A stretch of DNA of 64,000 nt from positions 576,001 to 640,000 of the forward strand of contig OZ245817.1 of assembly GCA_965228475.1 (NCBI GenBank), in the 5' to 3' direction. Every line of letters begins with the position of its first letter. Positions within the stretch are counted from its first letter, which is position 1. A program made the translations under genes and the position numbers. The notes beneath the pieces are model-generated. The model was not told the DNA's origin. It worked only from the letters and a program-made list of their open reading frames with translations, and did no database searches. Below, piece by piece: positions 1 through 64,000 of this stretch. The stretch comes from Myxococcota bacterium (GTDB lineage: Bacteria > Myxococcota_A > UBA9160 > JAFDDA01).

Positions 1-22
1 TCGGGCACCCAAAGGAACCGTC

Positions 23-1087
23 ATGCCCGAGGCCCTCGAGAACACCCATCTGGTCACCGTCGAACCCCTGACCCCGCCGGCGGAGGTCAAGCGTGCCCTG
101 CCGAGCTCGCCGGCCGTGCGCGAGCGGGTCGTGGCGGCGCGCGCCGCCATCCGCGACGTCCTGCACGGCCGAGACTCCCGCCGCCTGGTGGCCGTGGTCG
201 GGCCGTGCTCGATCCACGATCACGACGCCGCGCTCGAGTACGCCGCCCGCCTGCGGGCCGTGGCGGAGCGCACCGAGGACGCCCTCGTCGTCGTGATGCG
301 GACCTACTTCGAGAAGCCGCGCACGACGATCGGCTGGAAGGGGCTGCTCAACGATCCGCGCCTCGACGGGAGCTGCGACGTCGCCGCCGGGATCGAGGAG
401 GCGCGCCGCATCCTGCTCGACGTGAACGCCGCGGGCGTCCCCTGCGCGACCGAGGCCCTCGACCCGGTGACGCCCGACTACCTGGCGGACCTGCTCGCCT
501 GGACGTCCATCGGCGCGCGCACGGTCGAGAGCCAGACCCACCGCCAGATGGCGAGCGGGCTCTCCATGCCCGTGGGGTTCAAGAACGGGACCGACGGCCA
601 CGTCGATGCGGCGGCGAACGCCATGGTCGCCGCCGCGGAGCCGCACAGTTTCCTCGGCATCTGCCCCGACGGCCGGAGTGCCATCGTGAAGACCGCGGGG
701 AACCCGGATCGCCACGTGATCCTGCGCGGGGGCAAGAGCGGCCCGAACCACGGGCCGGACTCCGTCGCCGAGGCCCTCGCCGCCGTCGGCGACCAGGGCA
801 TCGCGCGCCCGGTCATGATCGATTGCTCCCACGGAAACTCCCGGAAGGACCCTGCGCGTCAGCCCGAGGTCTGCCGCGAGGTCCTGGCCCAGGTCCGGGC
901 GGGCGAGACCGGCATCGCGGGTGTGATGATCGAGAGCAACCTCGTGGCGGGCGCGCAGACCTGGAAGCCCGGCGTCGCGCTCGCCCACGGCGTCTCCATC
1001 ACCGATGCGTGCCTCGGCTGGGGCGACACGGAGCGGCTCCTCGACGAGATCGCGGAGACGGTGCGCGCCGGAGCCGCGGCGGCCTAG
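23..1087 (+). CDS. aroF: 3-deoxy-7-phosphoheptulonate (DAHP) synthase, class I-alpha
   Basis: Motifs GPCSIHD, RTYFEKPRTTIGWKG, IGART-ESQTHR, GFKNGT, DCSHGNS, SITDAC; SD AAGGA upstream. Isozyme (aroF/G/H) is uncertain. Confidence 0.93.
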   Translation: MPEALENTHLVTVEPLTPPAEVKRALPSSPAVRERVVAARAAIRDVLHGRDSRRLVAVVGPCSIHDHDAALEYAARLRAVAERTEDALVVVMRTYFEKPRTTIGWKGLLNDPRLDGSCDVAAGIEEARRILLDVNAAGVPCATEALDPVTPDYLADLLAWTSIGARTVESQTHRQMASGLSMPVGFKNGTDGHVDAAANAMVAAAEPHSFLGICPDGRSAIVKTAGNPDRHVILRGGKSGPNHGPDSVAEALAAVGDQGIARPVMIDCSHGNSRKDPARQPEVCREVLAQVRAGETGIAGVMIESNLVAGAQTWKPGVALAHGVSITDACLGWGDTERLLDEIAETVRAGAAAA

Positions 1088-1098
1088 GGCGGGAGCCG

Positions 1099-1890
1099 CT
1101 AGCGCGCGGTCCAGCCGCCGTCGACGGGGAGCACGATGCCCGTGACGTAGCTGCTCGCGGGCGACGCCAGGAAGAGCAGCGCCGGGCCGAGCTCCGCGGG
1201 CCGGCCGAAGCGTCGCAGGGGAATGTTCGCGAGGAGCTTGTCCGCCACCTTCGGGTCGTCGACGGCGCCTTCCGTCATCTCCGTCGGGAAATAGCCGGGG
1301 GCGAGGGCGTTGGCCGTGATGCCGTCGCGCGCCCACTCGACGGCCTGGCTGCGGGCGAGCCCGACCACCGCGTGCTTCGCGACGGCGTAGGCGCCGAGAC
1401 CGCTCACCACCGGCGCGCCGAGCCCATAGATCGAGGCGACGTGGACGACGCGGCCGGCGTCCGAGGCCGCGAGCTGGGGGTAGAGGGCCTTCGAGAGCCG
1501 CCACTGGGCGTGCAGGTTCAGCTCGAGATCCCGGTGGAAGTCCTCCGCCGCCATGCGCTCGATCCGCGCGATGCTCGAAGTGGCGGCGTTGGCGACGAGG
1601 ACGTCGCAGCCGCCGAGGCGCTCCCGCGCGGCGTCGGCGAGGGCGTCGACCTCGTCGCCGACCGAGAGGTCCGCTGCGTGGGCGAGAACCCCGCCGGCTG
1701 CGCTCTCGCTCGCCACCTCGTCGGCGAGGGCCTCGAGCCGCTCGCGTCGGCGGGCCACCGCGAGCACTTCGAAGCCCGCGCGGGCCAGCACCCGGGTCAT
1801 CTCGGCACCGAGCCCGGAGGAGGCGCCGGTCACCAGGGCGCGGCGGCCCTTGCCGCCGAAGGTGGATGCCAGGAAGTCGCGCGCGCTCAT
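1099..1890 (-). CDS. short-chain dehydrogenase/reductase (SDR)
   Basis: TGASSGLG, YAVAK (YxxxK), NALAPGYF, VDGG. Confidence 0.92.
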   Translation of the reverse strand: MSARDFLASTFGGKGRRALVTGASSGLGAEMTRVLARAGFEVLAVARRRERLEALADEVASESAAGGVLAHAADLSVGDEVDALADAARERLGGCDVLVANAATSSIARIERMAAEDFHRDLELNLHAQWRLSKALYPQLAASDAGRVVHVASIYGLGAPVVSGLGAYAVAKHAVVGLARSQAVEWARDGITANALAPGYFPTEMTEGAVDDPKVADKLLANIPLRRFGRPAELGPALLFLASPASSYVTGIVLPVDGGWTAR

Positions 1891-1949
1891 CGCGCGACTC
1901 TAGCAGCAGCTAAACGGCGCGCCGCGTACGTCTGGCGCGCCGCGCAGGC

Positions 1950-2396
1950 CTAACAGCAGCCGAACGACTCGCTCTTGGCGGGCGCCGGCGGCGTCTCGGC
2001 CTGGGTGGGCTCGGGCGCCTCTTCGCCGAAGGTCTCGCTGTCTTCGAGCACGCGATACCACTCCCAGCGCACGCCGTCGGGCTCCTGGGCCCAGACCTTG
2101 TCGGCCTTGGCGTAGCAGCAGGTGGTCTCGCCCTCGACGAGGGTCTCGAGCCCGCCGTCCTTCAAACGCTCGGTCGCGGCGGTCACGTCGGCTCCGTCGA
2201 AGACCTCGACGCCGAGATGGTTCAGCCGCTCGGCGGCGCCGGGCTCCTCGAACAGGACCAGCTTGAGCGGCGGCGAGTCGACCGCGAAGTTCGCGTAGCC
2301 GGGCTTCCGCTTGTTCGGCGCGACCCCGAACATCTTCGAGTAGAAGGCGACGGACGCTTCGAGGTCGTTCACGTTCAGGGCCAGTTGGATCCGCAT
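1950..2396 (-). CDS. arsI: ArsI/CadI-family VOC metalloenzyme (organoarsenical C-As lyase-like)
   Basis: MRIQLALNV start, KPGYANF, LNHLGVEV, TTCCYA vicinal cysteines, WEWY; directly downstream of arsR. Confidence 0.85.
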   Translation of the reverse strand: MRIQLALNVNDLEASVAFYSKMFGVAPNKRKPGYANFAVDSPPLKLVLFEEPGAAERLNHLGVEVFDGADVTAATERLKDGGLETLVEGETTCCYAKADKVWAQEPDGVRWEWYRVLEDSETFGEEAPEPTQAETPPAPAKSESFGCC

Positions 2397-2431
2397 GGGT
2401 TCTCCTTGGTTCGGGGCGCTTCGTTCGGTTC

Positions 2432-2722
2432 TCAACAGGATCCGGCGCAGCAGTTCTCGCCGAGGTAGGCGACGAGCGCCGTCATGTTCTCGAAGTCCGG
2501 GGCGTAGTGGATCTGGCGTCCTTCGCGCTCGGCGCGGAGCAGCCCGGCGCCGCGCAGCTCCTTCAGGTGGAAGGAAAGGGTGGGGGCGGGGACGCCGAGC
2601 CGGTGGGCCACGTCGCCGGCCGGCAGGCCCTCGGGGCCGGCCTGGACGAGCAGCCGGAACACGTCGAGGCGGGTCTCGTGGGCGAGGGCCGAGAGGGCAG
2701 CGAGGACGGTCTGCTTTTCCAT
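2432..2722 (-). CDS. arsR: ArsR/SmtB-family repressor with C-terminal CCxxxC arsenic site
   Basis: ALAHETRLDVFRLLV, TLSFHLKEL HTH, ends ENCCAGSC; true start is the ATG at 2722 inside the longer track ORF. Confidence 0.9.
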   Translation of the reverse strand: MEKQTVLAALSALAHETRLDVFRLLVQAGPEGLPAGDVAHRLGVPAPTLSFHLKELRGAGLLRAEREGRQIHYAPDFENMTALVAYLGENCCAGSC

Positions 2723-2744
2723 ATTTCCAATATTATAGAAATAT
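2721..2744 (-). promoter_or_regulatory. AT-rich arsR promoter/operator
   Basis: Inverted repeat ATATTTC-N10-GAAATAT enclosing a perfect TATAAT on the minus strand (plus 2732-2737), 9 nt before the arsR ATG. Confidence 0.75.
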
Positions 2745-2798
2745 AGAATCGGCGCAACCGGCCACCGAGCGGGGAAATTCCCTTTCATTTTCAAGGGG

Positions 2799-3287
2799 TC
2801 AGAAGAACCAGGCGGCCGCGAAGATCCCGAGCATCGTGAAGGTGATGGCCAGCTTGGCCGCCATCCCGAGGGCGAATCCGACCCACGTCCCGAAGCCGAC
2901 CCGCCCGGCCTGGCCGAGATTCCGGCGGTAGGAGTACTCCCCGAGCACCGCGCCCGCGAAGGGGCCGAGCAGGATGCCCGGGAGCCCGAAGAACAGGCCG
3001 ACGACGGTTCCGAGCGCCGCGCCGAGCACCGCCTGCCGGCTCGCTCCGAAGCGTTTCGCGCCGAGCAGGCTCGCTCCGAACTCGGCCGCATAGGCCAGGG
3101 CCGTGAGCGCGGCGAGGATCGAGATCGTCGTGCCGCTGACGCGCGCGAAGTCGTCGGCCCAGGCGCCGACCACGAGGCCGGCGAACACGAATGCGGTGCC
3201 CGGGAGCGCCGGCACCAACATGCCGGCCAGGCCGACCGCGACCAGCAGGAACGCCAGCACCCAGGCGAGGGTCGCTTCGGGGCTCAC
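2799..3287 (-). CDS. DUF456-family membrane protein
   Basis: GMLVPALPG, GAKRFGASR, GPFAGAVLGE pattern; hydrophobic; GTGA overlap with the upstream kinase. Confidence 0.85.
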   Translation of the reverse strand: MSPEATLAWVLAFLLVAVGLAGMLVPALPGTAFVFAGLVVGAWADDFARVSGTTISILAALTALAYAAEFGASLLGAKRFGASRQAVLGAALGTVVGLFFGLPGILLGPFAGAVLGEYSYRRNLGQAGRVGFGTWVGFALGMAAKLAITFTMLGIFAAAWFF

Positions 3288-5050
3288 CTCGGTTCGCTCC
3301 GCTCGGTCCTCGCCCCGGTGCCCGGGTTCGGGGAGGCGACGGGCCAGGTCGTGATCATGTGCGTGCCGCCGTTCGGGCGGTTCTCGGCGCGCACCTCGCC
3401 GCCGAGCATCGAGACGATGCCGTAGACGATCGCGAGGCCGAGGCCCGTGCCCTGACCGACCGGCTTCGTGGTGAAGAACGGGTCGAAGATCCGCCCGCGG
3501 ACCGCTTCGTCGATGCCCGGTCCGTCGTCGAGGACTTCGATGCTGACACGGTCCGGTGCGCTGCGGTGGGCGCGCACCTCGACCGAGCCGGCCGGGCCCG
3601 CGGCGGCGCGGGCGTTGTCGACGAGGTTGAAGACGACGCGCTCGAGGGAGATCGGGTCCGCGAGGATCGGCGGGAGCTCCGGCGCCACGACGGTGCGCGC
3701 GGGCGCCTCGGCGTGGGCGTCGCGGCGGACCATCCGGGGCAGGAGCGAGGCGACGTCGAGGGGCTCGGGACGCGGCGGGTTGCGCCGTGCGAAGTCGAGA
3801 ACGTCCTTGGTCAGGGTCGCGCAGTAGTCGGCCGAGCCTTCGAGGTCGTCGAGGATCTCGGTCGCAGAGGGGTTGCCGGCGACGGCGTCGCGCAGGAGGG
3901 CCGTGTTCCCGAGCACCGACGTCAGCTGGTTGTTGAAGTCGTGGGCGACGCCGCCGGCGAAGCCCCCGAGCGTGTCGAGCCGGCGCGCGCGCTCGAGGCC
4001 TTCCTGGAGGCGGCGCTCCTCGGTGACGTCGATGAGCTGCCAGAGCTGGCCGAGCGGCCGGCCGGTCCCGGGCTCGAAGACCGGCCGGAGCGAGGAGAGC
4101 ACGCGCTTGCCGTCCCGAAAGCGAAGCTCGCGGCTTTCCGGGGAGGCGTAGCGGAAGGGCTCGTCGAGGGGAGTCGGATCCTCCAGCTGGCCGCGGAGGC
4201 TCTCGAGGACGCCCGCGAGGCGCACCGGTCCGGTGGCGGCCTCGAGGGGAAGGAGCTTCTCGAAGGCCTGGTTCGTCGCCCGCAGCCTTCCATCGGGCTG
4301 AACGAGTACGAGCCCGACGGGCACGGCATCGAGGACGGCCGCGAGGTCGGCCCGCTGCTGCTCGGCGTCCTGGGCCACGCGGCCGAGCAGCGAGACGACC
4401 TGCACGCCCCCGACCACGGAGCCGGTCACCAGCCAGAGGAAGAGCGCGAGCTGCTCGTCGAGACCGGCGACCTTCACGTAGGCGAATACCCAGCTCGTGG
4501 CGACGACGACCGCCAGGCTCGAGGCGAGAACGATCTGCCAGTTCCGGCGCCCCATTTCTGCGGGCCGCAGGATCTGCCAGATCCCGCCCATCGCGCCCAG
4601 GGTGATGCCCAGCGAGCCGGTGATCTGGATGGTGGGCTCACCGACGTAGGGCACGACGCCGGCCCGGACGATCGCGACGGCGGCGGCGGTCGGCGCGAGC
4701 CAGCGAGGCACGTCCCGGCCCGCGAAGACGCATGCGCCGCTGAAGAGCAGCGCTGCGAAGCAGGTTCCGAGGATCGGGTAGAGCGGGGCGAGGGCCGGGT
4801 TCTCGGCCGAGACCGAGTTGATGGCCCCGGACGCCCACAGGCAGCACCAGGCGGCGGCCCAGTGCCAGCCGCCGGCGCCCCAGCCGAGCCGGATGAGCGA
4901 AAGCGTGATGACCACCAGGAAGGCGGCGCCAGCCCCCAGGATGGGCGCGTTGCTCAAACCGGACTCCTCGGCTCCGTTCCGCCGGGAAGGTACACGTCGG
5001 AGCGTCTCACCCAAAGTGGTTAGGCGGCGGGAACCGTGTGGTCCATGCAT
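3284..5050 (-). CDS. membrane-bound sensor histidine kinase (multi-TM, PAS, HisKA, HATPase)
   Basis: GGVAHDFNNQLT H-box, NLVDNA, DDGPGI, IFDPFFTTK, GTGLGLA; start position uncertain. Confidence 0.88.
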   Translation of the reverse strand: MHGPHGSRRLTTLGETLRRVPSRRNGAEESGLSNAPILGAGAAFLVVITLSLIRLGWGAGGWHWAAAWCCLWASGAINSVSAENPALAPLYPILGTCFAALLFSGACVFAGRDVPRWLAPTAAAVAIVRAGVVPYVGEPTIQITGSLGITLGAMGGIWQILRPAEMGRRNWQIVLASSLAVVVATSWVFAYVKVAGLDEQLALFLWLVTGSVVGGVQVVSLLGRVAQDAEQQRADLAAVLDAVPVGLVLVQPDGRLRATNQAFEKLLPLEAATGPVRLAGVLESLRGQLEDPTPLDEPFRYASPESRELRFRDGKRVLSSLRPVFEPGTGRPLGQLWQLIDVTEERRLQEGLERARRLDTLGGFAGGVAHDFNNQLTSVLGNTALLRDAVAGNPSATEILDDLEGSADYCATLTKDVLDFARRNPPRPEPLDVASLLPRMVRRDAHAEAPARTVVAPELPPILADPISLERVVFNLVDNARAAAGPAGSVEVRAHRSAPDRVSIEVLDDGPGIDEAVRGRIFDPFFTTKPVGQGTGLGLAIVYGIVSMLGGEVRAENRPNGGTHMITTWPVASPNPGTGARTERSEPR

Positions 5051-5120
5051 TCGACGCGCTGCGGCGCGCCGGGCCCGCCGGCGCCTTGGGGCCGGGCGCG
5101 TTCTGGGCGATTCTTCCGCC

Positions 5121-5399
5121 ATGCAGTTCCAAGTGATCTACTGCCGGCCCTGCGGATACGCGGGCAAGGCCGAGGCGCTCGCGGAGGAGCTTCGCGAACG
5201 CTTCGGTGCGAGCGTCGAGGTCGAGGAAGGCAAGTTCGGTCAGTTCGACGTGCTGCTCGACGGACGCGTCATCGCCAGCCGGGGAGAGAGCGTCTGGCGG
5301 CGCTGGTTCACGCACGGTGCGCCGGAGGACGCGGAGATCTTCGAGGCGGTCGAGCGCCACGCGGCGGTCCAGGACGGCGAAGCCTGCGAGATCCCATGA
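5121..5399 (+). CDS. Rdx (SelT/SelW/SelH)-family small redox protein, Cys form
   Basis: MQFQVIYCRPCGY...GQFDVLLDGRVI; CxxC at the Rdx CxxU/C site; hidden in track ORF 4818..5399. Confidence 0.8.
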   Translation: MQFQVIYCRPCGYAGKAEALAEELRERFGASVEVEEGKFGQFDVLLDGRVIASRGESVWRRWFTHGAPEDAEIFEAVERHAAVQDGEACEIP

Positions 5400-5501
5400 C
5401 CCGCCGCCCTTGATGACCGGGGGCGCGCCGCGCGCTTTTTCGAGCGCGCTGGGCGAACGCATGGGATAGGTTCGCCCTCCGGGTTTCGAGGAAGGCGGCG
5501 G

Positions 5502-7784
5502 ATGTCCAAGCGTGGGGCTCGTGGGTTGCTTTGGTTGGCGCTTCTGTGCGCCGTGCCCGTCCCCATCCTGATCGCCGGGACCGGCTGGGTCCCGGTCCTG
5601 CGGCTTCTCATGATCTCGGCGCTGACCGTCGCCGTGATGTTGATCGAGAGCACGAAGGGCGCCGTCCCCCTGATGCTCCTCGTCTTCGGGCTCCAGGCAC
5701 TCGTGTTCGGGCTCGGTCTCTGGCTGCTGGCGTGGCTCGTGACGCGGGTTCTACCGGCGCGTCTCTGCGTCGGCCTCGCCGTCGTGGTGGCGCTCGGCGG
5801 AGCCGTCGCGTGGTTCGGCGGCTTCTACGCCGACCCGTATCGCGCCCTGCCCGCGAGCGCGGTCAACTTCACCGATCACGCGAAGGAGCCGCGGGCGCCC
5901 TACGACCCGACGTACCGCTACACCGAGCCGGCCCCGGAACCGGCGCTGCCCTTCGAGCGGACCGAGACGCGCGAGCCCTGCGACGAGTACGACGTGCATC
6001 GCCGCCCGTTCTGGGGCGACACCCACATCCACACCGCTTTCTCCTTCGACGCCTGGGGGCAGGGCACGCGCAACCGCCCGCGCGAGGCGTACCGCTTCGC
6101 CCGCGGCGGGAAGGTCGGCCTTCAGCCCTTCGCGGAGGACGGGCGGCCGCTGCGCAGCGCGCAGCTCGAGCGGCCCCTCGACTTCACCATGCTGAGCGAT
6201 CACTCCGAGATGCTCGGCGAGGTCCGCACCTGCCAGACCCCGGGGATGCCCGGCTACGACTCCTTCATCTGCCGGCTCGCGCGGCGCTGGCCCCTGCTCG
6301 GGTACGTCATCGTGAACAGCCAGAGCATGGATGAGGCGGATCCCGTCCGGTACAGCTTCTGCGGGCCCGGCGCGGACGACTGCCGCCGCGCGGCCCGGGC
6401 CGCCTGGCAGGAGATCCAGGACGCTGCCGAGGAAGCCTACGACCGAAGCGCCGCGTGCACCTTCACGAGCTTCGTCGGCTTCGAGTGGAGCGGGAACCCG
6501 GACTCGAACATGATCCACCGGAACGTCCTGTTCCGGAACGAGGACGTGCCCCAGACGCTCTCGAACTACATCGACGATCGCACCCAGGAGAAGTTCTGGG
6601 CCTGGCTCGACGAAGCGTGCCTCGAGGCGGGCGGCCGCTGCGACGTGCTCGCCATCCCGCACAACTCGAACATCTCGAACGGCGCGCTCTTCCCGCTCGC
6701 GCTGCCCGACGGTTCGCCGCTCTCCGCCGAGCACGCCGAGCTGCGGGCGCGCCTGGAAGTCCTGCTCGAGGTGACCCAGCACAAGGGCGATTCCGAATGC
6801 CGCTCACCGGCTCTCGGCGGAAGCGACGAAGCCTGTGCGTTCGAGACGCTTCCCTTCGCGCGGATGCGCGAGCAGGCGACCCCCTGGGAGCAGACCCGTC
6901 CGCCCCACATGAGCTACGCCCGCGAGATCCTGGGCGAAGGCCTCGTGCAGCACGCGAGGCTCGGGAAGAACCCGTTCCCCCTCGGTCTGATCGGCGCGAC
7001 CGACACGCACCTCGGCACGCCGGGCCTCGTCTCCGAGCGGGATTTCCCCGGGCACGCCGCGGGCCTCGCGAGCTCGCGGCTCGAGGTTCCGCCGCTCGTC
7101 GACGACATCATCATGAACCCCGGCGGGCTCCAGGCCGTCTGGGCCGAAGAGAACTCCCGCGACGCGCTGTTCGCCGCGATGCGCCGGCGTGAGACCTACG
7201 GCACCACGGGCCCGCGCATGGTGGTGCGGACCTTCGGCGGGCTCGACCTCCCGCAGGACCTGTGCGAGCGCGGCGACTTCGCGGCGCGCGGCTACGCCCA
7301 CGGCGTGCCGATGGGCTCGGAGTTGCGCGGCGCGCGCGAAGAGGAAGGCTTCTCGCTCGCCGTCTTCGCCCAGCGGGACCCGGGCACCGAGCGCTCCCCG
7401 AGCACGGCCCTCCAGAGGGTCCAGGTCGTGAAGATCTGGGAGGACGGCGGCGAAGCCCACGAGGCGGTCTTCGACGTCGCGGGGGACGCGGCGAACGGCG
7501 CGAGCGTCGACCTCGACACCTGCGAACCGCGCGGCGAGGGCTTCGATCAGCTCTGCACGGTCTGGCAGGACCCGGCCTTCGACCGCGAGGCCCACGCGCT
7601 CTACTACGTCCGGGTGCTCGAGAACCCGAGCTGCCGGTGGAGCACCTGGGCCTGCAACGCGCACCGTGTCACCTGCGAGGAGGGGGAGGACCTCCCGGGT
7701 GAGCTCGCCGCGTGCTGCGACCCCGAGGTCCCGAAGACGATCCAGGAGCGCGCCTGGACCTCGCCGATCTGGTTCACGCCCTAG
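5502..7784 (+). CDS. DUF3604-domain protein (PHP-like metallohydrolase) with N-terminal TM segments
   Basis: WGDTHIHTAFSFDA, LDFTMLSDHSE, HRNV, IPHNSN, QHKGDSEC, TDTH, QERAWTSPIW. Confidence 0.87.
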   Translation: MSKRGARGLLWLALLCAVPVPILIAGTGWVPVLRLLMISALTVAVMLIESTKGAVPLMLLVFGLQALVFGLGLWLLAWLVTRVLPARLCVGLAVVVALGGAVAWFGGFYADPYRALPASAVNFTDHAKEPRAPYDPTYRYTEPAPEPALPFERTETREPCDEYDVHRRPFWGDTHIHTAFSFDAWGQGTRNRPREAYRFARGGKVGLQPFAEDGRPLRSAQLERPLDFTMLSDHSEMLGEVRTCQTPGMPGYDSFICRLARRWPLLGYVIVNSQSMDEADPVRYSFCGPGADDCRRAARAAWQEIQDAAEEAYDRSAACTFTSFVGFEWSGNPDSNMIHRNVLFRNEDVPQTLSNYIDDRTQEKFWAWLDEACLEAGGRCDVLAIPHNSNISNGALFPLALPDGSPLSAEHAELRARLEVLLEVTQHKGDSECRSPALGGSDEACAFETLPFARMREQATPWEQTRPPHMSYAREILGEGLVQHARLGKNPFPLGLIGATDTHLGTPGLVSERDFPGHAAGLASSRLEVPPLVDDIIMNPGGLQAVWAEENSRDALFAAMRRRETYGTTGPRMVVRTFGGLDLPQDLCERGDFAARGYAHGVPMGSELRGAREEEGFSLAVFAQRDPGTERSPSTALQRVQVVKIWEDGGEAHEAVFDVAGDAANGASVDLDTCEPRGEGFDQLCTVWQDPAFDREAHALYYVRVLENPSCRWSTWACNAHRVTCEEGEDLPGELAACCDPEVPKTIQERAWTSPIWFTP

Positions 7785-7870
7785 CCGCGCCGGCGCTTCC
7801 CGCGCCGTCGACGTTGAATCCGGCGCGCCGTTTGAGGTAGAACGGAGCGGGTTCCCGAGGAGCGAAGATC

Positions 7871-8674
7871 ATGGACGTGCTGGGGTATGCAGGCCGCAAG
7901 GTCGTCATCACGGGCGCCGCGTCGGGCATGGGCGCGGCGGCCGCGCGGATGCTCGTCGACCTCGGCGCCGAGGTCCACGCCCTCGACGTCGCCGCCGTCG
8001 AAGCGCCGGTGAAGCAATCCATCTCGGTCGACCTCGCGGACCCGGCTTCGATCGAGGCCGCCGCCGGGAAGCTTCCCGACCGCATCGACGTGCTCTTCCA
8101 CTGCGCCGGGGTCCCCGGGCCGCCGCGCTTCGATGCGGTCACCACGATGCTCGTGAACTTCATCGGGCTCCGACATCTGACGGAAGCGGTGGTCGACCGG
8201 GTGGCGGATGCCGGTGCCATCGCGAGCATCACCTCCGTGGCCGGCATGGGCTGGCAGAAGAACCTCGAGAACGTGAAGGCGCTGATGGAGGTCACGGACT
8301 TCGAGGCCGCCCGGGCCTGGTGTGCGGAGCGCCCGGACGTCGCGAACGGATACCTCTTCTCGAAGCAGTGCATCATCTACTACACGAAGGCGCTCGCGGT
8401 CCGGCTCCTGCCGAGGGAGGTCCGCGTGAACTGCATCTCGCCTTCGCCGACGGACACGGCGATGCTCCCGGACTTCCACGCCCAGGCCGGACAGGAGTTC
8501 ATCGACGAGCACTTCATGGCGCCGGTCGGCCGCAACGCGAGCCCCGAAGACATGGCGGGGCCGCTCGTCTTCCTCGGCAGCAAGCTGGCGGGGTTCATCT
8601 CCGGCCAGGATCTGACCGTCGACTACGGCTACAAGGCCTCGGTCGAAACGGGCGTGAAGGTCGGCCTGCTCTGA
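7871..8674 (+). CDS. SDR oxidoreductase (3-alpha-HSD / coniferyl-alcohol dehydrogenase-like)
   Basis: TGAASGMG, YLFSK, VNCISP, VDYG; SD GAGGAG. Confidence 0.88.
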   Translation: MDVLGYAGRKVVITGAASGMGAAAARMLVDLGAEVHALDVAAVEAPVKQSISVDLADPASIEAAAGKLPDRIDVLFHCAGVPGPPRFDAVTTMLVNFIGLRHLTEAVVDRVADAGAIASITSVAGMGWQKNLENVKALMEVTDFEAARAWCAERPDVANGYLFSKQCIIYYTKALAVRLLPREVRVNCISPSPTDTAMLPDFHAQAGQEFIDEHFMAPVGRNASPEDMAGPLVFLGSKLAGFISGQDLTVDYGYKASVETGVKVGLL

Positions 8675-8678
8675 GGCG

Positions 8679-9752
8679 CTAGGGCACGCTCGCGTTCACC
8701 CGCGCCGTGGCGGCCAGCAGATCGCCGATCTCCCAGTAGTCCACCGTGATGAAGTTCGGGATCTGGCCGTGGAAGTCGCCGCACAGCATCGCGCGGTCGC
8801 CGAGCTCCGGTTCCGGGTTCACGAGGGCCGCTGCGACGGGCGTGCCCGCCGTCGCGGTGATGAAGTGGTTCAGGATGAAGAGGTCCGCACCCGGCGTGCC
8901 GCGGTTGTCCGCGCAGCCGGCCTCCGAGAGCAGGAGATCCACGAGGAACTCCATCGGGTGGTCGAAGAGACTGAAGTCGTAGTCCGTCTCGAAGGCGAAG
9001 CTCCAGACGTAGTGATGCCAGGGCAGGCTCGCGCCGCCGTCGTCGGTCAGCACGACGAGGCGGCGGCCGGCGCGGATCATCTCGCGCAGGGTCGGCCAGG
9101 GCTGGCCCGGGGTCTGGGCGTGGGCGTAGTCGGCAAGCCCGCTCGCGGCGAAGGCCGCGGCCGTGTCCGCTTCCGAGATGTAGGACTCGAAGATGATCGA
9201 GACCACGGCGCCGGGGTTCGCATCGAGGAAGGTCCGGATCGTCGTGAGCCCGGCGACGAGGTCGATCTGGCCGAGGTACTGGCCCCCGAGCTTGCAGAAG
9301 GAGTGGCAGAGCCAGATGCCACCCTCGAAGTAGTGGGTGTCGAGCATCAGGCCCCGCACGCCGGCCTCGAGCTGCTCCGTCATGCCTTCGGTGTGGTTCG
9401 CCACGAGCGGGTCGAAGCCGTCGTCGAGGGCCGAGAAGGCGTTGTGTGTCGTGGCGTAGGCGACCGCGTCGAAGGGGCGGTCGCACAGCGCGGCGTCCCC
9501 GTTGCAGGCGAGGTCCGGCTGGTAGGAGGCCGTGAAGTCGCGGTCGGCCAGGTCGATGTCGCCGTCCTGGTCCTGGTCGGCGGGGAGGCAGGGCAGGCCG
9601 AGGGCCGGGTCGATGCCGAGGCAGGACTCGACGAAGGCGACGTCGGCGGCGTTCACGTGGCCGTCGAGGTTGGCGTCGCCCGGCTTCGGGCCGCAGCCGG
9701 GCGCGGTCGCGATGAGCAGCGGGAGTGCAAGAAGGAGAGGGAGCCGGCGCAT
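8679..9752 (-). CDS. lipoprotein with dockerin-like repeat and PI-PLC-like phosphodiesterase domain
   Basis: Signal peptide ending APG-C; GDANLDGHVNAADV and ADQDQDGDIDLAD; THNAFS, QLEAGVRGLMLDTH, LCHS, NFITVDY. Confidence 0.8.
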   Translation of the reverse strand: MRRLPLLLALPLLIATAPGCGPKPGDANLDGHVNAADVAFVESCLGIDPALGLPCLPADQDQDGDIDLADRDFTASYQPDLACNGDAALCDRPFDAVAYATTHNAFSALDDGFDPLVANHTEGMTEQLEAGVRGLMLDTHYFEGGIWLCHSFCKLGGQYLGQIDLVAGLTTIRTFLDANPGAVVSIIFESYISEADTAAAFAASGLADYAHAQTPGQPWPTLREMIRAGRRLVVLTDDGGASLPWHHYVWSFAFETDYDFSLFDHPMEFLVDLLLSEAGCADNRGTPGADLFILNHFITATAGTPVAAALVNPEPELGDRAMLCGDFHGQIPNFITVDYWEIGDLLAATARVNASVP

Positions 9753-9795
9753 CCGGGGATCATACCCGACTGGGCGCCTCGGCCGAAGCGCGCCT

Positions 9796-10494
9796 TCAGG
9801 GGTCGTAGGACAGGCCTCCGGTGCGCTCTGCAACGCGATCGACGAAGCGGCCGAGGGAAGGGTACTTCGAGAGCATGGCGCGTCCCCCGCTGAAGGTGTC
9901 CGTGTGCAGGCCCAGGAGCGCGGAGAAGACCGAGAGGTCGGCCCGCGAGAGCTCGTCCGAATGGAAGAAGTTGCGGTCGCCGAGCATCGCCACGAGGTCC
10001 GAGAGCCTCCGCTCGAATTCCGGGTCCGTGTTGCGCGCTTGCAGGTCGAAGGCGGCGTCACCGAGGCTCCCGTCGTCGTCGATCACGCCGAGCCGGGCCA
10101 GCGGGCCCATGCGGTTGCCTTCGGCGTCGTGGGTCTCGGGCGTGCTCTCGGCCTGGCGCGCGAGCCCTCGCAGCAGGTAGAAGCGGAAGGTCTCTCCGAC
10201 CCAGTCGGAGATGCGGCGCTGTTCCTTGGCGACCTTCGGATCGCGCGAGAGCAGGGGTGGCTCGGGAAAGCGCTCCTCGATCGCATCGAGAATCGCCTCC
10301 GAGTCACCGATCCGCTCGCCGTCGATCTCGAGGATCGGGAGGAGGCCCGTCTCGGGGCTCCACCGGCGAAGCTCCGCCGGGCTCCCGGGCTCGCGGAACT
10401 CGAAGGGGACCCCCTTCAGGCGCAGGGCACGGATCACCTTCTGGGTGAAGGGCGTGATGCGGAGTCCGAGCAGGACGAGGTGGGGATCGCTCAG
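9796..10494 (-). CDS. glutathione S-transferase family protein (probable CTG start)
   Basis: TPFTQKV..LRLKGVPF, GLLPIL, DSEAI, ADLSVF; paralog of 43520..44218. Confidence 0.8.
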   Translation of the reverse strand: MSDPHLVLLGLRITPFTQKVIRALRLKGVPFEFREPGSPAELRRWSPETGLLPILEIDGERIGDSEAILDAIEERFPEPPLLSRDPKVAKEQRRISDWVGETFRFYLLRGLARQAESTPETHDAEGNRMGPLARLGVIDDDGSLGDAAFDLQARNTDPEFERRLSDLVAMLGDRNFFHSDELSRADLSVFSALLGLHTDTFSGGRAMLSKYPSLGRFVDRVAERTGGLSYDP

Positions 10495-11930
10495 GTTCGG
10501 CTCCTCGCCGGGGCGGTGGGTTCGGTTGCCGCGAAGAGGATAGCCGTGCCGTGCAGGGTGGCGACGACGTCCTGCGCGTCGAGGCGGTCGCGCGCCTGTT
10601 TCCACGGGCGGTCGAGCAGGCAGAGGTGCGCGGGGGCGCCGATCGCGATTCGGCGAGGGGAGGCGCCGGGTGCAGCGGCCGGGGTCGTGAAGAGCGCGAG
10701 CGCGCGCTCGGGAGGCAGCGCTTCGTCGGGAGCGAGGGCCGCACCCGCGGCGCTCCTCCGATCCACCGCCGCCTGCATCGCCCGCCAGGGGTCCGGGTCC
10801 CCGAACGGTGCATCGGTACCGCCTCCGAGCGCGACGCCGGCTTCGAGGAATCCCGCACACCGGTAGAGCCAGGGGAGCTCGCGGGCTTCCACTTCCTCGA
10901 GGTAGGCATCGCCCCGCTCGCGGATGAAGTTCGGCTGGGTGACGACGGCGACGCCGAGTGCGGCGAGCGTTCGAACCGCTTCGGGAGGAGCGATCGACGC
11001 GTGTTCGATGCGATCTCCCGAAAGCACGCCAGCGCCCTCGAGCGCCGCCGACGCGAACACCAGCTCCGTCCGGGTGACGCAATGGATCGCCACCGGCCGG
11101 CCGGCGGCGTGGCTCCGCGCGATCGCTCGCTCGAGCGCATCGAGGGTCGGGAGCCGCGACTCGCGCAGCAGGATCTTGAGCTCGCCGCGTTCGAGGCCCG
11201 GCGTGGTGGGCCGAGGCAGACCCTCGCTACCCATGATGCGGAGGGATTGCGTCAATGCACCCTTCGCGACGGCTTCGGCGAAATGCGCGAGCTCCTCGAG
11301 GCCATTGTGGGGCGTCGCGTCCGTGACGCCCGTGACGCCGAAGCCCGCGAGCTTGCGTCCGATGCGGGCGAGGTCCGGGAGGGCGCTCGATGGAAGTCGC
11401 TCTCGCAGCAGACCGTCGAGCCCGTGGAGGACGCCCGTCGGCCGGCCGCTCTCGTCGCGTTCGATTCCCTCGGCCGCAGTGTCTTCGTCTTCGAGACCGA
11501 GCGCGCGGAGCGCCGCGCCGTTCAGGAACCAGGCGGCGCCGCTCCGGTGTTGGATGCGCAGCGGGACCTCCGGCCGCAGCCGATCGAGCCGCCCCCGGTC
11601 GAGGCGCCCCGCCACGGACTCGTGGTAGCCGACGCCCCGAATCCAGCCTTCGATCGGCCTCGCCGCCGAGAGGCGGCGCTCGAGCTCCGCCGCGTCGTGC
11701 ACGGCCGGCGGGCCGCAGGGAACGGACTCTTCCGCGCGAGCCCAGGCCAACAGATGCAGGTGGTGGTCGTGGAGGCCCGGGAGCAGCGCGCCGCCGCGGG
11801 CCTCGATCGTCGCGGCTTCGTCCGGGAGGTCCGTGCCGATCGCCGCGATGCGGCCGTCCGAGATCCGCACGTCGCGAATCTCTCCGGCGAGGTCCACGCC
11901 GCGAAGCAGAAGGGCATCGGTGCGGCTCAT
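10491..11930 (-). CDS. amidohydrolase family 3 (YtcJ-like) protein
   Basis: LLPGLHDHHLH, VAIHC, RIEHAS, GGTDAP; ATGA overlap with the upstream CoA transferase. Confidence 0.88.
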   Translation of the reverse strand: MSRTDALLLRGVDLAGEIRDVRISDGRIAAIGTDLPDEAATIEARGGALLPGLHDHHLHLLAWARAEESVPCGPPAVHDAAELERRLSAARPIEGWIRGVGYHESVAGRLDRGRLDRLRPEVPLRIQHRSGAAWFLNGAALRALGLEDEDTAAEGIERDESGRPTGVLHGLDGLLRERLPSSALPDLARIGRKLAGFGVTGVTDATPHNGLEELAHFAEAVAKGALTQSLRIMGSEGLPRPTTPGLERGELKILLRESRLPTLDALERAIARSHAAGRPVAIHCVTRTELVFASAALEGAGVLSGDRIEHASIAPPEAVRTLAALGVAVVTQPNFIRERGDAYLEEVEARELPWLYRCAGFLEAGVALGGGTDAPFGDPDPWRAMQAAVDRRSAAGAALAPDEALPPERALALFTTPAAAPGASPRRIAIGAPAHLCLLDRPWKQARDRLDAQDVVATLHGTAILFAATEPTAPARSRT

Positions 11931-13165
11931 CGGATGCCGAACTCCCGAAGTACCGCGGCCGAGTCGGCGCCGAGGGCGCGGGCACGACCCCCGGCTTTCG
12001 GCGCTCGTGGCGGGCGCGCGGCGGGAACCGGCCCCGTGCGAACGGTTCCATCGAAGGCCCGCCGTGCCGCCCCGACGAGGGAGACGTCGACGCGGAGGCC
12101 ACCGTCTCCTTCGAGGGCGCGGAGCGCTTCGTCCGCCGCTTCGAGCCCCGCCAGCGGGTCCGCGATCGCGTCGCCGCAGAAGATCGGGCCGCGGCTCCGG
12201 CCCGACGCCCACCCGAGCCCTGCGGCGATCGCCGCGTCGTCGCCGAAGGCGACCCAGTCCGCACCCGGTCCGCGGGCGCCGTGGCCGGTGATCGAGAGCC
12301 AGCTGAGCCCCGGATGCTCCGCGAGGATCGCTTCGTCGTGCAGTCCGAGCTGGCGGAGGGCCCGCGGCCGCGAAGACTCGACGACGAGGTCGGCACGCGC
12401 GACGAGCCGCCGCAGGGCCTCTCGTCCCCCTCGCCGGGTGAAATCGAGCGCGACCGACTCCTTGCCGGCGTGGAGCCGGTCGAAGAACGCCGCCGGTCCG
12501 CCCCGCGCCGCATCCGGACGCGCCGTGCTCTCGACCTTGATGACGCGCGCGCCGGCGCGCGAGAGCAGCTGGGTGCAGAGCGGACCGGCCCAGAGCGACG
12601 AGAGGTCGATCACCACGGGCCGGGCGGGCGGGGCCGATCGGGCCAGGCCGAGCCGCTGGCGCCACGGCGGCCCGGCCGCGCGCCAACCTTCCGCGGCCGC
12701 CACGGCGAGGCCCATCATCCGCCCGCGCGCGACGAGTTCTTGGCAGCTCCGGTCCCCGACGGCGCTCGCGACGAACGCCCAGGTGTCTCCGCGCGCTTCG
12801 GCTTCGAGCCAGGCCGGGAGCAGGCTCCGGTCGTCGGGCCGCGCGAGGTTCAGGGCGATCCAGCCGTCTCGCGTGGCCAGCAGGCGGCACGAGCCGCCCG
12901 GCGAGACGCGCCCGCGCCGCCGGAGCCCGAGCACCGCCGCGCGTTCGCCGAGCAGGGAGGGTCCGTCGAGGGGTGGGAGCGCGTTCCCGACGCACGCCGC
13001 GGATCGGTCCTCGACGCGACTTGCGAGTTCCGCCGCACGCAGGGCGATCGACGCCGGCCCCACGCACGCGGAGCCGTCCGCCGGCCCCGTAAGGATCATC
13101 GCGCCGGAGCGAGCCCAGGCGTGCGTCGCCGGGTCCGGGGTCGTCGTCGCGTCGGGAGCGGCCAT
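11927..13165 (-). CDS. CaiB/BaiF family-III CoA transferase (atypical arrangement)
   Basis: DLSSLWAGP, GARVIKVES, GKESVALD, ADLVVESSRP; N-terminal half TRDGWIALN. Confidence 0.85.
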   Translation of the reverse strand: MAAPDATTTPDPATHAWARSGAMILTGPADGSACVGPASIALRAAELASRVEDRSAACVGNALPPLDGPSLLGERAAVLGLRRRGRVSPGGSCRLLATRDGWIALNLARPDDRSLLPAWLEAEARGDTWAFVASAVGDRSCQELVARGRMMGLAVAAAEGWRAAGPPWRQRLGLARSAPPARPVVIDLSSLWAGPLCTQLLSRAGARVIKVESTARPDAARGGPAAFFDRLHAGKESVALDFTRRGGREALRRLVARADLVVESSRPRALRQLGLHDEAILAEHPGLSWLSITGHGARGPGADWVAFGDDAAIAAGLGWASGRSRGPIFCGDAIADPLAGLEAADEALRALEGDGGLRVDVSLVGAARRAFDGTVRTGPVPAARPPRAPKAGGRARALGADSAAVLREFGIR

Positions 13166-13214
13166 CGCGGAAAGCATACTCGGAGCGCGCGGGGGTCGGA
13201 TACAATCGGCCGCC

Positions 13215-13523
13215 ATGAAGCTTCCCACCGGTGCCCGGTTCAAGAGCGCCGTCTGTGAGACCCAGGTGATGGTGATCGCTGCGCCCGAGGAGGACCTCGC
13301 GGTCACCTGCGGCGGGGCGCCGCTCCTGCCCCTCGACGCCGAGACGCCGGGCGACGCGACCCTCGACCCCTCCGCCGCCGACGGCTGCCAGATCGGCAAA
13401 CGCTACGTCGACGCGTCCGGCGATCTCGAACTGCTGTGCACGAAAGCGGGCGCGGGCAGCCTCGCGCTCGCCGGCGAGCCGCTCGGGCTGAAGGGCGCAA
13501 AGCCCCTGCCGAGTTCGGACTGA
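13215..13523 (+). CDS. small conserved-looking protein with two desulforedoxin-like half repeats
   Basis: MKLPTGARFKSAVCETQVMV...TCGGAP / GKRYVD...ELLCTKAGAGSL...PLPSSD; strong coding codon bias; TACAAT 8 nt upstream. Confidence 0.8.
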   Translation: MKLPTGARFKSAVCETQVMVIAAPEEDLAVTCGGAPLLPLDAETPGDATLDPSAADGCQIGKRYVDASGDLELLCTKAGAGSLALAGEPLGLKGAKPLPSSD

Positions 13524-13607
13524 TCTCCACGCCATGAAGCGGATGCCGCGGCTCGAGCGCGAACCCGAGCTCGTGCCCGTCGGGCCGCCGCGGCGGAGTG
13601 CCTCGCG

Positions 13608-15119
13608 ATGAACCTGATGATGCTGCTCGAGATGGCGAAGGAAAGCCACGCCGACCGGCGCGCCCTGACCTGTGGCGAGCGCTCCCACACCTACGGGGAG
13701 CTCTACGCTGCGGCCGGGCGGACGGCCGCAGCGCTGCGCAACCAGAGCCTCGCCCACGTCGCGCTGCTCGACGTTTCGACGCCCGCCGTTCCCTTCGCGC
13801 TGTTCGCGAGCGCCTGGGCCGGGCTCCCCTTCGTTCCGCTGAACTACCGCCTCGCCGACGAAGCCCTCGCCGGGCTCTTCGCGCGGATCGCTCCGGCTCG
13901 CCTCTTCGCCCACCCCGAGCGGAGCGCGCAGCTCGCCGCGCACGAAGGCCTCGACGTGACGGCGCGCGACGCACTGCTGGCAAGCGCCGAGGCCGGCGAC
14001 GTGCCCGAGGCCGATTGGAGCATGGACCCCGAAGAGATCGCGATCCTGCTCTTCACGAGCGGGACCACCGGCGAGCCGAAGGCCGCGGTGCTCCGCCACA
14101 AGAATCTCGTCTCGTACGTGCTCGGGACCGTCGAGTTCGCCGGCGCGGCCGAGGAGGACGCCGCGCTCGTGTGCGTCCCGCCCTACCACATCGCCGGAAT
14201 GGCCTCGGTCCTGACCTCGGTCTACGCCGGGCGCCGCATCGTCCAGCTCCCGGAGTTCGATCCGCACGCGTGGCTCCGCGTCGCCCGGGAGGAGTGCGTG
14301 ACCAACGCCTTCGTCGTTCCGACCATGATGTCGCGCATCCTCGACGCGCTCGAGGGCTCCCCGGCGGAGCTTCCGCACCTGCGCGCCCTCAGCTACGGCG
14401 GCGGCAAGATGCCGCGCCCCGTGATCGAGCGCGCCATGGAAGCCTTCCCCGGCGTCGCCTTCGCCAATGCCTACGGCCTGACCGAGACGAGCTCGACGCT
14501 CTCGATCCTCACGCCCGAAGATCACCGCGAGGCGATGGCGAGCGAAGCGCCCGCCGTGCGCCGCCGCATCGCTTCGGTCGGGAAGCCGCTGCCGGGCCTC
14601 GAGGTCGAGATCCGCGACGAGGCCGGCCGTGCCGTGCCGCCGGGCGTCGTCGGCGAGATCCACGTTCGCGGAGAGCAGGTCGCCGGGGAGTACCTCGGAC
14701 AGGGCAGCCGGTTCACGAGCGACGGCTTCTTCCCGACGCGCGACGGGGGCTTCCTCGACGACGCGGGCTACCTCTTCCTCGAGGGGCGCATCGACGACGT
14801 GATCGTGCGCGGGGGCGAGAACATGAGCCCCGGCGAGATCGAGGACGTGCTGCTCGGCCACGACGCCGTCGCCGACGTCTGCGTGGTCGGCACGGCCGAC
14901 GAGCAATGGGGCGAGGCCGTCGCCGCGGTGGTGGTGCTGCGTTCCGGTACGGCGGAGGACGATGCCCTCCGGCAGGCGCTCCGCGAACACGTCCGTGCCG
15001 CGCTCCGCGGTTCGCGCGTCCCCGCACGGATCGACTTTCGCCCGGCGCTGCCCTACAACGAGACCGGGAAGCTCCTGCGGCGGGAGGTGCGGGCGTGGCT
15101 CACGACGAAAGCGAACTAG
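13608..15119 (+). CDS. acyl-CoA synthetase (AMP-binding, ANL superfamily)
   Basis: FTSGTTGEPK, YGLTE, TRD, GRIDDVIVRGGEN, TGKLLRR. Confidence 0.93.
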   Translation: MNLMMLLEMAKESHADRRALTCGERSHTYGELYAAAGRTAAALRNQSLAHVALLDVSTPAVPFALFASAWAGLPFVPLNYRLADEALAGLFARIAPARLFAHPERSAQLAAHEGLDVTARDALLASAEAGDVPEADWSMDPEEIAILLFTSGTTGEPKAAVLRHKNLVSYVLGTVEFAGAAEEDAALVCVPPYHIAGMASVLTSVYAGRRIVQLPEFDPHAWLRVAREECVTNAFVVPTMMSRILDALEGSPAELPHLRALSYGGGKMPRPVIERAMEAFPGVAFANAYGLTETSSTLSILTPEDHREAMASEAPAVRRRIASVGKPLPGLEVEIRDEAGRAVPPGVVGEIHVRGEQVAGEYLGQGSRFTSDGFFPTRDGGFLDDAGYLFLEGRIDDVIVRGGENMSPGEIEDVLLGHDAVADVCVVGTADEQWGEAVAAVVVLRSGTAEDDALRQALREHVRAALRGSRVPARIDFRPALPYNETGKLLRREVRAWLTTKAN

Positions 15120-16129
15120 CGCACCGTTCCGAGCTGCTCGGGCTCGCCGAGGCGGCCGAGTGTCTCGCGTCCCCGTATGCGGAGGACGAGTACTCCGCGG
15201 CGAGCGGCGAGCCGTTGCTCGTGGTCGAACTCACCGGCGAGGCGCTTCCGAACGCGGAGGTCGCGCCGCTCGTCGATGCGCTCGCCGGCCTGGCCTGCGT
15301 GACCGTGGCGTTCGTGCCCGACGCGGCCGCGCCGGCCGCCGAAGGGCTCGCGGAGGCCTTCGACGTCCTCGTCGAGACCCCGGACGAGCTGGCGGCCCTC
15401 GACGAGCACGTCGGCCGCTCGCCCCTCGCCTCGACGGCCCTCGCTCAGCTGCTTCGCGGTACCGAGCGGCGCAGCCTCGAGCAGGGCCTCGTCGCGGAAT
15501 CCGTCACCTACTCGATGCTCCAGGCCGGCCCCGAGTTCGCGGCGTGGCTCGCGGCGCGGCCGACGCTCCGGCCGGAGGTGCCGGAGCGACCGCCCGTGCA
15601 GCTCTCCCGAGATGGCGCGCGCCTCGACGTATTGCTCGACCACCCGGCCAAGCGCAACGCCTACTCCGCCGCGATGCGCGACCTCCTCTGCGAGGGCCTC
15701 GAGCTCGCCGCGAGCGACGAAGCCATCGAGGAGGTCGTGCTGCGCGGCGCGGGCCCGGCCTTCTGCTCGGGCGGGGACCTCGACGAGTTCGGCCTGCTCG
15801 CGGACCCGGCCACCGCCCATGCGATTCGCACCACGCGCAGCGCCGCGCGCTGGCTCGCGCGGCTCGCTCCCCGCGTTCGCGCCGAACTTCACGGCCCGTG
15901 CATCGGAGCGGGCATCGAACTCCCGGCCTTCGCGGGCACCGTCCTCGCGGCCGAAGACACGACGCTCCACCTTCCGGAGGTCGACATGGGGCTCATCCCG
16001 GGCGCCGGCGGAACCGTCAGCCTGCCGCGGCGCATCGGCCGCCAGCGCACGGCCTGGCTCGCGCTCACCGGAACCCGCCTCGACCGCGAGACGGCGAAGG
16101 CCTGGAACCTCGTCGACGGGGACCTCTAG
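15095..16129 (+). CDS. enoyl-CoA hydratase/isomerase family protein with N-terminal extension
   Basis: KRNAY, FCSGGDL, CIGAGIEL, LPEVDMGLIPGAGG; GTG start after GGAGGT. Confidence 0.85.
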   Translation: MAHDESELAHRSELLGLAEAAECLASPYAEDEYSAASGEPLLVVELTGEALPNAEVAPLVDALAGLACVTVAFVPDAAAPAAEGLAEAFDVLVETPDELAALDEHVGRSPLASTALAQLLRGTERRSLEQGLVAESVTYSMLQAGPEFAAWLAARPTLRPEVPERPPVQLSRDGARLDVLLDHPAKRNAYSAAMRDLLCEGLELAASDEAIEEVVLRGAGPAFCSGGDLDEFGLLADPATAHAIRTTRSAARWLARLAPRVRAELHGPCIGAGIELPAFAGTVLAAEDTTLHLPEVDMGLIPGAGGTVSLPRRIGRQRTAWLALTGTRLDRETAKAWNLVDGDL

Positions 16130-16136
16130 CTCGGCC

Positions 16137-17354
16137 TCAGAGGATCGCGCCCGAGGCCTTGTACTCGAGCAGCCGCTCCATGTCGTAGCCGAGCTCCATC
16201 AGGACTTCGTCGGTCTGGGCGCCCATCTCGGGGCTCGTGCCGACGGGGACCGGACGCTCGTCGAACTGGACGGGGCTCGCGACGAGCCCGAACTCGATGC
16301 CGTCGCCGCGGTCGACTCGCGCGACGTAGCCGTTCTCGACGACCTGGGGGTCGTCGTGGAGTTCGGCGGCGCTCTGCATGGGCGCCCAGGGGCCTTCGAG
16401 CGTCACGAAGACCTCGCGCCACTCCTCGAGCGTCTTCTCCGCGAAGATCGCATCGAGGTCGGCGATGATCGCCTCGCGGTTCTTGAACCGCGCGCCGCCG
16501 TCCGCGCTCCTCGGATCGTCGATCCACTCGGGCCTGCCGACGTGGCGGCAGAAGTCCGGCCAGTGCTTGTCCGCCTGGAGCATCATCAGGAGCAGCCAGC
16601 GCTCGTCCTTCGTCTTGTAGGAGTTGCCGACGGGGTTCGGCGCGCCGCTCCGGCTGAAGGTCGGCGCGGCCCCCGGGCGGTCGATCAGCTTGCTCGCCAC
16701 GATGTCGGGCGAGAGCACCCACATCGCGGTGTTCAGCAGCGACACGTCGACGATGCCGGCCACGCCGGTCCGTTCCCGGCGAAGGAGCGCCGCAGCGATG
16801 CCGCCCGCGATGGTCATCGCACCGATGCCGTCGCCGAAGGCGGCCCGCTGCATGGTCGGGTTCTCCTGGCCGGCCGGCGTCAGCGCATGGGCGATGCCGC
16901 CGCGGCTCCAGAAGGCCGTGGCGTCGTAGCCGCCCTTGCCCGCATCGGGGCCCTTCGGGCCGTGCCCCGTCCCGCGCACGTAGATGCAGTTCGGGTTCAC
17001 CTTGCGGATGTCTTCCGGGTCGATCGCGAGGCGCGTCCGCGCGTCCGGCAGGAAGTTCGTGAGGAAGACGTCGGCGGTCTCGACCAGCCGGTAGAGCAGC
17101 TCGCGCCCGCCCTCGCTCGCGAGGTCGATGCCGACGCTGCGCTTCCCGCGGTTGCTCTGCTGCATCATGAAGTCGATGCCGCCCTCGGTGCTCTTGAAGC
17201 CGACGGCGGCGAGACCGCGCTGCCCGTCGCCCATCACCGGGTGCTCGATCTTGACGACGTCGGCGCCCCAATCCGCGCACACCGCGCCGGCGGCGGGAAC
17301 GAACCACCACTGGGCCACCTCGACGATCCGGATCCCTTCCATGGCGCCCTGCAT
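16137..17354 (-). CDS. CaiB/BaiF family-III CoA transferase
   Basis: GADVVKIEHP..GD, NRGKRSVGIDL, DVFLTNF, GYD. Confidence 0.92.
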   Translation of the reverse strand: MQGAMEGIRIVEVAQWWFVPAAGAVCADWGADVVKIEHPVMGDGQRGLAAVGFKSTEGGIDFMMQQSNRGKRSVGIDLASEGGRELLYRLVETADVFLTNFLPDARTRLAIDPEDIRKVNPNCIYVRGTGHGPKGPDAGKGGYDATAFWSRGGIAHALTPAGQENPTMQRAAFGDGIGAMTIAGGIAAALLRRERTGVAGIVDVSLLNTAMWVLSPDIVASKLIDRPGAAPTFSRSGAPNPVGNSYKTKDERWLLLMMLQADKHWPDFCRHVGRPEWIDDPRSADGGARFKNREAIIADLDAIFAEKTLEEWREVFVTLEGPWAPMQSAAELHDDPQVVENGYVARVDRGDGIEFGLVASPVQFDERPVPVGTSPEMGAQTDEVLMELGYDMERLLEYKASGAIL

Positions 17355-17391
17355 CGCGTGTCCTCCTCGGTTCCGTCGATCCTATCATGAA

Positions 17392-17409
17392 CTTACAGTG
17401 TGCTATAAG
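17392..17409. promoter_or_regulatory. candidate TetR operator between divergent genes
   Basis: Imperfect palindrome CTTACAG-TGTG-CTATAAG in an AT-rich 79-bp divergent spacer. Confidence 0.55.
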
Positions 17410-17433
17410 AATCCCGCGGCCGGGGAGGAGTCC

Positions 17434-18045
17434 ATGGGCGAGGCGCAGGCGGCTCCGGTCGGGCGGCGCGAGCAGCGCAAGCGAGAGGTCCGCGAGCGGA
17501 TCCTCGCCGCCGCCGAGGCGCTGTTCCTCGAGCAGGGCTTCGAGGCGACGACGGTGGACCAGATCGTCGAGGCGGCCGAGGTCGCCCAGAAGACCTTCTT
17601 CAACCACTTCCGGACGAAGCAGGCCGTGCTCGAGGTCGTCGCGAGCGCGCGGCTCGGCGTCTTCGAGCGCGCCGTGGCGTCGGCGCGCCGGGGTCCCGGC
17701 GGGACGCGGGAGCGGCTCGAGCGCACCTTCGACCGGCTCTCCCGCCGCGCGTCCGAAACGAGCGGCCTCGTCCGCGACCTCACCCTGCACGGCCTGCGCA
17801 CGGCTCGCCACGCCAAGGGGTTCGGGACGATGCAGGCGGCGATCGCGGACCTCCTGCGCGACGGTCAGCGGGCGGGCGACGTCCGCGAGGATCACGACCT
17901 CGAGTTCATGGCGGAGCTCGTCGTCGGCGCCTACAGCATGGTGATGATCCAGTGGGCGAAGGACGCCGACTACCCGGTCCGAGCGCGCCTGCGCGAGACG
18001 GCGCGCTTCCTCGGGGAAGCCGTGATGCCGAGGGAGGACGCATGA
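17434..18045 (+). CDS. TetR/AcrR-family regulator
   Basis: ILAAAEALFLEQGFEATTVDQIVEAAEVAQKTFFNHFRTK; SD GAGGAG. Confidence 0.92.
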   Translation: MGEAQAAPVGRREQRKREVRERILAAAEALFLEQGFEATTVDQIVEAAEVAQKTFFNHFRTKQAVLEVVASARLGVFERAVASARRGPGGTRERLERTFDRLSRRASETSGLVRDLTLHGLRTARHAKGFGTMQAAIADLLRDGQRAGDVREDHDLEFMAELVVGAYSMVMIQWAKDADYPVRARLRETARFLGEAVMPREDA

Positions 18046-18893
18046 AGAATCTCGAAGGACGAACCGCCGTCGTAACGGGCGCGGCGAGCGGGATCGGCCT
18101 GGCGATGGTGCGTTGCTTCACCCGTGCCGGCATGCGCGTCGCCATGGCCGACGTCGAGCGGGGGGCGCTCGCGACCGCGGCGCGCGAGTTCGATCCGGCG
18201 GGCGTTCTCCCCGTCGTCACGGACGTGAGCGACGCCCGCGCCGTGACCGAGCTCGCGGACCGTGCCCAGGAGGCCTTCGGCGCCGTCCATCTGGTCTGCA
18301 ACAACGCGGGCGTGTTCACGGGCGGCCTTTCCTGGGAGGCGCCCCAGGAAGACTGGGACTGGGTCTTCGGCGTGAACGTCCAGGGCGTCGTGAACGGCCT
18401 TCGGACCTTCGTGCCGCGCCTGCTCGAGCAGGGCGAGGGGCACGTGGTGAATACGGCGTCCATGGCCGGCGTCACCGCGACGCCGCTCACCGGCGTCTAC
18501 AACGCGAGCAAGCACGCCGTCGTCTCCCTTTCGGAGACGCTCTACCTGGAGCTCGAGGCGCAGGACGCCGACGTCGGCGTCTCCGTCGTCTGCCCGGAGG
18601 CCGTGCGCACCGGCATCGCCCGCGCCGAACGCAACCGCCCCGACGGGCGCCGCATCCCCGAGACCGCCCTCAGCAAGGAGCGGCAGGTGGTGGGGCAGGC
18701 GATCACCGCGGCCGCGGAGGCGGGGCTCGACCCGGCCGTCATCGCCGAGCGCACGCTTCGCGCCGTCGAGGAAGGCCGCTTCTGGGTGCTCGCCGAAGAC
18801 GAGTTCTGGCGCCAGGCCTGCCTGAACCGTCTCGAAGGGATCCGCCGCCAGGAGAACCCGGGCTTCCGGGCGCCGGAGGGCTACGAGGACTGA
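18042..18893 (+). CDS. SDR oxidoreductase
   Basis: TGAASGIG, CNNAGV, NTAS, YNASK; ATGA overlap. Confidence 0.92.
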   Translation: MKNLEGRTAVVTGAASGIGLAMVRCFTRAGMRVAMADVERGALATAAREFDPAGVLPVVTDVSDARAVTELADRAQEAFGAVHLVCNNAGVFTGGLSWEAPQEDWDWVFGVNVQGVVNGLRTFVPRLLEQGEGHVVNTASMAGVTATPLTGVYNASKHAVVSLSETLYLELEAQDADVGVSVVCPEAVRTGIARAERNRPDGRRIPETALSKERQVVGQAITAAAEAGLDPAVIAERTLRAVEEGRFWVLAEDEFWRQACLNRLEGIRRQENPGFRAPEGYED

Positions 18894-18906
18894 GCTCCGC
18901 CGGTGC

Positions 18907-19182
18907 CTAGGCGGGCGGACCCGCCCGGCGAAGCGCCTCGGTCGCCAGCCGTTCGAGGGCGAAGAGCCGGCGTCGAAGCCGGAGCACGACTTCGACGCCC
19001 GCGGCGTTGACCTCGAGGTCGTGCATCAGCACGGTGGCGACGCGAAGCTCCTCCGCTTCTTCGAGCAGGAGCTCCTCGGCCTCGAAGAGCCCCTCCTCGC
19101 GGAGCGATTCGATCACCCCGGCCCGCTCGACCCCGAGGTAGGCGAGCAGCTCGCGGACTCGGACGCGCTCCCGCCCACTCAC
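18907..19182 (-). CDS. cbpM: chaperone modulator CbpM-like (MerR-like) protein
   Basis: DLEVNAAGVEVVLRL motif; GTGA-coupled downstream of a DnaJ-class gene. Confidence 0.75.
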   Translation of the reverse strand: MSGRERVRVRELLAYLGVERAGVIESLREEGLFEAEELLLEEAEELRVATVLMHDLEVNAAGVEVVLRLRRRLFALERLATEALRRAGPPA

Positions 19183-20168
19183 GAGAGGAGATCCTTGCGC
19201 GGATCCTGCGGCCCCAGCTCGCCGGTCGCTTCGACGCGCTCGCGGCCGGCATCGTCCAGATCCTTCGGGACGCGGATGCGCACGGTCACGTAGAGGTCAC
19301 CCGCGGCGCTTCGCCCCGCACCGGGAATCCCCTTGCCGCGCAGCCGGAGGCGCTGGCCGCCGTCGGTGCCGGCGGGGAGGGTGAGGGTCGCCGTGCCTTC
19401 GAGGGTCGGCACCTCGAGCTGCGCGCCGAGCGTCGCCTCCGCGAACGTCACGGGGACGTCGAGGTGGAGGTCGCGGCCTTCGCGCCGGAACATCGGATCC
19501 TTCGCCACGCGCAGCGTCGCGTACAGGTCTCCGGCGGGGCCGCCGCCGCGTCCTTCGGACCCCTTGCCCGGGATGCGGATGCGCGCGCCGTCGATCATGC
19601 CGCGCGGCACCTTCACGGTGATCGATTCGGTCGCCGAGGCCGGGCCGCCGCTGCGCGCGAGACTCAGGCGCCGCTCGCAGCCGAGCGCCGCTTCGCGCAG
19701 GGAGAGGTGGAGTTCGGCTTCGAGGTCGGCGCCGCGCCGCGGGCCCGCCGCACGCTGCTGGCCCATCATGCGGGCGATCAGGTCCTCGAGGTCGCCGCCG
19801 AACTGGAAGGATTCGGCCCCCTCGCCGAAGCCGCCGCTGCGGAACTCGCCTCCACCGAACCCGCCTCCACCAAACCCGCCTCCACCGAACTGGGAATGGA
19901 AGGCGCCCTGGGCGCGCCGGGCTGCTTCGGCGTCGAAGCCGCCCTCGAGGGAGACGTCGCCGAACTCGTCGTAGTCGCGCCGCTTGGCCTCGTCCGAGAG
20001 CACGGCATAGGCCTCGGAGACCTCCTTGAAGCGCGCTTCGGCGGCCTCGTCCCCCGGATTCACGTCCGGGTGGAGCTGGCGCGCGAGCTTGCGGTAGGCC
20101 TTCTTCAGGGCGTCCGCGTCGACGTCCGAGGGGACGCCCAGCACCTCGTAGAGATTCTTCCGGGCCAT
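19179..20168 (-). CDS. cbpA: class-B DnaJ protein (CbpA-like, no zinc finger)
   Basis: J-domain with HPD, G/F-rich linker, GDLY, C-terminal domain; no CxxCxGxG repeats. Confidence 0.85.
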   Translation of the reverse strand: MARKNLYEVLGVPSDVDADALKKAYRKLARQLHPDVNPGDEAAEARFKEVSEAYAVLSDEAKRRDYDEFGDVSLEGGFDAEAARRAQGAFHSQFGGGGFGGGGFGGGEFRSGGFGEGAESFQFGGDLEDLIARMMGQQRAAGPRRGADLEAELHLSLREAALGCERRLSLARSGGPASATESITVKVPRGMIDGARIRIPGKGSEGRGGGPAGDLYATLRVAKDPMFRREGRDLHLDVPVTFAEATLGAQLEVPTLEGTATLTLPAGTDGGQRLRLRGKGIPGAGRSAAGDLYVTVRIRVPKDLDDAGRERVEATGELGPQDPRKDLLS

Positions 20169-20216
20169 GGCCCAAGAACCTAAGCACCGCGGGCGCCGCG
20201 TCCAGCCCGGGCGCAG

Positions 20217-20861
20217 CTAGCTCCGGCGACGCTCGAGCAGCACCTGGAAGCGCTCCTTCCAGGCCTCGGAGAGCGGCTCGATCGCCAGGATCGCCTCCCG
20301 CTCGGCCTCGCCCCCGTGGAACATGGCGCGGCCGAGCTGCTGGAGGGTGAAGCCCTCGGGCCCGCGCGCGACGAGCTCGGCCGGCTCCCCGGCGGCGAGG
20401 GTGCCGGGCTCGATCACCCGGACGTACCAGCCGGAGCGGCCGCTTTCGATGATCCATTTCAGGAGCTGCGGGACACCCGCGTTCAGGCCGGGCTTGGCGC
20501 AGCGCTCCGTCGGCATGCTGACCTCGACGAGGGCCGTCCCGATCCGCAGGCGGTCGCCCGGCCGGGCCTCGGTCTCGTCGTAGCCCTCGAGGAGCACGTT
20601 CTCTCCGAAGGTCGAGGGTGGAAAGGCCTGCCCGGCGAGGGATTCGAAGTGCGCGTAGCTCTCCCGGGCGAAGACGTGCAGGGCCCGCTCGGGCCCGCCG
20701 TGGACGTGGCGCTCGTAGACCTCGTCGCCTTCGAGCCCCGTCGTCCCGAGTGCGGCGCCGCCGGAGAGTTCCGTCTTGCGGATCGCACTCGAGTCCGGAT
20801 CGCCGCCGCCGGAAGGGAAGGGCGCGACGCGGCCGGTTCGCACGGAGAGGATGCGGATCAT
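20217..20861 (-). CDS. MOSC-domain protein (YiiM-like)
   Basis: GLEGDE, HGGPERA, FGEN, conserved Cys (ERCAK), SGWYVRVIEPG. Confidence 0.88.
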   Translation of the reverse strand: MIRILSVRTGRVAPFPSGGGDPDSSAIRKTELSGGAALGTTGLEGDEVYERHVHGGPERALHVFARESYAHFESLAGQAFPPSTFGENVLLEGYDETEARPGDRLRIGTALVEVSMPTERCAKPGLNAGVPQLLKWIIESGRSGWYVRVIEPGTLAAGEPAELVARGPEGFTLQQLGRAMFHGGEAEREAILAIEPLSEAWKERFQVLLERRRS

Positions 20862-20915
20862 GCCGCCGAGTGTAGGGCGAGCCGCACGGGACTGCCCCGG
20901 GGCCGAAGCATTGCC

Positions 20916-21647
20916 CTAGGAAGTCTGCGGCGAGGTCGGGTCGAGGGAGGCCGCGAGGCCGGCGATGAGGTGCCGCGCTCCGTCGGCGAAGGTCTCGTCC
21001 GCTTCGCCCTTGGCGAAGTGCGGCAGGAGCTCCATCAGCTCCTGGATCTGTTCGGTCTCTGGGGAGCCGGCCGGCGGAAAGGCCGAGATCACGACGGCGC
21101 CCACCTCGACGCCCGGGTAGGCCTGGCGGGTGCGGATCTCGGTCATCGCGTAGCCGAACGTGAACCACATGATCTCGCGCGAGGCGCGCACCACGCTCGC
21201 ATCGTCGAAGCCCGCGGAGCGCAGCACGACGAGCAGGGAGTTGATCGTGCGGAGAAAGGCCGGCGCATAGCGAGAGTGCGTGCGCAGGAGCGGGAGGACC
21301 GAGGGGTGCTCCCGCAGCTGGGAGCGCACGCCGTGCATCCAGGCGAGGGCGCGGACGGTCCAGTCGCCGTCCTCCGGCACTTCGAGATCCAGGCGGTCGA
21401 GGACGAGGCTCGTCACGCCATCGAGCAGGTCGTCCTTGTTCCGGATGTGGCGGTAGAGCGACATCGGAGCGGTGTCGAGGGCGCTCGCGAGCGCCCGCAT
21501 GCTGACGCCGGCATCCACGTCGTCGCCGAGCAGCTCGAGCGCCTTCTCGAGGATGCGTTGGCGGGAGAGAGGTTCGCGGCGGGGGCGGGAGCGGGGCGTT
21601 CGGCCAGCGGCCGCGCGCGCCGCGGCTCCGGGCGAGTTCTTCGGCAT
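20916..21647 (-). CDS. TetR-family regulator with TetR_C-type C-terminal domain
   Basis: SMRALASALDTAPMSLYRHIRNKDDLL. Confidence 0.9.
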   Translation of the reverse strand: MPKNSPGAAARAAAGRTPRSRPRREPLSRQRILEKALELLGDDVDAGVSMRALASALDTAPMSLYRHIRNKDDLLDGVTSLVLDRLDLEVPEDGDWTVRALAWMHGVRSQLREHPSVLPLLRTHSRYAPAFLRTINSLLVVLRSAGFDDASVVRASREIMWFTFGYAMTEIRTRQAYPGVEVGAVVISAFPPAGSPETEQIQELMELLPHFAKGEADETFADGARHLIAGLAASLDPTSPQTS

Positions 21648-21683
21648 GAGGGTCTCCGGCCGGCACTGGGCGGGGCGCCGGCG

Positions 21684-21710
21684 GCGTACGCCATAGCGTA
21701 CATCGTACGC
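21684..21710. promoter_or_regulatory. candidate TetR operator
   Basis: Perfect palindrome GCGTAC-ATC-GTACGC (21696-21710) plus an extra GCGTACG half-site (21684-21690), just upstream of the TetR gene. Confidence 0.7.
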
Positions 21711-21970
21711 GGCCGGTTTCCAGTCCCGATCGGATCGCGGCGGGTCTTCTTCGAGGCTCGGAAGCCGGCGCCGCGACGCGGTCGCTTCGACGCATGGACG
21801 CGCCGCGTCGAACGGTGCGCGCCGCCGCTCGAAACCATTCCGGCACGCCGGGCGTCCCTGTCTTTGAAGGCGAGGCCCTGTGATAGGCTAGGCCGCCTTT
21901 CCGACCGGGCCGCGTCACGGCCGGCCGGTTCGGTTCGTCCACCGGGTTCCTTCTGGGGGAAGTCCTTCCG

Positions 21971-23305
21971 ATGCATCGCACCCAAGCTGCTCGTCTCCTC
22001 ACGTTCGCACTCGCATTCGCCTCGCTGGCGCTTCCCGGGAAGACGCTCGCCCAGGAGGACGCCACCGCGGCCGGTCCGGCGTTCAAGGAAGGCGACGTGC
22101 TCGGCTTCGAGCAGCTCGACCAGCTGAAGAAGTATCTCCCCGAGGAGTTCTGGGACAACCGGGACTTCTTCTTCTACGAAGGCATGACCCTCGAGATCGG
22201 TCCGGCCAACGCGGACTACTCCCCGGCGGAGGCCTTCCAGGAGGCTACGGAGAAGTTCAAGGGCACGGCGCGGATCGGCCCCGACGGAAGCCTCGAGAAC
22301 TACACCGCCGGCACGCCCTTCCCGATGTCCGACTTCGACTGCAAGGGCGACCCCCAGGCCGGCTCGAAGTTCATGTGGAACTTCGAGCGCCGCTGGAGCG
22401 GCGGCGGCGGCGAGGCCCGCTTCTTCTACTCGTATTGGGACCGCGGCGAGCGCCTGCCGCTCTACTACGAGGGCACGGGCCGCGGGATTCCGCTCTCCTA
22501 CCGCGTCGAGCCCCAATACCTCGAGAAGAACAACGGCGACCTCTTCCGCAACGAGAAGCGCCGCGTGGCGAGCGGCGCCGAGGTGACGGCGCCCTTCGAT
22601 GCCCGCGGCATCAAGCTCCTCACCTACCGCTACAAGAGCAGCTACGGCCCGCTCGACGAAGCGAAGAACGACGACACCTGGGTCTACGTGCCGACGCTCC
22701 GCCGCGTGCGCCGCATCTCGGCCGCCCAGCGCACGGACGCGATCTCGGGCACGGACTTCACCTTCGACGATCTCTTCAGCTTCAACGGCATCGTCCCCCA
22801 GTACGAGTGGACCTGCCTCGGCGAGTTCGACTACATCGCCCCGGGGAACACCAAGATCAAGGGCTACCCCTACGTGAAGGACCAGAACTACGGCCCCTAC
22901 GGCCTCTCGCTCGCGAGCGACCGCTGGGAGATGCGCAAGATGGTGAAGGTCCGGATGAAGCCGAAGAATCCCGACCATCCGTACTCGTACAAGGACATCT
23001 ACGTCGACCGCGAGACCTTCGAGCCGCACTACTCCTTCGCGTACGACCAGAAGGACGAGCTCTGGAAGATCATCTGGCACGCGAAGCGCTGGAGTGAGGA
23101 CACGAGCCTCGCCGGCACCTGGTACGAAGGCTGGGAAGGCGTCTCGGAGCCCCGCGACTTCCGGACCGTCGCCGACATCATCGTGAACGTGCAGACCGGA
23201 ACCGGGAACCGCATCGAGTTCTTCGATGCCACGGGCGAGCCGCTGTCCTCGAAGGCGAAGATCCGTCGCTACATCGACACGGGCCGCCTCACGATGGGCC
23301 GCTAG
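21971..23305 (+). CDS. DUF1329-family secreted protein (LolA-like fold)
   Basis: Signal peptide; GTPFP, WVYVPTLRRVRR, YDQKDELWK. Confidence 0.88.
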   Translation: MHRTQAARLLTFALAFASLALPGKTLAQEDATAAGPAFKEGDVLGFEQLDQLKKYLPEEFWDNRDFFFYEGMTLEIGPANADYSPAEAFQEATEKFKGTARIGPDGSLENYTAGTPFPMSDFDCKGDPQAGSKFMWNFERRWSGGGGEARFFYSYWDRGERLPLYYEGTGRGIPLSYRVEPQYLEKNNGDLFRNEKRRVASGAEVTAPFDARGIKLLTYRYKSSYGPLDEAKNDDTWVYVPTLRRVRRISAAQRTDAISGTDFTFDDLFSFNGIVPQYEWTCLGEFDYIAPGNTKIKGYPYVKDQNYGPYGLSLASDRWEMRKMVKVRMKPKNPDHPYSYKDIYVDRETFEPHYSFAYDQKDELWKIIWHAKRWSEDTSLAGTWYEGWEGVSEPRDFRTVADIIVNVQTGTGNRIEFFDATGEPLSSKAKIRRYIDTGRLTMGR

Positions 23306-23316
23306 CCGGACGAAGG

Positions 23317-24135
23317 CTACTCGGCGAGAGGCTTCAGCTTCTCGAGCAGCTCGGCCTGGGAGCCGACCTCGAGCTTCAGGAAGATCCGCTTCAGGTGGTT
23401 GCGGACCGTGTGCGGGCTGATGAACAGCCGGCGCGCGACCGTGGCCACGCGGTAGCCGTTCCGGATCAGCTCGAGCACCTCCTGCTCGCGCGGCGACAGC
23501 ACCGAGAGATCGACGGTCGCCGGCACGGGGCCGGGCGGGCGCGCGACGGGGTCGAGCGGCGTGGGCTGCGCCGGCTCGAGCTGGCCGAGCTCGCGAAGCC
23601 CTTCTCGCAGGACGCGGGAGGTGCCGTCGACGAGCTGGTGGACGGCCGTGGCGTCGATCTCGGGCTGGGGCGTGCGGAACACCTCGTGGACCGTCTGCAC
23701 GTCCTCGTGGAGCTGCGCGAGCCGGCTTCCGAGGGAGCTCATGCTGCGCCGGATGCGGACCTGCCGGACCGCCTCCGCCACGCGCTCCCGGAGCGTCTCG
23801 ATCTCGATGGGTTTCACGAGGTAGGCGAACACCCGGAGGTCGAGGGAGCCCACCGCCGAATCCACCGAAGGGAAGCCCGTCACGACGATCACGGCCGGGC
23901 CGTCGTCCTGCTCGCAGAGGCGCTGCACGAATTCGAGCTGGTGGTTCCCCGGCATGCGGATGTCGGAGATCACCACGTCGAAGGGTTCTTTGTTCAGCCA
24001 CTCCGTGGCTTCGGCGGCGCCCGGTGCCGTCCGGCACTCGTGGCCGAGGCGCGTCAGCATGTCCGAGGTGGGCTCGAGGAAGGCCTGCTCGTCGTCGACG
24101 AGCAACACGCGCCCTGCCTCGTCCACACGCCGCAT
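23317..24135 (-). CDS. response regulator (REC plus LuxR-type HTH)
   Basis: LLVDDE, DIRMP, YLVKP; LSPREQEVL...ISPHTVRNHLKRIFLKL. Confidence 0.92.
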   Translation of the reverse strand: MRRVDEAGRVLLVDDEQAFLEPTSDMLTRLGHECRTAPGAAEATEWLNKEPFDVVISDIRMPGNHQLEFVQRLCEQDDGPAVIVVTGFPSVDSAVGSLDLRVFAYLVKPIEIETLRERVAEAVRQVRIRRSMSSLGSRLAQLHEDVQTVHEVFRTPQPEIDATAVHQLVDGTSRVLREGLRELGQLEPAQPTPLDPVARPPGPVPATVDLSVLSPREQEVLELIRNGYRVATVARRLFISPHTVRNHLKRIFLKLEVGSQAELLEKLKPLAE

Positions 24136-24172
24136 CGGGCTCTCCCCCTCGGTCGTCGAGCCTACCATGGCG

Positions 24173-26911
24173 CTACCGGCCCTCCCCGCCGAAATTCGAG
24201 CCATCGCGGGGGATCGCGCGGTCGAGGGCCTCGATCAGCTCCGCCGAAGAGAACGGTTTGCGGACGAAGCCCGCGTGGCCGAGGCCGCCGGCGGTCTCGT
24301 GGAACTCGTTCTCGGCGAAGCCACTCATCAGCAGGACCGGGAGGCCGGGTGAGGTCTCTTGGAGCGCACGGAGGACGTCTTCCCCGGAGAGGCCCGGCAT
24401 GGTCCAGTCGAGCAGGACGGCGCGAATCTCCGCGCCGCGTTCGGCGTGGATCTCGAGGGCTTCGCGGCCCGATGCGGCGCGGAGGGTGCGGTAGCCCGCG
24501 CCCTCCGCGATCCGGGCGACGAGCTTCAGCACCATGGGCTCGTCGTCGACGAGGAGCACGGTTCCCCGCTCGCGCTCTCCTTCGGGTGCGGCGTCCTCGA
24601 GGCGGGGGCGCGTCGCGTCGGTGTTCTCCGTCGAGCCTTCGGGATGGAAGACCGGCAGCAAGACGCGGAAGACGGTTCCGCGGCCGGGCTCGCTCTCGAG
24701 GAAGACCGCGCCGCCGTGGCCGCGAACGATGCCCAGCACCGCGGCCAGGCCGAGGCCCCGGCCGGTGAACTTGGTGCTGAAGAAGGGTTCGAAGATCTTG
24801 CGCTGGGTCTCGAGGGACATGCCGCAGCCGGAATCCTCGACCTGGAGGAAGACGTACTCTCCGGCCGGCGGCGTCTCTTCGAGGTAGCTCTCACGCAGGG
24901 TGTCGGCGTCGGCGTGGCACACCCCGACCCGCACGTGGATCTCGCCGGCTCCCCCTTCGACGGCCTCGGCCGCGTTGGTCATCAGGTTCAGGACGATCTG
25001 CCCGAGCTGGCTGGCATCGCCGCGGGTGTGCGGCAGATCCTCGCCGAAGGTATAGGTGGTCGCGATGCCGCGCAGCGAAGTGCGCAGGAGCGGGGCGATG
25101 CTGCGCACGACCTCGCCGAGATCCACCGGTTCGAGGGCGAGCTCGGCGCGTCCGGCGTAGGCCAGCATCTGGGTGCACAGGGCTGCCGCGCGCCGCGCGG
25201 CCTGGTCGATCTCCTGCACCATGCCTCGCAGGGGAGCGTCGGGGGGCACCTCCTCGAGGGCGAGGCTCGCGTTGCCGAGGACGCCGGTCAGCAGGTTGTT
25301 GAAGTCGTGGGCGATTCCGCCGGCGAGCACACCCAGGCTCTCGAGCTTCTGCGTCTGCTGAACGCGGGTTTGCAGGCGACGGTTCTCGGTGACGTCCTCC
25401 GTCCATCCCGCCGTGCGCACGATCGCACCGCTGGCGTCGCGGATCGCGAACCCGCGCGTCCGCGTCCACAGGACTTCGCCGTCCTCGCGGATGAGCCGGT
25501 AGTTCGACTCGAAGGAACCTTCCCGCGCCAGCTCGGCGATTCCCTGGGCGGCGATCTCCCGGTCTTCAGGGTGGACGTCGTCGAGCCAGGCCATCGGCGT
25601 CTCCTGGATCGTGTCGTCTTCGGGAAAGCCCTCGAGGCGGCGGGTCCGGTAGATCACCTCGCCGGTCTCCCAATCGCACAGCCAGAACATGCCGCCGACG
25701 TGCTCGGCGAGCTGCCGGAAGCGCGCTTCGCTCTCGCGCAGGGCTTCGTGGGCTCGCTTGGCCTCGGTCACGTCCTCGGCGATGCCGGCGATCCGGTAGA
25801 CCTGGCCGGTCGCGTTGCGGATCGGGAAACCCCGGTCGTGGATCCAGCGGAGGTCGCCGTTGGGCCGCATGACGCGGTACTCGACGTCGAAGTCGCCGCG
25901 CGCGGCCTTCTCCTTGAACTCCCCCCAGACGCGCCGCCGGTCTTCGGGGTGGACCGAGTCGATCCAGTGGCGCGAATGGTCGTGAATGGCCTCGATGCCG
26001 TGTCCCCAGATCCGCTCGTAGGCGGGGCTGACGTAGACGACCTGGCGCGCGTCGACGTCGTAGAGCCAGAAGACCTGGTGGATGCTCTCGGCGAGCTGGC
26101 GGAAGCGCTCCTCGCTCTCGGCGAGGGCCGCCGCCGCCCGGCGCTGCTCGGTGACGTCACGGGAGACGGCGAGGATCTCGCGCGGATTTCCGTCGGCGTC
26201 TCGCAGCATGCGGCAGCTCGATTGGAGCCAGCGATCGCTTCCGTCCTGGTGCTTCACGCGGAACTCGAACGTGCGTGGCTCGGTCGAGCGGAAGAGCTCG
26301 CGCGCGTGCCGCGCCCAGTTCGCAAAGTCTTCGGGAAGGATCCAGTCGCGGGGGGGCTCGGTCAGGCTGTCGTGGGGTGAGTAGCCGAGGACGGCTTCGA
26401 TCGAAGGCGATGCGTAGAGCACGCGGCCGTCGAGGGCGTGCCGGGAAATCAGGTCGCTCACGTTCTCCGCGACGATGCGGAACGTCTCGCGCTCCTCGCG
26501 GCTCACCCGCTCGGCTTCGTGCTGCTCCGTGACGTCCTCGCCGGTCCCGGCGAAGTGCGTCGTCGCTCCGCGCTCGTCGACGACGGGCCTCCCGCAAAGC
26601 CGCACCCAGCGCTCGCTGCCGTCTTCGCGGAAGACTCGCACGGTACGCTCGAAACGCTTCTCGGCCGCGAGATCCCGCCGCAGGGCCGGCCGGTGCGTCG
26701 GGTCGACGTTGTCCCACCAGGAGCGGGGTTTCTCCGCGAGGCTCGCACGGGAGCGTCCGGTCAGGGCTTCGTAGGCGGCGTTCACGTGAACGAGGCCGTT
26801 CTCGTAGTCGAACAGCCAGAGGAGGGCATCGACGTTCTCGGCCAGGAGCTGGCCGAGCGCGGGGCGGTCGGGGTGCGGTTCCGTTCCCTTCGTTCCGTTT
26901 CGGGGCGCCAC
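24173..26911 (-). CDS. cytoplasmic hybrid histidine kinase (4 PAS/PAC, HisKA, HATPase, REC)
   Basis: Repeated HPED PAS motifs, GGIAHDFNNLL, FFSTKFTGRGLGL, LLVDDE, DWTMP. Confidence 0.93.
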   Translation of the reverse strand: MAPRNGTKGTEPHPDRPALGQLLAENVDALLWLFDYENGLVHVNAAYEALTGRSRASLAEKPRSWWDNVDPTHRPALRRDLAAEKRFERTVRVFREDGSERWVRLCGRPVVDERGATTHFAGTGEDVTEQHEAERVSREERETFRIVAENVSDLISRHALDGRVLYASPSIEAVLGYSPHDSLTEPPRDWILPEDFANWARHARELFRSTEPRTFEFRVKHQDGSDRWLQSSCRMLRDADGNPREILAVSRDVTEQRRAAAALAESEERFRQLAESIHQVFWLYDVDARQVVYVSPAYERIWGHGIEAIHDHSRHWIDSVHPEDRRRVWGEFKEKAARGDFDVEYRVMRPNGDLRWIHDRGFPIRNATGQVYRIAGIAEDVTEAKRAHEALRESEARFRQLAEHVGGMFWLCDWETGEVIYRTRRLEGFPEDDTIQETPMAWLDDVHPEDREIAAQGIAELAREGSFESNYRLIREDGEVLWTRTRGFAIRDASGAIVRTAGWTEDVTENRRLQTRVQQTQKLESLGVLAGGIAHDFNNLLTGVLGNASLALEEVPPDAPLRGMVQEIDQAARRAAALCTQMLAYAGRAELALEPVDLGEVVRSIAPLLRTSLRGIATTYTFGEDLPHTRGDASQLGQIVLNLMTNAAEAVEGGAGEIHVRVGVCHADADTLRESYLEETPPAGEYVFLQVEDSGCGMSLETQRKIFEPFFSTKFTGRGLGLAAVLGIVRGHGGAVFLESEPGRGTVFRVLLPVFHPEGSTENTDATRPRLEDAAPEGERERGTVLLVDDEPMVLKLVARIAEGAGYRTLRAASGREALEIHAERGAEIRAVLLDWTMPGLSGEDVLRALQETSPGLPVLLMSGFAENEFHETAGGLGHAGFVRKPFSSAELIEALDRAIPRDGSNFGGEGR

Positions 26912-27007
26912 GAAACTCCCTCGCGACGAGCATAACGTCTGGTTCGGCGTCGAATCCAGAAAACGATCGGCGGCGCGGCGTCCCGTGCGCCACTAGACTG
27001 CCGCCCG

Positions 27008-28387
27008 ATGCGTGCGGACTTTTCTCCCTTCGAGGCCAAGATGCGAGCGGCGGACCTGCCGAGCCTCGCGATCGACACGTTTCGTGCCTACTACGAGCAG
27101 CTGGCCGCGGGAACGACCGGCCTGATCCCCGAGGCCGCGATCGAGCCCATCGAGCCGCTCCCTTCTTCCCAGGATCTCGTGCCCCACGGGGCGGCCGGCA
27201 CGAGCGCGCTCGGCGCGACCGTCGTGATCAAGTTGAACGGCGGTCTGGGCACGGGGATGGGGATGCAGCGAGCGAAGTCGCTGCTGCCCGTGAAGGGCGA
27301 GCTCAGCTTTCTCGACGTGATCGCGCGGCAGGTGGGCGCCCTCCGCGAGCGTGCGGGCGCCCGCTTGCCCCTCGTCCTGATGAACAGCTTCGCGACGCGC
27401 GACGACTCGCTGGCGCATCTCGCGCGCTACGACGCGCTCTCCGCCGATCTGCCCGCGGACTTCCTGCAACACCGCGTGCCGCGCGTGCGGGTCGACGATC
27501 TCTCGCCGGTCGAGTGGCCCGCGGACCCGGAAGCCGAGTGGTGTCCGCCCGGCCATGGTGATCTCTACCCGGCGCTCGTCACCTCGGGCGCGCTCGAGCG
27601 GATGCTCTCGGCCGGCTACCACTACGCCTTCGTCTCGAACTCGGACAACCTCGGCGCCGTGCTCGACCCTTCGATCCTCGGTTTCCTCGTCGAGCGGGAG
27701 CTTCCGTTCCTGATGGAGGTGGCCGACCGGACCGAGGCCGATCGCAAGGGCGGGCATCTCGCGCGCGAGCGCGGGGGCGGGCTCCTGCTCCGCGAGTCGG
27801 CCCAGTGTCCCGACGAGGACCAGGACGCCTTCCAGGACGTCGGCCGGCACCGCTACTTCAACACCAACTCGCTCTGGGTCGATCTGCGTGCGCTCGCCGA
27901 GCGGCTCGAGGCGAGCGGCGGCGTGCTCGGGCTGCCGATGATCCGCAACGAGAAGCACGTCGTCGCGTCGGACCCCGCGACCCCGCGCGTGTACCAGCTC
28001 GAGACGGCGATGGGCGCGGCGCTCTCGGTGTTCCCGGGCGCGGCGGCGCTGCGCGTGCCGCGCCGGCGCTTCGCCCCGGTCAAGGCGACGAGCGATCTCC
28101 TGGTCGTGCGCTCCGATGCCTACGCCCTCGACGCGGGCGCCGAGCTCGTGCCCCAGTGTCCGCCCGAGGCGCTTCCCCGCGTCACGCTCGATGCCGGCTT
28201 CAAGTCCGTCGCGGACTTCGACGCGCGCTTCCCGGCGGGCCCGCCGTCGCTGCGGGCCTGCCGCACGCTCCGGGTCGAGGGGGACGTCGTGTTCGGGGAG
28301 GGCGTCGTCGTCGAGGGCGACGTCGCGGTCCGCGCCGAGCCGGGGGAGACCCATCGCGTGCCCGACGGAGCCCGGCTCCGCGGATAG
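27008..28387 (+). CDS. UTP--glucose-1-phosphate uridylyltransferase, eukaryote-like UDPGP family
   Basis: KLNGGLGTGMG...AKS, LMNSF, WCPPGHGD, SNSDNLGA, LETAMG, FAPVK. Confidence 0.92.
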   Translation: MRADFSPFEAKMRAADLPSLAIDTFRAYYEQLAAGTTGLIPEAAIEPIEPLPSSQDLVPHGAAGTSALGATVVIKLNGGLGTGMGMQRAKSLLPVKGELSFLDVIARQVGALRERAGARLPLVLMNSFATRDDSLAHLARYDALSADLPADFLQHRVPRVRVDDLSPVEWPADPEAEWCPPGHGDLYPALVTSGALERMLSAGYHYAFVSNSDNLGAVLDPSILGFLVERELPFLMEVADRTEADRKGGHLARERGGGLLLRESAQCPDEDQDAFQDVGRHRYFNTNSLWVDLRALAERLEASGGVLGLPMIRNEKHVVASDPATPRVYQLETAMGAALSVFPGAAALRVPRRRFAPVKATSDLLVVRSDAYALDAGAELVPQCPPEALPRVTLDAGFKSVADFDARFPAGPPSLRACRTLRVEGDVVFGEGVVVEGDVAVRAEPGETHRVPDGARLRG

Positions 28388-28399
28388 CGTCGCGCGGGG

Positions 28400-29443
28400 T
28401 CAGTCCATGTCCCAGAAGAAGTCGGCGTTCGTGAGTTCGGCGCCCTTCTCGCCGCCGGCGGCGGGCGCCGCATCGTCGCCGCCACCCGGGGCCGCCTTGC
28501 CTTCGACCAGCTCGACCATCTCTTCGAGGTCGTTCGTCTCCTTCTGCCAGTAGTCCTCGCTGCCGAAGTGAGGGAAGGCGTCCGGGAACGCCGGGTCTTC
28601 CCAGTGGCGCGCGATCCACGCCGCGTAGTGGACGAAGCGCAGGGCCCGCAGCGGTTCGACGAGCTCGAGCCAGCGGTCCTCGAAGGGCCGGAACTCCCGA
28701 TACGCCGCGATGAGCTGTTCGCGCTGGCGGGCGCCGTAGCCGTCGCGGCCGGGCGCGAGCATCCAGACGTCCTGCACCGCCGGGCCGCGCAGCATGTCGT
28801 CGAAGTCGAGGAAGAACCAGCCCTCGCCGCGGTTCAGCAGGTTTCCGAGGTGGCAATCGCCGTGGATGCGGTGGAGCGGAACGTCGGCGCTGCGCTCGCC
28901 GTAGACCCGGGCGACGTGGCGCGTGGCGGCCTGGTAGCGCGCGGCGCAGGAGGGCGGGAGGAAGGCCTCGAGCACGCGCAGGGGCTCCTCGGCGTAGGTC
29001 TCCCCCGAGAGCGTGATCCGCGCCGGAGCCGCGCCCGCCGCGCCGACGTTGTGGATGCGGGCGAGCAGCCGGCCGAGCACGGCGACGTTCTCGTCGGAGA
29101 GTTCGTCGAGGCTGCGTCCGCCCGTCCGGGGCCAGACGGCGTAGTGGATGCCCTCGACCTCGTGGAGGGTCTCCCCGTCGGCGAAGCGGACCGGGGCGCA
29201 GACCGGGATCTCCGCGTCCGCGAGCTCGAAGAGGAAACGATGTTCGGAAAGGATCGCCTCGCGGCTCCAGCGCCCCGGGCGGTAGAACTTGGCGACGACG
29301 TGGCTCTCGTCCTCGAGGCGCAGGTCGTAGACGCGGTTCGCGAGGCTGTTGAGCGCGATGCAGTGGCCGGTCGGCCGGAATCCGCCCGCCTCGACGGCAC
29401 GAAGCACCCAATCGGGGGTCAGGCGGTAGAAGAATTGCGTCAT
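28400..29443 (-). CDS. srkA: stress-response Ser/Thr kinase SrkA/RdoA (YihE)
   Basis: [46 protein letters not shown]. Confidence 0.9.
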
Positions 29444-29524
29444 CCCCGGGTACCATACGCCACTCGTCGACGGCATGTTCCGACGACGTCGTCAGCGAAG
29501 ACTCAATCCTCGGGGGGAAGCGGG

Positions 29525-30487
<963 letters not shown>

Positions 30488-30708
30488 GGAAGGCGCGTCA
30501 CGGAGGGCCGAGTCAGGTGTGGCCTTTTCGACTCATCCCCGGGCCAACGGTAAAAACCTGCCCAAGACCCTGGACAACGGGGGCCGAAATCCTCTAAACC
30601 GAACGCAAGCTTAGCGGGGGGAGCTGCCGTCGTGTTGCGGCTCCCCCACAGCAACGTCCCCCATCGAACCGTCTTTCGCGTTTTTCGATCAGGGAGAGGA
30701 ACACAACG

Positions 30709-31716
30709 ATGCATCGCCGAACTTCGATCCAGCTCTTGGCCGCCTGCGCGCTCGCGCTCCAGGTCACGCCCGCCGTCGCAGACGACATCGGCGGCAGTGG
30801 CTTCACCGTGCCGCCGACCCAGAGCGATTGGCTCTGGGGCGTCGAAGGCCTCGTCCGAACGCCGCTCGACGTCTCGATGGAGTTCGGCGCGATGTTCACG
30901 GGCTACGAGATGAACGCCCGCGTCACCCACGACGACCGCAACGGTGGCGCCGGCACCGTGAACGCCGTCAGCGACACGCTCGAGATCGAGCCCGAGGGCA
31001 TCGAAGGCGGTTTCCGGTTCGCCGGCGGCATCGGCTACTGGAACTGCTGCGTGCTGATCGAGCCCGCCGTCTCCGTGCGCTGGAACCGCGCACTGGGCGA
31101 CAACCGCACGGACGATTCGCCGCGCGCCTTCGACCCGAGCGACGCGAACGAGTTCTCCTTCGTCGAGGTCGAGTACCTCCACGGTTGGGACGTCGCCGTC
31201 GGTCCGCAGATGACCTGGATGGTCCAGGACTCGACGCCGCTCATCGGTGGCATCCTCGGCGGGCTTCCGCTGGTCTTCTTCCCCTACCTCGGTGTCACCC
31301 ACACGAACTACGACGCGGAGTTCATCTTCCGCGACAACGGCGTGCTGGCCGGGGCCGTCGACCGGAACTTCGAAGACGACAACTTCATGGTCGGCTTCGA
31401 CCTGGACATTCCGCTGCCCGGTTCCCACTGGAACTTCACCCACGCGCTCACCTTCGCCTTCCGCTGGAACAACGGCGGCGACTCGAGCGACCACGACTTC
31501 GGCGGCTTCGCGCCGGATACGCCGGGCATTCCGCCGGCGTTCCTGAACGTGGGCGGCACGGCGCGGGCGGACAGCTGCAACGGCAACTTCGGCAACGACC
31601 AGGTCTGCTTCAACCTCGACCGCGCGGACGGCTGGCGCATCGGCCTGCTCTACCGCGTGACCTGGAACGATTTCGAGGGCTTCTTCAAGCGGGTGGTGTT
31701 CGGCCCGGTGGAGTAA
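30709..31716 (+). CDS. secreted protein of unknown function, probable outer-membrane beta-barrel
   Basis: Signal peptide (AVA-DD); alternating aromatic/hydrophobic strands; strong codon bias; SD GAGAGGA; own terminator. Confidence 0.7.
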   Translation: MHRRTSIQLLAACALALQVTPAVADDIGGSGFTVPPTQSDWLWGVEGLVRTPLDVSMEFGAMFTGYEMNARVTHDDRNGGAGTVNAVSDTLEIEPEGIEGGFRFAGGIGYWNCCVLIEPAVSVRWNRALGDNRTDDSPRAFDPSDANEFSFVEVEYLHGWDVAVGPQMTWMVQDSTPLIGGILGGLPLVFFPYLGVTHTNYDAEFIFRDNGVLAGAVDRNFEDDNFMVGFDLDIPLPGSHWNFTHALTFAFRWNNGGDSSDHDFGGFAPDTPGIPPAFLNVGGTARADSCNGNFGNDQVCFNLDRADGWRIGLLYRVTWNDFEGFFKRVVFGPVE

Positions 31717-31736
31717 GCGCCGCCTCGATCGAATCG

Positions 31737-31776
31737 AAGACGCCCGGTGCGGGGTTCCGCACCGGGCGTCTTTCGT
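31737..31776 (+). terminator. intrinsic terminator
   Basis: Perfect 16-bp stem AAGACGCCCGGTGCGG / CCGCACCGGGCGTCTT, 4-nt loop, followed by TCGTTT. Confidence 0.85.
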
Positions 31777-31845
31777 TTCCGGAGCCTCCTCCGAGTTGAC
31801 ACACCGTCAGATCCCAGGGGACACTGCCGCCACCCAGGAGGAACG

Positions 31846-32859
31846 ATGGCGACGACGATCTACCACGATGCGGACGCGGATCTCGAAGAGCTCGCCGGCC
31901 AGACCCTGGCGGTCGTCGGCTACGGCAACCAGGGCCGCTCCCAGGCCCTGAACCTGCGGGATTCCGGCCTGGCGGTGATCGTCGGAAACGTCTCGGACGC
32001 CTCGGCCGAGCGGGCCCGCGAGGACGGCTTCGAGGTCTTCGAGATCTCCGAAGCCTGCCGCCGCGCCGACGTCGTGCTGCTCCTGATCCCCGACGAAGTC
32101 ATGCCCGACGTCTACGGCAAGGAGATCGCCCAGAACCTCCGGCCCGGGGTGCTCGTGGACTTCGCGAGCGGCTACAACGTGGCATTCGGTCTGATCACTG
32201 TGGCGGAAGGTCTCGACGTCGGCATGGTGGCGCCCCGCATGATCGGCCCCGGCGTGCGCGACACCTACGTCCGGGGCCAGGGTTTCCCGAGCTTCGTCGG
32301 CGTACACCAGGATGCGACGGGCCGGGCCAAGCAGCGCATCCTCGCCCTCGCGAAGGGCCTCGGCTCGACCCGCGCCGGCTGCATCGAGCTGAGCCTGCAC
32401 GACGAAGCGAGCCTCGACCTGTTCACGGAGCAGGGCTTCGGCCCGGCCTTCGGCCGGGTTCTCATGACGGCCGTCGACGTGCTCGTCGAGGCGGGCTACC
32501 CGCCCGAGGCGGTCCTGCTCGAGCTCTACATGTCCGGGGAGCTCGCCTACACCTTCGAGAAGATTCGCGAAGTCGGGCTCACGCAGCAGATGGACTACCA
32601 CTCCCGCACGAGCCAGTACGGCTCGATCACGCGCGGAATCCGCTATCTCGATCTCGGCGAACCCGTCGCCGAACGGATGCGGCAGGTGCTCGCCGAGATC
32701 CAGGACGGCACCTTCGCGGAGGAGTGGTCGGGAGCCCAGGCGACGGCCGGAGAGACGCTCGAGAAGGTGAAGGCGGCTCGCGACGGCATGCCGATTGCAA
32801 AGTGGGAACAGGCGGCGCGGCGCGCCTTCGGGATCGGCCCGGAGGAAGACGCGCGGTAG
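31846..32859 (+). CDS. ilvC: ketol-acid reductoisomerase (class I)-like
   Basis: YHDADADL, GYGNQG..QALNLRDSG, LIPDE, MVAPR, DLFTEQ, GYPPE, SQYG. Confidence 0.82.
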   Translation: MATTIYHDADADLEELAGQTLAVVGYGNQGRSQALNLRDSGLAVIVGNVSDASAERAREDGFEVFEISEACRRADVVLLLIPDEVMPDVYGKEIAQNLRPGVLVDFASGYNVAFGLITVAEGLDVGMVAPRMIGPGVRDTYVRGQGFPSFVGVHQDATGRAKQRILALAKGLGSTRAGCIELSLHDEASLDLFTEQGFGPAFGRVLMTAVDVLVEAGYPPEAVLLELYMSGELAYTFEKIREVGLTQQMDYHSRTSQYGSITRGIRYLDLGEPVAERMRQVLAEIQDGTFAEEWSGAQATAGETLEKVKAARDGMPIAKWEQAARRAFGIGPEEDAR

Positions 32860-32878
32860 CCGGACCCGAGGAGGGACC

Positions 32879-33229
32879 ATGGCAGCGAAGAAGACCGCGA
32901 AGAAGAAGACGGCCAAGAAGAAGGCCACGAAGCGCAAGAAGTCGGCGATCGCGAAGCTCGAGGCGGAGCTTCCGAAGTCGGTTCAGGGCTACACCAAGCA
33001 GGTTCGCAAGCAGCTCACCCAGCTCGAGAAGGACGTCGCGAAGGCCCGGAAGAACGCGAGCCGGCGGGGCACCAAGCTGCTTCGCGAGGCCAGCGAGTTC
33101 GTCGGCGCCCTCGAGGCACGCGGGGAGAAGGAACTCCGCAAGGGCCGCACCGAGGCCGCGAAGGTTCTCCACCGGCTCGAGCGGGCCGTGAAGCCGAAGG
33201 CCAAGAAGCGCAAGAAGAAGAAGAGCTAG
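32879..33229 (+). CDS. small Lys-rich protein with histone-H1-like tails and a central coiled coil
   Basis: MAAKKTAKKKTAKKKATKRKK...KPKAKKRKKKKS; SD GAGGGA. Confidence 0.8.
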   Translation: MAAKKTAKKKTAKKKATKRKKSAIAKLEAELPKSVQGYTKQVRKQLTQLEKDVAKARKNASRRGTKLLREASEFVGALEARGEKELRKGRTEAAKVLHRLERAVKPKAKKRKKKKS

Positions 33230-33249
33230 CCGGGCGTTCTCGCGGGAAC

Positions 33250-33882
33250 GTGCCTGCCTTGCATGCCAAGGACCCGGTCGCGATCGAGCGCCTCCTGCCC
33301 GAAGACCATCCGGCGGCGGTCGAGCTGCTGACCGAGGTCTTCTGGGACGGGCCCCTCGATCGGGCCGTGGTCGGAGGCCGGCCGTCGCGCCGGCGCCGGG
33401 CCAGCCGGGCGAGCATGGAGGCGAATCTCGTCGCCGCCGAAGGCCGCGCGGATCTGCGCGCGCTCCGGGAAGGTGGCCAGCTTCGCGGCGTCCTCATCGC
33501 CGTGCCCCCGGGCCTCGGCCCGCTGCCCCCGCCGCCGCTGCGCGTCCAGCTCCGGACCTGGCTGCTCCAGGGGCCACGCGCCGCGAGCCGCTGGCGCGAG
33601 GTCTACGAGGCCTTCCAGGCCGAGCGCCCGAAAGGGCTGCACTGGTACCTCTCGCTGCTGGCGGTGGCGCCCGGCTCCCAGGGCCGGGGCCTCGGCTCCG
33701 CCCTGCTCGCCGCCTGGCTCGCGGACGTGGACGCCCGGTGGGAGTCCGCCTGGCTCGAGACCGGCCGGGAGGAAAACGTGCGGTTCTACGAGCGCCAGGG
33801 CTTCGAGGTCGCCGGTGAGCTGCGGGTCTTCGACCAGCCCGTCTGGCTGATGGGGAGGCCTCCGAGGCCCGCTCCCGGGTAG
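33250..33882 (+). CDS. GNAT acetyltransferase (Pac-like)
   Basis: HWYLSLLAVAPGSQGRGLGSALL, WLET, NVRFYERQGF; start uncertain. Confidence 0.87.
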   Translation: MPALHAKDPVAIERLLPEDHPAAVELLTEVFWDGPLDRAVVGGRPSRRRRASRASMEANLVAAEGRADLRALREGGQLRGVLIAVPPGLGPLPPPPLRVQLRTWLLQGPRAASRWREVYEAFQAERPKGLHWYLSLLAVAPGSQGRGLGSALLAAWLADVDARWESAWLETGREENVRFYERQGFEVAGELRVFDQPVWLMGRPPRPAPG

Positions 33883-34061
33883 CAGGGTGACAAACCCCAG
33901 GATCGGGCTATTTTCCCCGCGGTTTATCCCACCAGGGAAGGGGATGGCGGTGGTGGCAGCTTCGCGCTGCCCGCCGCCGAGCCTTCTCCCCCTCGTCCAT
34001 CGAATCCCGCCGCGTTTTGCCCCTGCCACCTCCGCCGGGCTTTGCGATCTTGTTCGCCTTG

Positions 34062-34724
34062 ATGGAACCCCAACCCGGTCCCCAGAGCGGCCCTCGGACG
34101 CCGGCGCGCGGCAAGCTCCGCAAGGACGATGGCCGTCTCGTCCGGGGGCGGCGGAGCCGCGCGCGGATCCGTGCCGCGGCCCGCGAGCTCTTCGCCGAGC
34201 GGGGCTTCGACGGGGCGACGCTTCGGGCCATCGCCGAGCGCGCCGGGATGGGCGCGAGCTCGATCTATCGCCACGTGCGCTCGAAGGAGGAGCTTCTGGT
34301 GGCGGAGCTCGCCGACCTCCAGGAGGAGGCCTGGCTGCGCTTCCGCCAGGAGGACGACCGCCAGGCGCCGACCCGCGGCCGGCTCGAGAAGTTCCTCGAC
34401 ATGGAGCACGCGCTCCTCGCCGCCACGCCGGACCTCACCCTGATCGCCCTGCGCGCGACCACCCAGAGCGAGGCCCGGGTCGCGCGCCGCGCCCTGGCGC
34501 TGCAGGACCGCACGATCGGCCTGCTGGCCGAAATCCTCCAGCGCGGCCGGATGTCCGGGGAACTCGCCCGCGACGTCGATCTGCTGGCCGCCGCCCGAAC
34601 GCTCCTGCACCTGACCCAGGGCTCCCGGATCGCCTGGGCGAACGGGCTCCAGAGCGCCGACGCCTGCCGGGATGCGATCCGCTCGGGCGTCGCCGTCCTC
34701 TACCAGGGTCTCTCGGCCCGCTAG
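34062..34724 (+). CDS. TetR-family regulator
   Basis: ARELFAERGFDGATLRAIAERAGMGASSIYRHVRSKEELL. Confidence 0.9.
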   Translation: MEPQPGPQSGPRTPARGKLRKDDGRLVRGRRSRARIRAAARELFAERGFDGATLRAIAERAGMGASSIYRHVRSKEELLVAELADLQEEAWLRFRQEDDRQAPTRGRLEKFLDMEHALLAATPDLTLIALRATTQSEARVARRALALQDRTIGLLAEILQRGRMSGELARDVDLLAAARTLLHLTQGSRIAWANGLQSADACRDAIRSGVAVLYQGLSAR

Positions 34725-34781
34725 GCCGGCGTCCCTCGCCGTCCGGCACGGTAGACTCCTCCGCTCACCGTCGGAGGAAGC

Positions 34782-35756
34782 ATGCGAGCCATTGTCGTCG
34801 ACCGTTGGATGGAGCCGAGCGAGATGTCGGTCTCGGAGGTGCCCGAGCCCGAGGTCGGGCCCGGCACCCTCAAGCTCGAGGTGAAGGCCGCCGGCTGCAA
34901 CTTCTTCGACATCCTCATGGCCCAGGGCCAGTACCAGGTGAAGCCGCCGTTCCCCTTCATCCCGGGGGCGGAGGTCGGCGGGATCGTCGCCGAGGTCGGC
35001 GAGGGCGTGACGGGCTTCGAGCCCGGGGACCGCGTGCTGTCGTCCTGCGGCCTCGGCGCCTTCGCCGAGAAGGTCGTCGCGCCCGCGAAGGGGACGTACA
35101 AGCTTCCGGCCGGGATGAGCTTCGAGGAGGGCGCGGCGCTTCCGATCGTCTACCCGACCTCCTACGCCGGCCTCGTCTTCCGCGCGAACCTGCAGGCCGG
35201 CGAGAATCTGCTCGTGCACGCCGCGGCCGGCGGCGTCGGCGTGGCGGCGGTGCAGATCGGCAAGGCCCTCGGCGCGCGCGTCCTCGCGACGGCCGGCGGC
35301 GCGGACAAGCTCGAGATCGCGCGCGAGGCCGGGGCCGACGTGCTGATCGACTACCGCAAGGAAGACTTCGTCGCGCGCGTGAAGGAAGAGACCGGCGGCG
35401 CGGGCGCCGACGTGATCTACGACTCCGTCGGCGGCGACATCTTCGACCAATCGCTGAAGTGCATCGCCTGGAACGGACGCCTGCTCGTGATCGGTTTCGC
35501 CAGCGGACGGATTCCCGAGGTGAAGGCGAACCGGATCCTCTTGAAGAACATCGCGATCACGGGCCTGCACTGGGGCGCCCACGTGACGAGCGACCCGGAG
35601 AAGATCCCGCAGACCTTCGATGCGCTCTTCGATCTCTACGAGAAGGGGAAGATCAAGCCGGTGATCTACGGGAGCTACCCGCTCGACGAGGTGCCGGCGG
35701 CGCTCGGGGCGCTCGGCTCGCGCAAGACCCACGGCAAGGTCATCGTCGCGCCCTAG
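34782..35756 (+). CDS. NADPH:quinone oxidoreductase family (MDR)
   Basis: PFIPGAE, HAAAGGVG, IGFASG, GKVIV. Confidence 0.92.
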   Translation: MRAIVVDRWMEPSEMSVSEVPEPEVGPGTLKLEVKAAGCNFFDILMAQGQYQVKPPFPFIPGAEVGGIVAEVGEGVTGFEPGDRVLSSCGLGAFAEKVVAPAKGTYKLPAGMSFEEGAALPIVYPTSYAGLVFRANLQAGENLLVHAAAGGVGVAAVQIGKALGARVLATAGGADKLEIAREAGADVLIDYRKEDFVARVKEETGGAGADVIYDSVGGDIFDQSLKCIAWNGRLLVIGFASGRIPEVKANRILLKNIAITGLHWGAHVTSDPEKIPQTFDALFDLYEKGKIKPVIYGSYPLDEVPAALGALGSRKTHGKVIVAP

Positions 35757-35781
35757 GCGCTCCCGGCGCTCGGGTTCGCGC

Positions 35782-36327
35782 TCAGGGCTTCCACTTGATG
35801 TTGCAGCCGATGCTCGGCGTCTGCTCGGGGGCCGGCTTCGCGCCCGCGAGCACCGCATCCGCCGCGGCGCGCAGGTCCGCGCCGTCCACCGGTGCGCCGT
35901 TGCCCGGGCGGGCGGCGTCGAGCTGGCCGCGGTAGGCGAGGGCGCCTTCGCCGTCGAACAGGAAGAAGTCCGGCGTGCAGGCGGCCTGGTAGGCCCGGGC
36001 GACGTCCTGGCTCTCGTCGAACAGGTAGGGGAAGGGGTAGCCCTCCTTTGCCATGAGCTCGGGGGCATCGTCCGGGTAGTTCTCGACGTCGTTCGACATG
36101 ATCGCGACGACGCCGAGCCCGCGCTTTTCGTAGTCGTGACCGAAGCGGACGAGTTCGGCCTTCACGTGCTTCACGTAGGGGCAGTGGTTCGAGAGGAACG
36201 CCACGAGCAGTCCGCCCGGGGTCTGTACGTCGGCGAGGCGGACGGTGTTGCCGGTCGCCGGGTCGGGCAGGGCGAAGTCCGGCGCCTGCGTACCGAGCGG
36301 GAGCATCACGGAGGGGGTCGCGGCCAT
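35782..36327 (-). CDS. thioredoxin-fold AhpC/TSA-like protein
   Basis: APDFAL, NHCPYV, CTPDFFLFD, YRGQLD, SIGCNIKW. Confidence 0.9.
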   Translation of the reverse strand: MAATPSVMLPLGTQAPDFALPDPATGNTVRLADVQTPGGLLVAFLSNHCPYVKHVKAELVRFGHDYEKRGLGVVAIMSNDVENYPDDAPELMAKEGYPFPYLFDESQDVARAYQAACTPDFFLFDGEGALAYRGQLDAARPGNGAPVDGADLRAAADAVLAGAKPAPEQTPSIGCNIKWKP

Positions 36328-36339
36328 GGTCGTTCTCCT

Positions 36340-37005
36340 TCAAGGCCCTGGATCGTAGCGTTCCCAGTGCAGGCACTCGTCGACGGGGCGCCGGGGCGGC
36401 TGGCCGAAGCGTCCCGCTGGCCACCCGATCGGGAGCAGCGCGCTGCTCATGCAGCCCTCGGGCAGGCCGAGCCAGCCGTCGATCTCGTCGCCGTAGGCCC
36501 GGTGGACGGTCGTCAGGGAAGCGCCGAGCCCGACCGCACGGCAGGCGAGCAGGATGTTCTGGACGCACGGGAAGATCGCCTGGGCCTGCTCGGCTCCGCG
36601 CCGCTTCCAGCCCGCCACGAAGAGCAGCACGGGCGCCTCGTGCAGGTGGTCCGCGAGGTGGAGCGCGGCTTTCACGTTCCGGCGCTTGGCCTCCGGGAAG
36701 TCCGGCGCCTTCGCGGCTTCGAGCGCCGGGGCGATGTAGGCGTGGAAGGCCTCGCGGTAGCGCTCGGCCACGAACGCGCGCCGCTCCGGCTCCGTCACGG
36801 CGACGAAGATCCAGGGCTGCCGGTTCCCGCCGCTCGGGGCGAAAGTCCCGGCCTCGCAGACCTGGCGGATCAGCGCCGCGGGGACCGGGTCTGCGCGCAG
36901 CCTGCGCATGGCGCGCGTCGTGCGGATCCCTTCCAGGAGCGGGAGCGTTTCGCCGATGGCCTCGCTTTCGGGCGGAGCGCCTCTTCGGGTCGGAGCGTCG
37001 GGCAT
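36340..37005 (-). CDS. nitroreductase family protein
   Basis: TRAMRRL, APSGGNRQPW, QNILLACRAVGLG, PIGWP. Confidence 0.88.
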   Translation of the reverse strand: MPDAPTRRGAPPESEAIGETLPLLEGIRTTRAMRRLRADPVPAALIRQVCEAGTFAPSGGNRQPWIFVAVTEPERRAFVAERYREAFHAYIAPALEAAKAPDFPEAKRRNVKAALHLADHLHEAPVLLFVAGWKRRGAEQAQAIFPCVQNILLACRAVGLGASLTTVHRAYGDEIDGWLGLPEGCMSSALLPIGWPAGRFGQPPRRPVDECLHWERYDPGP

Positions 37006-37109
37006 GGTCCTCCTCGTCGGAGGCGAGCCTAACCCGATCCGGGCGCCACGCCCGCTTGCACGGGCCTCCGCCGCAGGGAACACTCCCCCGCTCATCCAGA
37101 GGAGGCACC

Positions 37110-37838
37110 ATGAAATCCGGACTCGCCATCGTCGCTGCGGCCCTCGCGAGCCTGCTCGTCGGCTACTACCTCGGCCAGAACAGCGCCGGCAGCGCTCCCT
37201 CCGGCGACGTCACCGCCCAGCTCGAGGCGATCCAGGCGGATCTGGCCGAGCTGAAGAAGGCGCGCCCCGCGGCCGCGCCCGAGCCGCGCCGCCGCGCCGG
37301 CCCGGACCCGAACAAGGTCCACCAGGTGAAGGTGGACGGCTCGCCGAGCAAGGGCGCCGCCGATGCGAAGGTCACGATCGTCGAGTTCTCGGACTTCCAG
37401 TGCCCCTACTGCAGCCGCGTCGGCCCGACGCTCGCCCGCCTGCTCGACGAGTACCCGGAAGACGTGCGCATCGTCTACAAGCACCTGCCGCTCTCGTTCC
37501 ACAAACAGGCGCTGCCGGCGGCCAAGGCCAGCATGGCGGCGGACCGCCAGGGGAAGTTCTGGGAGTTCCACGACGAGCTCTTCAAGGTCCAGCGCCAGCT
37601 GACGGACGAGAAGTTCATGGAGATCGCCGGGCAGCTCGGTCTCGACATGAAGAAGTTCGAGCAGGACTACAAGTCTGCCGAGGTCGCGACCCAGGTCGCC
37701 CAGGACATGAGCGAAGCGCGCCGCCTCGGCGTGACCGGCACCCCCGGCTTCTTCGTGAACGGGCGCTTCCTGTCCGGCGCGCGGCCCTACGAGTCGTTCA
37801 AGGAGATGGTCGACGCGGCGCTCGCGGCCGACGCCTGA
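37110..37838 (+). CDS. DsbA/BdbD-like thioredoxin-domain protein
   Basis: N-terminal TM segment; EFSDFQCPYC, GVTGTPGFFVNG. Confidence 0.92.
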   Translation: MKSGLAIVAAALASLLVGYYLGQNSAGSAPSGDVTAQLEAIQADLAELKKARPAAAPEPRRRAGPDPNKVHQVKVDGSPSKGAADAKVTIVEFSDFQCPYCSRVGPTLARLLDEYPEDVRIVYKHLPLSFHKQALPAAKASMAADRQGKFWEFHDELFKVQRQLTDEKFMEIAGQLGLDMKKFEQDYKSAEVATQVAQDMSEARRLGVTGTPGFFVNGRFLSGARPYESFKEMVDAALAADA

Positions 37839-40306
37839 TCCGAGCGCGCTTCGGCGCCCTTCGCGGGTGCCAGGCAGAACTCCGGGGTCCAGCCGTTGGG
37901 GATGGTCGGGCTCTCGACCGGTTCGTTGCGGAGCGCCGCCAGCATGCGAACGGGCTTGAGCACGCCCGCCTCGATCTTGTCGTCGTCGAGCCGCACCAGC
38001 CGGTCGACGAAGCGCCGGTCGCTGGCCTGGGTCGGGTCGAAGTTCGGGCCGAAGCTCGGACCGAAGAAGAGATCCCCGACGCCGCCGAAGGCCACGAACG
38101 TCTCGAACTCGAAGCCCGAGTCCAGCAGGGCCGGCAGCACGGCGGACGCGCGGGTCGGGCCGTCCGAGGAGCCGGCGTCGAGGGCGGTGTCGAGCTGACT
38201 CTTCGGCGCGCCGCTCACGTGGTCGTGCTTGTAGCGGCCGGGCATGACCTCGAAGATGCGCTGGGCCACGGTCGTCGCGGCCTCGCCGCGCCGCGCGCCG
38301 GCTTCGCCGATCGAGCTCGCCACCACGCAGACGCCGCCGGGTGAGAGCCAGCGCTTCCACGCTTCGATCCGTTCTTCGATGCGCGAGAGCCGGGCGATGT
38401 CGCCCGGGACGAAGACGACGTCGAACTGGGGCTCCGGCTGGGCTTCGCCCTGCGGGCTCGTTCCGACCCGAAGCTCGAGGTTGCCGGCGACGCCCTCCGC
38501 TTCGGCCGCCGTGCGCTCGCGCGCCGCGGCGGCTTCGCTGCCGACGAGGAGCCGGATCTTGAACTGCTTGCATCCACCGTCGACGAGGCGCCGCGCGAGC
38601 CGGACCTCGAAGTGCGGGACGCCGCCGATCGACAGGACGCGCACGGTGCGGTCGCCCTCCTGGCAGACGCGTTCGATGTGCCGCGCGAAGAACGAGATGC
38701 GGTCGCTGGCGCCGAGCGGGGCGAGCTTGTCGGAGAGGTGGCGCCCCTCCCAGTAGGTGTCGGCGGTGCTCGGCGGAAGCAGTTCGGCGACGAACGCTTC
38801 TTCGGCCGGGGGCTCCGGTTCCGTCGAGACCGGGGCCTCGGAAGCGGCGCTGCCGGCTTCACCCCACGCCGTCGACACTGCTTCGTCGGCGGAGACGACG
38901 GGCTGCGACCACCCTTCGGCGGCTTCGGAGGGTTCGCGGGTTTCCCCGGTTTCGGTGCGCACGGAGGTCCAGCCCTCGGCGGCCTCGCTCGGGCCTGCAT
39001 TCGGCGCGGCCTCGGCCCGGCTCGCGGGATCCTCGATGGCCGTCTCCAGGGGCTCGGTCGCGGTGTCCACGGCGGCGGTGGCGTCCACTGCGGCCTCCGC
39101 CCCGACGTTCGCGATGATCCGCTGGACGGAAGCCAGGGAGGTCGCGAGCCGCTGCCGCTCGCGCTCGGATTCCGCGAGCTCCCGGGCGAGCGCCTCCTGC
39201 TCCTCGATGGCGATCGTCGCGGTGCGCCTGGCGTCGGTGGCGGTCTGCGTCTCGGCCTCGAGCCGCGCTTCGAGCTCCTGGGCCTCGAGCTCCTGGTCCG
39301 CGAGCCGCCCCTCGGCGACGCTCTGGATCCGCTGCAGCGCGGCGATCTCCTGGTCCCGGGCGTCGAGGGTTTCCTTCACCGCGGCCAGGGCATCCTGGCT
39401 GCGCCGCTGCTCCTCGGCGTGACGTTCCGCATCGGCGGCATGGGCATCGACGCGCTTGCGCAAAGCGTCCGCCTCGCTCTCCGCGACCTTGGCCGCGCGT
39501 TCGGCGGCGGCCAGGCCGTCGCGAAGGCGCGAGATCTGATCGTCGCGCGCGCCGAGGTCCTGGCGGAGCTCGTCGATCCGTCCGTTCGCCGTCGCGAGCT
39601 CGGCATCGCGGGCGGCCACGCTCTTCTGGGCGCGCGAAGCCGAGCCGCGCAGGATGACGATCTCCTCCTCGCGCATCCCGACGGTTTCCCGAGCGTTGGC
39701 GAGCTGCGCGCGCGTGGCGTCGAGCTCCCGCACGCGTTCCTCGAGCATGCGCTCGGTGGTCGCGAGACGGGCTTCGAGCCCGCTCGCCTGATCCTCCCGT
39801 TCGCGCAGGCTCTGGAGCGACTCCTTCAGCGTCTGGCGGACGAGATCGACGGAGCGTTCGAGGGCCTCGGCCGAGGGGCCGTCGTCCGCCTTCGGGCGTT
39901 CTTCGAGGGCGGCGATCCGCTGGCGGCTCTCGAGGAGCTGGTCTTCGAGGTCCGCGACGCGGCGGTCGCGCGAGGCGAGGTCGACCTGGAGGGTCTGAAG
40001 GGAGAGTCGGCCTTCGGAGGCGAGGGCCGAGTCGGCGCGGAGCCCCGCGAACTCGGTGCGCAGGGCGCCGAGCTCCGCCCGAAGCGCAGCGAGCTCCCGT
40101 TCCCGTTCCGCCAGCTCCCGCTCCCGCTCCGCGAGGGCCGTCCGGGCCCCTTCGAGATCGTGGTGCGCGGATTCGAGGGCGGTCTTCGAGGCGGCGATCT
40201 CGTTCGCGACGCTCTGCTTGAGGAAGCGGCCGCGCGCGTCTCGCTGGGGTGCGCCGGGCTTCGCGCTGGGCGTCGCAGGTTCGGTGCCGTCGGGCGTTCG
40301 GGGCAT
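37787..40306 (-). CDS. long coiled-coil protein with C-terminal SAM-methyltransferase-like domain
   Basis: About 380 aa of heptad-rich E/R/A/L sequence, acidic linker, then RVLSIGG...FDVVF...LSPGG Rossmann-like domain; 3' end overlaps dsbA by about 50 nt. Confidence 0.75.
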   Translation of the reverse strand: MPRTPDGTEPATPSAKPGAPQRDARGRFLKQSVANEIAASKTALESAHHDLEGARTALAERERELAERERELAALRAELGALRTEFAGLRADSALASEGRLSLQTLQVDLASRDRRVADLEDQLLESRQRIAALEERPKADDGPSAEALERSVDLVRQTLKESLQSLREREDQASGLEARLATTERMLEERVRELDATRAQLANARETVGMREEEIVILRGSASRAQKSVAARDAELATANGRIDELRQDLGARDDQISRLRDGLAAAERAAKVAESEADALRKRVDAHAADAERHAEEQRRSQDALAAVKETLDARDQEIAALQRIQSVAEGRLADQELEAQELEARLEAETQTATDARRTATIAIEEQEALARELAESERERQRLATSLASVQRIIANVGAEAAVDATAAVDTATEPLETAIEDPASRAEAAPNAGPSEAAEGWTSVRTETGETREPSEAAEGWSQPVVSADEAVSTAWGEAGSAASEAPVSTEPEPPAEEAFVAELLPPSTADTYWEGRHLSDKLAPLGASDRISFFARHIERVCQEGDRTVRVLSIGGVPHFEVRLARRLVDGGCKQFKIRLLVGSEAAAARERTAAEAEGVAGNLELRVGTSPQGEAQPEPQFDVVFVPGDIARLSRIEERIEAWKRWLSPGGVCVVASSIGEAGARRGEAATTVAQRIFEVMPGRYKHDHVSGAPKSQLDTALDAGSSDGPTRASAVLPALLDSGFEFETFVAFGGVGDLFFGPSFGPNFDPTQASDRRFVDRLVRLDDDKIEAGVLKPVRMLAALRNEPVESPTIPNGWTPEFCLAPAKGAEARSDQASAASAASTISLNDS

Positions 40307-40504
40307 GGCTGGCCTCGTGGTGAAAGGGCTTCACGCGTTTCAGGTCATCCCTTCATTCGGCCAGTCCGGATTTTTCCTTGAGAGTCCGCTTGCTCCGGCG
40401 GTTCCTGCGCCGGAACGGGGGGAAGCTGCGCCTGGCGGGGCCCCGAAGCGCGATTCCCGCGCGTTTTCGTCAAGTCACGGGGATCCGTTGCCGCAGAAGG
40501 AGGG

Positions 40505-41650
40505 GTGAGGGCCCTCTACCGGCAGGTGATCGACGACCCCGCGGACGCCGCGGCCTGGCGAGACCTCGCCCGGGACTTCGCCCGCCGCGGGCGGGTCGCC
40601 CGCGCCGTGGCCTGCCTCGATGCCCTCGAGGCGGCGTCCCCGGCCGCGCTGCCTGGCGACGCCCTCGAGCTCCGCCGCAGGGCGGGCCGCGCGGCCATCG
40701 AGCGCCGCCGAACTCTTCGCGCCGCGCTGCCCGAAGGCGATGCGGCGCGCGTGAGCGTGTTGCTGCGGGGTCGAGCGGGCGACGCGCAGACCGAGAAGAC
40801 GCGCGAGAGCATCGCCGCCCAGAGCCTCGGCGCCTCCGCCTGCGAGGTCTTCGTCGAGGACGACCCGTGCGCCGCGCTCGCCCACGCGCGCGGCCGCTAC
40901 GTCGCCTGCGTCGACGCCGGGGACGAACTCTGGCCCGACCACCTCGAGATGCTCGCCGACCACCTCGACCGCACCGGCCGGGCCATGACCTACTCCCAGG
41001 CCCTTCGCCCCGGGCCCCGCGTGACCGAGGCGCAGCCCGTCCTACCCCGCGCGGCGGTGCGGGCGGAGTTCGCGCCCAATTCCTGCGTGTTGGTCCGCCG
41101 CAGCGCCCTGTTCGGACTCGGCGGGTTCGAGCCCGGGCTCGGCCGAGGCCAGGCCTGGCACCTGCAACGACGGCTCGTCGACCGCCTGACGGCCGACTCG
41201 GTGCCGGTGCTCTCGGCAAGGCTCGGGGACGAGGACGTCTCCACGGAGCGGCGCTTCGACCTCCTGCTCGTGCAGCGCGGAGCGTTGGCCCGGGCACGCC
41301 GTCTCCACCGCAAGGGTCTCCGGCATCTCACGCGCGGGGATCTGCGGCTCGCGGCACAGGATCTCGCGCGCGCCTGGAACCACGGGATCGAGGTGGCGCC
41401 CTACGTCGCCGCGATGGCCCGGGTGGCCGAGCATGCGCCTTCGTTGGCGGGAGACCTCGCGGCTCTGGCCGGCCGAGAGATCGAGGCGCACGTCCGCGGG
41501 GCGTTCCGCAAGATCGCCCGAGGGGCCGAGGCGCGGCGCGAGCTCGCCGTGCGCATCCACCGCAACGCCCTGCGCAAGCGCTACGGCGCGGCGGAACGCC
41601 GAGGCCGCGAACGCGCGCGCGCGCTCGGCTGGGTGGAAGCCGGGTTCTGA
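40505..41650 (+). CDS. TPR-like helices plus degenerate GT2 (GT-A) domain
   Basis: VSVLL...SIAAQS...EVFVEDD, ARGRYVACVDAGDELWPDHL, LGGFEP; SD AAGGAG, GTG start. Confidence 0.68.
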   Translation: MRALYRQVIDDPADAAAWRDLARDFARRGRVARAVACLDALEAASPAALPGDALELRRRAGRAAIERRRTLRAALPEGDAARVSVLLRGRAGDAQTEKTRESIAAQSLGASACEVFVEDDPCAALAHARGRYVACVDAGDELWPDHLEMLADHLDRTGRAMTYSQALRPGPRVTEAQPVLPRAAVRAEFAPNSCVLVRRSALFGLGGFEPGLGRGQAWHLQRRLVDRLTADSVPVLSARLGDEDVSTERRFDLLLVQRGALARARRLHRKGLRHLTRGDLRLAAQDLARAWNHGIEVAPYVAAMARVAEHAPSLAGDLAALAGREIEAHVRGAFRKIARGAEARRELAVRIHRNALRKRYGAAERRGRERARALGWVEAGF

Positions 41651-41685
41651 GCCCGAGCGGGTAGAACGGGCAGTTCGCGGCGCTC

Positions 41686-42591
41686 CTAGAACGGCGGCGG
41701 CGCGGGGGTGCCTCTTCGCCGTCCGCGCTTCGCGTTCGTTTCCTGCACATCGCCCTCGGAGGCGCGCCGCTGCCGGAGGCGTTCGCGCGTCGCCTCGGCC
41801 GCGAGGCGCGCACCGGTCGCCGACCAGTGGTACCAGCGGCCGTGGTGGGCCACGAGCCGCAGGCGGTTCGTGCGCGGGGCTTCGGGGGCGGCTTCGTCGA
41901 GGCCGCCCGGCGAGGAGGCCGGGAGGGGCTGCCGGTCCCCGGCGGCTTCGACCGCCGGCGCGTAGCGCACCCGCGACCGCGGCTGGTAGTGCACCTCCAT
42001 GCCGACCTGCCGCGCCCGCGCGCTCCAGGCCACGTCGTGGAGATGGTCCCCGTAGCTTTCGTCCATGGCGCCGGCGCGGTCGAAGGCCTGATTGCGGACG
42101 AGCATGGCGACGGCCGTGGCGAACTCGGTCGGCCCCGGCCGGTCGAAGGCTTCGGGGTCGGCGGTGCCGCCCCCGCGTCGGAGCGCGCGCCCGCGCCACC
42201 AATCGATCCGTCCCCCCGCGTACCAGAGGCGTTCCGGGCTCCCGGGGAGCACGATCTTCGGCGACACCAGCGCGCAGCGCGGTCGCCACTTCATGACTTC
42301 GAGGAGCGGTTCGAGGAAGCCCGGCTCGGGGCGCGCATCCTCCGAGAGGACGAGAACGCAATCGTCGCCGGCGCCCGAGAACGCGCGGCGCAGGCCCCGG
42401 TTGTGGGCGGCTGCGAGGCCGTGGCCCGGGGGCACGGGCCAGACGTCGACGCCCGCGGGCGCTTCCGCCCGCGCACCGTCGCAAAGCAGCCGGAGCCGCG
42501 TTCCTTCGGGCAGGAGCGGGGCGACGTGTTCGAGGCACGCCTGCGCGGCTTCGGTGCCGCGCTGGCGGAAGACGTGGACGGAAACCTGCAA
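41686..42591 (-). CDS. GT2-family glycosyltransferase (WbbL/RfbF-like), divergent motifs
   Basis: GLAAAHNRG, VLVLSED, PKI..LWYAGG, AMLVR..FDRAGAMDE; TTG start after GAGGAGG. Confidence 0.75.
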   Translation of the reverse strand: MQVSVHVFRQRGTEAAQACLEHVAPLLPEGTRLRLLCDGARAEAPAGVDVWPVPPGHGLAAAHNRGLRRAFSGAGDDCVLVLSEDARPEPGFLEPLLEVMKWRPRCALVSPKIVLPGSPERLWYAGGRIDWWRGRALRRGGGTADPEAFDRPGPTEFATAVAMLVRNQAFDRAGAMDESYGDHLHDVAWSARARQVGMEVHYQPRSRVRYAPAVEAAGDRQPLPASSPGGLDEAAPEAPRTNRLRLVAHHGRWYHWSATGARLAAEATRERLRQRRASEGDVQETNAKRGRRRGTPAPPPF

Positions 42592-42743
42592 GGTCGAAAC
42601 CTCCTCGAGATCGTCGCTCCCGCCCGGCTTGCCGGCGGGCGGCGGCACGCGCAAACTCCCGGCAGGGACCCTTCACGCGTACGCAACTGGCATCGGCAGA
42701 GCGGAGGCATCCCTGTAGGCGCAGACCGCGCCGGGAGCCCTCC

Positions 42744-43523
42744 ATGTCCGAGGTTCTGACGATCGAGAAGAGCGACGGCGTGGCCGTCGTGACGCTCTCC
42801 CGCCCGGAGGCGATGAACGCGCTCTCCCGGGAGCTCCGGGGGGCCCTGGTCGAGGCCTTCGCGGCCCTGGCCGCCGACGGCGAGACCCGGGCCATCGTCC
42901 TCACCGGGGCCGGGCGCGCCTTCTGCGCAGGCCTCGATCTGAAGGAGCTTTCGGCGCCCGGGGGGCCGACCTCGGGCATGAGCGAAGTCGACGTGGTCGG
43001 CGCCGTCGAGCGCTTCCCCGGCCCGGTGATCGGGGCGATCAACGGCTTCGCCATCACCGGCGGTTTCGAGCTGGCCCTGGCCTGTGACGTGCTCGTGGCC
43101 TCCAGCGAGGCCCGCTTCGCCGATACCCACGCGCGGGTGGGCATCCTCCCCGGCTGGGGGCTCTCCCAGAAACTCTCGCGCGCCATTGGCATCTATCGGG
43201 CGAAAGAGATCTCGCTCTCGGGCAACTTCGTGGGCGCCGAGCAGGCCTGCGCGTGGGGCCTCGTGAATCGCGTGGTGGCGCCGGAGGCGCTCCTCGAGAC
43301 CTGCCGCGCGCTCGCGAAGGACATGCTCTCCTGCGAGCCGACGGTCCTGCGGGAGTACAAGCGGGTGATCGACGAGGGCTACGCCATGGACTTCGCCGAG
43401 GGGCTCGCGCTCGAGGGCCGCGTGGCCCGGGAGCACGCGAAAGAGGTCTCCCCGGAGACGGTGGCCGAGCGCCGCCGCGGCGTGATGGCGCGAGGACGCG
43501 ACCAGAGTTCGGGAGGGACATGA
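42744..43523 (+). CDS. enoyl-CoA hydratase
   Basis: RPEAMNAL, FCAGLDL, AITGGFELALACD, FADTHARVG. Confidence 0.92.
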   Translation: MSEVLTIEKSDGVAVVTLSRPEAMNALSRELRGALVEAFAALAADGETRAIVLTGAGRAFCAGLDLKELSAPGGPTSGMSEVDVVGAVERFPGPVIGAINGFAITGGFELALACDVLVASSEARFADTHARVGILPGWGLSQKLSRAIGIYRAKEISLSGNFVGAEQACAWGLVNRVVAPEALLETCRALAKDMLSCEPTVLREYKRVIDEGYAMDFAEGLALEGRVAREHAKEVSPETVAERRRGVMARGRDQSSGGT

Positions 43524-44218
43524 GCGAGATCATCCTCTACGGGCCTGCCATCGCTCCCTACACGGAGAAGGTCGCGCGGGGTCTCGGCCTGAAGAAGCTT
43601 CCGTTCCGCCACGTCGAGCCCCAGGGCCCCGAGGACTACAGGCGTTACAGCCCGGACACGGGGCTCCTGCCCGCGATCACCATCGACGGCGGGACGCCCA
43701 TCCCGGACTCGACGGAGATCCTCCACGCCCTCGACGAGCGCTTCCCGGACCCGCCGCTGCTTTCGCGCGACCCGAGCGTCGCCTCGCGCCAGCGCGGGCT
43801 CGAGGACTGGGCCGACGAATCCTTCTTCTGGTACTGGAACCAGTGGCGGGCCATGCTCGAGGAGCGCGGAGACCTCGACGAGTCCGGCGAGCCCTACCGC
43901 TTCTCCTGGCTCGCGCCGCGCACCTGGTTCGAGGCGCTCGGGCGCCCCGCCGGCCTCGGCGTCGACCGCAGCCGCGAACGGTTCCTGCTGGGTGAGGTCG
44001 AGCATCGCATGGACGACCTGGTCGGCTGGCTCGGTCCGCGCCCGTACTTCTACGCCGACGAGCCGAGCATGGCGGACCTCGCCGTCTACGCGATGCTCGT
44101 GCGCATTCGCGAAGGCGCCTTCGGCCCTCCGGGCCGGCTGCTCGACCGGCGCCCCGCGCTCGTGAGCTTCATGCGCCGCATCGAGAAGGTCACGGCCCCC
44201 GTAGAGCCCGAGGCCTGA
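43520..44218 (+). CDS. glutathione S-transferase family protein
   Basis: MSEIILYG..APYTEKV, GLLPAI, DSTEI, ADLAVY; ATGA overlap. Confidence 0.87.
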   Translation: MSEIILYGPAIAPYTEKVARGLGLKKLPFRHVEPQGPEDYRRYSPDTGLLPAITIDGGTPIPDSTEILHALDERFPDPPLLSRDPSVASRQRGLEDWADESFFWYWNQWRAMLEERGDLDESGEPYRFSWLAPRTWFEALGRPAGLGVDRSRERFLLGEVEHRMDDLVGWLGPRPYFYADEPSMADLAVYAMLVRIREGAFGPPGRLLDRRPALVSFMRRIEKVTAPVEPEA

Positions 44219-44222
44219 GGCC

Positions 44223-44690
44223 CTAGAGGCCGCCGAGCTTCCGGAGCGCCCGCCACTCCGCGGCGGTGACGGGCTGCACGGAGAGCCGGCTTCCCTTCCG
44301 CAGGAGTTCCATCTTCGCGAGGGCCTTCACCGTGCGAAGCTCCGCGAGGGGCAGCTCCCTCTTGAACGGCTTGCCGTACTTCACGTCGACGGCATCCCAG
44401 CGCGGGGCGTCGGGCTTCGACTTCGGGTCGAAGTAGTTCGATTTCTCGTCGAACTGGTAGGGGTCGGGGTACGCCTCGCGCACGATCCTGGCGGTCCCGA
44501 CCGCGGCCGGCGGGTCGGCGCTCGAGTGGTAGAAGACGACCTCGTCGCCCTTCTTCATCTCGCGCATCAGGTTGCGCGCCTGGTAGTTCCGCACGCCTTC
44601 CCAGCAGGTGGTCTTCTTCGGGCTCTTCGCGAGGTCGTCGAAGGAGAACGTCCCCGGTTCGCTCTTCATGAGCCAGTAGCGCTTGGCCAT
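44223..44690 (-). CDS. EVE-domain (PUA-like) protein
   Basis: YWLMKSEP, WEGVRNYQARN, FYHS, SRLSVQPV. Confidence 0.93.
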   Translation of the reverse strand: MAKRYWLMKSEPGTFSFDDLAKSPKKTTCWEGVRNYQARNLMREMKKGDEVVFYHSSADPPAAVGTARIVREAYPDPYQFDEKSNYFDPKSKPDAPRWDAVDVKYGKPFKRELPLAELRTVKALAKMELLRKGSRLSVQPVTAAEWRALRKLGGL

Positions 44691-44722
44691 CGGTGGTTGC
44701 TCCGAGAGGGTTCGATCGCGCG

Positions 44723-45691
44723 CTAGACGAGCGCGCGAAGGGTCAGGTAGCCGAGATAGATCGTCAGAAGCAGCGCCCCTTCGAATCGCAGGATGTGCTG
44801 GCCCTGGGTGACGGAGACGAGCCAGAGCAGCAGGGAGAGGGCGCCGAGCAGGAGGAGGTCGAAGGTCGCGCCGTCGGGGATGGGGATCGGCTGCACGAGC
44901 GAGGTGAGCCCGCCGACGAGCAGCAGGTTGAAGATGTTCGATCCGACGACGTTGCCGACGGCGAGGGCCGCCTCGTTGCGGACCATCGCGGTCACCGTGG
45001 CCGCGAGCTCCGGGAGGCTCGTGCCGATCGCGAGCACCGTCAGCCCGATGATCACCTCCGGCACCCCGAGGGCGCGCGCGAGGTCCGAGGCGCCTTCGAC
45101 CGTGAGGTTCGCGCCGAAGGTCAAAAGGCCCAGCCCGATCCCGATCAGGGCGAAGTTCCAGAGCACCGTTCCCTCGGTCGCGTCCTTCGAGATCAGGTCG
45201 GATTCGATCGGGTCTTCGCGGCGGCGGAGGAAGTCGCCGAGGGTGTAGTAGATGAAGACGACGAAGAAGAGCAGCAGGATGAAGCCGTCGCCGCGGTCGA
45301 ACCAGGTCGGGCGGCCCGAGAGCTGGTGATCGAAGGCCATGCCCATGGCGGCGGCCGTCGCGAGGATCATCATCGGGATCTCGCGCCGAACGACGACGTC
45401 CTGCACGGGGATCGGGCGGAAGAGCGCCGCCAGCCCGAAGATCAGGCCGATGTTGGCGAGGTTCGAGCCGACGATGTTGCCGAAGGAGAGGCCGCCGCTG
45501 CCGCGGACCGCGGCGAGCAGGTTCACCGCGAGCTCCGGCGCGCTCGTTCCGAAGGCGACGATGGTGAGGCCCACCGCGAGCGGCGACACGCCGAGCAGTC
45601 GCGCGAGCCGCGAGGCCCCGCGGACCAGGAGATCGCCGCCGCCGAGCAGCATCCCCATGCCCACGATGACCATGGCGAGATGGAGGGTCAC
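44723..45691 (-). CDS. calcium/sodium antiporter (YrbG, CaCA family)
   Basis: Alpha repeats GTSAPE/GNIVGSN and GTSLPE/GNVVGSN; GTGA overlap. Confidence 0.92.
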   Translation of the reverse strand: MTLHLAMVIVGMGMLLGGGDLLVRGASRLARLLGVSPLAVGLTIVAFGTSAPELAVNLLAAVRGSGGLSFGNIVGSNLANIGLIFGLAALFRPIPVQDVVVRREIPMMILATAAAMGMAFDHQLSGRPTWFDRGDGFILLLFFVVFIYYTLGDFLRRREDPIESDLISKDATEGTVLWNFALIGIGLGLLTFGANLTVEGASDLARALGVPEVIIGLTVLAIGTSLPELAATVTAMVRNEAALAVGNVVGSNIFNLLLVGGLTSLVQPIPIPDGATFDLLLLGALSLLLWLVSVTQGQHILRFEGALLLTIYLGYLTLRALV

Positions 45692-46071
45692 GCTCCGGGC
45701 GCTCCCGTCCCGGCCGGCCGGGTGGGGAGCTTGATGCGAGGCTTCTCGGGGTGCGGGCGATAGAGGATCGCCGTGTGGCCGACGAGTCCACACAGCGCGG
45801 CCCCGGTGCCCTCGGAAAGCGTGCGCGCGATGGCCTTCTTGTCGTCGGGCTGGTGCATGCGCACCTTGACGAGTTCGTGATCCGCAAGCGCCTGATCGAC
45901 GGCGGCGAGGACGGCTTCGGTCGGGCCTTCGGCGCCGACGAAGGCGATGGGGGAGAGCCCGTGCGCCTTTCCGCGCAGGGCACGCTTCTGGAAGCCCGCG
46001 AGGGCGGGGGCTTCGGCTCGCGCATCGGGTTCGCGCTGCTTCTCGGGCTGTCTGGGTTCGGCGTCGCTCAC
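45688..46071 (-). CDS. yhbY: YhbY (CRM-domain) RNA-binding protein
   Basis: KRALRGKAHGL, ALADHELVKV, VGHTAILYR. Confidence 0.87.
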   Translation of the reverse strand: MSDAEPRQPEKQREPDARAEAPALAGFQKRALRGKAHGLSPIAFVGAEGPTEAVLAAVDQALADHELVKVRMHQPDDKKAIARTLSEGTGAALCGLVGHTAILYRPHPEKPRIKLPTRPAGTGAPGA

Positions 46072-46150
46072 CACGGCTCCTGGGAGCGGAAGCGCCCCGG
46101 GGACCGGGCAGCGTAGTGCGAACGGGGAGCGCGGGCACGCCCGCGCCCCC

Positions 46151-47005
46151 CTAGCCGCCGCTCGAATCGCCCGGCCCGCCGCCGGAGCCCGATCGGCCCG
46201 GCAGCACGTGCTGGGTGATCGCCCCGTCCTGCTGGAAGCCCAGGTCGACGTAGACCGGATAGCCCTCGGCCGAGGCCTGGAGGACCGCCAGGGCGAAGCC
46301 TTCGTCCCGGGCCTCGAGCAGGGGGGCCTGGGCGATCGCCCGGCCGATGCCCCGCCCGCGGGCCGCCGGTACCAGCGCGAGGTTGTAGAGGCCCGCGACG
46401 CCCGCGCAGCGGAAGAGCGAGGCCGAGGCGACCGGCGTGCCGTCGAGGTAGCCGACCCAGTGCTCGAAGGGGACGTCCGGGCCGAAGCCGAACTGGATCA
46501 TCGCCTCGGTGTAGATGGCGACCACCGGGTCCGGGAAGCCGAAGGCCACGCGGACCGCGCGGCTCCAGTCCGCCGCCAGGCTCCGGTTCCATACCCGTTC
46601 GATGCGGAAGCCGGGGATCCGCGGCGACTCCGGCTCGAAGCCGTCGAGCTCGAGCGACATGCAGGGCTGCGACGCCACGGAGAGGAGCCCCTGGCGCTCG
46701 AGCGCCTTGGCGAGGTTCGCCGGGCGGGTGCGCGGCCCCGTCCACCACATCATCGGGACGCCCCGGTCCACGTAGGGCGCGAGGATGCCGACGACGGTGG
46801 CGTCCACGTTCGCCTCGGCGAAGCTCGCGCCGAGGACGGAGTTGAACAGCGGGAAGGGGACGTCGGAGATCGAGCGCAGCGCGACGCCGTCCCGCCGCAC
46901 CTGGATGCGCGAGTTGCCGACGAAGGACTCGAACAGGCCGAAGAGGTTCTCCTCGTTGGCCCGGATGCGTCCTTCACGGGACAGGTCTGTCGAGATCTCG
47001 AACAT
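46151..47005 (-). CDS. GNAT acetyltransferase (two-lobe, about 285 aa)
   Basis: AGLYNLALVPAARGRGIG, LQASAEGYPVYVDLGF; N-terminal FPLFN...MWW lobe. Confidence 0.87.
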   Translation of the reverse strand: MFEISTDLSREGRIRANEENLFGLFESFVGNSRIQVRRDGVALRSISDVPFPLFNSVLGASFAEANVDATVVGILAPYVDRGVPMMWWTGPRTRPANLAKALERQGLLSVASQPCMSLELDGFEPESPRIPGFRIERVWNRSLAADWSRAVRVAFGFPDPVVAIYTEAMIQFGFGPDVPFEHWVGYLDGTPVASASLFRCAGVAGLYNLALVPAARGRGIGRAIAQAPLLEARDEGFALAVLQASAEGYPVYVDLGFQQDGAITQHVLPGRSGSGGGPGDSSGG

Positions 47006-47070
47006 CGCGTTTCCGAAGTCTCGGGCTCTCCGTACGAGAGCGGTTCTGGGTCGACGGGGCCTGGGCCCCG

Positions 47071-47114
47071 AAAGCAATCGGCCCCCCGGTGGCGAGCACC
47101 GGGAGGCCGATTGC
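47071..47114 (-). terminator. terminator hairpin of a candidate attenuator upstream of the GNAT gene
   Basis: 18-bp stem (17 WC pairs plus 1 G-U on the minus strand), 5-nt loop, followed by TTT; about 65 nt upstream of the GNAT start. Confidence 0.65.
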
Positions 47115-47135
47115 GAAAGAAGGGCTCTTCCTGGC

Positions 47136-47345
47136 CTAGGGTGCTCGGGTCTCCGCCGCGGGCGGGACGATGCGCGTCTTGCCGAAGTCGATGGCCGTGG
47201 CCCAGCCCCGCGAGAGGGCGGACGTGCCGACGACGCTCGCGAAACGCCCGAAGGCGCCGCCTGCAAGCCCGAAGGCGCCGCCTGCAAGCCCGAAGGCGCC
47301 GCCTGCGCAGTGCATCGAATTCGTGTTGTGGTGGATCGCGCCCAT
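47136..47345 (-). CDS. 69-aa candidate leader peptide with GGAFG(LA) repeats
   Basis: SD AAGGGGGAG, upstream sigma70-like promoter, stop codon sits within an antiterminator helix. Confidence 0.55.
   Translation of the reverse strand: MGAIHHNTNSMHCAGGAFGLAGGAFGLAGGAFGRFASVVGTSALSRGWATAIDFGKTRIVPPAAETRAP
47246..47306. repeat. 21-bp tandem repeat, about 2.9 copies
   Basis: GCCCGAAGGCGCCGCCTGCAA at 47246 and 47267, partial copy at 47288. Confidence 0.95.
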
Positions 47346-47365
47346 CGCTCCCCCTTGAAGCGCCG

Positions 47366-47395
47366 ACCGTACCGGCTCCGGGACCCCATCGTCAA
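47366..47395 (-). promoter_or_regulatory. sigma70-type promoter for the leader-GNAT unit
   Basis: TTGACG-N18-TACGGT on the minus strand; predicted TSS near 47359. Confidence 0.6.
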
Positions 47396-47460
47396 GCGGG
47401 CCTCCGGACTGTTACGTTTTCTTCGTCGAGGGAGCGCTCGGGGCCGAACGGGAGGCCAGC

Positions 47461-47901
47461 ATGGGACTCGTGAAGAAGATCTTGGGGTGGGCGGTGGCGC
47501 TGGTCGTGGGCGTTCTCGTGCTCCAGCTCGTCGCCTCCGAGAGTGGCGAGGTCGTGACCCTGCGGACCTTCGGCCCGGACGGTGCCGCGGAGACCCGCCT
47601 CTGGGTGGCCGAGGACCGCGGCGCCGCGTGGCTGCGCGCGGGGCACCCGGGCTCGAGCTGGTACCAGCGGATCCTCGCGAACCCGGACATCGAAGTGGAG
47701 CGCGGCGGCGAGCTCTCCGAGTACAAGGCCTTCCCGGTCGAAGGCGGGCCCGCGCGCGACCGGATCAACGACCGGATGCGCGAGAAGTACGGCTGGGCGG
47801 ACCAGGTCATCGACATGATGTTCGGCCGGACCGACGCGGTCCCGATCCGCCTCGACCCGCGCGGGACGCCCAACGTCCCACGCCTGCCGGGCGAGTCCTA
47901 G
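47461..47901 (+). CDS. membrane-anchored split beta-barrel (FDOR/Ddn- or DUF2255-like) protein
   Basis: TLRT..ETRLWV, WYQRILANPDIEV, MREKYG; SD GGAGG. Confidence 0.7.
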   Translation: MGLVKKILGWAVALVVGVLVLQLVASESGEVVTLRTFGPDGAAETRLWVAEDRGAAWLRAGHPGSSWYQRILANPDIEVERGGELSEYKAFPVEGGPARDRINDRMREKYGWADQVIDMMFGRTDAVPIRLDPRGTPNVPRLPGES

Positions 47902-47920
47902 TCCGCGCTGCCGCGCACGC

Positions 47921-48730
47921 CTAGCGCCGAGCGCGCGGGCGGAAGGCGATGAAGGTGGTGTCGTCGGGCTTCGAGGGCTCTTCGTCGTCCTCGCCGGCCA
48001 TGCGCTGGTGTGCGGTGTCGAGCAGGGAGGCCGCGGCGTCGGCCACCGGCCCCTTGCGGATCGTGTCGACGATCTCTTCCAGGTGGACGTTGTCGAGCAG
48101 GCCGTCGCTCGCGAGCACGACGGTGTCGTAGGCCGCGAGGGGCCGCGCGGAGCCGACCTCGATGCGCATGTCTTCAGCGCCGACCATGTTCGAAATCAGA
48201 TGCAGCTCGTCGTGGTGGAGCGCGTCGCTCTCGTCGATCATGCCCGCTTCGACGCCGTAGCCGACCGGGGAGTGGGAGACGGTCTGGAGCTTTCGCCGCC
48301 CGCGCTGGCCGACGACGAGGATCATCGAGTCGCCCACGTGGTAGGTGCGCAGGCGGCCCGCCTCGATCTCGGCGACGACCAGGGTCGTGGCCGCGCCGAC
48401 GCCGAGGGACTTCACCCGCTCGTTGGCGCGCTCGAAGGCGTCGAGGATCGCCGGGCGGAGGCTGCCCTCGCGCGCGTCGCTCGCCAGGACGGAGTCGACC
48501 AGGGTCTCGAGGGCGATGCGCGCGGCCTTGTCGCCCGAAGGCTGGCCGCCGGCGCCGTCGGCGACCGCCAGCACGCCGCGGCCGGGGCCGAGTTCGACGA
48601 GGGCGGCCCCGTCCTGGTTGCCGCCGCGCTCGCCGGGGCGGGGTGCCGTGAACACGGCGAGCTCGCCCCCCGCGAACGGGTGGCGCTCGGGCGCGTCCAT
48701 GACGCGGTCCACGAGGATCCTCGCCGGCAT
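47921..48730 (-). CDS. PP2C-family Ser/Thr phosphatase
   Basis: NQD, AVADGAGG, HVGDS, ASDGL, DDTT. Confidence 0.9.
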   Translation of the reverse strand: MPARILVDRVMDAPERHPFAGGELAVFTAPRPGERGGNQDGAALVELGPGRGVLAVADGAGGQPSGDKAARIALETLVDSVLASDAREGSLRPAILDAFERANERVKSLGVGAATTLVVAEIEAGRLRTYHVGDSMILVVGQRGRRKLQTVSHSPVGYGVEAGMIDESDALHHDELHLISNMVGAEDMRIEVGSARPLAAYDTVVLASDGLLDNVHLEEIVDTIRKGPVADAAASLLDTAHQRMAGEDDEEPSKPDDTTFIAFRPRARR

Positions 48731-48797
48731 GGACTTCTGTTAGGCGTTTTCTCGCCGGGCTTCAAACCCGATCGGCGCCGGGCTGCGGCGCCGCGCG

Positions 48798-50459
48798 TCA
48801 GCCTGCCAGCAGGGCCCGCCCGACGACCTTGAGCTCGAGGATCGGCTTCACGCCCTCGAAGATCGGCAGCACCGTCGCGTCCACGACGTAGCGGCTGATC
48901 GGGTACTCCTCGGCGTAGCCCCAGCCGCCGTGCATGAGCTGACCCTGCTGGGTCACCTCGACGGCGATGTCGCAGGCCAGGAGCTTCGCCTGGGCCGCGA
49001 GGGGCGCCGCCGCACGCTCGTCTTCGTCGAAGGCGACCGCCGCGGCGTAGGTGATGGCGCGTGCGCCGGCGAGCCGGGTGGCCATCCGCCCGAGGGTGTA
49101 CTCCGTGAGCTGGAAATCGCCGATCGACTGGCCGAACTGGTTGCGGTCGACGACGTACTCGGCCGTCTTCTCGAGCGCCGCCTGGGCCAGGCCGCAGGCG
49201 CGGCCGCCGGTCTGGAGACGCCCGGCCGCGAAGCCCGCCATCTGGAGGTAGAAGCCGCGCCCTTCACCCTTCTCCATGCCGACGAGGTTCGCCGCCGGCA
49301 CGAAGTAGTTCTCGAGGTTGAGCGTGAAGGAGTGCATGCCGCGGTAGCCCGGCGTGGCATCGGCCTTGCCGACCATGCGCCCGCCGCCCGGCTGCTTCAT
49401 CTCGAAGTCGTGGCCGTCGAAGGAATCCTTCGGGACGATGAAGAGCGAGAGCCCCTTCTGCCCCTTGGCCGGGTCCGGGTCGGTTCGGGCGAGCAGCGCG
49501 AGGGCGTTCGCGCGCCCCGCGAAGGTGCACCAGGACTTCGGCCCGTTGATCACCCAGCCCTCTTCGCCGTCGACGGTGGCGCGTTCGGCGCGGCACTTGA
49601 GCGAGGCGACGTCGCTGCCGATGTCGGGCTCCGTCACGGAGACGCCGACCATGACTTCGCCGCCCGCGATGCGCGGGAGCCATTCCTTCTTCTGTTCTTC
49701 GGTGCCGCCCTGGAGGAGCGCCTTGGCGAGGATCTCGGGGCGCGTGATCAGGGAGCCCGCGGCGGCGAGGGAGGCGCGCGAAAGCTCCTCCGTCGTCAGG
49801 ATCATCGCGAGGTTGCCCATCTCGAACCCGCCGTACTCCTCGGGCACCGAGAGCCCGAAGTACCCGAGCTCGGCCATCTTGGAGATGAAGCTCTCGGGGA
49901 CGAGGTCGTCGTTCCGGTGGATGCGCTCGGCTTCGGGGTAGACCTCCGCGTCGCCGAATTCGCGCACGGAGTCGCGCACCTGCTCGTGCATTTCGTCGAG
50001 GGGCCAGTCGATCTTGCCGCGGGCGTCGATCACCTGGCGGCCGATGGCGCGCAGCACCGATTCGTGGGCCGCGCGGCGCACGCGCTTGCGGTCGGCGGCG
50101 GAGAAGGCGTTCTCGAGGTCGTCCTCGGAGAGGCCGAGGTCCTCGATCGACCAGGCCAGCCGGTCGCGCACGCTGCCGGCGAGGTTCGCGGCTTCCACCG
50201 CGGCGATGGTCTCGAGCAGTTCGTTCGAGCGGCCTTCCGCGCGGAGGCCTTCGACGTAGGCGACGAGATCCCGGGCCGCGCGCGCTTCCGTCGCGGCGTA
50301 GGCGACGCGCTCGACGAGCACCTGGTGGTCGTCGATCCCGCGGCCGCCTTCGGTGAGGGAGCCCGCCTTTTCGAGGGCGGAGGCGACGAGACGCTCGGCG
50401 GCTTCGACGAGAGAGGTGCCGTCGGCGAGGGTGGGGTGGGGGATGGCAGAGGCGCTCAT
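48798..50459 (-). CDS. acyl-CoA dehydrogenase with N-terminal extension (methylsuccinyl-CoA dehydrogenase-like)
   Basis: TEPDIGSD, INGPKSW, GYRGM, HGGWGYAEEY, IFEG. Confidence 0.9.
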   Translation of the reverse strand: MSASAIPHPTLADGTSLVEAAERLVASALEKAGSLTEGGRGIDDHQVLVERVAYAATEARAARDLVAYVEGLRAEGRSNELLETIAAVEAANLAGSVRDRLAWSIEDLGLSEDDLENAFSAADRKRVRRAAHESVLRAIGRQVIDARGKIDWPLDEMHEQVRDSVREFGDAEVYPEAERIHRNDDLVPESFISKMAELGYFGLSVPEEYGGFEMGNLAMILTTEELSRASLAAAGSLITRPEILAKALLQGGTEEQKKEWLPRIAGGEVMVGVSVTEPDIGSDVASLKCRAERATVDGEEGWVINGPKSWCTFAGRANALALLARTDPDPAKGQKGLSLFIVPKDSFDGHDFEMKQPGGGRMVGKADATPGYRGMHSFTLNLENYFVPAANLVGMEKGEGRGFYLQMAGFAAGRLQTGGRACGLAQAALEKTAEYVVDRNQFGQSIGDFQLTEYTLGRMATRLAGARAITYAAAVAFDEDERAAAPLAAQAKLLACDIAVEVTQQGQLMHGGWGYAEEYPISRYVVDATVLPIFEGVKPILELKVVGRALLAG

Positions 50460-50618
50460 GGGGTTCGAACCTCCTGGGGACCGGGCTTGCAAGTCTTCGG
50501 ACTAGCTGATGTTTTGTGGCGTCCGCCCGGCGTGCCGTCGCGGATGCCGTTAGCATAGCGCGAGAGCCGTCGGCGTCCCCTTCCGGCGACGTTCCGTTTC
50601 GGCGACCCAGGAGGACTC

Positions 50619-51002
50619 ATGGAACTCGCCCGGTACTGGATTCTCGTCGTCGCGGTGGTGGCAACCGGCTGTGGCAACCCCGCGCCGGCCCAGGCCAATG
50701 GCTTCGCGGACGACCGCAAGGTCATCCAGGTCACCTCGAGCAACGTGGAGGGGAAGAACATCTACATCCCCGGCACGATCGTCGTGACCGAGGGGAAGGG
50801 CCAGTCGCTGTCCATCTACAACACGACGGACGTGCCCCATGGCTTCTCGATCGCGGGGATCGGCGTGCAGGAGATCCTTCCCCCGAAGACCGAGCACGTG
50901 GTGGCGCTGCCGGACGTGAAGGGCGGCAACGTCTACCACATCCACTGCCACCTCCATCCGGCGCACCGGACGGGGACGCTGCTGGTCCTGCCGGGGAGCT
51001 AG
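50619..51002 (+). CDS. cupredoxin lipoprotein, nitrosocyanin-like
   Basis: Lipobox ATG-C; PGTIVV.EG, HGFSI, CHLHPAH..GTL.V; SD AGGAGG. Confidence 0.8.
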   Translation: MELARYWILVVAVVATGCGNPAPAQANGFADDRKVIQVTSSNVEGKNIYIPGTIVVTEGKGQSLSIYNTTDVPHGFSIAGIGVQEILPPKTEHVVALPDVKGGNVYHIHCHLHPAHRTGTLLVLPGS

Positions 51003-51005
51003 ACC

Positions 51006-51782
51006 TCAGGCGCTCGCTTCGAGGAAGTCCGCGAGGTGCTCGACGAGGGCCGGCGCGCCGAAGACGAGCCCGACCTTGCCGGGTTTCGGATACGCCAGCG
51101 TGACGCAGCTTCCGCCGGCCTCGGGGACGAGGACCTGGGTCGCCGCGGCATCCCACGGGTTCAGGCAGAGATCGACCATGGCATCGACGCCGCCCCCGAG
51201 CACCTGGGCGTGACCGAAGGCGTCCGTGTACCCGCGCAGGACCGGCAGCTCGCGCGCCATGCGCTCCCAGGCCGCGCGCTCGCCGCACAGATCGAAGGCG
51301 AAGGGGTCGCCGTGGGAGACCAGGGCGCGCTTCGGGTCGGTCGCCTGGGAGCAGCGCACGGGCTCGCCGTTGCGCAGGCACCCGCCCCCGCGGTGGCCGA
51401 CGTAGCGTTCGTCGAGCATCGGCAGGTCGATCAGGCCGAGGATCGGTTCGCCGTCCTCGAGCAGGGCGATCAGCGTGGAGGCCAGGGGGATGCCCCGGGC
51501 GAAGCCGATCGTCCCGTCGATCGGGTCGATCAGCCAGGCCAGGCCTTCTTCGGCCGAGCCGTCCGCGCCGAACTCCTCGCCGACGCGTGAGATCTCCGGG
51601 AAGGCTTCCTGCAGGACGCCGCGGATCGCCCGTTCGGCGGCGCGGTCGGCCTCCGTCACCGGGGATCCGTCGGACTTGGTCTCGGTGGCGACGGATCGGA
51701 AGCGCGGCAGGATCTCCTTGCGCGCGGCGTCGGCGGCGGCGCCGGCGGCGCGGGCGGCCGCTTCGAGATCGAGGGGAGGCAT
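51006..51782 (-). CDS. hisN: inositol monophosphatase family, histidinol-phosphatase-like
   Basis: KSDGSPVTEADR, GEE, WLIDPIDGT, PWDAAA. Confidence 0.75.
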   Translation of the reverse strand: MPPLDLEAAARAAGAAADAARKEILPRFRSVATETKSDGSPVTEADRAAERAIRGVLQEAFPEISRVGEEFGADGSAEEGLAWLIDPIDGTIGFARGIPLASTLIALLEDGEPILGLIDLPMLDERYVGHRGGGCLRNGEPVRCSQATDPKRALVSHGDPFAFDLCGERAAWERMARELPVLRGYTDAFGHAQVLGGGVDAMVDLCLNPWDAAATQVLVPEAGGSCVTLAYPKPGKVGLVFGAPALVEHLADFLEASA

Positions 51783-51848
51783 CGGCGTAGGATATCATCG
51801 GCCGCCCGGGGCGCCGCGGACCGCCGGCTCCCGCGCAGTGGAGGTTCG

Positions 51849-52733
51849 ATGACGACGCTGGCCGAACGCCTGGGCTTTTCTGCAACGGACACCCTCGCCG
51901 TCGTGCACGTCGACGATCTCGGCATGTGCCACGCCGCGAACGTGGGGGGGTTCGAAGCGCTCGAGAACGGGCCGGCCACGTGCGGCAGCATCATGGTGCC
52001 GTGTCCGTGGTTCCAGGAGGCCGCGGACCGCGCGCGGGCCAACCCGGGGCTCGACCTCGGCGTCCACCTCACCCTGAACGCCGAGTGGCCGCACTATCGC
52101 TGGGGTCCCGTGGCGGGCCGGCGCGCGGTCCCCTCCCTGCTCGACGACCAGGGCTTTCTGCCGCGCACCTCGCTCGAGACCGCCCAACGCGCGAAGCCCG
52201 AAGAGGTGGAGATCGAGCTGCGCGCCCAGATCGAGGCGGCGCTCGCGGCCGGCGTCGACGTGACCCACATCGATGCCCACATGGGCACGGCCTTCTTCCC
52301 GCCCTTCGTCGACATCTACGGGAAGCTCGCGTGCGAGTACCGGCTCGCGGTGTTCGCGGTGCGGCCTTCCGCCGCGGCCGTCGAGCGCGTGGGGGGCGGC
52401 CTCGGCAAGCTCATGGAGGTGCTCGACGAGGTCGAAGCGGCGGGGATCCCGATGCTCGACCACTTCTGTGCGGACTCGCTCGGTTTCGCCGAGGGGCGCG
52501 GACAGAGCCACAACGAGAAGCGGCTGGCCAAGCTCGAGACCGGTGTGAACTACGTGATCTGCCATCCCGCGGCCGGTGGGGAGGAGCTCACCGCCGTGAC
52601 GCCGGACTCCGCCCATGCGCGCGAGTTCGAACGGACCTTCTACGGGGGCGACGCCGGGCGCAGCGCCCTCGAGCGGGCGGGCGTGAAGACGGTCGGCATG
52701 CGCGAGATCCGAGATCTCGTCCGCGCGGCCTAG
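51849..52733 (+). CDS. YdjC/ChbG-family carbohydrate deacetylase
   Basis: HVDDLG, GVHLTL, THIDAHMG, CHP. Confidence 0.88.
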   Translation: MTTLAERLGFSATDTLAVVHVDDLGMCHAANVGGFEALENGPATCGSIMVPCPWFQEAADRARANPGLDLGVHLTLNAEWPHYRWGPVAGRRAVPSLLDDQGFLPRTSLETAQRAKPEEVEIELRAQIEAALAAGVDVTHIDAHMGTAFFPPFVDIYGKLACEYRLAVFAVRPSAAAVERVGGGLGKLMEVLDEVEAAGIPMLDHFCADSLGFAEGRGQSHNEKRLAKLETGVNYVICHPAAGGEELTAVTPDSAHAREFERTFYGGDAGRSALERAGVKTVGMREIRDLVRAA

Positions 52734-52764
52734 CGCCGCAAAGCCATCGGATCGAGGTCGCCGG

Positions 52765-53547
52765 GTGCAGCCCGAACTCCACGTCGAAGTCCACGGCCAG
52801 GGGCCCGCGGTCGTCCTGGCCCACGGCTTCGGCGGCAGCGCGCGCAACTGGCGCCCGCAGATCCGCGCGTTGAAGGACGCGTACCGGGTGGTCGTCTACG
52901 ACGCGGTCGGCCACGCCCGGAGCCAGGCGCCCGAGCATTCCGAGGCGTACCTCCCCGACGGCCTCGCCAAGGATCTCGGTCGCATCGCCCAGGAGCACGC
53001 GGGGGAGGGTCTCCCGGTCGTCGGAGGCCTTTCGATGGGAGCGGGTGCCGCCCTGCGCCACGCGCTCGGCTCGCCCGAGGCGGTCCGGGCGCTCGTGCTG
53101 ATGGCCCCGCCTCCGGGCCGGAACCCCGAGGTCGAGCGCGGCTGGGCGCGGGACTTCGCCGCGGCGATCGAACACGACGGCCTCGACGCCGCCGGCGACC
53201 GCTACGCCTGGGGCGAGCGGGCCGGCGTCGACCCCGCGAGCGGCCGGCTGGTGCGCCAGGGTTTCCTCGAGCATCCACCCCACGCCCTCGTGCATCTCCT
53301 GCGCAACGTGCTCGACGCCTGGCCCTCCGCAGCGGATCGGGAAGCCGAGCTGCGTGCCTTCGACAAGCCGGTGCTGCTCGTGGTCGGCGAGCACGACCGG
53401 CTCTCGAGGGGCGAAGCGGAAGCCCTCGCGGCGCGCCTTCCGGACGCACGCCTCGAGGTCGCGCCGGGCGCGGGCCACGTCGTGAACCTCGCCGCCCGCG
53501 ACTTCACCAACGACGCGTTGCGGAGCTTCCTCGACGGACTCGGCTAG
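52765..53547 (+). CDS. alpha/beta hydrolase
   Basis: HGFGG, GLSMG nucleophile elbow, GEHD, AGH. Confidence 0.88.
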   Translation: MQPELHVEVHGQGPAVVLAHGFGGSARNWRPQIRALKDAYRVVVYDAVGHARSQAPEHSEAYLPDGLAKDLGRIAQEHAGEGLPVVGGLSMGAGAALRHALGSPEAVRALVLMAPPPGRNPEVERGWARDFAAAIEHDGLDAAGDRYAWGERAGVDPASGRLVRQGFLEHPPHALVHLLRNVLDAWPSAADREAELRAFDKPVLLVVGEHDRLSRGEAEALAARLPDARLEVAPGAGHVVNLAARDFTNDALRSFLDGLG

Positions 53548-53565
53548 GGCTCGTCGAGGACCTGG

Positions 53566-53790
53566 CTAGGACTCGCCGCGCAGGGGCGTCACGTGCCCCC
53601 GCTGCCACCAGGTCTGGCCCTGGATCCAGGCGTCGGCGCGCTGCTGCATCACGGGGCTCTCCGAGAGCAGCACGCGGAGCTCGAGGCTCGGGACGTCGAC
53701 GAGGCACGACTCCACCCAGTTCTGATCGCACAGGCGCGCGTAGGCCTGGTGGAGGTCGGCGGGATTGCGGAATTTCATTCGGCGCGACAT
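53566..53790 (-). CDS. small hypothetical protein (74 aa)
   Basis: SD GAGGGG; non-shadow composition; fills the intergenic space. Confidence 0.55.
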   Translation of the reverse strand: MSRRMKFRNPADLHQAYARLCDQNWVESCLVDVPSLELRVLLSESPVMQQRADAWIQGQTWWQRGHVTPLRGES

Positions 53791-53881
53791 GAAGGCCCCT
53801 CATCGGTCGGTAGGCTCGAAAACCCAAGTGACGAGATCACGGCAGTCGTGAAGCTTTTTGGCGCCACGCGTCCTCCCGGTG

Positions 53882-54778
53882 TCACGGCTCGCCCGAGCGG
53901 ACCGTGAGGAGCGAGATCTCCGGCACCACCCGGAATCGGACCGGCAGGATGCTCGTGCCGAGCCCCGGGCTCACGAAGAGATCGCGCCCCTGCTCGCGGA
54001 CGTGGCCGATGGCGAAGCGCTCCCCGTAGGCCGAGGGCACGACGGGCCGCCCGAGCCCGGGGAGCGCCACCTGGCCGCCGTGGGTATGCCCCGCGATCAC
54101 GAGCGTGATGCGCTCCGGGAGCTCCGGGAAGAGGTCCGGGTTGTGGGTGAAGGCGAGGATCGGGGCGTCCTCGGGGACGTCCGCGAGGGCCTTGGCGACG
54201 TCGTGGGGGCCTTCCTCGAAGTCGCTGATTCCGACCAGCCACAGGCCGCATTCCGGAGCGAGCAGCGTGCCCCGATCCTCGAGCAGAGGGATGCTCTCTG
54301 CTTCGAAGGCCGCCGTGACCGTCTCCGACCCGAGCCACCAGTCGTGGTTGCCGAGGACGGCGTGGATGCCGAGCGGCGCGCGGAGTCGCGCGAGCCTCTT
54401 CGCCACGTCCGCCGGAGCGACGAAGCGCCCGCCGAGCACCCCGTGGATCACGAAGTCTCCGGGCAGGAGCGTCACGTCCGGCCGGGCGGCGTTGGTCCGT
54501 TCGACGATGCGGTCGAGCTTGGCGAGCCCGTTCCAGGGCGAGCCGGTGTGGAGGTCCGCGAGCACGGCGATGCGCAGGCCGTCGCACGCCGCGGGCCAGC
54601 CCTCGACGGTGATCGTGTGCTCGACGACCTCGAGAGCCGCAGGCTCCCACGCGAAGGCGCGGACTGCGAGCGCGAAGCCGATCGCCGCGACGAGCCCCGC
54701 GGCGGCGAAGACGGTGCGCAGCCCTCGAGGCCGGCGTTCGCGCCTGCGCCTCGGTCGTGTTTCATCGAGTGAGATCAC
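53882..54778 (-). CDS. membrane-anchored metallophosphoesterase (YkuE/YaeI-like)
   Basis: DLH, GDF, GNHD, HNPD, GHTHGGQ; start uncertain. Confidence 0.9.
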   Translation of the reverse strand: MISLDETRPRRRRERRPRGLRTVFAAAGLVAAIGFALAVRAFAWEPAALEVVEHTITVEGWPAACDGLRIAVLADLHTGSPWNGLAKLDRIVERTNAARPDVTLLPGDFVIHGVLGGRFVAPADVAKRLARLRAPLGIHAVLGNHDWWLGSETVTAAFEAESIPLLEDRGTLLAPECGLWLVGISDFEEGPHDVAKALADVPEDAPILAFTHNPDLFPELPERITLVIAGHTHGGQVALPGLGRPVVPSAYGERFAIGHVREQGRDLFVSPGLGTSILPVRFRVVPEISLLTVRSGEP

Positions 54779-54818
54779 CGGGAATGGAAACCGGTGTGGC
54801 GGACCCGGTTCCGTGGGT

Positions 54819-55139
54819 TCAGGCGCCCCGGGCGGCGTCGGCCAGGCCGCGCAGCCGCTCGAAGGGGTAGATGCCGCTCTCGTGCCCGTCGCTCCAGGCG
54901 ATCTGGATGGCGTAGCGGCCGACGGCTTCGATCTTCCGCGGGACGACGTCCTCGGGCACGCCCTTCGGGTCGAGCCGCTCCTCGCCCGTCCACTCGTCGA
55001 CGCACACCGCGCATGCGCAGGCGAGACGCAGCGCGCGCACGTCGAAGACGGTTTCGCGCCCGTCCGCCCAGACGATGGCGAGCCCGCGCGGGCCTTCCTG
55101 GCGGATCTCGGTGGGGAGGAAGCGCTGGTCCTCGGCCAT
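54819..55139 (-). CDS. DUF971 (GBBH-like N-terminal) protein
   Basis: LRLACACAVC, VGRYAIQIAWSDGHESGIY. Confidence 0.9.
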   Translation of the reverse strand: MAEDQRFLPTEIRQEGPRGLAIVWADGRETVFDVRALRLACACAVCVDEWTGEERLDPKGVPEDVVPRKIEAVGRYAIQIAWSDGHESGIYPFERLRGLADAARGA

Positions 55140-55207
55140 GGCGGGAGCATAGCCGCGCGTGGCACCCGAGGGGGTCAAGCGCCGAGGCCGCGCTACGCTG
55201 CCTCGCC

Positions 55208-55891
55208 ATGAGCCAGAACCAAGACGCGATCTCCATTCTCGGCGGAACCGGCGACCAGGGCCTCGGCCTCGCGCTGCGCTTCGCGAAGGCCGGCCGTCCG
55301 GTCGTGATCGGCAGCCGCAAGGCCGACCGGGCCGAGCAGGCCGCCAAGGAAGTCCTCGAGAAGGTGCCGGGTGCCGACGTCACCGGCTTCGAGAACGCCG
55401 AGGCGACGAAGCGTGCCCCGGTCGTGATCCTCTCGGTGCCCTTCGAGCACACGGCGAGCACCGTGAAGGGGCTGAAGGACGTCCTCGAGGCGGGCCAGAT
55501 CGTCGTCTCGATGGCGGTCCCCCTCGCGACGGCCGTCGGCGACGGACCGATGCGGATGGTCGGCGTGTGGCAGGGCTCCGCGGCGGAGATGGTGGAAGGC
55601 CTCGTCCCGGCCGGCGTCGGCGTCGTCTCGGCCTTCCAGAACGTTCCGGCGCACCGGCTGATGGAGCTCGACGAAGAGGTCGATTGCGACGTCGTCGTCT
55701 CCGGAAAGCCCAAGGATCGCGAGCCCGTGATCGCGCTCTGCGAACTCATCCCCGGCATCCGCGCGCTGAACGGCGGGCCGCTCGGGAACGCGCGCATCGT
55801 CGAGGCCATGACCGCGCTCATGATCGGCCTGAACGTCCGCTACAAGGTCCCCGAGGGCTGCGGCGTCCGCTTCACGGGCCTGCCTCGCTAG
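55208..55891 (+). CDS. npdG: NADPH-dependent F420 reductase
   Basis: GGTGDQGLGLA, IGSR, GSAAE, SAFQNV, NARIVEAMT..LNVRY. Confidence 0.9.
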   Translation: MSQNQDAISILGGTGDQGLGLALRFAKAGRPVVIGSRKADRAEQAAKEVLEKVPGADVTGFENAEATKRAPVVILSVPFEHTASTVKGLKDVLEAGQIVVSMAVPLATAVGDGPMRMVGVWQGSAAEMVEGLVPAGVGVVSAFQNVPAHRLMELDEEVDCDVVVSGKPKDREPVIALCELIPGIRALNGGPLGNARIVEAMTALMIGLNVRYKVPEGCGVRFTGLPR

Positions 55892-55898
55892 CGCGAGC

Positions 55899-56759
55899 AT
55901 GGAGGCCCTGACGACGGAGGGCGGGCGGCGCTGCGCGGTATGCGAGCAGGGCGACTGCGAGCCGCACCTCGACCTGGCCGACTTCGTCCTCTTCCACTGC
56001 GGCGCGTGCGGGAGCTTCACAAGCGACGCGGAGCACCGCGGCGCCTCCACTTCCTTCGAGCCGACCGCCTACTTCGAGAACCCGCGCGCCGACGAGTGGC
56101 GCTGGAAGGACCTGCTCGCGCGCCGCGCGAAGGCCGGCCTCGCGACGCGCTCCGTCCTCGACGTCGGCTGCGGCAACGGCGCCTTCCTCGGCTTCGTGCG
56201 CGAGCAGCACCCCGACGCGAGCCGCGCCGGCATCGAGATCGATGCGGGCCGCGCCGACGAGGCCATGGCGCGCGATCCCGGGGCGCGCATCGCCACGGGG
56301 GATGCGCTGGGAGCCCTCTCGGAGATCGGAAGCGGCTTCGACCTCATCACCCTGTGGGACGTCTTCGAGCACGTCCGCGCGCCCGGGCGTCTGCTGACGG
56401 CGCTGGCCGAGCGGCTCGCACCCGGCGGATGGATCTACGTGCAGACCGTCCACGAGAACAGCCTCGTGCCCGCGGCTGGCCGCGCCGTCTATCGTGCTAC
56501 GGGCGGCCGCGTCACCGCGGTGGCCCGCCGCACCCACGAGGCGCACCACCTTTCCTTCTTCTCGCGGCGGGCTCTCGACACGATCACGGCGAAGGCGGGC
56601 CTGCGGGCGCGCGAGCGCTGGTGGGGCCGGCTCGACCGGGCGCGCATGGACGGGCCGGCCTGGCTCACCGCCGCGACGGCGACGGTGCTCTGGGCGGAGA
56701 ACCAGCTCGGCAACGGGCTGTTCGTGAATCTCGTCCTGGAGCGCGATCCGGGCCGCTGA
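55899..56759 (+). CDS. class I SAM methyltransferase with N-terminal Cys4 zinc-binding segment
   Basis: CAVC...CGAC, VLDVGCGNG, WDVFEH. Confidence 0.88.
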   Translation: MEALTTEGGRRCAVCEQGDCEPHLDLADFVLFHCGACGSFTSDAEHRGASTSFEPTAYFENPRADEWRWKDLLARRAKAGLATRSVLDVGCGNGAFLGFVREQHPDASRAGIEIDAGRADEAMARDPGARIATGDALGALSEIGSGFDLITLWDVFEHVRAPGRLLTALAERLAPGGWIYVQTVHENSLVPAAGRAVYRATGGRVTAVARRTHEAHHLSFFSRRALDTITAKAGLRARERWWGRLDRARMDGPAWLTAATATVLWAENQLGNGLFVNLVLERDPGR

Positions 56760-56768
56760 ATCCGCCAG

Positions 56769-57734
56769 CTAGTGCCGGTCGCGCAGGTGGTGCTTCCAGA
56801 TCTCGATCGATTCCTGGTGCAGCTTCGCGATGGTGTCGAGGATCAGGCCCGCGGTCAGCGCGACGAGTGAGAGCACCGCGAGCGCGGCCGCCAGGATCGC
56901 CCGCGGCACGTGATACACGTACTGGTGTTCGACGTAGTCGAGCACCGGCGCGCTCCCGACGCTGAGCGAGGCGATCGCCAGCACCGCCGAGAGCAGCCCG
57001 AAGAACAGCAGCGGCTTGTAGTCCTTGAACAGCAGGAACATGCAGCGGAGGATCAGCAGGCTGTCGCTCGCCGTGTTGAGCTTCGATTCGCTTCCGGTCG
57101 GGCGGTCCCGGTAGGGCACGGGCATCTCGGCGACGGCGAGCCGCTTCGAGAGCGCCTGGAGCGTGAGCTCGGTTTCCACCTCGAAGCCGCGCGTGCGCAG
57201 GCGGACGATCCGCATGAGGTTGCGCGAGAGCACGCGGTAGCCCGAGAGGACGTCGTGGCAGTCCGCGCGGAAGACCCACCGGATCACGCCCGAGAGCAGA
57301 TGGTTGCCGACCAGGTTGAAGGGGCGGAAGGAGTCGTCGGTGAAGTCGTCGAGCCGCGTTCCGACCAGCATGTCGAGGCGGTCCCGGTGGAAACGCTCGA
57401 GCAGGGCGGGGGCGGATTCGGCGGGGTAGGTGTCGTCGCCGTCCACCACGATGTAGACGTCGGCATCGACCGCGTCCGAGATGTGGCGCAGGACGTTGCC
57501 CTTGCCCCGCACCGGAGAGAGGACGACCTCGGCGCCGGCCTCGCGGGCGACCTCGGCGGTGCGGTCGGTCGAGGCATTGTCGAAGACGTAGACCGTCGCT
57601 TCGGGCAGGGCCGCGCGGAAGTCGCGGACGACCTTGCCGATGGTCACCTCCTCGTTCAGGCAGGGGACGACGACGGCGACGTGAGGGGACGCTTCGGCTT
57701 CCAGGGTGTCGCGTTGCAGGTTTCCGTGTTGCAC
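56769..57734 (-). CDS. GT2 polyprenyl-phosphate glycosyltransferase (DPM1-like) with 2 C-terminal TMs
   Basis: VPCLNE, FDNASTD, GKG, VDGDDTY, SGYR, FEVETE. Confidence 0.9.
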   Translation of the reverse strand: MQHGNLQRDTLEAEASPHVAVVVPCLNEEVTIGKVVRDFRAALPEATVYVFDNASTDRTAEVAREAGAEVVLSPVRGKGNVLRHISDAVDADVYIVVDGDDTYPAESAPALLERFHRDRLDMLVGTRLDDFTDDSFRPFNLVGNHLLSGVIRWVFRADCHDVLSGYRVLSRNLMRIVRLRTRGFEVETELTLQALSKRLAVAEMPVPYRDRPTGSESKLNTASDSLLILRCMFLLFKDYKPLLFFGLLSAVLAIASLSVGSAPVLDYVEHQYVYHVPRAILAAALAVLSLVALTAGLILDTIAKLHQESIEIWKHHLRDRH

Positions 57735-57936
57735 GAATCACCCTTCGAGAAAGCACTCGAGACTCGGTCCCGGCGGCGAGGCCCGTCCGGTGCGGCGGCC
57801 AAGGTACCACGGGCCGGGCCCTCCGAGCCCGTGCCGGCGCTCCTTCGCCCGCCCGCCGCGCACCCCGAACGCAACCCTTCGGCAACCCCGAAGATCTCTT
57901 GACCCGGCCCTTCGGCTGGTGAACCGTAGCCCGCGC

Positions 57937-60228
57937 ATGGAACGCCGAACCGAACGCGCCGCCGCCGCTCGACGGCCGGGGCTCCTTGCCGGGGCGGCAC
58001 TCGTCCTGCTGGCCTTCGGGGTTCGCCTGATCAATCTCCCGGGGGTCTTTCGGGAGGGGATGACGCTCTTCGGGTCGGCCGACGCCTGGTATCACCTGCG
58101 GCGGATCGTCTACTCGGTGACGAACTTCCCGCAGACACTCGGCTTCGATTCCTACCTGAATCATCCGAACGGCGGCATCAGCAACTGGCCACAGACCTTC
58201 GACTGGCTGCTCGCCGCCTTCGCCCGGATCACGGTGGGCCCGGGCGACGTCCTCGCGATCGAGCGGGTCGTCTCCTTCGCACCTCCGCTCCTGGGCGCGG
58301 CCGCGGTGGGCGCCGTGTTCTGGCTCGGCGCGCGGGTGTTCTCCCCTGCGGTCGGGTTCTTCGGCGCGCTCTTCCTCGCGCTGCTCCCCGGCCACGTCCA
58401 CTTCTCGAAGCTCGGCTTCGTGGATCACCACGTCGCGGTGATCCTGCTGCTGCTCGCGGCGATGATCGCGACCGCCGCGCTCGTCGCATCGCCAGCGGGG
58501 CCGCACGGGGCCGGACGCCTGCGCCGGGCGTGCGTCGTCGGTGTCCTGCTCTCGGCGATGCCGCTGCTCTGGCCCGGAGCGCTCCTGCACATCGGCTTGT
58601 TCCAGCTCTTCTTTGCCGCCTTCCTGCTCTCGCGGGAGCGCCGGGAGGATGCGGCGGCGTGGGCGGGCACCCTGGCCGCGACCCAGGGCGTCGCGGCGCT
58701 CCTCCTCCTGCCCTTCGCCCTGCGCGGGACGTGGGACGCCTTCGGGACGTTCTCGTTGATCGCGCTCTCGCGCTTCCACCCGCTCTGGCTCGGATCCGCG
58801 GCCGTGCTGTTCGGCGTGCTGGCCTTCCTCTGGCGCCGCTCCGAGGTCTTCGAGGGGCGCATGGCCCGCCTGGGCCTCGCCGGCGGGCTCGGCGTCGCGG
58901 GCGTCGGCCTGGCGCTGCTGGTTCCGGAGCTCCGGGCGAGCGTGGCCTCGGGGCTCGGCTGGTTCGGGACGGAGCAGCGCGCCGACTTCCAGCAGTTCGT
59001 CGCCGAGCTCCAGCCCCTGTTCGTGCGCGGCGGCCGCTTCGCGCCGGCCGAGGCGGAACTCGCGCTCTCCCGCGCGGTGTATCTCTACCCGCTGGCGTGG
59101 GGCGCGCTCGCGCTCCATGCCGTTCGCCACGGGCTCGGGCCCGGCGCCGGGCTCGTCGTGCTGTGGGGAGGCGTCGCGGGCGGGCTCGTCCTGCTGCAGA
59201 ACCGCTTCCTCGGGTTCTTCTCGCCCGTCTACGCGCTGGTGCTCGGCTGGGGCGCCGTCGAGCTCGCGCGCTTCCTGCGCGACCGGCTGCAGGGGCGCTC
59301 CGCCGCGGTCCGTGCAGCCGTGACGCTGGCCGCGCTCGTCGGGGCGGGGTTCCTGGCCGCTCCCTCGGTGCCCTTCTACCGGGGAGCCCTCGGCGCACTC
59401 CTGGCAACGGCGACGCCGCCCCCGGCGGGCTTCGAGGCGCACCAGGCCCAGCTGATCGAGATCGGCCGCTGGATGCGAGCGCACACGCCCCCGACGCCGG
59501 GGTTCCTCGAGCCGGGCCCCCGTCCCGAGTACGGCGTCCTCGCGAACTGGTCCGATGGCCACGCCCTGCGCTACGCGGCCGAGCGTCCGATGCACCAGGA
59601 CAACTACCTCGGCCACACGGCGCACGGGGGCCCCGAGATCTTCGAGGCGTGCGAGGCCTACTTCGGCGCGGCCACGGAAGCCGAGGCGCTCGAGGTCGGC
59701 CGCGCGCTCGAGACCCGCTACGTGCTGGCCGGCCCGGCCGGCTCGGGGCACAGCCTCGGGTACGGTCTCGAGAGCGTGTTCGTCTCGATGCACCGGCGCC
59801 TCGGGAGCTACGGCGAGCATCGCGCGGCCGGGCAGGTCTTCCGCTTCCCCGCGCTGCGTCACCATCGTTTGATCCGGCAGTGGATCCCGGGCGGTCAGCC
59901 GGCGGCGGCGCAGCGGCTCTTCGAGCGCGTGGCCGGAGCGCGGGTCGAAGGGAGCGCGGCTCCCGACGCGCTCGTCGAGGCGCGGCTCATGCTGCGCGTC
60001 GGCGCGGGGCGCTTCGAGTACGTTCAGCGCGACCGAGCGGATTCGTCGGGGCGCTACGCGCTCGTCCTGCCCTACGCGAACGAACCCTTCAGTCCGGACG
60101 TCGCAGCCATCGGCCCCTGGCGGATCGAGAGCGGCGGTCTGCGCAGCGAGCTCCGCGTGAGCGAGTCCGCGGTGCAGTCGGGCGGCCGGCTCGAGGGGCC
60201 CGGGTTCGCCGAGCCCTCATCGGGCTGA
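57937..60228 (+). CDS. STT3/AglB-like oligosaccharyltransferase (GT-C)
   Basis: About 13 TMs; DAWYHLRR, FDSYLNHP, DHH, VAELQP (TIXE-like), NWSDGH at the WWDYG position. Confidence 0.82.
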   Translation: MERRTERAAAARRPGLLAGAALVLLAFGVRLINLPGVFREGMTLFGSADAWYHLRRIVYSVTNFPQTLGFDSYLNHPNGGISNWPQTFDWLLAAFARITVGPGDVLAIERVVSFAPPLLGAAAVGAVFWLGARVFSPAVGFFGALFLALLPGHVHFSKLGFVDHHVAVILLLLAAMIATAALVASPAGPHGAGRLRRACVVGVLLSAMPLLWPGALLHIGLFQLFFAAFLLSRERREDAAAWAGTLAATQGVAALLLLPFALRGTWDAFGTFSLIALSRFHPLWLGSAAVLFGVLAFLWRRSEVFEGRMARLGLAGGLGVAGVGLALLVPELRASVASGLGWFGTEQRADFQQFVAELQPLFVRGGRFAPAEAELALSRAVYLYPLAWGALALHAVRHGLGPGAGLVVLWGGVAGGLVLLQNRFLGFFSPVYALVLGWGAVELARFLRDRLQGRSAAVRAAVTLAALVGAGFLAAPSVPFYRGALGALLATATPPPAGFEAHQAQLIEIGRWMRAHTPPTPGFLEPGPRPEYGVLANWSDGHALRYAAERPMHQDNYLGHTAHGGPEIFEACEAYFGAATEAEALEVGRALETRYVLAGPAGSGHSLGYGLESVFVSMHRRLGSYGEHRAAGQVFRFPALRHHRLIRQWIPGGQPAAAQRLFERVAGARVEGSAAPDALVEARLMLRVGAGRFEYVQRDRADSSGRYALVLPYANEPFSPDVAAIGPWRIESGGLRSELRVSESAVQSGGRLEGPGFAEPSSG

Positions 60229-60258
60229 GAGGACGACTCATCGGGCTGAGAGGACGAC
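60216..60258. repeat. exact 21-bp tandem duplication at a convergent gene junction
   Basis: CTCATCGGGCTGAGAGGACGA x2. Confidence 0.95.
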
Positions 60259-61452
60259 CGGGAGATCGACCCAGCCGTTCATCAGGCTCGAGGGCAGGGC
60301 GACGGCCTCGCCGGCCGGCTCGACGTGGGGCAGGTGGGGGAGCAGCTCCTCGAACAGCACGCGGGCCTCGAGCCGCGCGAGGGAAGCGCCGAGGCAGAGG
60401 TGTTCGCCGAAGCCGAAGGCCAGGTGCTGGCGCGCCGTCGGCCGGTCGATGTGGAACTCCGCGGCGTCGGCGCCGAAGACCTCCTCGTCGCGATTCGCCG
60501 AGGCGTAGAACATCGCCACCCAGTCGCCTTCGCGGATCGTCCGCCCGCGCAGTTCGACGTCGCGCGTGGCGTTGCGGCAGAAGTTCCGCACCGGGCTCAC
60601 CAGGCGCAGCATCTCTTCGATGGCGTTCGGCAGGAGCTCCGGTTCGCGCACGAGCCGGGCGAGCTGGTCCGGGTGCTCGAGTAGGAGCTGCGTGCCCCCC
60701 GAGATGAGGTTCCGCGTGGTCTCGTTCCCGGCGACGAGCAGCGTCACCAGGAACATCACCACCTCCGGGTCCGAGAGGCGGTCGCCGTCGACCTCCGCGG
60801 TGACGAGCCGGGAGAGCACGTCCTCGCGTGGCTCCTTCCTGCACTCGGTCACCCGCTCCCCGAGGTAGCCGAAGAGCTCGGTGAACGCGCGCGTGGTGTC
60901 TTCGTCGAAGATGCCGGCTCCTGCCCGGATGATCTGATCCGACCAGCGCCGGAAGTCGTCGCGGTCTTCCGACGGGACGCCGAGCATCTCCGCGATCACG
61001 AACATCGGGAGCGGGATGGAGACGGCGTCCACGAAGTTGATGCGTTCGCCGCGGGGCACGGCGGCCAGCGACTCGCGCGCGATCTCCCGGATGCGACCCT
61101 CGAGGGCGGCCGTCGCGCGCGGGGTGAAGGCGCCGATGGCGAGCTTGCGGTGCCGGTTGTGCTCGGGCGGGTCCATCATGATGATGTTCGGCGCCACCCG
61201 GTTCCAATCGATCGGCGCCGCGTCGGCGAGGCGCCGGTTCTCGTGGTCGAGGGCGATCTGGAAGATCTGCGAGCCTCGCGAGGAACAGAAATCCCGCGGC
61301 CGGCGCGAGATCTCCTGGACGTCGGCGTGGCGCGTGATGCACCAGAAGCGTCCGGCTTCGTACCAATGGACGGGGTCCTGCCTCCGCAACTCCGCAAAGG
61401 CGGCGTCGGGATCTTCGGTGTAGAAGTCGGCGGTCTCGGGAGCGAAGCTCAT
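60238..61452 (-). CDS. cytochrome P450
   Basis: MDPPEH, AGNETT, EEMLR, HLAFGFGEHLCLG heme motif. Confidence 0.95.
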   Translation of the reverse strand: MSFAPETADFYTEDPDAAFAELRRQDPVHWYEAGRFWCITRHADVQEISRRPRDFCSSRGSQIFQIALDHENRRLADAAPIDWNRVAPNIIMMDPPEHNRHRKLAIGAFTPRATAALEGRIREIARESLAAVPRGERINFVDAVSIPLPMFVIAEMLGVPSEDRDDFRRWSDQIIRAGAGIFDEDTTRAFTELFGYLGERVTECRKEPREDVLSRLVTAEVDGDRLSDPEVVMFLVTLLVAGNETTRNLISGGTQLLLEHPDQLARLVREPELLPNAIEEMLRLVSPVRNFCRNATRDVELRGRTIREGDWVAMFYASANRDEEVFGADAAEFHIDRPTARQHLAFGFGEHLCLGASLARLEARVLFEELLPHLPHVEPAGEAVALPSSLMNGWVDLPVVLSAR

Positions 61453-61565
61453 GGAGTCATCTCGGTTCCGGGCGTGAAGCCGTTCCTGCTCGTGCGTCCG
61501 ATTCTGTCGCAGTCCCATTCTACGGTGTCGCTCTCGTGCTTCCCATTCGCGTAGAGTCTGCGCCG

Positions 61566-63794
61566 ATGATGCCGAGCTCCGCCCGCAGCCGTGGTTCGAT
61601 CCCGTTCGTGTGCCTGCTCCTGACGTTCTGCGGACCTGCGGTTCCGGCCCTCGCGGAACCCCCGGCATCCGAGCCGGGGAATCCCGACGGCGACGGCTTC
61701 GTCTTCGAGGACGCCTTCGCCGTTCCCTTCGAGATCCGCCCGCGGACGGTGACCGCGCCCCGGCGCGAGGCGCCCGAGGAGCGGACGCCGATCTCGATCG
61801 GCGTGTTTTCCGAGGAGGACCTCGAGGACGCCGGCGCGACGGACACGCGCGACCTCCAGCGGATCGAACCGAGCGTCCACTTCAAGACCAATACCGTGCT
61901 CGGGCAGCCCTCGATCCGCGGCGTCGGAAGCGACCTGATCAGCGTCGGCGCAGACCCGAGCGTCGCGACGTTCGTCGACGACGTCGTCCGCACCCGTCCG
62001 GCCGCCGCCATCCAGGACCTCTTCGACGTCGACCGCGTCGAGGTCGTGAAGGGGCCGCTCGGAACGCTCTTCGGGCGCAACGCCACCGGCGGCGCCATCC
62101 GCATCTTCAGCAAGCGGCCCGGGCCCGAGCGCGAACTCTCGACCCGGATCACACTCGGGAACTACGACACGCTGCGCGTGCAAGGGGCGCTGAACCTGCC
62201 CTTTCTCGAAGACGCGCTCCGCCTGCGCATCTCCGGCCTCTGGGCCGAGCGCGACGGCTACAGCCGCAACTTCTTCCGCCGTGATCCGCTCGACGACGAG
62301 CGCCTCGGCTCGACCCGCGTGCAGCTCCTCGCCCGCCCGAGCGAGACGCTCGAGTTCCTCCTGCGTGGCGAGCACTCGCGTCAGCGGGACAGCCGCGGGC
62401 TCGCGAACGACCCGGACCCGCGCTGCTGCGTGAACGGAGGCATCCTGGCGGGTGGCCTCCTCGACGCGGACGTCCGCCGTCTCGCCCAGGACGAGGACAC
62501 CCACGCGGAGGTCGAGCGGTGGGGGACGAGCCTGCACGCACGCTGGGACGTCACGCCGACGCTGCGATTGACGTCGACGAGCGCCTTCCAGCACGACGAC
62601 TTCCGTGAAGTGCTCGACCTCGACGGCACGAGCGCACCCTTCGCGAGCAACCGCGTGAGCGAGGCCTCCCGAACCACGACCCAGGAGCTCCAGCTCACCT
62701 ACCGCGGCGAGGGCCGATTCTCCGGGCTCCTCGGGCTCTACTACCTGCACGAGGATGCGGCCCAGCGGCTGAACGTCTCGCTCGGGCTCGCGGGGACCCT
62801 CCATCAGCCGGGCGGAACCGCCCGGAGCGAGTCGGCTTCGATCTTCGGGGAGGGGCGCATCGAGCTCCTCCCGAGCCTCGCCCTGACCGCGGGCGTGCGT
62901 CTCTCCCGCGAATGGCGGAGCCTGCGCTTCGCCCAGCGCACGACGACCCCCGCGGCGACGGTGGACGTCGCCTCCCGCCAGCGCGAGCGCTGGAGCGTCT
63001 ACACCCCGCGCGCCGTGCTCGAGTTCACCCCGAACGACGACCTGCTCCTCTACCTGTCCGTCGCGCGCGGGTTCAAGGCCGGCGGCTTCAACAGCAACGC
63101 GCTGCAATCCTCCTTCGACCCGGAGTTTCTCTGGTCCTACGAGGCGGGCTTCAAGGTGGCCCTGGCGGACGCGCGCGTGCGGCTCGCGACGACGGCCTTC
63201 TACTACGACTACGACGACCTCCAGATCCTGACGCTCGCGCCCGGTGCTCCCGTCGGCGCGTTTCCCGTGATCGAGAACGCGGCGGCAGCGACGCTCTACG
63301 GTGTCGAGACCGAGCTCCGCGTGCGCCCCCGGGCCGGGCTCGACTTCCGCGGAAGCGTCGCCTTCCTGCAGGCCCACTACGACTCGTTCGACAGCGTCGA
63401 TCCGAACAACCCGACGGACGACCCGCGCCGCGACGGGGACCGCCTGCCCCAGGCGCCCAAGGCCAGCGGCTTCCTCGGCGTGACCTGGCGCCTTCCGCTG
63501 CCCCTCCCGAAACGCTTCGGCACCGTCGAGGCCCACGCGAACTGGTCGTTTCGCACGGAGGTCTACTACAACGCCTTCCAGGATCGCTTCGCACGCGAGG
63601 GCGCCTACGACGTCGCCGGGGCGCACCTGCGCTGGCGCGGGCCCGAGGGCCGCTTCGCCGTGACCCTCTTCGGCCGCAACCTCGGCGACGAGACCTACGC
63701 GACCACCGTCGTGCGCCAGGACCCGCTGGTGGGTTCGCTGCGCACGTTCGGAGCGCCGCGCACCTTCGGCGTGGAGATGGACGTCGGCCTCTAG
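61566..63794 (+). CDS. TonB-dependent receptor
   Basis: VTA, IRGVG, RVEVVKGP.GTLFGRNATGGAI, GFKAGGFN, GAPRTFG. Confidence 0.93.
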   Translation: MMPSSARSRGSIPFVCLLLTFCGPAVPALAEPPASEPGNPDGDGFVFEDAFAVPFEIRPRTVTAPRREAPEERTPISIGVFSEEDLEDAGATDTRDLQRIEPSVHFKTNTVLGQPSIRGVGSDLISVGADPSVATFVDDVVRTRPAAAIQDLFDVDRVEVVKGPLGTLFGRNATGGAIRIFSKRPGPERELSTRITLGNYDTLRVQGALNLPFLEDALRLRISGLWAERDGYSRNFFRRDPLDDERLGSTRVQLLARPSETLEFLLRGEHSRQRDSRGLANDPDPRCCVNGGILAGGLLDADVRRLAQDEDTHAEVERWGTSLHARWDVTPTLRLTSTSAFQHDDFREVLDLDGTSAPFASNRVSEASRTTTQELQLTYRGEGRFSGLLGLYYLHEDAAQRLNVSLGLAGTLHQPGGTARSESASIFGEGRIELLPSLALTAGVRLSREWRSLRFAQRTTTPAATVDVASRQRERWSVYTPRAVLEFTPNDDLLLYLSVARGFKAGGFNSNALQSSFDPEFLWSYEAGFKVALADARVRLATTAFYYDYDDLQILTLAPGAPVGAFPVIENAAAATLYGVETELRVRPRAGLDFRGSVAFLQAHYDSFDSVDPNNPTDDPRRDGDRLPQAPKASGFLGVTWRLPLPLPKRFGTVEAHANWSFRTEVYYNAFQDRFAREGAYDVAGAHLRWRGPEGRFAVTLFGRNLGDETYATTVVRQDPLVGSLRTFGAPRTFGVEMDVGL

Positions 63795-63808
63795 AAGAGG
63801 CGGCGGGG

Positions 63809-64000
63809 CTACTCGCCTTCGCTGCGCCGCAGGGTGGCGGCGCTCGAGCCGACCAGCGCGACCAGTTCTCCCTGGCGGCGCGTGTTCGTCTTGGCGAAGA
63901 CGCGCTTGAGCAGGGAGCGCCCGGTCTCGAGGGAGCGTTCGGTCCGCTCCGCGTACTCCGCGAGGGACATGCCCCGGCCGATCGCGACCGCCAGCCGGGC
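63809..64000 (-). CDS. C-terminal LuxR-type HTH of a regulator (truncated by the window edge)
   Basis: My translation: ARLAVAIGRGMSLAEYAERTERSLETGRSLLKRVFAKTNTRRQGELVALV...stop. Confidence 0.85.
   Translation of the reverse strand, partial: ARLAVAIGRGMSLAEYAERTERSLETGRSLLKRVFAKTNTRRQGELVALVGSSAATLRRSEGE

Follow-up and report, generated by a model that had tools for sequence, protein, structure and literature searches.

The leader of a GNAT acetyltransferase gene in the window (the whole 64,000-nucleotide stretch of Myxococcota DNA that was analyzed) appears to belong to a real, conserved and apparently undescribed family of attenuators of a known mechanistic kind. Its preferred reading, to which we assign a probability of roughly 0.6 from sequence comparison, is a transcription attenuator that is coupled to the ribosome, signals general translation stress in the manner of the whiB7/wblC leader and has been reused before export and detoxification genes. 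What is new here is the reuse before four unrelated export or detoxification modules in Myxococcota, together with an apparent change of output in three members.

The first-pass annotation of this DNA had described a promoter-like site, a Shine-Dalgarno (SD) site, a 69-codon upstream open reading frame (uORF), an 18-bp hairpin and an alternative 8+5-bp helix upstream of the GNAT gene, and all of these were recovered at the following positions:

47366..47395, minus strand: candidate sigma70-like promoter, TTGACG-N18-TACGGT (TTGACG from 47395, TACGGT 47371-47366, 18-nt spacer)
47348..47356, minus strand: SD site of the uORF, read from sequence
47136..47345, minus strand: uORF of 69 codons (69 aa); stop position conserved, sequence not
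47246..47306, minus strand: 21-nt in-frame tandem repeat (GGAFGLA), 2.9 copies, 100% identical
47133..47147, minus strand: putative antiterminator 5' strand, formed by the last codons and stop of the uORF (nascent-RNA fold)
47093..47108, minus strand: putative shared switch strand, being the terminator 5' arm and loop and also the antiterminator 3' strand (folding)
47071..47114, minus strand: intrinsic-terminator-like hairpin of 18 bp with a weak U tail (helix 47114-47074, then three U)
46151..47005, minus strand: tandem-fold GNAT acetyltransferase, 284 aa (PF00583)

When the nascent RNA of the window leader was folded, strands 47147-47133 and 47108-47093 paired as the 8+5-bp helix. A consensus scanner called 0 promoters and 0 terminators in this leader, folding of the whole leader was only modestly better than that of shuffles (z -2.21, 3/100 shuffles equally good), and Rfam gave 5 weak matches in the window, all far under the gathering cut-off, and 0 matches at 10 of the leader loci; the case for the window leader therefore rests on comparison. 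An N-terminal extension of the GNAT through the leader (a 414-aa frame) was rejected, the G001 ORF beginning at most 11 codons before its ATG. Directly after the GNAT stop lies a GC hairpin without a U tail (window 46125-46150, minus strand), and downstream of it are yhbY-like (46074-45688), Na/Ca exchanger and EVE-domain (44669-44223) genes. A divergent gene at 47461-47901 (plus strand) has weak F420H2-dependent quinone reductase and DUF2255 matches, and a similar divergent ORF is found upstream at orthologous GNAT loci.

Five orthologous GNAT loci (70-73% identity) were compared, one from a same-genus genome and four from metagenome contigs, two of the latter from one sample. The promoter pattern, SD, uORF, stop in the same context and hairpin were retained at 5/5 loci while the peptides, of 41-62 codons, were almost wholly different; the layout with its uORF was thus found upstream of the GNAT orthologues, where the first-pass annotation had proposed to look for it. 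The same annotation had put forward a specific GGAFGLA sensor peptide, and this is not supported. The repeat is absent from all 5 orthologous loci and present in 1 of the 36 family uORFs listed, the window's own. Among three public runs at the window locus, two break at the repeat, and the contig of run X3 (depth 7.1), an independent assembly, carries one repeat unit fewer and is otherwise identical. Because the repeat is absent elsewhere and varies in copy number, we infer that it is a recent in-frame duplication and not the sensor. A protein search with the uORF found only itself among 59 candidates, and tblastn detected no paralogue in the genome. By eye, one distant GNAT homologue (G006, 38%) lacks such a leader.

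In the genome of the window, a promoter scan located a further leader of this build upstream of genes for an RND adaptor and an AcrB-type pump. This second copy lies at about 4001136-4000867 of G000:C1, minus strand (L027/L059), and its 46-codon uORF ends Ala-Thr-stop. A covariance model (R1) seeded with 7 leaders of the GNAT and RND types only gave matches in 27/141 genomes of the order, and retrieved leaders before ABC exporter plus DUF1854 genes and MacAB-like genes. R1 matches L091, L092, L095-L098 and L100 were terminator-only on inspection and were dropped before all counts. A model built from 27 leaders (R2) gave matches in 29/193 order genomes, 27 of them real on inspection; the weak matches L145 and L146 were false positives and were also dropped before all counts. 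Six strong R2 matches lay outside the training set: the uORF stop was at the same place in 6/6 (TAG 4, TGA 2), and all 5 with downstream sequence precede an ABC gene. An independent protein search for this ABC gene found 26 loci in 25/193 genomes, with the leader unit upstream of 23/24 in-order ABC orthologues that have upstream sequence, and it placed the unit at 3/3 ABC loci of the sister order. R2 applied to 150 genomes of the phylum outside the class gave 5 weak matches, all ordinary terminators, and an exact pattern run over 401 genomes gave 1 out-of-order match. A loose pattern over 193 genomes was discarded as mostly chance, control counts exceeding real counts. Since 26-63 candidates were scored per genome, 4 in-order leaders escaped R2 and those of the sister order (3) were reached by the protein search alone, the leader counts are lower bounds and the range is that of the genomes searched.

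Some observations were made at individual loci during this inspection. Genus g25 has, upstream of R1 matches L091, L095 and L097, a conserved non-coding element that lies outside this family and includes a terminator. L146 (G130) is a 72-aa Lys-rich gene with an ordinary terminator and resembles, by eye, a small histone-like protein. The contig ends of L080 and L161 (G171 contigs C78 and C363) overlap at the terminator, joining leader to ABC gene, and the G171 genome carries two ABC-type leaders.

In total, 40 homologous leaders were obtained from the order and its sister order. They precede an ABC exporter (with DUF1854) in 26 cases, a GNAT in 6, an RND pump (adaptor and AcrB-type genes) in 5, a lone adaptor in 1, a MacAB-like gene in 1 and a contig end in 1, so that transporter genes follow 33/39 leaders having downstream sequence. 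Most ABC assignments were made by homology to the proteins scanned, and DUF1854 was confirmed as the next gene after the ABC exporter in 8 loci. The best NCBIfam match of the ABC exporter was CphA_assoc_ABC, under the cut-off, and no target gene matched a named resistance family above the cut-off.

A promoter-like pattern was present within 380 nt upstream of the stop in 29/33 leaders, against 0.6% of 5000 random 380-nt genome windows, and the first SD-led start after it was in frame with the conserved stop in 23/29. The uORF stop is kept in 32/33 leaders (TAG 27, TGA 3, TAA 2); in L094 it falls three codons earlier. Sequence conservation across the family begins six bases before the stop, and the distance from stop to hairpin is 17-39 nt. 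The terminator helix was 97% paired with two-sided changes at 8/13 pairs (0/500 shuffles as high); of the 8 tail positions after it, 3-5 are U in the GNAT clade (5 in the window) and mostly 6-7 elsewhere. Pairing of the stop region with the hairpin arm was assessed in a fold of every nascent RNA as far as the hairpin loop, with gene-end terminators of this genome as the control. At least 8 pairs formed in 39/40 leaders vs 19/92 control terminators, a comparison that is not a statistical test because the 40 leaders are related and not independent, and at least 10 pairs formed in 37/40 vs 8/92. L080 falls short of the threshold.

Tested column by column, covariation of the antiterminator was not significant, with no two-sided change in one test and 81% pairing in a second (40/500 shuffles as high); the helix hardly varies, and its register differs from clade to clade. 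Support for it comes from a few telling divergent members: in L177 and L184 the two strands of the helix carry new sequence and remain complementary, with a changed peptide ending as well, and L088 replaces a G-C pair by A-U. The attenuator geometry and polarity first proposed for the window are in this way supported by conservation, terminator covariation and folding, though not by column covariation of the antiterminator. At the level of sequence the features of whiB7/bmrCD-type attenuators, an SD-led uORF, a terminator and a mutually exclusive antiterminator, were all found. Variant layouts were also seen. In L172, some 190 nt ahead of the ABC start, the uORF unit is lost and the promoter and terminator are kept; there, an open frame from an ATG 5' of the hairpin continues through the hairpin into the ABC gene. 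At the start of leaders L074 and L075, the strong SD belongs to a six-codon mini-ORF that overlaps the beginning of the uORF, an arrangement suggestive of translational coupling.

Family uORFs are 26-78 codons long, with GC contents of 0.69/0.62/0.82 by codon position and a start region of lower GC; this bias and the lower-GC start are as would be expected of translated frames. Only 2/36 uORFs contain Tyr, and Glu is infrequent. Of 20 occurrences of Phe-Gly (TTC GG), 15 are in frame, and a motif of this kind is separately duplicated over a short stretch in L175.

A ribosome walk was modelled along the window leader. The antiterminator had a probability of ~1 in the nascent RNA with no ribosome or with a ribosome at or before codon 64, and of 0 once the ribosome stood at codon 66 or beyond. 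At equilibrium, the full-length leader adopted the terminator fold wherever the modelled ribosome stood; the switch must therefore be kinetic and decided during transcription. The dependence on ribosome position proposed in the first-pass annotation was accordingly reproduced in nascent RNA, with loss of the antiterminator from codon 66, and not in the full-length leader. In the proposed mechanism, a ribosome keeping pace with RNA polymerase would reach the last approximately five codons and block the antiterminator helix; the terminator would then fold and transcription would end near 47070 (off). If initiation were blocked, or the ribosome stalled anywhere earlier, the antiterminator would form first and the GNAT would be transcribed (on). 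Read-through would rely on kinetic trapping of the antiterminator, and the sequence of the peptide would be of little importance. Given the reuse before detoxification and export genes, the switch most likely turns genes on when ribosomes slow. The usual trigger would most likely be ribosome-targeting antibiotics, with amino-acid starvation acting by the same route.

Three leaders depart from this arrangement. In L175, L176 and L178, the hairpin lacks a U tail and lies ~120 nt upstream of the ABC start; a strand immediately 3' of the stop instead pairs with the bases leading up to the ABC start codon. Enforcing an antiterminator-type helix in folding removed the start-codon pairing in L175 and L176, and partly in L178. 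By these folds, the three look to have been converted to a translational output with unchanged polarity.

The GNAT is single copy in the genome. It has no NCBIfam family match and elsewhere only generic GNAT matches, and its predicted structure (pLDDT 89) is closest to 4IUS from Kribbella (Z 20.2, rmsd 3.2 over 242) and 3FRM from S. epidermidis (Z 19.8), which share the two-domain GNAT fold at 11-19% identity and whose titles name no substrate. Close orthologues within the order were found in one family only; the source names of more distant relatives (about 35-43%) include Chloroflexota and Bathyarchaeia, and homologues on Streptomyces plasmids (33-39%) gave no functional clue. Because its switch is common to three exporter types, the GNAT probably detoxifies small molecules by acetylating them and came under control of the switch in a single family, an assignment drawn from the neighbors of the switch and not from the GNAT sequence.

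The same RNA switch might take as its input a specific nascent-peptide event, either a pause at a C-terminal (R)GDPAP-stop or a ligand in the exit tunnel. Arrest peptides of the TnaC, RAPP and ErmCL types are marked by conserved residues under protein-level selection. Ala-Pro-stop does end 28/33 uORFs, and R, G, D and P stand at -6 to -3 in 16, 18, 10 and 14 of 33 with synonymous codon changes present, the partial RGDP consensus occurring before GNAT, ABC and MacAB genes; a Trp also recurs 15-21 codons before the stop in all 6 GNAT-clade uORFs. The GCA and CCC codons of the ending (30/33 each) are, however, dictated by the helix, and the L177 and L184 peptides end Lys-Ser-Thr and Arg-Thr-Thr with the helix intact. 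A frame control for peptide-level selection on RGDP was flat, shifted frames at -6 to -3 being as conserved (487 vs 487 and 377 identical pairs of 2112). An arrest at the stop would moreover switch the exporters off, not on, and we judge this input unlikely: the leader peptide is seemingly not conserved, and its Ala-Pro-stop ending appears to follow changes in the helix. It is likewise improbable that the input is nutrient or growth state (supply of charged tRNA, an Ala-rich peptide) rather than drugs and that the exporters and the GNAT serve envelope or metabolite physiology. Ala makes up 15.8% of uORF residues, above the 12.8% that shuffles predict and the 12.3% of the proteome, the whiB7 uORF also answers amino-acid starvation according to the accessible part of PMC10274678, and the available text of 10.1101/072470 ties ABC plus DUF1854 genes in beta-proteobacteria to cyanophycin-synthetase-like genes and amino-acid-polymer export. 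Yet 0/39 leaders with downstream sequence precede a biosynthetic gene, the 36 uORFs listed contain no run of one amino acid and no control-codon run, and no cyanophycin synthetase over the cut-off was found in 5/5 genomes tested of the 25 in-order genomes with the ABC gene. An amino-acid biosynthesis attenuator was rejected as a class for want of a cognate-codon run and of a biosynthetic operon downstream.

A further alternative makes the uORF an independent gene for a small protein, followed by an ordinary or leaky terminator; the downstream gene would be expressed by constitutive read-through or from its own promoter, and the helix would be incidental. This alternative would fit the equilibrium fold, the control terminators that pass the pairing test and the codon-position bias. 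It is made very unlikely by peptides that share no sequence, by the rebuilding of the helix with different letters in L177 and L184, by the restricted distance from stop to hairpin and by the wiring of the same helix to a second output at the start codon in L175, L176 and L178. The first-pass annotation had also raised the possibility that the peptide is a substrate of the GNAT, and a RiPP-like precursor or other acetylated substrate would suit a co-oriented uORF that adjoins the GNAT and repeats a motif in this one peptide. The motif, though, is missing from the orthologous loci and variable in copy number, a terminator stands between uORF and GNAT, the peptide has no homologue, and most homologous leaders head transporter genes, not a GNAT; the proposal is unsupported and hardly credible. 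The class of RiPP precursors with a GNAT tailoring enzyme was rejected, no conserved precursor co-occurring with the enzyme.

Beyond the preferred reading of a translation-stress attenuator, a bolder version can be stated, which we regard as rather doubtful: the leaders would make up a regulon for translation stress that needs no transcription factor, one portable switch would have been copied in front of unrelated genes, the GNAT and ABC-DUF1854 genes would be undescribed defences against ribosome-targeting natural products, a pause at (R)GDPAP-stop would hold the switch off, and some lineages would have rewired it from transcriptional to translational output. If the preferred reading is true, Myxococcota have a conserved attenuator family in which one homologous unit stands before four unrelated export or detoxification modules. 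The leader would then flag the GNAT and the ABC and DUF1854 genes as candidate resistance or stress genes, and the variants that mask the start codon would form a natural series for a change of attenuator output. The leader is directly testable as a reporter, and the mechanism itself is of a known kind.

According to the accessible text of PMC12218461, Gram-negative bacteria use such attenuation for amino-acid genes, and antibiotic-responsive attenuators with intrinsic terminators are, in the sources available in part, known mainly from Bacillota and Actinomycetota. No published leader-peptide attenuation in Myxococcota was found, and supplementary leader or Term-seq tables could already list members of the family. 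The primary paper on the whiB7/wblC leader is reportedly that of Lee, Lee and Roe 2022. As described in the available portions of PMC10274678 and PMC11550727, this leader of Actinomycetota has a long Ala-rich uORF of variable length and sequence, full translation of which favors an intrinsic terminator and disturbed translation an antiterminator. The Myxococcota leaders are like it, as far as these portions go, in their variable Ala-rich uORF and in the polarity of terminator and antiterminator, a likeness of mechanism for which no homology is claimed. There, one leader acts through a transcription factor on a regulon, whereas in Myxococcota homologous copies stand directly before GNAT, RND, MacAB-like and ABC-DUF1854 genes; membership in the whiB7/wblC family proper was rejected, the downstream genes being GNAT and transporters. 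In the leuL/trpL amino-acid attenuators, by the accessible text of PMC5314783, a ribosome at the leader stop blocks the antiterminator strand, as proposed here; the Myxococcota leaders differ in having no control-codon run and no biosynthetic genes downstream. The E. coli toiL uORF, one uORF sensing several classes of ribosome-targeting antibiotics, has an output by occlusion of the ribosome binding site like that suggested for L175, L176 and L178; unlike the Myxococcota leaders it controls a toxin-antitoxin operon via translation and Rho, and the part of PMC12121999 available describes no intrinsic terminator switch. The B. subtilis bmrCD, vmlR, tlrB and ytbDE genes are controlled by leader-peptide transcription attenuation, some with added SD sequestration, and this group, as covered in the available part of PMC13689557, resembles the Myxococcota leaders in placing an ABC exporter and other resistance genes under such control. 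In the same text, bmrCD and vmlR use an anti-antiterminator hairpin; since the conserved part of the Myxococcota leaders begins six bases ahead of the stop and no ribosome is needed for the antiterminator to form, the ribosome itself appears to take that part. Compared with the bmrCD group as described there, the Myxococcota family is set apart by one homologous unit that serves several targets.
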